DNA from: Catajapyx aquilonaris | Lineage: Eukaryota | Assembly: GCA_000934665.2 (NCBI GenBank) | Contig: JYFJ02003584.1 | Location: 1-40,046 of the forward strand | DNA length: 40,046 bases | Direction of reading: 5' to 3' | Shown: in pieces, positions 1 to 40,046 of the stretch | Position numbering within the stretch: position 1 is the stretch's first letter | Layout: each line of letters starts with the position of its first letter | Notes under the pieces: model-generated | Seen by the model: only the letters and a program-made list of their open reading frames with translations | What the model was told of the DNA's origin: nothing | The model's database searches: none | Program-made: the position numbers and the translations under genes

Positions 1-320
1 CCAGCCGCGGGGGGAAACTGCCGCTCACCGCTATGCACATGCTTACGTTTTCATTTAATATTTGCATGCAAAAAATGTATACGTTGAATCCGGATATAAC
101 ATCCTCGGCTACAACCGATCCTTGGTTATAGCAGACTGGTCCCGCCATACTCACGTACTCTATGGCCTGTGTATTTAGCTACAACAGACTCGGTTTGGAC
201 AGACTGATTTGCGCGGTTTTTTGATATCCGCGAGTCTCATGTAGTTTTTTTTCGGGCAATGATTAAAGACCGTTATTGGAAATATCATCCCCTAAAAGAC
301 TCAAGGAGCCATATCGCGAG

Positions 321-339
321 GTATCCATTATTATTATCG

Positions 340-404
<65 letters not shown>

Positions 405-406
405 CG

Positions 407-445
<39 letters not shown>

Positions 446-891
446 GTTTATTATTATTATTAATGTTGTTGTTGTTAGCACAAGTGATGGTTACCAGACG
501 TCCCGGATTGTCCGGGACTGTCCGGAATATCCACCCATTGTCCCGGATTCTTTTAGGGGTCATTCGGGATACCAATTTGTCTCGGATTGCGCCAAATTGT
601 CACGGTCATAGCAGATATTGGAAAATCACTTCTTATCTGCGCATTAATACCGTATATGGACATAATTATACTGTACCTATATCGTATACAGTACAGCATA
701 CCAGATGATATATTATACGTGGACATACATAGGCTATATGATGCAGGTACCCGGGTCAACCTAATAACCAATACATATAAATTATCATGGAAGTAATTAA
801 GTAAACTATACAGTCAAAGAACTACAACGACGACGACGACGACAACAGGCCTAACAACAGCAACAACAGGCCTAACAACAACAACATTAAC

Positions 892-924
<33 letters not shown>

Positions 925-946
925 CGATAATAATAATAATGGATGC
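321..946. repeat. Fold-back structure: (TAT)n/(GTT)n arm at ~321-480 inverted against (AAC)n/(ATA)n arm at ~870-946
   Basis: ATCCATTATTATTATCGTTTATT (323) pairs with AATAAACGATAAT...AATGGAT (to 944). TTAATGTTGTTGTTGTTAG pairs with CTAACAACAACAACATTAA. Confidence 0.8.
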
Positions 947-1312
947 GGAACCTGGTTAAAATAAGCCTTGCCGTTACGGACAAGGCGCTAATCGCAGCTA
1001 GTGGAAAATCGCGTTTAATGACATGCAGTACCGGTGGCGCTGCATGCACGTGATCGATTATATGTGATGATTAAGGTACAGTTAGGGCATAAATTGTTCG
1101 TTTCTGATATTAGGAGTGGACGTACAGGCGTTCCAAAAAAAAAATTTTAAATAAAAAAATATTAGATTTTATGGCCCCGCACGGATAAGCCGAAAGACGG
1201 ATAATCGGGAGAACAGTGTACATCGGATTTATGCGTTTGTTGTCGCGGGTTTCTTGACCTTTTCTTCAGTTTTCATATGTACAGTACAGTACATTGCTGG
1301 GTGTGACATTTG

Positions 1313-1398
1313 GGAAATTTGGCCACTCTTGGGATCTTTAACGTGCACTCGCCCATGGGCGAGTGCACGTTAAAGATCCCCAGAGTGGCCAAATTTCC
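1313..1398. repeat. 86-bp near-perfect spacer-less palindrome
   Basis: Centre CCCA|TGGG at 1355/1356; one mismatch (1330 vs 1381). Confidence 0.95.
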
Positions 1399-1751
1399 AG
1401 GAGGAGGACCACCCCCTGGCGTCGGTGTTGAGCCTTCTAGAGGCGGAAATAGGCCGGCGTTAAGCCCCACTGAACCCAGTACATATATTGTTAGGGGACA
1501 ATAACGCACGCACCAAGCACACGAGGAAAATAAGGCGACAACTTTTCCCTTATTCCTGCGAGAAATGACCCATGATGAATGCAAAAAAAGTCTCCATGGT
1601 CTCAGCTTGATATTCTCTAGCTGAAACACTTCAAAAAATCTTCCTTTTTGTTTTACTGTCTACTTTCAGCATATCATACAACCAACTTTATTGTCAACGA
1701 GAATGATGTATACGTATTGCCATTTTTGTCTTGAAATGCCATGATTTCTGC

Positions 1752-1793
1752 CATTACTCCTTAGGAAACATGCATGTTTCCTAAGGAGTAATG
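1752..1793. repeat. 42-bp perfect palindrome upstream of fucosyltransferase 1
   Basis: CATTACTCCTTAGGAAACATG|CATGTTTCCTAAGGAGTAATG. Confidence 0.95.
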
Positions 1794-1957
1794 TTTAAAT
1801 GAAAAGATCACACACTCTCATACGCAGAGAAAAATAAAAGAATTCCGCCAGTCGTTGGCTCCATAGCAACTGTTTCCAATATACAATTCACCTGACAACA
1901 ATATATAGTTCGTCTCTTGCCAGGACTGCAACAGGCCATTTAAAAAAATAAGTAGAG

Positions 1958-3590
1958 ATGAAACCGCAGTGTTTGCTACCCTCCATGCTTCTAGCGGCTT
2001 CTCTCATTACGCTTATGTTGATCGCAATTACGGATCCATTGAACTATTCAATTAGACATGGGTCCTCTTATTTAAACACTTCTCCTCCAATACGTGCCAA
2101 GTATAAGAGTATACTCTTCTGGAACAAGTACTGGGACGAGCCTTTCTTCTACTTTGGCGAGGGTCACAAACCTTTCATGACCCACAACTGCTCTCAGACC
2201 AACTGCTTCACATCGGCTGACAGGTAAGAAAAGTATATTTGCAGGCCCTGTATTGAATGTGATGGGCCCCGTTTACATAATGTGTAACGGGAATACCCCA
2301 GCTTGACGATGGTCGTCAAATAGGATTTCCTTTACATAATGAGCGATTTGATCAGAGATTTGAAATAATCGCAGGAGCCTCCTTCCTCTGGAGGAATGGG
2401 ATGCGATTGTCTTTCATGGTGTCCAGTTGAATGGTAAGGACATGCCGAGCAGACGATCATGGAGTCAGCGGTATGTCTTCTACTTGATGGAATCTCCCAG
2501 TATGACCTGGACGGATCTGAAACTGTACAACAACTTCTTCAACTGGACAGTCACTTACAGGCAAGTGTGTTTATTTCCCAAGTAGCACGAATCGCCCTGG
2601 AATATCCCATGGATATCCAGATATCCACTGAATCGCCACTGGATATTTGGATATCCATGGGATATCCCAGGGTGATTCGTGCTACTTGGGTTGGGACAAT
2701 ATAAGGACGACACTGACCTGATTTTTTTCCAGGTCTGACTCGGATATCCACGATCCTATGAACACAATTTACCCAAAGTCGTCCAGTAGCGTCCAGAGTG
2801 TGACACGTTGGCTTCCAGAAACCCCGTACGATGGTCCAAACATGGCTTCTGGAAAGGACAGGATGGTCGCCATATTCGTGTCACACTGCAGCACCCACAG
2901 CAAACGAGAACTGTTGGTGGCCGAGCTGTCTAGGTACATCGAGGTGCATGCGTACGGAAGGTGCGGGAACATGTCGTGTCCACGAACGAACGAGGGACAC
3001 TGCAGGGAAATGCTGGACAAACGCTACAAGTTCTACCTGGCCTTTGAGAACTCCCTGTGCGATGAATACGTCACCGAGAAGTTCTTCCACACCATGAATC
3101 TCAACGTAAGCTTCGGACTGTCACTCACATTAGAGCGGAAACCCGGACTCGAATAGAGTGAAATCAGTTTCGCTCACTGAAAAGTATCCCGTTCATTTGC
3201 ACACTTTTCAAGTAATTTTCCATGCAATTAATCTTTGCGGAATAACATTCGTTCATTTTCAAGACTCACAGGTGTGTTTTATTCCAGGTGATACCGGTGG
3301 TGTACGGCGGTGCTGACTACTCCAAAGTGGCACCTCCTCGGTCATACATCGACGCCAGGTCATTTCCGACGGTCAAACACCTGGCCGAGTACCTGATTCG
3401 ACTGGACAAAAATGATAGCATGTACAACCAGTACTTCTGGTGGAAGAAGTACTACAAAGTGGGCACGCCAGTCCATGCCGACACGTTCTGTCGCCTGTGC
3501 GACATGCTCCACACAAATGTACAGAGCAGAGTTTACGAAGACATGCACGACTGGTGGATTCGGAAAGGGAACTGCATTGTTCATAAGTGA
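1958..3590 (+). CDS. Alpha-1,3-fucosyltransferase (GT10, FucTC-like), copy 1; exons 1958-2223, 2375-2560, 2733-3105, 3288-3590
   Basis: N-terminal TM anchor, ILFWN, FNWTVTYRSDSDI, FVSHC, and the GT10 motif YKFYLAFENSLCDEYVTEKF plus VIPVVYGG. Exon phases are consistent; intron 2 is GC-AG. Confidence 0.93.
2577..2690. mobile_element. 114-bp palindromic MITE in intron 2 of copy 1
   Basis: Termini CCCAAGTAGCACGAATC...GATTCGTGCTACTTGGG, flanked by TT. Absent from the homologous 57-nt intron of copy 2. Confidence 0.85.
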
Positions 3591-4246
3591 TTAACTAGTG
3601 AAGAATCAGGCACATAAGTTATTTTAGGGATTTTTCACAATTAAAATGTTGCGTAATTAGCATTTTGAAAATACTAGTTTTACAATTATTTCTGACTCCC
3701 ACCGTTGCATATGTGCAACACGCTGTAGGCTACTACACGCCTACTACACATCATGTAAAAATATTTTTCTGGAGATGGGCACCTGAAGTAACTTGGTTAA
3801 TACTGGATTTCATAATTCTGTAGAAATTAACCTGGGAATCACAGAGGGTTACTGTAGTACGATATGTTATCACGTTACATGTCCACTGAGCATCTCGTAC
3901 AAAGGTCAAAATGATTAAGTTTCTAGTAGATACTATAGGAAATGAATTATTTTGGTAACAACATGACGGCAGATGAAAATGACAGATATTTTTTTGTTGT
4001 AGCCATTTGGCCCACTTTTGCAACGAATACACAAGTTGTCTGCTGTCATACACACAAAAATGTTTTGACACACTAAATGGGCATAATCATCAAATTTTTT
4101 TTTGCAATAAAAAACTTTATATTCGCATACTAAGAAGTACTGTCAATATGAACAGGTGTTGCCTTGCCGTCCCCTCTACTTCCTGCACCTTTATTACATG
4201 ATATATGCTCCGCAAGTGTGCAGTGCGCCTAATAAATCAAGTAGAG

Positions 4247-5705
4247 ATGAAACCGCAGCGTTTGCTACTCTCCGTGCTTCTAGTGGCTTCTCTCATTATT
4301 GCGCTTGTGTTCATTGTAATTATGGATCGATTGAACTATCCAATTAGATCAAGAAGTACGGCGGTTAACAAGATGAGGAATAAGAGTATACTCTTATGGA
4401 ACAAGTTCTTCAGCCAGCCTTTCTTCAACTTTGGTGAGGGCCACGAACCTTTCCTGACGCACAGCTGCGCTCAGGCCAACTGCTTCACATCGGCTGACAG
4501 GTAAGAAACGTTTATAGTTGCAGGCCCTGTTACTTATTGGTGTTGCAATAATCGCAGGAGCCTCCTTCCCCTGGAGGAATGGGACGCGATTGTCTTTCAC
4601 GGTGTCCAGTTGAATGGTACGGACATGCCAAGCAGACGATCATGGAGTCAGCGGTATGTCTTCTACTTGCTGGAATCTCCCAGTATGACCTGGTCGGATC
4701 TGAAACTGTACAACAACTTCTTCAATTGGACAGTCACTTACAGGCAATAAGTGTGTTTGGGACCATATATAAGGACGACACTGACCTGATTTTTCTCCAG
4801 GTCTGACTCGGATATCCACCAACCTTACAACAGAATTTACCCAAGGTCGTCCAGTAGCGATCCTTCTACCTGGAGCGTGACACGTTGGCTTCCAGAAACC
4901 CTGTACGATGGTCCAAACATTGCTTCCGGAAAGGACAGGATGGCCGCCATATTCGTGTCACACTGCCGCACCCACAGCAAACGAGAACTGTTGGTGGATG
5001 AGCTGTCTAGGTACATCGAGGTGCATGCGTACGGAAGGTGCGGGAACATGTCGTGTCCACGAACGAATGAGAAACACTGCAGGGAAATGCTGGACAAACG
5101 CTACAAGTTCTACCTAGCCTTTGAGAACTCCCTGTGCGATGAATACGTCACCGAGAAGTTCTTCCACACCATGAATCTCAACGTAAGCTTCGAATTTACA
5201 CTCACATTAGAGCGAAAACCCGCACTCGAATAGAGTGAAATCAGTTTCGCTCACTGAAAAGTATCCCGTTCATTTGCACACTTCTTTCGAGTAATATATT
5301 CCATGCAATTAATCTTTGCGGAATGACATTCACTTATCTTTTTCCCCAGTTGTCCATTCATTTTCAAGAGTACACAGGTGTGTGTCTTTCCAGGTGATAC
5401 CGGTGGTGTACGGCGGTGCTGACTACTCCAAAGTGGCACCTCCTCGGTCATACATCGACGCCAGGTCATTTCCGACGGTCAAACACCTGGCCGAGTACCT
5501 GATTCGACTGGGCAAAAATGATAGCATGTACAACCAGTACTTCTGGTGGAAAAAGCATTACAAAGTTGGCGCGCCAGTCGGTACCGACCGGTTCTGTCGT
5601 CTGTGCGACATGCTCCACACAAATGTACAGAGCAGCGTTTACGAAGACATGCACGACTGGTGGATTCGGAAAGGGAACTGCATTGTTCATAACTATCATA
5701 AGTGA
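4247..5705 (+). CDS. Alpha-1,3-fucosyltransferase (GT10), copy 2; exons 4247-4500, 4558-4743, 4801-5182, 5394-5705
   Basis: Same motifs and intron positions as copy 1. The intron 2 donor is an unusually weak GCAATA. Confidence 0.88.
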
Positions 5706-5969
5706 TTAAAATACTTGCCAAAAAAATATTTGCTGAATTTCTAATACCCTATCGACCAACAGGAGTCTATTAATATGATCTGGCACACATTTCCTTCACA
5801 ATAGAAACACACTTGCATCATCTATATGCAAATGTGCCAAATTTGCATGCAGTTGGCTGTGCGAAAATCGCGGCGGCATGTCATTCTGATGTCGATTCTT
5901 ACGACGGAGGGTAAGTACAATTTTCGCACACATTGTTGCAAATCATTTACATATGATTACGTCTGTAGT

Positions 5970-7548
5970 ATGAGGCCTCGTTGCAACTTTCGGATCCTTA
6001 TTGTATGCGTGTGTGTCACGTTGCTGGTCATCTTCGTTAGGCATGCGACCTACCCGATTGACCTCCGACCTTGGAGTAGGTCAGGTACCCACATCTTTTA
6101 CAATATGCTCACAACATAACTGGTATGTAGATCCCAGCCGTCCTGAATCGATGACGGTCATATCGGACAGATACGTGTCCACTCATCCCTGCGGATGCTT
6201 CTGACTCCAGGTGTCCAACGTACAGGACAACCAATCGACATGTAGCCGGTACGCCAGTGGGAGAGGACCTGGACAGCTTGTGGTTTCGTTCGGATTTTAC
6301 GGGACTCATAGCCACAAGAGAAAATATTTTCTGGTGAGTCGATGGCTGATTTTCGCTCATATAAGAAAATCTATAGAACCGTCTGTCCGTCCGTCCGTGA
6401 ACATGTATCAGCGACAAACGGTTTTCTGATTGACCCTTTGGAAAACGGTATTAAAATTTCTGTTGTTTCCAGGGCATTGAAGGCAACGCGGTTCTGATGC
6501 CCACTTATTACAATGGATGGACAATGCGGGTGTACCATAACGTGGCGACAAACGACGTTGTCCACAAGACATTGTGCGCCCTGGAGTGCAGGTTTCCTTT
6601 CCTAGACCTGTGCTCCGTGTCGGACATACCACTGTACGGCAATCTATCCAGTAAGTACAGCAGTCGGCTTGAATGATGTTCTCACAGCATTTAACGGCAG
6701 ATTGGATCGCCCCAGCCTGGAGGTTCCTGCCCCTGGGCGACCCCCAGGTGGACTACTTTGTGAGTCGAGACCTGGACGGCCGGTTCTCCTCCAGGGAAGT
6801 GGCTGCAGTGTCCGATTGGATCGGATCAGGGAAGACCTGGCACATCATGAGGGACCATCCCAGTCACAAATGGGCTCCCAATTTTTGGTAACATACGGTC
6901 GTGCGCAGCCTGGACAAACAGACGGAAAGACTGAGATTGCGAATATTTCATTTCCCAGCTGGAATGTGGGGCGCTTACTTGCGGAATAAACCCATGCTGC
7001 TACGTCAAGCGCTAGAAGACATGATGCGTTACGTAGTCAACAAGACTGTCATGTATGGTAACGACCAGTTCATGCTGCGTGACATTGTCTGGCCGCTAGT
7101 TCACGGTAAGACTTTAGCGAAATTTGGCAGCACTGCCCAGCCCACCCTCCACTTGGACGTAGAACGATATGTCGCTATCTCGTTGACTCATCACCAACGT
7201 GCATGTCGTACTGAGAGGGGCAGTAGTGAGCAGAATGAGCGCCATCTGATATCAGATGGCGCTCATTCTGCTCACTACTGCCCCTCTCAGTACGACATGC
7301 ACGTTGGTGATGAGTCAACGAGTCTAACCGCTTAATTATGATCATTACGTACACAGGAGACAGCGTGAGGCACGACAGCTACCTGTGCCAGCAGAACTAC
7401 ACTGCGGATGTCCGTCCTTGGCCGACACGAAGAGACAACAAGACAGCACAACTTCGTAGGAGCACCGCTGACCTTCAAGAATCAATTGAACGCCACATGT
7501 CCTGAGATATGCAGGCCAATTGACCACCAAGATTGGCGCACTTGCTAA
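5970..7548 (+). pseudogene. Uncharacterised type II membrane DxD (glycosyltransferase-like) gene with two apparent frameshifts; exons ~5970-6084, 6131-6156 (tentative), 6211-6333, 6473-6650, 6701-6887, 6959-7105, 7357-7548
   Basis: TM anchor, then VVSFGFYG, GWTMRVYH, WRFLPLGDPQVDYFVSRDLD, HIMRDHPSH, AGMWG, DQFML, HDSYLC and CPEICRPIDHQDWRTC*. +1 shifts are needed near 6868 and 7435-7449. AATAAA at ~7565. Confidence 0.7.
7179..7322. repeat. 144-bp perfect spacer-less palindrome in an intron
   Basis: 72-bp arms centred on GAT|ATC at 7250/7251. Confidence 0.95.
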
Positions 7549-7812
7549 TATATTGCACAGCTTCAATAAAAAAAGAAGTGCGCACGTAATCAAATCATTA
7601 TTTCGCGACACTTTGTACTGCGTAAACAAACTGATGTGTGTACAGTACACAAAAAGCATATAATTTGGATGGTACGTTACTGGTATGAATACGTCTCTTG
7701 TTAATCGCACGCAAAATTTTTTAGAAACGTTAAGTTGTAATGACATATGGTACAAGCGGTTGAGGTACATTTCGAACAAGTGTGGGCTTGCTCAAGTGCT
7801 GCCAAAAAAAGT

Positions 7813-8266
7813 TCACTTCCCAAATCCTCCTCGGCATTTTGGACTCGGATCCACATCCTCGCTGTCTTGCCACTGGGTTGGGGTCTTCGCCTGAGGGGGA
7901 CAAAATTGCGTATTAGAAGCGACATCAGATTTTCAATTTAATTTCAATTTTTAAAAACCGCAACGTTTATCAAAGACGTACCGATAAACCAGACATACTC
8001 ACAACAATTGACAGGGCATGTACTCCGCTGGAAAGCTCTTCCTGCAAGGTCTCGTTAACCAAGCGATGCCTCTGAAGCAACGGTATGTTGTGAAACGCAT
8101 CCGAGACGACGACGACCTTGAAGTGCGTCTCGCTCCCCTTGGGCACGTTGTGCATGTACGACTCGTTTATGATCTGCACGTGCTGTGGACTGAACCTTCC
8201 CGTCAGTTTATCCCTGATGGAAGTCTCCACAGGTTTATTTGCAGCATCGCAGCTGCCGCCTTCCAT
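7813..8266 (-). CDS. BOLA1: BolA-like protein (BOLA1 type); exons 8266-8003, 7890-7813; an upstream targeting-peptide exon is possible
   Basis: INESYMHNVPKGSETHFKVVVVSDAF...QRHRLVN...GVHALSIV|AKTPTQW...SPKCRGG, joined by a GTGAGT...CAG phase-0 intron. Confidence 0.92.
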
Positions 8267-8484
8267 CGCAGTCCTAACCAGCTGCCGACGCGGTTGAAGG
8301 ATCAAAACGGTTGCTGTAATTAGCAAATATTTAAGTGCAATAATTAGCGTGAAAGTGTCATTGCGGCGCCCAGGGTACGACAATCCCGCTGATTTGCAGT
8401 GCAGTTCATGACTTGTAATGTAATCAACATATATTTGCAACTCTACATGTTCTGTACATTGTAACAACTAAGCACCACACAGTA

Positions 8485-8675
8485 CCGTCAAACGGGGTGA
8501 GAATGTGCCAAGGTGGGGTGAGATTGTGCCAACCTAGACCATCCCTAAAATGTAGTAAAACATGCTTTAAAATTCGCTAGTTCACACCTGCTGCCACTAG
8601 GGCGCACTGTAGTTGTCCCAAAAATACGCTGGCACAATCTCACCCCATCTGGCACAATCTCACCCCGTTTGGCGG
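8485..8675. mobile_element. Tc1/mariner-pogo-type MITE
   Basis: TIRs CCGTCAAACGGGGTGAGA / TCTCACCCCGTTTGGCGG with doubled subterminal GGGGTGAGAnTGTGCCA; TA on both flanks. Confidence 0.85.
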
Positions 8676-8854
8676 TAATGAACAATTATATATGTAATTT
8701 CCACTGCATTATTTTAAGACAGAGTTTATATATTTTTTAAAAAAAGTACCCAGTTTACGTCCGGAGTCCAGGCGGGTCAAAATACCAGACATTTTTCTTT
8801 GCCAAAAATATTAGCGAACATCACACTGCGCACGCTGTCACAAGCGCGCGGATG

Positions 8855-9100
8855 CCACGATTGGTTCCTCAAGAACAAACAGATGGCGGACCAATCAGAG
8901 CTTAAGAGAGCACCACATTGCCATACAGTGTAAACACTAATTAAAAACAATTGTTGCAATTATAGCCCGAATAATGTTGCGAATTAATTGCACATTTAAT
9001 TCATTTGAACAGTTAAAATAATAATCAGGAAATTTTGCAGTTCATGTTCGCAAAAATCACAATGTTTTCCGCCTGGTTGGATTGGCAACACTGATTGGAG
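8855..9100. promoter_or_regulatory. Probable bidirectional promoter between BolA and the zinc-finger gene
   Basis: CCAAT boxes (ATTGG ~8860, CCAAT 8891, ATTGG 9081 and 9094), AGATGGCGG at 8881, TGGCAACACTG at 9083-9093; genes are divergent. Confidence 0.5.
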
Positions 9101-9279
9101 CCGGAATGTTCTATTTTTTTGTTGTTGTTGTTGACAGGTTTGTTCTATTTGCTAATTACTCGTTAACTAATTACTAGAAAAACAATGTACGACACACACT
9201 GGCTTGTGCCATGTCTTTTTTTGCTTTAATTCCGACTGTAATTAACATGTGGCATTGCACAGTACGTTTGGAAGACATT

Positions 9280-9485
9280 ATTTTTTTAGTTCGAATTTGT
9301 GTTCCATTCAATTGATTATTTTTTGTTCGAATTTGTATTCCATTCAATGGAATTATTTTTTGTTCGAATTTGTGTTCCATTCAATGGAATTATTTTTTGT
9401 TCGAATTTGTATTCCATTCAATGGATTTTTTTTGGTTCAAATTTGTGTTCCATTCAGTGGAATTATTTTTTGTTCGAATTTGTGN
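9280..9485. repeat. Minisatellite, ~36-37-bp unit, ~5.5 copies, ending at an N
   Basis: Unit TTTTTTGTTCGAATTTGT(G/A)TTCCATTCAATGGAATTA. Confidence 0.92.
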
Positions 9486-9879
9486 TTTAATTGCCAGCAT
9501 GTCATTTTAATTACTAATTGCAATGGTCATGCGATGTTAAACGGCCAAATAAAATAATAAGCATACTGTAGCTCCCTAAATAAGGTTAATGTCAATAATA
9601 AACACCATGAGATAGCATATCATGTAATAGAAAATAATAACATAATGTAATAATAATAATAATAAATGCCAGTACGTAAGGCGATTGTTAATAATATCGA
9701 CCTGTCATTTCCAGATTATCGGCGTTAATATGTAATCGAGCCCTGAACCTCTGGGAATTAATCACTTAATTAGCCATACAAGCAACAGTCAGCTGACGAT
9801 GTAAGTTTTATTTGCGTAAATGTACGCAAGTACTGGTTTAATTATATATGTACAAACTGTTCCAGATCCAGCGACTAGG

Positions 9880-10674
9880 ATGGAATTACCGATGACGGCA
9901 CGGTGCGATTACACCCAGCAGTTCGAAGAGGTGTCCACTTCGACCGCCTGGAATCAGATGGAGGAAGCGTTGGTCGCAGGAAGCGAAGATGAAGCAGCGT
10001 CGGCCAGCTTGATGCTGTACCTAAGTGGGGACGTTTTCATGGAGCAGCCAAGTGCGAGTGCCACTGCGATGGAGGCACCCGAGTGCGATACGTGCGGGAA
10101 GAGGTACAACCGGAGATGTCTTAAACCCGCAGGATCCGCAGAGAAGACGCATGTGTGCGAGTGCGGGGCCGCGTTTGCCAAACGCAGCGCATGGAAGGAC
10201 CACCAGCGTACTCACATGGTCGCGAGGCCGTTCGCATGCCACTGCGGGAAGACATTCAAGTTCAAAAGCAGCTTGAGGGTCCACCAGCGAACCCACACGG
10301 GCGAGAGGCCATTTTCATGCTACTGCGGGATGCGATTCACGGAGAGCGGACCGTTGAAGAAACACATGCTGACTCACACGGGCCAGAAGCCGTACGCATG
10401 CGAATGCGGATTGTCATTCGCTCGCAAGGACACCCTGGTTACGCACCGAGTCACACACACCGGGGTGAAACAGTTCGCGTGTCTCGAGTGCGGGAGAGAA
10501 TTTGCGCACAAGTCAACCCTCACGAAGCACAATCGCATCCACACTGGCGAGAACAAGCCGTACTCCTGCACCGATTGCAACAAGTCGTTTTCCGACAAGC
10601 GGTTTTTGGACCGACACAAGCTCCGCCACGCAGCCGAGAAGCAAGACTCATTTAATGCAACAGTCAGCTCTTAA
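9880..10674 (+). CDS. Kruppel-type C2H2 zinc-finger protein (6 fingers plus 1 degenerate); start codon uncertain
   Basis: Repeated C..C-x3-F-x5-L-x2-H-x3-H with HTGERPF, HTGQKPY and HTGENKPY linkers. Acidic N-terminus; AATAAA at ~10812. Confidence 0.9.
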
Positions 10675-11094
10675 TATGAACAAAAACCAGTGGTTCATTT
10701 TACCAACAATCGTTCTGGATGTAACTCCCCGGATGGCGTCGTATGTTGATCGTACCGGTTTTTAACAGCAACTACTGTTGATATCACATGTTAACGAGTT
10801 ATTGTTCTGGCAATAAATACTGACCTTGTCAAAGTAACCTCAGGTCGATTTACATGCGGTCAATGTTCGCTCAACAATCGCTGATCAAATCACATGCATG
10901 TAAACGCGGCTGAATGATTTCCAACAATGTTATGCGCATCGCCGTATTTCATGCGGACAAAACGTATGTAACGGGGCAAAATATGCGCCGAATTATTTTT
11001 CAAAAAAAGAGGCCTTATTGCGATTAACGTTCACGCTCTGAGACATTTATTGGGCAAACAGATGCACCAACACTAGAACACCAGGGTTTCACTT

Positions 11095-11968
11095 TTAATA
11101 CTGACGAAACGAACGGTGTTTTCCGATGACCAGCGGTATAGGAATGGGTAGCCCTTTCAACATCCTGCACAAAGCCGCAATGGGTCTGGTACGTTTGCTC
11201 CAATCGGGGTCGTAACCGTACACTCTTCGAAGAGCATTGTAGGCGTAATTCAGTCTCGTGAACGACCCCGCGTACATTACGCCTGCTCTGAACATGTCCT
11301 CATGCAGTGAGCTCCAGACCAGCTGCGCTTCTAAGGCCACTATGCTGGTCCACTTCATGGGCCACATCCCCGGCACGAACTCCTCTCCTTTAAGCAACTT
11401 GTTGCATATGCTGGTGATCATGGTCATTAGCGTGTTGACGTGATTGAAGATCATAAAAAACGATGTGATCTGACTCTCCACCAGCAGCATCGCTTCTTTC
11501 ACTACCGCTCTCCCATCGTCCCCTTGCAACTTCTTTCCAACCAGTGCCCTCAGCATTGTTCCCAGCTCCTCCAGCCCTGCGTTCGCCTTGTCAACCGCAG
11601 GTTCCACCGCAGCCTCGATCATCTCCATCTCATCCAGCGCCACATCCAAGCACGTATCATCAGCGACATCATCCGCAGCGTCAATCACCTCATCCTGCGA
11701 AGAGTCGCAATTAGAAAAAAAAAATCCCTAAATTTTGGCGACCAGTTCAAACTCACCAAGACCGCATCTTTCCATTCCCAGACGTCAAACATCAGGCTAA
11801 CCGACAGCCAAAAGTTGCGCTTGTAATCCTCGTAATTTTGGTAAACCCTGTCGGAGATCACAGCCTCCCACTCGGAATCATCCGTCACATCTAGGATCAC
11901 CTGAAAAACACAAGTCGTACAAGCGGATGTCTCAAGAGAAAAAGCGTGCAGTAACTCACCAGCTTCAT
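11095..11968 (-). CDS. Orphan protein, family member 1; exons ~11968-11960, 11900-11757, 11694-11095 (5' end uncertain)
   Basis: Two GTGAGT...CAG phase-0 introns join open frames; AATAAA on the - strand at ~11047. Confidence 0.72.
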
Positions 11969-12537
11969 GTTGTCATTAACGTAGTATAAAAATCTCCGTA
12001 ACGATAACAAACGGACTCTGGCTTAATTAAATCGCGAGGAGAAAATTGGGTAACACCCTTCTGCAGGTCTAACCTACTGCGAATGTTTATTCCCGAAGTC
12101 ACGGTAACCGACAATTGATTGTCGTATTGTTCTGTAAACACTGGCCAAAGTTAAAGAGTTGTTGCAGATCAAACGAGTCAGCCGACCGAACGAAAGCAAG
12201 CGACGCTTTTCACATGTGTCGCGTACCATAACAATGAGAATTAAAATGTATTACATTCTGTGAAACGTAACCAATGCAGATGAGTTCAACCAAGTATATT
12301 TTGCACATGATTTACAAAGGTTGATCCGAAAGAAGCGGATCGGACTCGGGAGAAACTCAAACACATGATCCGTGGTGTGCGAAAAACTGAATATTACTCT
12401 ATACCACAATAATTATTATGGGAAAAAGTTTGTCCTCGAAAGTGAGACGTAAAAATAGACAAGCACAAGTGACGTGAAAAATGTTCAGGGTTTTTGAATA
12501 AGTCCTCGAGTCGAACAAACACTCATGTTCACTGTTT

Positions 12538-14149
12538 TCATATCTGGATCGTCGTTTGAGGATTCACGTTTTGAATTAAAGTGATGTTGTCGCCCTTCAG
12601 CATGATGCGACCTGAAAAATTAAATTAGAATAATTAGTGTCAGTGGCAATCAGTAAATCGCAAGCTTCGGTACAAAAAAAAAACAAATTGCAATTAGATA
12701 ATCAAAGTTGTTAATTGAAATCTGAATCTGCGTTTCTCGTAATAAATAAACGCAATTTTCACAAAAACATTAATCGCACCTTCGGAACGATAAAAATGAC
12801 AATGAGTAAACATCACATCAGGGAGCATATACTGTACATAAGAGGCGCAAACTTCTGCCGGCGCCTTTGATGTTCGCGTCTCTCTGTTTGGGGCCGTTGC
12901 CACGGCTGGGGGCCATCTTGAAGTGTGTGGAACGCCAACGAGGTATAAATAGGGTACAGGCAAAAATAGGGTCCGCCATCTTTGATGGTTTTGCCAGCCA
13001 TGGCAACTGCACGGCAAGAACACGCGAAAAGATGGCGGACCCTATTTTTGCCTGTACCCTATTTACACCTCATTGGCGTTCCCCACACTTCAAGATGGCC
13101 CCCAGCCGTGGCAACGGCCCCAAACAGAGAGACGCGGAAATCGAATGTTTGGGCCTCTTATGAAGTATTATGCTCCCTGGTCAGATGTCAATTCCAATTT
13201 GAACCTGCATTTCTCTTAATAAATCCAGATAATTAAAAATCTGCAATCCTTTGGGGGGAAAAAAATCACACTTACAGTACCATAAAAAAATGCCAATTAA
13301 TTTAAAAAAAATACAATTTGAACCTGCATGTCTCAAAATAAGTAATGCAATTTAAAGACTGTGATTCATTGTAAAAAAACCTCAGCAGCAAGTCATGGAA
13401 ATAATTAGCCTCAGTGAACGTAAATTACATGTTAACCACTTTATTAAATATTATTGAAATTATGGGAGGCGAAGTGGTGCTGCGGTAACGTATGCGACCA
13501 CGGATGTTAAGGTCCCGGGTTCGATCCCAGCCCGGGGACGCCCCCTTCATCACGTGCAGAGTTTGGGTCATCTCTGGCTTCGTCTCGGGTGGCATTTCCG
13601 AAAGACTACGCCACCCGGGGGAGTTCACAAAATGTACCACATGAGACATTGCACTTGCCCTTCGCACATCCCCTCCTGTCATCCCCTATCGCTCTCGGTA
13701 CCCGGGCGTACAGAAAAGGACCCTAGCTGTACACCTAAAAGCGAAATAAAGGTATCGTGCCAGATGGCCTCAATGGGCAGTGCACTAACCCCAATTATTA
13801 TTATATTATTATTATTGAAATGGGAGACGGAGTGGTGCTGCGGTAACGTACGCGCCCACGGATGTTAAGGTCCCGGGTTCGATCCGGGCCTGGGAACACC
13901 CCCTTCATCTCGTGCAGAGGTCATTGGGTCACCTCTGGCTTCGTCTCGGGTGGTATTTCCTACAGACTAAACCACCCGGGGGAGTTCACTAAAAATGGCC
14001 ACATAAAGACATCGCACTGCACCTTGCACATCCCCTCCTGTCATCCTGCCCGTGGGCCCGGGTGATACGTATAAAGGTTCCAATGTATGTATGAGTATAA
14101 AATAAAGGTCCGTGCTATATACCTCCGGCTGAGGTCAAGCACTACCCGG

Positions 14150-14201
<52 letters not shown>

Positions 14202-14973
14202 TATTATTGAAATTATTCAATTCGCTACAAAACATTCAGGATTACTTTTATTATTCGTATTACGGCCGCATTTACATGTGAGCAATTTGATCAGCGATGA
14301 GTATTAAAATCAATTGTTTATTATTCGATATTACGGCCGCATTTACATGAGAGCGATTTCATCAGCGATGAGCATTAAAATCAATTGTTTATGGTGAAAA
14401 AACATGGTTTTCGCTATTACTTTATCGATATTCTAAGATTTTCATATTTCCCAGAATATCTCTTTGTCGCTTTCGGAACCGGCATTACTATTAATGCTTA
14501 TATATATATATATATTTTGTACCACATTTTGAATGTAAAGTAATGCTCGTACCGATATGCTTCCTGGCCTTGGACTTCATCTGCACCTCCTCGGAGTCGT
14601 CCAGCACGATGTTCATGTACTCATCGAAGCCAACGATGTGTCCCTCCAGACGCATGTTCACGTTCTCATACAGCCAGACCTGGACCCTCGACCGGTTTTG
14701 CAGGTAACGGAAGATCAGGTTCTGAACAACACGTTACGAGTCAAGGGGAAATATGCCCTCTACAGTACCAACAATAATAATGCCCTGGTCAATAATTACA
14801 GTGTACCAACAATAATTACTGTACTTTTTGACTGCAATTAGTTCCATTCTGGAAAAAATGGTGATTAGTACATTTTACATCGAAATATTGTTTTGCTCCA
14901 CACTACATCTTAAAAAGGATACGATCGGCTGCACCATGACCTTCTGCACTTTCTGGGGTCCTTTGTACGCCAT
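12538..14973 (-). CDS. SNRPE: Small nuclear ribonucleoprotein E (SmE); exons 14973-14923, 14721-14553, 12611-12538
   Basis: [36 protein letters not shown]...[12 protein letters not shown]...[14 protein letters not shown]. Missed by the ORF track because the exons are short. Confidence 0.97.
12819..13179. mobile_element. hAT-like fold-back MITE, copy 1 (SmE intron 2)
   Basis: CAGGGAGCAT...ATGCTCCCTG termini with long inverted arms; same family as 20815-21148. Confidence 0.88.
13464..13815 (+). mobile_element. tRNA-derived SINE, copy 1
   Basis: A-box-like TGGTGCTGCGG, B-box GGTTCGATCC, body shared with the next copy, (ATT)n tail. Confidence 0.85.
13822..14205 (+). mobile_element. tRNA-derived SINE, copy 2
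   Basis: Same head (TGGTGCTGCGG, GGTTCGATCC) and body; different 3' segment; long (ATT)n tail. Confidence 0.85.
14248..14392. repeat. ~72-bp tandem duplication containing a GGCCGCATTTACATG transposon-like terminus
   Basis: TATTACGGCCGCATTTACATG.GAGC.ATTT.ATCAGCGATGAG.ATTAAAATCAATTGTTTA occurs twice. Confidence 0.85.
14722..14922 (-). other. U12-type (minor spliceosome) GT-AG intron 1 of SmE
   Basis: 5' site GTATCCTTT; branch site TTCCCCTTGAC ~18 nt from the CAG; no polypyrimidine tract. Confidence 0.93.
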
Positions 14974-15248
14974 CTTCTCTTTCTTTCTTGGGGGGATTCG
15001 CCCTGCTGCCTCAAAATTTCAGAAAGAAAAAATCGAACGTGAATCGAACGTCGTCGAGAAGGAAAAATTTCCAAGATGGCGACCCGGCACAACGCCGCCC
15101 AAGATGCCAACAGAAAAATGTAATTATGATGGTCTGAATTTAAACGTAATTATAACTTAAAGTAGAATCCGCAACATAAATGAGCAACACTGTAATTATT
15201 ACACAGGTAAAAATTAAGTTGAAAAACAGACACAATGGCAACAGTGCG

Positions 15249-15326
15249 ATGACGTCACAACAACAGCGCGAATGACGTCACAACAGCTACAGAAGAATGA
15301 CGTCACAACAGTGCAATGACGTCACA
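15249..15326. promoter_or_regulatory. Four ATGACGTCACA (CRE-palindrome) repeats ~300 bp upstream of the SmE ATG
   Basis: TGACGTCA four times at ~20-25 bp spacing. Confidence 0.5.
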
Positions 15327-15589
15327 GATTCAAACAAATCCGCGCGAACATTTTTCAAACGACAATTTCAGAGCATTTGTCACCAAAATTAGTGCATTTT
15401 GCTGGCATTTTGAGTCGCCTTGATTAAAATAGTGTGTTCCAGAGACCTACCTGTATATGGTCAAGATTCCGGCTGCTGTGCCGCTGCTGTTGGTGTGAAA
15501 ATAAACCAAAAAAAGAGATTATAATTAGCTGCAAATTGTAAATTTATTATTAACGTACACAGCAGGCTCGTGATCGACTTGAGATTCAT

Positions 15590-17806
15590 TTACACCATCC
15601 TGGCTAGCCCATCCAGCATTGTCCTGAGCCGACCGAAGCTTTCCTGCTCGCCGGGGTCCAGCCTACAGATGCGGATAACAAAGGCAACGGGAGGCTCGCA
15701 GCTCCTCGCTAATGAAATCACAGCTTGCCGCAGCTCGCCTGTGATGGCACGCACCAAGTGGTCACAGATGCGTCTGAATAAGGCTGCTTCAGCCTCATGC
15801 TTACCGGCCGGACAAACCAGAAGAAGCACGACCTTCTTGATCAGCTGGAATAGTGCGGAGCAAACCAGCCGCAAGTACGTCAGCATCCGCCGCATCTTCC
15901 GGACGCTGCTTGCCATACAAAGATCCTCAGCAGACTCCCATCCGCGCCAGTTACTCTGCGTCACCTTCTCCGCACTGGTGTGGATCAGCGACTGGTACAC
16001 CTCCAGCTTGGCCTGGCATCTACGGAAGTCAATCCATACCGGGGTGACCGTCGTCGGCTTGTGCACGAGGCGACTCACAGAATCCTGCGGACAGATATAA
16101 AATTCAATAATTTCCAACCATAGCTCAACGTAGCTACACCCAGTGTTCAATAAGGGTGCGGCTAAATACAGCATGAATAAAACCCAGTGCGTCAGGACAT
16201 GTCGCCGGTACAAGATGTGTTTTGGTCCTTTGCGCCGCTGGCTACATCTTCGGCTGTGTTCGGACTGTGGACATGTCCGCTGTACCCTTCAGGACGCTGC
16301 AAGTATGCATCGTACTTGTGGACGAGCATCGTAAATGCATCCGGTCTCTTCATTGGGGTGTGGGCCAGGCTGTGGACGCTCATGTATAACCAGGAGTACG
16401 ACATGTACTACTTCTCGTCACGAACCGACGAGAACGTAGGAGTGTACGTGTACACAGCCACGTACCTCCTCGCATTATTGGGCTTACTGGTGCACGTTCC
16501 GCGACTGAAGCGAATCAGACGCATACTCGAGACCCTCCACGAGTTTGACGCAACATTCCCGTCGCTAGAAGTCAACCACAGCGTCAGGAAAGTGTCGCTG
16601 AAAATTGTCGCAATCAGTTTCATTGCCTCTGCTGCGTTGACAGGTGCCAATATTTACTTGGCCGTAACCAGGATGAAGCGCATACCGCACGCATCGGCTG
16701 GTCTCTTCCAGCTATTCACAGTGCGCAATTTGCTGGCAGCACAATTGCTGTTTTTTGCATCCGCAATTGGGCACAGGTTCGACCTAGTTGGCCTGCAGAT
16801 CAAAGCGACTTGCGCTGGGCTGCGGAAGGTTTTTGGGCAGCCCGACGCCAAGCCCCATGTGGGTCAGCCTGACCTGTCCGCATCAGGCGCAGCATATCTG
16901 GAGCTGTGCGGTATGACCTCAGAGGTCAACAAAGTGTTTGGACTCACAGCGTGCATGACGTACTTGACCTTCCTGCTTGAAACGGTAATGTCGTCGTTCT
17001 CAACCATTGATTCATGGGGATCTATGAGCACCGCAGTTGCAGTAATCGCAATCACAGTTATCCTCTGCAACGTCGCATTTCTCATCTGGTACACCTGCGT
17101 AATTGCCAGCCACAGCGATAAGGTACGTACCATGCCATCAATTTGAGAGTGTGAAGAAGCGCAATTAATAATTTTGCTGTTAGGCCACCAGCTTCTTCGA
17201 CGACTTGATACAAATCCGCAAGCTGAACCTGACCCCAGAATTTCAAGAGCAGGTCAGAGGTCGCCGCCAATTAATTTGCCCACTATGACGACACATGTTT
17301 GCTTCCCGCAGGTGCAGACGTTGGTACAGAAAATGAGCGGACCTCCCGTTCAGTTTGCGGCCGCTGATTTCTTCCCTCTGAACCGCAGGCTACTCGCATC
17401 GGTAAGCGTTACGTTCAATGACATGTTCATAGATTAATACTACAATTGATGTTTCAGATCGCAGCCATTGCTACGACCTATTTGGTCATACTCGTCCAGT
17501 TCAGCTCCGCAGAGCAACAGGAACTCCGACCAGGCTTGAATAATTCTAGATAAACACAATTAGTGAGATTAAACTGCGCGACAACAGGACAAGACCATTA
17601 CAACGATTAAAGCTGTCAGCCTGCAAAATATTGGAAAATTGATTATTATGCGCACATTAATCTACTTTCTTTTTCCTCGTACTATAAGTGCTTCAACTCA
17701 CCAAGTCGTCATCTATCGTCTGGAAGATCCTTTCCAACACTCTAACGTGGCATCCGACATCCCGCATGTGGCCCTCCCATTTGGAGTGGACATCACTGCT
17801 CATCAT
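15590..17806 (-). CDS. Orphan protein, family member 2 (~199 aa); exons 17806-17702 and 16084-15590; its intron hosts the GR gene
   Basis: MMSSDVHSKWEGHMRDVG...IDDDL|gtgagt...ccgcag|DSVSRLVHKP. Both exon lengths are multiples of 3; AATAAA on the - strand at ~15543. Confidence 0.78.
16199..17553 (+). CDS. Gustatory receptor (7tm_7 family); exons 16199-17122, 17184-17252, 17312-17401, 17458-17553
   Basis: Multi-TM long first exon, VNKVFG, FAAADFFPLNRRLL, TYLVILVQF signature, and three C-terminal phase-0 introns typical of arthropod GRs. Confidence 0.93.
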
Positions 17807-17982
17807 GTTGACCTTCTATCGTGTGTACTGAGCCAACAATTGTAACTCATTGCAACCATAGCAACAATGCAATTATAGCACGGAGGACTCTGCATATTTA
17901 CAACTTTATTGTCTTTCAACGATGACATCCAGTTTGTTTTTGTTTGGACAATTTCTTTGGTTTAGTACTGGATGGCTTCGTC

Positions 17983-18727
17983 TCAGGGCGAACTGAAGCA
18001 TCCGTCGGGATCTCCTTCGCATCCGAGCTTCAGAAAGAAGTTGGTTATCCCTTCAAACGTGGCCACATTTCTGCTGAGTTCCGCTTCCTTCTCGGGATCC
18101 AGCTTCACGGTGGTCGACACGAAGCTCCAGACCCGTGCGAGTATCTTTGCAAGTCCGCCCAGCCCCTGGATAATCTTGGTTTCGAACCGCTGCACCAACT
18201 CATCGCATGCGCACGACAGGGCAGGCACTTCCTTCACATTCCTCTGCTGAAGCATGTTCAGCAAAGCCATCAGCCTCTTCCCGGTGTTATCGAAGCAGTT
18301 GCAAATGTCCGTCACCATCTGGAAGATCCCGTTCAGCCGCTCCACTTCGGATAACAAAAACCCATCGAATTCAGGCTCCTTCAACATTGCCATATTGTCT
18401 CCACTCCCGGCAACGTCCTCTGCAGACATGTGCACCACATCAAGCGCACTCCGCTGCTCCTTCATCTTCTCCTGGGCCGCACGGAACGCCACCAACTCCT
18501 GCGCTTGGTATCCAATCTTCGGCACGACCTTATTACTCAACGTCCCGTTAATCAACTCCTGCAATAATTATACCTAATTAATAATTGCCTAATTAATCCA
18601 CACACTAATTATTTACCAGCACATTATCCAGCTCCTTGTAACCACCTTTGACCCACACCATATACGCATCAACCCTACGCATATGTATCTCCCAATCGGA
18701 CTGTATCTTGCTCCGTGCACTCGCCAT
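17983..18727 (-). CDS. Orphan protein, family member 3 (~228 aa); exons 18727-18617, 18558-17983
   Basis: MASARSKIQSDWEIHMRRV...LDNVL|ELINGTL; 58-nt phase-0 GT-AG intron; AATAAA on the - strand at ~17905. Confidence 0.8.
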
Positions 18728-18859
18728 GTTCCACTCCTCTTTAATTACTCTGCAACAATTAAAATCAATTAAAAACCATGGCAGCAGCATTATTTTGTTT
18801 TAAAAAAAGGGCGGGCTCACTGTTGGCTCCACTGCGGATGTTGGCCACCCTGCGCAATC

Positions 18860-19585
18860 CGGCCGCCATCTTGCTGCTCGTAAGTGTTGCCAACAGTGGC
18901 GGCCGCCATCTTGCTGCTCTCAATTGTTGCCAACAGCGGCGGCCGCCATCTTGCTGCACTCTAAGAAATGTCCGGGTTAAATGTATTTATCCCGGAAAAA
19001 AGATCACTTTTGACATGGTTATTTAACCCGGACATTTCCTAGTCATGGTTATTTAACCCGGACATTTGTTAGAAAGAGTGTATACATTCTAATGTCCTGG
19101 TTAAATAACCATGACTAAGAAATGTCCAGGTTAAATAACCATGACTAAGAAATGTCCGGGTTAAATAACCATGACTAAGAAATGTCCAGGTTAAATAACC
19201 ATGACTAAGAAATGTCCAGGTTAAATAACCATGACTAAGAAATGTCCGGGTTAAACAACCATGACTAAGAAATGTCCGGGTTAAACAACCATGACTAAGA
19301 AACGTCCAGGTTAAATAATCATGACTAAAAATGTCCGGGTTAAATAACCATGACTAAGAAATGTCCGGGTTAAATAACCATGACAAAAGTGACCCGGACA
19401 TTTGTTAGAGTGTATACACTCTAATGTCCGGGTTAAATAACCATGACAAAAGTGATCTTTTTTCCGGGATAAATACATTTAACCCGGACATTTCTTAGAG
19501 TGTGTCCGCAATTGTTGCCAACAGTGACGGCCGCCATCTTGCTGCTCGTAATTGTTGCCAACAGTGGCGGCCGCCATGTTGGTGC
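18860..19585. repeat. ~40-bp tandem repeat (GGCCGCCATCTTGCTGCTC...TGTTGCCAACAG), ~5 units, split by an inserted element
   Basis: Units at 18860-18956 resume at ~19505-19585. Confidence 0.8.
18957..19502. mobile_element. Non-autonomous CAC-terminal (CMC/EnSpm-like) element with an internal 30-bp minisatellite, copy 1
   Basis: TIRs CACTCTAAGAAATGTCCGGG...CCCGGACATTTCTTAGAGTG; 2-bp TSD TG; about 10 copies of AAGAAATGTCC(A/G)GGTTAAATAACCATGACT. Confidence 0.9.
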
Positions 19586-19783
19586 TCGTGCCAAGTATTT
19601 CCTTCGTGAGCGGCGTGCAAAAAGGTCGATAGGCCGGTCGTCGTCGGCGGCGTGCCTCTCATTTTTTCCTACTTGTCATCTTTTTTTTTTGCAGTGCGCA
19701 CTGTACAGTACTTGGCATCTCAAGTACGGGGGTGCTGTACGGTGTGGCTTCAGATGCAGTGAAGGAAAAAGTGCCCGAGGAGG

Positions 19784-21841
19784 ATGTGCGTGGGTCCTTT
19801 CAAACGGGTCTGCCACTGGGGACCACTAATGGCCATTGGTAAAATAATAATAATAAAATTTTTGTTTGCAGCTGATCATCATACATGTAATGACTTATCA
19901 TCATTGCGCTTGCCAGAAAATGTTGTCATAATTTACTCATAATTGTATGAAGAGACTTAAGAAACGAGCAGTTGATCGCGGACACCGACTGGATAAGACG
20001 CTCATGACAATGGATAAGCCGCTCGTGTTCGTGCGATTACGGACTGTGCAAAACTCTGGAATTAAATGTACACTTCTGACGTACACTAATGACAGCATTT
20101 TAATTTCATTTACCGTAGGCATAATCAAGGCCATAAGCCTGGCGACCCTCCACTGCAGCTCCCAGTGGTGGCCTCCGTCCGGTCCCTTGGGGTCGCTCGG
20201 AGGTTTAATCAACATGGCCACGTTCTGCGTATGGAGCGGACTTACGCTGTACAACTACTTCTCCGCAATGCTGGAAGGACCTGGCTACCTTCCGCTTGGA
20301 TGGATGCCTTCCGAATGCCAGGACCAGGAGGAAGCCAAGAAGTACCTGCAGTATTGCCGCGATTGCAAGGGATTCAAGGTACTGCACCATGCTGAAAACA
20401 AGTGCGACTTTTAACGATTGCGGTTTCAGGCCCCTCGAGCGCACCACTGCCGCAAGTGCGCCAGATGCGTCCTGAAGATGGACCACCACTGTCCGTGGAT
20501 CAACAACTGCCTGGGCCACCACAACCACACCCATTTCGTGCTCTTCCTCTTCTTCGCCATCTGCGGGTCTCTCCAAGGAGCCGTCGTGTTGGGCTGCTCC
20601 ATGCTCCGGGCCCTCAACTGGTCCTGGTATTACCACTACGGGGACCCAAACGAGCCGCTAGTCTACATGAGTCCGATGACCTTCATCGGATGCGTCTTCA
20701 GCCTCGGGCTTGCCATAGGAGTCATGGTCACGCTCGGGATGCTCCTGGCCGTTCAGGTACATTAATCCGCAGACAGGCTTGTACGATAATGAACTTGTTT
20801 GTTGTTGACCAAAGCAGGGAGCATATACTGCATAAGAGGCGCAAACATTCGATTTCCGCGTCTCTCTGTTTGGGGCCGTTTCCAAGGCGGGTGGGGGCAA
20901 CGCCAATGAGGTATAAATAGGGTACAGGCAAAAAATAGGGTTCGCCATCTTTGATGTAGTTGCCATGGCCGCCAAAACCATCAAAGATGGCGGACCATAA
21001 TGTTGCCTGTACCCTATTTATACCTTATCGTTGGCGTTGCCCTCACTTCAAAATGGCCCCCAGCCTGGGCAACGGCCGCAAACAGAGAGACGCGGAAATC
21101 AGTGGCGCTGACCGAAGTTTGCGCCTCTTATGTAGTACCTGCTCCCTGACCAAAGTTACGCTGCTTTCCTTGATGCAGATAAAGGGGATCCTGCGCAATC
21201 GGACCATGCTGGAGGATTGGATCGTGGAAAAAGCCCGACAGCGCCGCCTGTGCTACCGGCAGCCGTCGGAGGTAGACGACGACTTCGTGTACCCGTACGA
21301 CCTCGGTTGGCGTCTCAATCTTGCGCAAGTGCTTAACAGAAGCTGCCAGCCGGTGGGCAACGGCATCAACTGGCAGCTAGTCGAAGGCTGCCAGTGGAAC
21401 ACCCTAACGATAGAGCAGATCAAACAGAAGGAGTTGAAGCGCATGCGGACTAGGCGGTACCTGTGCGTGGAGAATTACTCCGGGTCGTGGTTTCCGGTGA
21501 CTAAGGGGTTCAAAGTGTGCTGTAGGCCGCCATGCAGTGACGAGTCACGGATAGCACTGCAGAAGGAGGATCTAGTCGACGTCACCAGGTGGAAACCCTA
21601 TTGGTTGTACGGGGAAGTGGTTGGTGATGCGAATGGGAAGAGGCGAAGAGGGTGGTTCCCTAGAAGATGCGTGGTCGAGGTGGTAACAGCTCAGGAGGAA
21701 AGTCGGCCCATCAAGCGGAAAGGGGATGCTGCGGCCCAGGAAGACGGGACGCCAACCAGAAGAGGGGTTAAAGCAGAGGACAAAGCGACTAGTGCGACTG
21801 AACCTGTTGCGCAAGAAGCAGGGACCAAGAAGAGACTGTGA
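19784..21841 (+). CDS. ZDHHC6: Palmitoyltransferase ZDHHC6; exons 19784-19838, 20119-20378, 20430-20756, 21179-21841
   Basis: CHWGP N-terminus, [36 protein letters not shown], and a C-terminal SH3-like domain (WLYGE...RGWFPRRCV). Confidence 0.95.
20815..21148. mobile_element. hAT-like fold-back MITE, copy 2 (ZDHHC6 intron 3)
   Basis: CAGGGAGCA...TGCTCCCTG; flanking duplication ACCAAAG (GACCAAAG if the terminal G is counted). Confidence 0.9.
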
Positions 21842-22344
21842 ACCAAATTGTGATTCTTAATAATTCCACGCAAAAAAAAAAAGTGAGATCAAAACTTTGT
21901 AATGCTTAACATGTTTGGGTCATACACAAGCTTCCGAAGAGTAATTTATACTCTTATTGTATTGCGAGTCCAGCCATATTTAATCGTGCAGTGTACTTAA
22001 GGTAGCCATTGCACGGTACGACATGATATTACTTCCCACTGTAACGCTGCACTGGAGGTTGTGAAACAATGTTGAGGCCATAAATTCTAAACACTTGTCT
22101 TTGGCGCATGATTTTTCCCAATTACCCGTGTGTTGCAGCCGACAAATCGGGCCGCAACATAGGAACAAAATATTACAACAAGGCCGCGTTTGCATATAAG
22201 CGATTTGATGAAGCCGCTCATATGTGAACGCGGCTTAACACTTTCAATCACAATATTTCCAAGGCACAGCCGCCTTGTAACGATGCAAGGTACGTAATCT
22301 CTGAGCCTTAGTAGCACCGCAAACACCGTTTGTACTGAAAGGCA

Positions 22345-24209
22345 TCATATCAAATGCATCATTTTGGCTACCTTCTTGCAGCAATTGCATGTTACGTAAC
22401 AACAACATGGTCCGGCGATGTAGAGCAAGAGAAAAGCGGCTACCACTGCGTACGCTGCAAACTGAGCAAACCTGGAGGGAAGCCACAGCAATGCGTATGT
22501 CCCATGGCCGTCCCCTGTAATGAGCGCGGCTCCGTACGCCATGTTGGGTACGCCCATCCTGTAGCTGCAGGTCGGAACGATGAACTCGTGCGATCCGACC
22601 CAATGACCCTTGATTTCCTCGAGGTTGAACTCGTATCGGTACGGACGATGCTCCAGGAAGTGCTTGTCCTGCACGGGTTCCCACCAGTCCGGCTCCGGGT
22701 GGCCCACAGGCGGAAGAAGAAAGTGGCGGTACACGTGGAACGACGAATGAGTGTGGGCGGAGAATATCACATGTGGTCGCATCCTGAGAAACTCCTGCAG
22801 GAAACAATAGGCGTTAGATGCGGCACAATCACACGATTTATCAGCAATGAACATCGCTCGCATGTAAATGCGGCTAAATTAGTCGCAATTAAAAAATCTC
22901 ACCCTGTCCATCGCATGCGAGAACGCCGGTGTAAGCGGCATGTGCGTGAACAGGACTCGGTACGCTGCAGTATCGTTAATCTCAGCCGCTTCCCGCCCTG
23001 GGCCTAGTGGAATGAACAGGCGGTCCAGCCAGAAGAAGCGGAAGGACTTGAAGTACGTCTCATGCCCGCCCAACAGCTGCAGTCCGGTGATGTCCGGACC
23101 GGACACGAAGTAGTTCTGGAATTTGTGCACTTTTTCTGCGGTGAACCAGTCGGAACCTTCACCGCCGACGTCGTTATCGCCTGGAACGCCGATCAGTACC
23201 GCATCACTGTCCATCTGGAACACGGTGTTGAACCTGCAAATTATTAACCGTTGAAAGGATAATCGGTGAGTGTCTGCGGATTACAAACCTTCGCTTGTAC
23301 CGCACCATTTCTTCCGGCGTCGCTTTGCTGCCTTCGTCCAAAAGGTCGCCCAGAAACACGACGACATCCGGCTTCACATGCGAAAACGCCTGCGAAAACG
23401 TCATTGCCAGGTAGTTGTCCGCATCTCGTCTCGTCAACCAGCCGATCACGCCCCACGGCTCGTCCGCCTCTCCCAGCATCTGCGGATCCGCAACCAGCAG
23501 GAGCCGGACAGACTTGGAGTCACCGGACGGCAGACCAGGCCACGTCCAGGTGACCAAATAGTAGGACAGGAACTCATTGTGGAAGGCCACCAACAACAGC
23601 AGCAAAAGAAGGTAATGAAGTCTCCTGTGCCTGGAACACACGCGCAATTAGCAATTAATTAAGCTAATTAAACTGACCCCCCCCAAAACCTAGTTATCGA
23701 ACAGGTAATAAAGATACATTAAATGTAATTATACCAGAGGTCAACGAACCTGATTATAGAACCGTTAATAAAGATACATTAAATGTAATTACAGCAGAGG
23801 TCAACGAACCTGGTTATAGAACAGTTAATAAAGATAATTAATTGTAATTATACCAGAGGTCAATGAACCTGGTAATCGAACAGCTAATAAAGATACATTA
23901 AATGTAATTATACCTGGTTACCGAACAGATAAGATACATTAAATGTAATTATACATTATTACACGAGCATGATCATGTACAAGTACTATAATACACTAAA
24001 GCTAATTATATAAATGTGTAATTAAAGGGTTAATTCGAATTAAAAGGTGGGTGAATAAAGTGTTCGATTTCCGTTCCATGCATTTCCTGGCCAGTTTTCT
24101 TCCGATTTTTGTCAACACCTAGGTACGGTTCATGCGGGGATAGGTCCGTCGTGATGTGCCGTACCGTTTGGGTTGGTCTGGGGCCATGTGGGACTCACCG
24201 GCGAACCAT
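22345..24209 (-). CDS. Metallophosphoesterase 1 homolog (MPPE1/Cdc1-like); exons 24209-24199, 23630-23289, 23233-22903, 22794-22345
   Basis: ADPQ, GDLLDEG, PGDNDVGGE, THMPL, SAHTH and VPTCSYRMG motifs; N- and C-terminal TM segments. Confidence 0.9.
23688..23955. repeat. ~60-bp minisatellite, ~4.5 copies, in intron 1 of the MPPE1-like gene
   Basis: Unit AATAAAGATACATTAAATGTAATTATACCAGAGGTCAACGAACCTGGTTATAGAACAGTT. Confidence 0.9.
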
Positions 24210-24641
24210 TTTCGTTCGATTCAGAAGGAAAATTTTTTGATGTCAAGATCCGGCCGCCATCTTGGAAAAACTCAAAAGAGGGGGTTGGCAACACTGAAAC
24301 GGATTTTCCGATAATTATTTCGAATAGATAGCCACGAGACAAACTTATTAAAATTTTTTATTACATATGGTAATTATTCAAATAATTATGTTGTTTAAAT
24401 GGATCTTTTGAGGCGCCACATATGTGAGGAGCTTGACTGGAATGGCGCGAGGTTTGAAATCAGTCCATAACTAGCTGACAATTTATTATAAAGCTCACTT
24501 TAATGAATTGAAGAATACCATTATTATATTACATTAAAAACGTGAAATCTCCGATTATGAAATGGGTCATGGAGAGGTAGAACTACTGCTTATTGAGAAA
24601 ATAACAGTTGTCTGGACGAATCATCAAAATGGCAGCACTTG

Positions 24642-26690
24642 TCAGTTGTTGTAATTGTCCCAAATAAGTTCTTTGATTGGAAATAACAGTTTCTGATGTG
24701 TGTCATTGTCAGCCTTGATGTATCCCCACATGTCCATGGCCTTCCAGCAATTATCCTGGATTGACTTCACCTCCTGGAAGGTCAGGTTGTTTTTCCAGTG
24801 GAAAGCGTTTGAACTGGAGTCTCTGAAGGTGGAGTGGAGGTCACCATGATTGACCTTTGTGTGGGTGTCCAGGAAGTCTGCCACTGACGGATGCATGTAC
24901 AGATCCAAAAACTGGAGCAGGTCGTGCATGGCTTTGTGCGGATCCAAGGAGAGGTCTTCGTATCTGACCACCCTGAAGGAAGAAAGAGGGGGTCAATCAC
25001 TCAGGATGGTAGTCGTGCGATCAGACTGACCTGAACCGATCTTTATATTTGAGCTGCATCGACTTGGCAGCTTCGTAGTCGCTGACAAGGTCATCGCACA
25101 CATGACGAGGGTCGTGGCAGTCAGAATCGAGGAAACACAGCACGTAATGTTTCCTGGATTGCATTGTTCCTCTGGGATCTCTCACCAGGTACACTATCCT
25201 CAGGTTCAAACTATAATGATATGTAATTGTGTTAATGCTGCTCTCCAGGACAATTTTGTTGCGACTTACTCTGGGTCATCCAGCAGTGTCTTGGCATGGG
25301 AAAGAAGAAGTCCAACAACCTTCATTGATTGGAATGGAAACAAGCTGCAGAACTGGTTCGTGTAATCAGGATTGGAGCACAATCTAATGTACCTGTTGCA
25401 TTGTTTCCACAGACGATGGTTGTGCTTAGACGACTGCATTAGATCGTGTACGTAATTCATACCGCTGCCTAAAATTTCAATTTCAATGCCATTCTTAAAT
25501 CAAACACTTCCCTTCAACAATTCATCTCCAAATTTAATATGAGTTTCAAAATAAAATAAAAACTCACATGAACTCACCAGTGTAGTTGCAGATGAGCATT
25601 TGCTTGATTCGTCTGAGAGCCTCTTGAGACTTGGGTCCATCCCTGATGACCTGCATCCCACCCAGACTGGCCAAAGGCTCGTAGTAGTAGAAATTGGCAG
25701 GATGACTGTCCAAAATGTCTCCAAGAAAAGTAGATCCGGATCGCCAGTAGGTGAAAATCACACTTCTGATTGGCTGACCTCCTCTGCTCATCATGAGGTC
25801 ATCCAGTGTTCTGAATGAAGTGTACACGTGTCAGATAATAAATACACAACAAAGTAAATTATATATATCATATACCTTCCTGGAGAAAAAGCATACCCTT
25901 CCAGTTCCTGTCCATTTAGGCGAATCTGGCTCGTTAAAATGTCATTTAACTTTTCGTCAGGGGATGTATTTAATGCTTCCCAATCTTCAGTCTGCAAAAC
26001 GATCATCAGTTGAAGGAATGTGGAAATTAAATGTATTGTATAGCCTCGTTTTAATATTATTATTATAATTTGAGGTGGATAGTGAGAGCAGGTGCCATGT
26101 AATGTTTAATATGGAGGTATATTATTATCGTTCGAATTATTGTAAGTTTCCTAGATTCAGGTTGTCGATTGCTTCTTTGAATTATTTAAAAAAAAAAACA
26201 TTGCGTGCAGTTAATTAGTGATAGATATTTCCAATATCTGAATGAAAATTTGAAACCTCGTTTTCAAGGCTGGTCTTCTTTTCTCGCGGATAATAATATT
26301 CAAAGTCCTCGATGGTCCACTCCTCTTCTTTCAGAGTTGGCGTCATCGTCGACACGGGTAAATAGTTGCAGGCCAAGATCACCACAATCACCAAAGTCAC
26401 CACTAATGAGAGGCAAGCGAAGTACTTCCAGATCACCGAGTTGACACTGCCAAACATATCAGTGACATTGATATGATTATGCCAAGAAAGATTAACCATT
26501 GGAATTGAACCAATATTAATGCATCCTTGATCTTCACCATGACAGAGTTGCATTTTACTGAATGCGTTTGTCCAAAATATTATTAAGGATAATAATAAAT
26601 GGATCATTATATAGTGACTTACTTGATGATTTTGGTGCTGGACTGACACATTTTGGACTGGATCCTTCCGATTATGAGACGTGGAGACAT
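24642..26690 (-). CDS. Golgi carbohydrate sulfotransferase (CHST1/4/5-like), type A copy A1, ~7 coding exons; start uncertain
   Basis: TM anchor, 5'-PSB loop FTYWRSGSTFLG, YYEPL, 3'-PB LVRDPRGTMQSR, VRYEDL, CWKAMDMWGY; splice phases consistent. Confidence 0.88.
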
Positions 26691-27196
26691 CCTTCGTGCT
26701 CTGCATAATATGGAATATATTGTCAGAAATATTGTGCGAGCAATTCCAAGGCTGTATAGGTTATATGGAGCACTTGATCACTAACAACAGCTGGAATGCC
26801 AATTGCAGCAGTTGGTGAATTACACAACTGTAATTGGCTGTCTGGCGGAACTATAATAATAATAATAATCCGTCCCTGAAAATGATCAATGAAAACAGGT
26901 TTATCCGGCTGCAAAAACTGAATATACAAAAAAAAAGTTTCCAACAAATATTTCATTCCGATAATGTACAACACGAGATGAAGGTAAAGTGAATGCTTTT
27001 TCATAATCATTGCGGATGTCCTTCACCTTGATAGCGTGCTGGTGGTTTTGCAGCGTCAAAGTGCTAGTGGCTCCTTCCTTGCTCATCCCGAGGTGAAACC
27101 ATGCCAGATGTTTCATGTCCTCTCAATGATATGCCACGTTCCCTTCTCTTTTATAGCTTCCCAATCTCAGCAGGTTGCGTTCCTCAGTGGTCACTT

Positions 27197-30100
27197 CTAC
27201 TTGTCCCACTTCATTTCAGTGATTGGAGTGAATGATTTCTGATGACTAAGATTGTCAGCCTTGATGTATCCCCACATGTCCATGGCCTTCCAGCAAATAT
27301 CCTGGATAGACTGCACCTCCTGGAAGGTCAGGTCGTTTCTCCAGTGGAAAGCATTCGCCTTGGAGTCTCTGATGGTGGAGCGGAGGTCACCAGAGTTGAC
27401 CTTTGTGTGGGTGTCTAGGAAGTTGGTCACTGACTGATGCATATAGAGACCAAGGAACTGGAACAGGTACGATGTGACATTGTAAGGGTCCAAGGAGAGG
27501 TCTTCGTATCGAACCACCCTGTCAAAGAAGAAGAGTGACAGCATTTTTATCGCGTGGTTGACCTTGTGCGAACGGACTGACCTGAACCGATCTTTGTATT
27601 TAAGCTGCATCGACTTGGCAGCTTCGTAGTCGCTGACCAGGTCATCACAGACACGACGATGGTCGTTGCAGTCAGAATCGAGGAAACATAGAATGTAATG
27701 TTTTCTGGATTGCATTGTTCCTCTGGGATCTCTCACCAGGTACACTATCCTCAGGTTCAAACTATAATGATATGTAATTGTGTAAATGCTGCTCTCGAGG
27801 ACATTGCAACCGCATGTTGTGACTTACTCTGGGTCATCCAGCAGTGTCTTGGCATGGGAAAGAAGAAGTCCAACAACCTTCATTGATTGGAAGGGGAACA
27901 AGCTGCAGAACTGGTTCGTGTAATCAGGATTGGAGCACAATCTAATGTACCTGTCGCATTGTTTCCACAGACGATGGTTGTGCTTAGACGACTGTATTAG
28001 GTCGTGTACGTAATTCATACCGCTGCCTAAAATTTCAATATGTTATGCCATTCTTAAATCAAACACTTCCCTTCAACAATTCATCTCCAAATTTAATACG
28101 AGTTTCAAAAAAAAATCCACACAAACTCACCAGTGTAGTTACATATGAGCATTTGCTTGATTCCTCTGAGAGTCTCTTGAGATTTGGGTCCATCCCTGAT
28201 GACCTGCATCCCACCCAGACTGGCCAAAGGCTCGTAGTAGTAGAAACTGGCAGGGTGGCTGTCCAAAATGTCTCCAAGAAAAGTAGATCCGGATCGCCAG
28301 TAGGTGAAAATCACACTTCTGATTGGCTGACCTCCTCTGCTCATCATGAGGTCATCCAGTGTTCTGAATGAAGTGGACACGTGTCAGATGGCATGTTAGT
28401 TTCTCTAGGTACAAACGACAATAATTACACAATAGAGTAAATTAAAATATATCATATACGAGTACCTTCCTGGAGAAAAAGCATACCCTTCCAGTTCCTC
28501 TCCATTTAGGAGAATCTGGCTCGTTAAAATGTCATTTAACTTCTCGTCAGGTGATGTCTTTATTGCTTCCCAATCTTCAGTCTGCAAAACGATCATCAGT
28601 TGAAGGAATGTGGAAATTTAATGTATTGTCTAGCCTCATTTTAATATAATTATAAGAATTTGAGGTGGATAGTGAGAGCAGACTGCGCCTTTCGAATTCT
28701 TGTAAGTTTCCCATTCAGGTTGTTGATTGCCTCTCCGAATTGTATAGGGATATAGTAAGACCAAACGACCGAAAACAACAATGAAATTTTTCCGATTCTT
28801 TGCCGAAGCATAACTCAAAAACCCTTACAGATAAAGGTTTCACAGTTTGAACACGACACCAGCTCGGCGTGACGGACGGTCCTTTTATTTCCTGTCAGGT
28901 TATAGCGAATTCCTTCGTACAACGCCAGAAAAAAAATCTTATATCGGCAACGATGAAACTCTATAATATTATAGAGACCATTCTGTTGGAGGACCCTTCG
29001 TCCTGGAGGAGCAGCAGGACTGCATGGAATTCCTCTAACATATACACTCTAAGAAATGTCCGGGTTGAATGTATTTATCCCGAAAAAAAAGATCACTTTT
29101 GTCATGGTTATTTAACCCGGACATTTGTTAGAGTGCATACGTGCATACACTGTAAGAAATATCCGGGTTAAATAACCATGACTAAGAAAATGTCCGGGTT
29201 AAATAACCATGACTAAGAAAATGTCCGGGTTAAATAACCATGACTAAGAAATGTCCAGGTTAAATAACCATGACAAAAGTGATCTTTTTTCCGGGATAAA
29301 TACATTTAACCCGGACATTTCTTAGAGTGTATTATAGTAGAGAAATTTCCAATGGGGGACGCACCAGCGCCGAGACCAGTACCATTGTAACTACTGCAAC
29401 GCCAGATGGGAAGGGCCAGAAATAACTCATCGCTATCTACCTCTTGTTGTCCCGAGACAGGAGAGCGTCAAGTTCGACGCCCTGTTCCTACAGAAGGACG
29501 AGGAACTTGCCTGCGTGTCGTGCGCACACAATGGGTACACCACCAGGTCTATCAGTATCAAGCACGTTCATAATATTGCATAATATTATACCTGGTACGG
29601 TATGACGACAAGGGGGTGAAAATCGAGACAGAAGTTGAAGGCCAGATAGGATTGTCGTGGATTCCCAGCAATTCTACTGCAATGCTGCAATTATTATTCA
29701 CAACGGCAAAACATCAAATGGGGGTCATTACACCTCCATTATCAAAGAAGCAGATCAATGGCTACACTTGAATGACTCGTTGGTAGAGCCAGAAGTACAC
29801 TCTTAAAAACCTGGCTTACATATATTCACATATTAGTTAAAATTTTACACATGCCCTTCGTAATGTAGCATTACGATATCCTTTAATAATAATCTAGCTA
29901 GTGAAGCTAGGTCTTACTCATCCCTGTTTTGTTTAATTAATTTCTATCCGCCATAGAGGTCTTACTACCCTTTTTTTTTACAGAATGGAAGGTTTTTGTG
30001 ATACTTATTTAAAAAAAAAAACATTGCGTGTAGTTAATTATAGCGATGGATATTTCCAAGTGACGCGAAAATGACTGAATAAAAACTTGAAACCTCGTTA

Positions 30101-30547
30101 TCAAGGCTGGTCTTCTTTTCTCGCGGATAATAATATTCAAAGTCCTCGACGGTCCACATCCACACCTCTTCTTTCAGAGTTGGCGTCATCGTCGACACGG
30201 GTAAATAGTTGCAGGCCAAGATCACCACAATCACCAAAGTCACCACTAATAAGAGGCAAGCGAAGTACTTCCAAATCACCGAGTTGACACTGCCAAACAT
30301 ATCAGTGACATTAATATGATTATGCCAAGAAAGATTAACCATTGGAATTGAACCAATATTAAAATGCATAATTATTTCCCATCCTTGATCTTCACCCTGA
30401 TCGAGTTGCATTTTACTGAATGCGTTTGTCCAAAATATTATTAAGGATAATAATAAATGGATCATTATTAGTGACTTACTTGATGATTTTGGTGCTGGAC
30501 TGACACATTTTGGACTGGATCCTTCCGATTATGAGACGTGGAGACAT
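27197..30547 (-). CDS. Carbohydrate sulfotransferase A2 (A-type 5' part, B-type last intron and exon); one intron carries a 1.26-kb insertion
   Basis: Same motifs as A1; last exon ends TPITEMKWDK, as in the B copies. Confidence 0.83.
28742..30004 (+). mobile_element. Intronic insertion carrying a decayed ubiquitin-specific protease (peptidase C19)-like coding region
   Basis: Absent from the homologous GAATTATTT site in A1 and A3. Remnants: EEQQDCMEFL (29006-29035), CNYC...CVSC, LVRYDDKGVKI, IHNGKTSNGGHYTSIIKEADQWLHLNDSLV (~29696-29785); stops and frameshifts present. Confidence 0.75.
29045..29329. mobile_element. CMC/EnSpm-like non-autonomous element, copy 2
   Basis: Same TIRs and 30-bp unit as 18957-19502; 2-bp TSD TA. 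Confidence 0.9.
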
Positions 30548-30974
30548 CCTTCGTGCTCTGCATAATATGGAATATATTGTCAGAAATATTGTGCGAGCAA
30601 TATTCCAAGGCTGTATGGAGCACTTGATCACTAACAAAAGCTGGAATGCCAATTGCAGCAGTTGGTGAATTACACAACTGTAATTGGCTGTCTGGCGGAA
30701 CTATAATAATAATAATCCGTCGCTGAAAATGATCAATATAAAACTGGTTTATCCGGCTGCAAAAACTGAATATACAAAAAAAAGAGTTTCGAACAAATAT
30801 TTCATTCCGATAATGTACAACACGTCATGAGATGAAGGTAAAGTGAATGCTTTTTTCATAATCATTGCGGCTGTCCTTCACCTTGATAGAGTGCTGGTGT
30901 TACATAAGGATCAAGAGAAAATTGTCTCAGCCTATAGTTTATGGGGACATATACTAATTATCATTATTAAACAC

Positions 30975-31475
30975 TGATAACCTTCCTGGAGAAAAAGGTC
31001 CTGTCCATTCAGGCGAATCTGGCTCATTAAAACATCAATTAACTTTTCGTCAGGGAACATCTTCATTGCTTCAGCAGGCATGTAATCTTTAGCCTGTAAA
31101 ACGATCATCAGTTGAATGAGAATCGAAATTAAAATAATGTATTTCACAATATTATGAGGTGCACAGTAAAAGCAGGAGTGCTCTTATAGAAGTAGGGTAT
31201 AATAATCAGCCTTTATTGCAAGTGCCCTATGGATTGCTTCTTTGAATTATTATTAAAGATCATAATAAATTGATGATTAGTGACTCACTGAATGATTTTG
31301 GCTCTGCTGGACTGACACAACTTTTTTTGGCTGGATCATTCCTCCTCGGTTACGTGGAGACATGTGGAATAATGTGCGAGTAACACAAGTCTGCGCAGGT
31401 AAATGAGCACCTGTTCATTAGCAAAATCTGGAATGCAATAATATTGTTTCATATTGAGCTTGCAGTTGGTTATAA
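30975..31475 (-). pseudogene. Degenerate 5' remnant of a type A sulfotransferase
   Basis: FPDEKLIDVLMSQIRLNGQ exon homolog plus decayed first-exon sequence; no catalytic exons follow. Confidence 0.75.
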
Positions 31476-32079
31476 TTACTCATATATATACACTGCACGA
31501 GCGGTGCTATTGTGGTCCATTTATGATAAGCATCATTTTGGTTGGGACTGACAGAGCCTCTCTAATGATGATGTGGCTTCCAGTAAGTTCCAATTTATAA
31601 AAATGGTGAAAAAAATATTGGAGTGTAACAAGTAAGCTATTAGACTTTATTAGGAACAATCCTCCGTTAAAATAATAATGCTGCATAAGTGATCAGTCTA
31701 ACTTAAGTTACTGCACTTTAAATTATTCTGAAACACATGTAGGCCTACGCTTAAGAACACGAAAAGCTATACACAGAAGAAAAGGAAATTCTAACAGCCC
31801 AGATGTGAAACAATTACTTATAGGTTAAGTCCGAACTAATTATTGAAAGATGACATGCAATTTACGATGACACCAGAGCTAAATATTTACTTACATAAGA
31901 TTGACCCAAAATAATTCAATTTCAGCTGTAAAAAAACCAAAGTAACCCTTCCACTTCTTTATATGCAAGTACGTGCTTCTTTATAGCGAATCCGCTAAGA
32001 AAAGCACAATTTCAACACAAAAAAATCAGAGCTGCTGCGCTTCTCATTCACAGCAGGTTGTGTTCCTCAGTGGTCATTT

Positions 32080-34085
32080 CTACTTGTCCCACTTCATGTC
32101 AGTGATTGGAGTGAATGATATCTGATGACTCAGATTGTCAGCCTTGATGTATCCCCACATGTCCATGGCCTTCCAGCAACTATCCTGGATAGACTGCACT
32201 TCCTGGAAGGTCAGGTCGTTTCTCCAGTGGAAAGCATTCGCCTTGGAGTCTCTGAAGGTGGAGTAAATGTCACCAGAGTTGACCTTTGTGTGGGTGTCCA
32301 GGAAGTCTGCCACCGACGGATGCATATAGAGACCAAGGAACTGGAACAGGTCCGATGTGACATTGTAAGGGTCCAGGCAGAGATCTTCGTATCGAACCAC
32401 CCTGTTAAAGAAGAAGAGTGACAGTTGGTATTTTCATCACGTGGTTGACCTCGTGCGATCGGACTGACCTGAACCGATCTGTGTATTGGAGAAGCAGAGA
32501 TTTGGCAGCTTCGTAGTCGCTGAGCAGATCATCGCAGACGCGACGATGGTCGTAGCAGTCTGGCTCTGACTGGCACCACCTTAAATGCCTCCTGGACTGC
32601 ATTGTTCCTCTGGGATCCCTCACAAGGTACACGACCCTCAGGTTCAATCTGGAATGTCGACATCATGCACAAGTTCTTGCTGTACCAACTCCATCCAACA
32701 ACTTACTCAGCGTCATCCAGCAGTGTCTTGGCATGAGAAAGACTGAGGCGAACTACCTTCATGGACAGGAAGGGGAAAAGTCTGCAGAACTTAGTCATAT
32801 CATCTGGACTTGTGCACATATCTATGTACTCCTCGCATTGTTTCCACAGACGATTGTTGCGCATTAAGAACTCCCAGCCTTTCTTAAGCTGATGTATTAT
32901 AGTCCCTGGAAAATGTACATAATGTACTTCAGTAGCGGTTGTAGATTTATTCGAGACTCTACATATTTTGTTGATAAATGGAGGTATAGGAGGATAAGAA
33001 AAATTATAAAACAAATGAGACATAATGTACCTGTGTGATTACAGAGAAGGCGTTGCTTCATCAGATGGACAGCCTCTTGAGACATTGGTCCATCATTCCT
33101 GATGACCTTCACGTCCACGAGTTCGACCAAAGGCTCGTAGTAATAGAAACTGGCTGGGTGGCTGTCCAAAATGTCTCCCAGAAAAGTGGAACCTGATCTC
33201 CAGTAGGTGAAAATCAAACTCTTGATCGGATGGCCACCCTCGCTCATCATCAGATCGTGCAGTGTCCTGAATGAAACACACCCTTTGTCGTAGGCTGACG
33301 TGTTTGCCAAATATAAAGCTCGGACACCCAATGTTCATATAATCATATAACGATAGACTCAGGAATTACCCAAGCAATTTGTTTTCATCATTATTAAATA
33401 ATTATTTGCTATTGGATAAGAGTGTAATGTATTTAATAACACAATATTAAATGGCCTTACGATCCAGGAGAATACACGTATCCCTCCAGTTCTTCTTCAT
33501 TCAAACGCTTCTGGGCTATTAAAATCTTATTTAAGTTATCGTCCAGAATTGGCCTGATGAATGAGCCAGCTGCCTGAAGATGACCTTGTTGATGATATTT
33601 AGAGAGGTCACTGGGCATTGGCTGAGGTGCTTGCAGAGTTGGCGCTACCATCGACATGGAGAAATGGTTCCAAGACATCTTCACCAAAATTGTCACTCCG
33701 ACGACTACCAGTAGGCAGACAAAGTTCCGTCTAATCTTCCAGTTGAGTCTGTCGAAGAAAATGGGCGGATATTATTAACCCAAATGCCATAACACTGCAT
33801 ATCAAGTTTCATCCACATTGCGAAACACCGTGGGGAGGGGAAAAAAATCGCGAAAATTTGGAAAAGGGCTGAAAATGAGGTCTTTTTTGGAGAATTATTT
33901 AGGTTAGTGTAAGTGGTCAACACCCACTAAACACATAAGTATATCAGTTGAAGGTTATTTACCTTCATGGCCTTCACCTCAGTGGCATAGTGCTGATATT
34001 TGCAATAGCGACAGGCTATTATCTGTTATCCCCGAAAAGCCTCTTTTGGTTCAACACTAACTGGAAAATTAGTGACTCACCGCAT
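32080..34085 (-). CDS. Carbohydrate sulfotransferase type B copy B1; 5-nt first coding exon (ATGCG, 34085-34081), next exon from 33748
   Basis: MR|LNWKIRRNFVCLLVVVGVTILV TM anchor; FTYWRSGSTFLG; MKVVRLSL; LVRDPRGTMQSRR; VRYEDL. Confidence 0.88.
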
Positions 34086-34795
34086 GATTTTGTCTCCGGG
34101 TATACTAATATGTTATGGGCTGAGCCCCAGGCTATACATACGAGGCATGCAACACGAGTGATCTGGTTGGAATATTGTGCAAACAATAATGCAAAGCTGC
34201 AGGTGGAGTGTGCCTGACCACCAACAAAGGGGGGTTATTATGTAACTGATCAACACCAGCTTTTATTTTGCAGAGAGTGGTTGGCTCACCTGGCAAATGG
34301 AAACACTGTTTGAGCAAAAGGGAAATACTATTGGAACTATAATTCGTGGTTTCATACCTTTCGGCCAGTCCTTCCTTGTTATGCTCTTTGGTTATACTGG
34401 AAGGCTCACCTCTCCACATCTGGATTGAAAATCTCAAAAGGTTCTTGTTTTGATCAGTAGCTGCTCCTTTGGTGTAGTCAGAAAGAGAGACGGGCACAGA
34501 ACACAACGATGGAAGAATGTGGAAATTATTCTCAAAGGTGGTGAAACATTCCGGAAGTGTTTTCCTTCCTCCTCATCTCACCTTATCATATACCGGCTTC
34601 CGTTAGCATGCTGTTGATAGCTAGCCATAAACTCAACCAAGCCGTGATAAGATGGAGCCAGCAACGGAATCCATTTCTCTGGAGGCCATTAGTGGGTTTA
34701 TCCCGCCCCACTGACATTTTTATTCCGATCTAATGTTGAAGTCTCGCCCTATGCCCGTAAATGTTTTATCTGAGGTCACCAATGTCCCTATCTAT

Positions 34796-36045
34796 CAGTA
34801 GGGGAACCTGGGCCACAATGAGACACAAAAATTGTTTGCAATTAAATAAAAGACTAGAAATGAGAGTAGGCACAATTTATATTTCCTGGATATACAGCAC
34901 ATATTGATATGTATGACATAATAAAGAACGCATCAATTCTTCACTCCAAATAAATGTTAATAAATCTAACCTGAGAATCGGGAATATGTCTCATTGTGTC
35001 CTACATGTAGAGGACACAATGAGACAACCACCAGGACACAATGGCACATTGGGATTTAAGTGACGTGGTAGCTAATTTATTATGGATGGCCCCTGGTACC
35101 TTTCCCCCTTAGCACACATTTAGATGTGACAGACCAAACTCAAAGGTCAGGTATGCCTGTTGCCTCTTTGTTTTGCCAAAACAAGTTGGTTTAGGCAATA
35201 CGAGTTTTATAGCCTCTTTGTTAATCACATCTAAATCTGGAATGTCTGGTGTGACGAACTTACCTGCCATTTTCCTACTTATCCGCAAATAGGAAACATC
35301 ATAACTTTCTTCACTTTTCTTCAAAACTTTACCTACATAATAGACAGGAGCTTTGTCTCCAAACTCCACCAAAACATAATCTCCCTCGTCAGCATCTCTC
35401 TCCAACTCTGGAAATTCATTTGATTGTAGTTCCTGCAAATGTCTTTCTGCTACATCGTCCAGGTCCGAACCACTGTCTGAAGGATGGGTGTGCTTCAATG
35501 CCAATTCTTCATCGGAGGAAGATTCTTCGGAACTGTCCCGTTGACTTATGCTCAATTTCTTCCTAGCTGTAGGCCTACTCTGCCTACGTGCCAATATTGG
35601 TCCTGCAGGTCTATTCTTATTTTTTATCTGTTCAAGTGTCCTCTTCTCTGGGGTGTCGGTGGCTACCATACTTTTCCCCTCTCGTCTACCTTTGCGGATG
35701 TTCTTCCTTGGTCCTGCTTTCGGATAACCACGAAAATCTTCAGGACTCTGGAAGGTCTGCACAGCGTCATTTTGAGCAGGTGAAGGAAAAGGCAGTGACT
35801 CACTTGATGTCAGGGGGTTCGGTCTGTCGGTTACGTAACTACACATGAAGTCTTGATCTGTGAAGATGAACTTGTCAAATGGGAAGATTCCAGACTTTTT
35901 GAATCCACTGTTGATGTTCGCAGGACTTATACCCCTTTCATGAGCGATGCCGACGCATGCTGCAACATTGTAAATACTGAAGGTTTGGCCAGGATTGGCC
36001 ATCGTCCAGGAATCCTCGGCAGCATTGTAGAAAGACTGAAAAGAT
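34796..36045 (-). mobile_element. 5'-truncated pogo/Tigger-type DNA transposon (C-terminal transposase ORF 36002-35109 plus 3' end)
   Basis: FQSFYNAAEDSWTMANPG...NINSGFKKSGIFPF...YPKAGPRK...TDTPEK. Terminus CAGTAGGGGAACCTGGG and repeated ACAATGAGACA subterminal motifs; DDE core is missing. Confidence 0.85.
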
Positions 36046-36072
36046 GATATGTGTACAGACCAACAGACATAC

Positions 36073-37680
36073 TGTATTTGAGCTGTATCGACTTGGCAGC
36101 TTCATAGTCGCTGACCAGGTCATCGCACACATGACGAGGGTCGTTGCAGTCAGAATCGAGGAAACATAGAATGTAATGTTTTCTGGATTGCATTGTTCCT
36201 CTGGGATCTCTCACCAGGTACACTATCCTCAGGTTCAAACTATAATGATATGTAATTGTGTAAATGCTGCTCTCCAGGACATTGCAACCGCATGTTGTGA
36301 CTTACTCTGGGTCATCCAGCAGTGTCTTGGCATGGGAAAGAAGAAGTCCAACAACCTTCATTGATTGGAATGGAAACAAGCTGCAGAACTGGTTCGTGTA
36401 ATCAGGATTGGAGCACAATCTAATGTACCTGTCGCATTGTTTCCACAGACGATGGTTCTGCTTAGACGACTGTATTAGATCGTGTACGTAATTCATACCG
36501 CTGCCTAAAAATACAATGTTATCCCATTCTTAAATCAAACACTTCCCTTCAAAAATTCCTCTCCAAATTTAATATGAGTTTCAAAAAAAAAAACTCACAT
36601 AAACTCACCAGTGTAGTTGCAGATGAGCATTTGCTTGATTCCTCTGAGAGTCTCTTGAGATTTCGGTCCATCCCTGATGACCTGCATCCCACCCAGACTG
36701 GCCAAAGGCTCGTAGTAGTAGAAACTGGCAGGGTGGCTGTCCAAAATGTCTCCCAGAAAAGTAGATCCGGATTGCCAGTAGGTGAAAATCACACTTCTGA
36801 TTGGCTGACCTCTTCTGCTCATCATGAGGTCATCCAGTGTTCTGAATGAAGTGTACACGTGTCAGATAATAAATACACAACAAAGTAAATTATATATATC
36901 ATATACCTTCCTGGAGAAAAAGCATACCCTTCCAGTTCCTGTCCATTTAGGCGAATCTGGCTCGTTAAAATGTCATTTAACTTTTCGTCAGGGGATGTCT
37001 TTATTGCTTCCCAATCTTCAGTCTGCAAAACGATCATCAGTTGAAGGAATGTGGAAATTAAATGTAGCTATTGTCTAGCCTCGTTTTAATATAATTATAA
37101 GAATTTGAGGTGCCTTTCGAATGCTTGTAAGTTTCCGATTCAGGTTGTTGATTGCTTCCCTGAATTATTTAAAAAAAATTGCGTGTAGTTAATTAGTGAT
37201 GGATATTTTCAAATGATGCGAAAATAACTGGTTAAAACCTTGAAACCTCGTTTTCAAGGCTCGTTTTCTCGTGGATAATAATATTCAAAGTCCTCGACGG
37301 TCCACACCTCTTCTTTCAGAGCTGGCGGAATCGTCGACACGGGTAAATAGTTGCAGGCCAAGATCACCACAATCACCAACGTCACCACTAATAAGAGGCA
37401 AGCGAAGTACTTCCAGATCACCGAGTTGACACTGCCAAACATATCAGTGACATTAATATGATTATGCCAAGAAAGATTAACCATTGGAATTGAACCAATA
37501 TTAATGCATCCTTGATCTTCACCATGATAGAGTTGCATTTTACTGAATGCGTTTGTCCAAAATATTATTAAAGATAATAATAAATGGATCATTATACAGT
37601 ATAGTGACTTACTTGATGATTTTGGTGCTGGACTGACACATTTTGGACTGGATCCTTCCGATTATGAGACGTGGAGACAT
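36073..37680 (-). pseudogene. Carbohydrate sulfotransferase A3 pseudogene
   Basis: 5-nt deletion near 37262 gives TGA; PSB motif is YWQSGS (R>Q); truncated at QLKY where the transposon remnant begins. Confidence 0.88.
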
Positions 37681-38069
37681 CCTTCGTGCTCTGCATAATA
37701 TGGAATATATTGTCAGAAATATTGTGCGAGCAATATTCCAAGGCTGTATGGAGCACTTGATCACTAACAAAAGCTGGAATGCCAATTGCAGCAGTTGGTG
37801 AATTGCAAAACTGTAATTGGCTGTCTGGCGGAACTATTATTATAATAATAATCCGTCACTGAAAATGATCAATGAAAACAGGTTTATCCGGCTGCAAAAA
37901 CTGAATATACAAAAAAAAAGTTTCGAACAAATATTTCATTCCGATAATGTACAACACGAGATGAAGGTAAAGTGAATGCTTTTTCTATAATCATTGCGGA
38001 TGTCCTTCACCTTGATAGAGTGCTGGTGGTTTCACAGCGTCAAAGTGCTATTTGTCCTAAACATTTTTA

Positions 38070-39557
38070 CTACATGTCCCACTTCATTTCAGTGATTGGA
38101 GTGAATGATATCTGATGACTAAGATTGTCAGCCTTGATGTATCCCCACATGTCCATGGCCTTCCAGCAAATATCCTGGATAGACTGCACCTCCTGGAAGG
38201 TCAGGTCGTTTCTCCAGTGGAAAGCATTCGCCTTGGAGTCTCTGATGGTGGAGCGGAGGTCACCAGAGTTGACCTTTGTGTGGGTGTCCAGGAAGTCTGC
38301 CACCGACGGATGCATATAGAGACCAAGGAACTGGAACAGGTCCGATGTGACATTGTAAGGGTCCAGGCAGAGATCTTCGTATCGAACCACCCTGTCAAAG
38401 AAGAAGAGTGACAGTAGGGATTTTTATCACGTGGTTGACCTCGTGCGATCGGACTGACCTGAACCGATCTGTGTATTGGAGAAGCAGAGTTTTGGCAGCT
38501 TCGTAGTCGCTGAGCAGATCATCGCAGACACGACGATGGTCGTAGCAGTCTGGCTCTGACTGGCACCACCTTAAATGCCTTCTGGACTGCATTGTTCCTC
38601 TGGGATCCCTCACAAGGTACACGACCCTCAGGTTCAATCTGGAATGTCGACATCATGCACAAGTTCTTGCTGTACCAACTCCATCCAACAACTTACTCAG
38701 CGTCATCCAGCAGTGTCTTGGCATGAGAAAGACTGATCCGAACTACCTTCATGGACAGGAAGGGAAAAAGTCTGCAGAACTTGGTCATATCATCTGGACT
38801 TGTGCACATATCTATGTACTCCTCGCATTGTGTCCATAGACGATGGTTGCGCATTAAGAAATCCCAGCCTTTCCTAAGCTGATGTATTCTAGTGCCTGAA
38901 AAATGTACACAGTATAATTATACTTCAGCAGTGTTGTCGATTTATTCGAGACTCTATACGTATTTGGTTGATAAATGGAGCTATAAGAGAGGACAAGAAA
39001 AATTATTATAAAACAAAATGAGACATAATAAATTGATGTACCTGTGTGATTACAGAGAAGGCGTTGCTTCATCAGATGGACAGCCTCTTGAGACATTGGT
39101 CCATTCCTGATGATCTTCACGTGGTCCACGAATTCGACCGTGAGTTCGACCAAAGGCTCGTAGTAATAGAAACTGGCTGGGTGGCTGTTCAAAATGTCTC
39201 CCAGAAATGTGGAACCTGATCTCCAGTAGGTGAAAATCAAACTCTTGATCGGATGGCCACCCTCGCTCATCATCAGATCGTGCAGTGTCCTGAATGAAAC
39301 ACACCATTTGTCGTATAGGCTGACGTGTTTGCGAAATATAAAAAATGCCAAACTCGGACACCATTCATTTATAATCGATACTCTTATGCATCTCAGTAAT
39401 TACCCAAGCAATATTTTTGATCATTATTATCAGATTAAATGGCCTTACGATCCAGGAGAATACACGTATCCATCCAGTTCTTCTTCATTCAAACGCTTCT
39501 GGGCTATTAAAATCTTATCTAAGTTATCGTCCAGAATTGGCCTTATGAATGAGCCAG
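38070..39557 (-). pseudogene. Carbohydrate sulfotransferase B2; catalytic exons open, but the stem exon is broken at ~39557 (5' part lost or outside the window)
   Basis: Near-identical to B1 up to ATGAATGAGCCAG, then unrelated sequence and a LINE. Confidence 0.6.
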
Positions 39558-39702
39558 ACATAGAATTATCACTCTGCAAATTAATAGTGAGAGAATTATT
39601 ATTAGGTGAGGTAAGCTGATTATGAAATAATTTATGTTGCTTTATACAGTAAGTTTAATGGACAATGTTCAACCACACAAAACGGCCATAAAATCAAGAA
39701 AG

Positions 39703-40046
39703 ACAACAACAACAACAACAACATCACGACATTTCCCTATGAGGGGTAGTCAGCAATGAAGGGAGATGCAAGCTAACCCAACATATGAACTAATAAAACT
39801 CATGAGAAAGAACCTAAAAACAACCTGTCCCACCCCCCACCCCTGCCCACCTCAGACATCACCTTATCCTCAGACATATTTACCTATTTACCCATTAATT
39901 AACCTACGCCATTTACACCTATCCAAACAAACAACCCTAGCCTCAGCAACGTCCATGGTCCTATTGACACAAGAACGTCTCGGCTTAACACTAGCAACAC
40001 CCTTAAGACACTGACCCACCTGGTCCAACCATGTCTTCCTAGGCCT
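39703..40046 (-). mobile_element. 3' end of an RTE-clade non-LTR retrotransposon (continues beyond the window)
   Basis: Minus-strand RPRKTWLDQVGQCLK...RRSCVNRTMDVAEARVVCLDRCKWRRLING* (stop 39888-39890), a 3' UTR and a (GTT)n tail. Confidence 0.85.

Follow-up and report, generated by a model that had tools for sequence, protein, structure and literature searches.

In a 40,046-nt stretch of Catajapyx aquilonaris DNA (contig JYFJ02003584.1; the window analyzed here), a complete gustatory receptor (GR) gene of four exons was found on the plus strand, inside the predicted intron of a small minus-strand gene, M2. The two genes probably form an ordinary opposite-strand nested pair, with the GR lying in the enlarged single intron of M2. 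A sequence-only reading of the same DNA had placed a four-exon GR at 16199-17553 (+) within a 1617-nt M2 intron at 16085-17701; all of these coordinates proved correct and the gene models were confirmed. Splicing of the M2 intron and expression of both genes are what we infer from the features described below.

The Gustatory Receptor Gene

The GR gene occupies positions 16199-17553 of the plus strand. Its coding sequence (CDS) has 1179 nt and encodes 392 amino acids plus a stop codon, in four exons:

16199-17122, plus strand: GR exon 1, 924 nt, 308 amino acids, with predicted transmembrane segments TM1-TM6; ends before GTACGT
17184-17252, plus strand: GR exon 2, 69 nt, both borders in phase 0; the annotated frame has the highest codon score of the six frames
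17312-17401, plus strand: GR exon 3, 90 nt, both borders in phase 0; the annotated frame has the highest codon score of the six frames
17458-17553, plus strand: GR exon 4, 96 nt, with TM7 and the motif TYLVILVQF; stop codon TAA at 17551-17553

The start codon at 16199 is the first ATG of its open reading frame downstream of a stop. The three introns measure 61, 59 and 56 nt, and all three have GT..AG borders and phase 0.

The predicted protein was compared with known families. Exon 1 matched the Pfam family 7tm_7 (PF08395) with 54.9 bits, above the cut-off of 26.6 (E = 1.2e-14), over profile positions 30-292 of 370, and exon 4 gave a weak match to positions 353-369 of the same 370, which at 15.8 bits is by itself under the cut-off. 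Among the Atlas clusters nearest to exon 1, 24 of 30 were arthropod 7tm_7 clusters (score 0.95, recognition 2756). A 19-residue Kyte-Doolittle scan, which is a crude method, showed six hydrophobic stretches in exon 1 and seven separate ones in the whole protein (about residues 44-62, 79-103, 131-157, 167-191, 246-264, 270-306 and 356-380). For GRs, the available text of PMC9998090 describes three ancestral phase-0 introns and a TM7 motif, TYhhhhhQF; residues 368-376 of the spliced protein, TYLVILVQF, fit the motif as defined there. The canonical GR structure given in the available text of PMC13388675 has a second exon of 69-72 bp and a third exon of 90 bp. The exon sizes of 924, 69, 90 and 96 nt, together with the three phase-0 introns, thus correspond to the canonical structure as published in these portions of the two papers (PMC13388675, PMC9998090). 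In gene structure, TYhhhhhQF motif and 7tm_7 match, the gene resembles the four-exon GRs of the insect "bitter GR supergroup" as they are presented there (PMC13388675, PMC9998090), its placement in that supergroup being one by gene structure only (PMC13388675).

When the spliced protein was used as a tblastn query, no second GR-like stretch was found in the 40-kb window, the best match outside the gene's own exons having an E-value of 2.1. It follows that the GR does not serve as one of several alternative first exons in a larger GR locus. Drosophila Gr28b and Gr39a are such alternatively spliced loci, in which several long first exons share short 3' exons. The present gene likewise has a long exon followed by three short ones, but it differs from those loci in that the window holds only one GR-like long exon and in that the sequence upstream of it is taken up, on the opposite strand, by M2 exon 2.

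Further searches gave no relatives and no fold for the GR. Its sequence had no match among PDB chains at E-values up to 10; a single-sequence AlphaFold model of exon 1 had a pLDDT of 43.1, too poor for a fold search; and a word-indexed protein search with exon 1 yielded 4199 candidates and no relatives. Judged by its sequence, the gene is complete, intact, single in the window and a true member of the 7tm_7 family.

The Putative Host Gene and Its Tandem Paralogue

The host gene M2 is made up of two coding pieces on the minus strand (17806-17702 and 16084-15590); joined, they form an open frame of 600 nt that encodes 199 amino acids. Two other small genes on the same strand, M3 and M1, were compared with it:

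17806-17702, minus strand: M2 exon 1, 35 codons, with the ATG at 17806 and the donor GTGAGT
17701-16085, minus strand: predicted M2 intron, 1617 nt, GTGAGT...TCCGCAG, phase 0, containing the entire GR
16084-15590, minus strand: M2 exon 2, 164 codons plus stop, preceded by the acceptor ...TCCGCAG
18727-17983, minus strand: M3, with exon 1 at 18727-18617, an intron of 58 nt at 18616-18559 and exon 2 at 18558-17983; 228 amino acids, no Pfam family
11968-11095, minus strand: M1, with exons at 11968-11960, 11900-11757 and 11694-11095 and introns of 59 and 62 nt; 250 amino acids, no Pfam family

The relationship between M2 and M3 was seen in both exons. In exon 2, BLASTP aligned the two proteins with an E-value of 5e-8 and 35 identical residues out of 152 (23%). 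For exon 1, the M3 peptide was slid across the six frames of the window, and its best place other than M3 itself was 17702-17806 on the minus strand, with a score of 46; the next, unrelated place scored 38. This score was reached by one of 5000 shuffles in one test and by none of 5000 in another, which puts the arrangement beyond chance. Free of gaps, the exon 1 alignment extends in both genes up to the codon that immediately precedes the donor, and the similarity here depends on 10 identities across 32 residues. The 58-nt phase-0 intron of M3 lies at the same aligned position as the 1617-nt intron of M2. At the other end of the protein, M2 is without the final 16 residues of M3. On this comparison, M3 is a true paralogue of M2 that shares its intron position; the two are tandem duplicates, M2 having diverged deeply from M3, its upstream neighbor.

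Coding potential was estimated with a codon log-odds model. The annotated frame ranked first of the six in 9 of the 10 exons tested, both M2 exons included, by a model whose training set was 2222 codons taken from 16 other open reading frame stretches of the window that were chosen by hand, several of them lacking Pfam support; the exception was the short GR exon 4. In the annotated frame, M2 exon 1 scored 0.399 and M2 exon 2 scored 0.239. The flanks of the M2 intron outside the GR (16085-16198 and 17554-17701) had negative scores in all six frames. A plus-strand open reading frame at 15525-16100 (191 amino acids) was considered as a gene and rejected: it only mirrors M2 exon 2 on the opposite strand, and its codon scores reach at most 0.14, versus 0.239. 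Homology to M3, reading phase, splice consensus and codon usage all suggest that the two M2 pieces belong together.

A different gene model was weighed, in which M2 is unspliced and consists of a single exon starting at an in-frame ATG at 16174, the segment 17702-17806 being a copy of the family's first exon that was left behind or is used on its own. In that case the GR would stand head-to-head with M2 instead of being nested in it, the 5' ends overlapping or abutting and the two ATGs lying 24 nt apart. The minus-strand frame is indeed open from 16084 up to 16288, with the ATG at 16174, and a gapped tblastn alignment of M3 continues into the stretch above 16084. However, this extension gains only about 3 bits and resembles the N-terminus of M3 no better than chance, its score being reached by 941 of 5000 shuffles for the 68-residue extension and by 3652 of 5000 for the 30 residues after the ATG. 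Its codon score is -0.384, like that of the intron flanks, whereas the M2 exons score between +0.24 and +0.40. Moreover, the extension ends in a good acceptor (...TCCGCAG) exactly where exon 2 of M3 starts in the alignment, and a well-matched exon at 17702-17806, initiated by ATG and terminated by GTGAGT, would be left unexplained. We regard the unspliced model as fairly unlikely.

As a further alternative, M2 could have fallen silent or be in decay, a duplicate of M3 with its halves split by the GR, in which case there would be no working host and no interplay between the genes. The missing final 16 residues, the very small promoter space and the finding of no relatives outside the window and no family would agree with this. 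On the other hand, the start codon, both splice sites and the 199-codon frame are intact despite an identity to M3 of 23%, both exons are coding-like in the right frame by codon usage, and an AATAAA follows 42 nt past the stop. A decaying M2 thus appears quite unlikely, and the frame still being open at such divergence would argue for continued selection.

The sequence-only reading had counted two putative paralogues with an intron of about 60 nt. For M3, the claim stands. In M1, a 62-nt phase-0 intron (11756-11695) precedes a last exon of 200 codons, and a further intron of 59 nt lies upstream; kinship was not detected, the E-value being 78 against M2 and 0.015 over 30 residues against M3, with an hhalign probability of 2.6%. 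At the exon level, the similarity scores of M1 were reached by 154 and by 2825 of 5000 shuffles. The likeness of M1 to the M2/M3 family would appear to be one of architecture only. As M1 is not demonstrably related, the contrast between the short and the long intron depends on one secure paralogue, M3.

The Protein Encoded by M2 and M3

M2 exon 2 matched no Pfam family at E-values up to 1. The word-indexed protein search returned 73 candidates for M2 exon 2 and 102 for M3 exon 2, and no relatives among them. A profile built from M3 and M2 had a sole match among 1,835,955,588 representatives (E = 1.1e-4); this was a protein of 1782 residues with patchy, sub-threshold Pfam matches and was rejected as not a credible relative. 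Metagenome contigs scanned with the M3 and M2 alignment gave 143 pattern matches, none of which was confirmed. In the Atlas, M3 exon 2 came closest to FH2-fragment clusters at 0.90 with a recognition of 1502, which is under the meaningful level. AlphaFold modeled M3 and M2 with four long helices at a pLDDT of 53.8, a low-confidence result too poor for a fold search. The M2 protein is thus probably all-helical, as far as such a model can suggest, and belongs to no recognizable family. Given that the clear GR was also without matches in the word-indexed search, the collection probably covers this lineage poorly, and "orphan" is therefore a weak label for M2 and M3.

Probable Nested Arrangement and Putative Transcript Signals

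The GR CDS (16199-17553) lies wholly within the M2 intron (16085-17701) on the opposite strand. Its span of 1355 nt fills 84% of the intron and leaves 262 nt in total, split into flanks of 114 and 148 nt. The ends of the untranslated regions were tentatively placed from TATA and ATTAAA signals, and the following transcript signals were noted:

16096-16102, plus strand: candidate GR TATA box, TATAAAA, 97 nt ahead of the GR start codon and 11 nt away from the M2 acceptor, with a putative promoter function
17568-17573 and 17606-17611, plus strand: ATTAAA variants of the poly(A) signal, between the GR stop and the M2 donor
15543-15548, minus strand: AATAAA, 42-47 nt past the M2 stop

The ATTAAA pair would end the GR transcript within the M2 intron, and the poly(A) signals as a whole stand at places that the nested model requires. 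Within the putative GR leader, an ATG at 16173 that is out of frame and an AATAAA at 16176 are a poor fit to a start site near the TATA box. On the minus strand, neither AATAAA nor ATTAAA was found within the M2 intron; about 0.8 would be expected by chance, so this absence says little.

M3 also has an AATAAA on the minus strand, 73 nt past its stop. From this poly(A) signal (17910-17905) to the M2 ATG at 17806 there are about 100 nt, which leaves little promoter room for M2. M3 and M2 might then be one transcription unit with alternative exons, for instance with the donor at 18616 of M3 exon 1 joined to the M2 acceptor at 16085, and the GR would lie in a larger, alternatively used intron. The two genes share a strand, only 176 nt separate the M3 stop from the M2 ATG, both introns are in phase 0 and a separate M2 promoter would have scant room. 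Against a common unit, M3 is equipped with a stop codon and an AATAAA signal of its own, and M2 opens with its own exon 1, which begins with ATG and is homologous to M3 exon 1. We hold a single unit to be very improbable.

For the nested pair, the following course of events is proposed. The GR is probably an independent transcription unit, running from the TATA box at 16096-16102 through the ATG at 16199 and the stop at 17553 to the ATTAAA signals at 17568 and 17606, and the entire GR transcript would fall inside the M2 intron. RNA polymerase transcribing M2 would read antisense across the full GR unit, and the spliceosome would then remove that stretch. The two genes may be used in different cells.

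The sequence-only reading had taken the layout to predict transcriptional interference or mutually exclusive expression. In Drosophila, according to the available text of PMC3814207, nested genes and the genes that include them are correlated in expression no differently from random gene pairs. Mutual exclusion is accordingly a possibility and not something that the layout predicts; by analogy, independence would be the default expectation for a nested pair, and interference would be a hypothesis.

In its strongest form, such interference would make the pair a minimal antisense switch, in which host expression could silence the GR in nearly all cells and firing of the GR could impair host splicing. 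The candidate TATA box sits on the complement of the M2 pyrimidine tract, and the GR poly(A) signals are about 90-135 nt from the M2 5' splice site. Since these signals are so near the M2 splice sites, each round of host transcription would sweep the whole GR unit, its promoter included. We consider a switch of this kind decidedly improbable. If it did exist, receptor choice would be tied to a young, lineage-specific gene.

Origin of the Gustatory Receptor Gene in the Intron

The surroundings of the GR were inspected for traces of its arrival. No A-tract was present 3' of the gene (17554-17701). None of 15 families of direct repeats brackets it, and the search for a target-site duplication or any other scar of insertion around it was negative. 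The GR keeps its three ancestral introns, and lacks both an A-tract and flanking direct repeats, indicating that it is not a retrocopy. On these features of the DNA, retroposition is excluded.

The sequence-only reading had preferred insertion at the DNA level over retroposition. Its negative half holds, as stated. Because the homologous intron of M3, the single secure paralogue, has 58 nt, insertion or duplication of DNA into a short ancestral intron would be the simplest and most parsimonious history. Most likely, the GR arrived or was duplicated as genomic DNA along with some 100-150 nt of flanking sequence of its own. Like retrogenes located in introns, the GR would be a foreign gene in a host intron; unlike them, it has kept three ancestral introns and has neither an A-tract nor flanking repeats.

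Comparison with Known Nested Genes

Nested genes are common among arthropods, and some Drosophila chemoreceptor genes are located in introns. Our literature search for GR genes nested in introns found nothing on point. The available text of Lee and Chang (2013; PMC3814207) provides figures for Drosophila melanogaster. There, nesting involves 9.5% of genes; of the nested ones, 71% lie on the strand opposite to their host, and 63% of these opposite-strand nested genes contain introns. Among young duplicated nested genes on the opposite strand, an RNA-based origin is given for 17% only, most being DNA-based (PMC3814207). The fly hosts are typically long, having 7 introns and 12,183 nt of intron sequence at the median, and introns that carry a nested gene have a median length of 4,826 nt (PMC3814207).

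As in the opposite-strand nested pairs of the fly described in that text (PMC3814207), a whole multi-exon gene lies antisense in one predicted host intron, with an origin that involved no RNA intermediate. The GR also belongs to a fast-evolving, narrowly expressed class, as the fly nested genes reported there do (PMC3814207). In contrast to the fly hosts in the same source, M2 has one intron, no known relatives other than one paralogue, and an intron in which just 262 nt lie outside the nested gene (PMC3814207). The GR/M2 pair is of the fly nested kind in all respects but host size, the host being unusually small.

The layout itself is thus not news. What is gained is that an intact GR of canonical type has been annotated, along with a family of two small helical proteins that database searches do not recognize. 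If relatives with an empty intron of about 60 nt exist, the locus would be a compact natural case in which transcriptional interference between genes read convergently could be measured and the DNA-level insertion dated. M2 would be split or missed by gene-prediction software that limits intron length in small genes or disallows overlap on the antisense strand. By its gene content the window is eukaryotic and apparently arthropod, the Atlas clusters closest to the GR being arthropod as well. Around the GR/M2 locus, Pfam recognized pieces of GT10 fucosyltransferase, BolA, C2H2 zinc-finger, DHHC plus SH3, and sulfotransferase.

Short spacer before M2 and signals in the putative GR leader

The space available for control sequences was considered for M2, the minus-strand two-exon gene that lies next to its paralogue M3 and whose predicted intron contains the four-exon gustatory receptor gene (GR), and for GR itself.

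17807-17982: gap between M3 stop and M2 ATG, 176 nt only
17910-17905, minus strand: AATAAA of M3
16173: ATG upstream of and out of frame with GR, starting a 54-codon open reading frame that overlaps the GR start
16176: AATAAA in the putative GR leader, 23 nt ahead of the GR ATG

Given the position of the M3 AATAAA, about 100 nt remains for the promoter and leader of M2. TATAAT and TCAGTA are both present within the gap, and M2 may be dependent on read-through from M3. For GR, the upstream ATG and the AATAAA suggest either a very short leader or reduced translation.

Repeats on both sides of the M2-M3 pair

15239-15326: tandem array of 25-nt period, four copies of ATGACGTCAC
15525-16100, plus strand: 191-aa open frame, antisense to M2 exon 2
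18860-19589: region of a 40-nt repeat containing AAGATGGCGGC (minus strand)
18860-18957: 2.5 copies of this repeat, immediately upstream of the M3 ATG
19510-19589: 2 further copies
19091-19384: array of 30 nt x 9.8, internal to an element of about 550 nt

The 25-nt array lies about 265-350 nt past the stop codon of M2, and the GR ATG follows it at a distance of about 870-960 nt. Each copy includes the CRE/ATF-type palindrome TGACGTCA; a regulatory role for this cluster is possible on either strand. The antisense open frame was rejected as a gene, being a shadow reading frame by codon score. Upstream of M3, AAGATGGCGGC is similar to a YY1/Pho-type site. The two blocks of the 40-nt repeat are separated by the element of about 550 nt, which has inverted ends and appears to be a MITE that landed within the array of 40-nt repeats.

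Other features of the window

2722-5705: GT10 fucosyltransferase duplicates
24642-39399: sulfotransferase units
35109-36101, minus strand: 330-aa open reading frame without family
208-708: long trinucleotide microsatellite, translating as I and Y runs

The fucosyltransferase is duplicated in tandem as two nearly identical exon pairs. The sulfotransferase gene is represented by at least four repeated units, one of which appears to be interrupted by the 330-aa frame.
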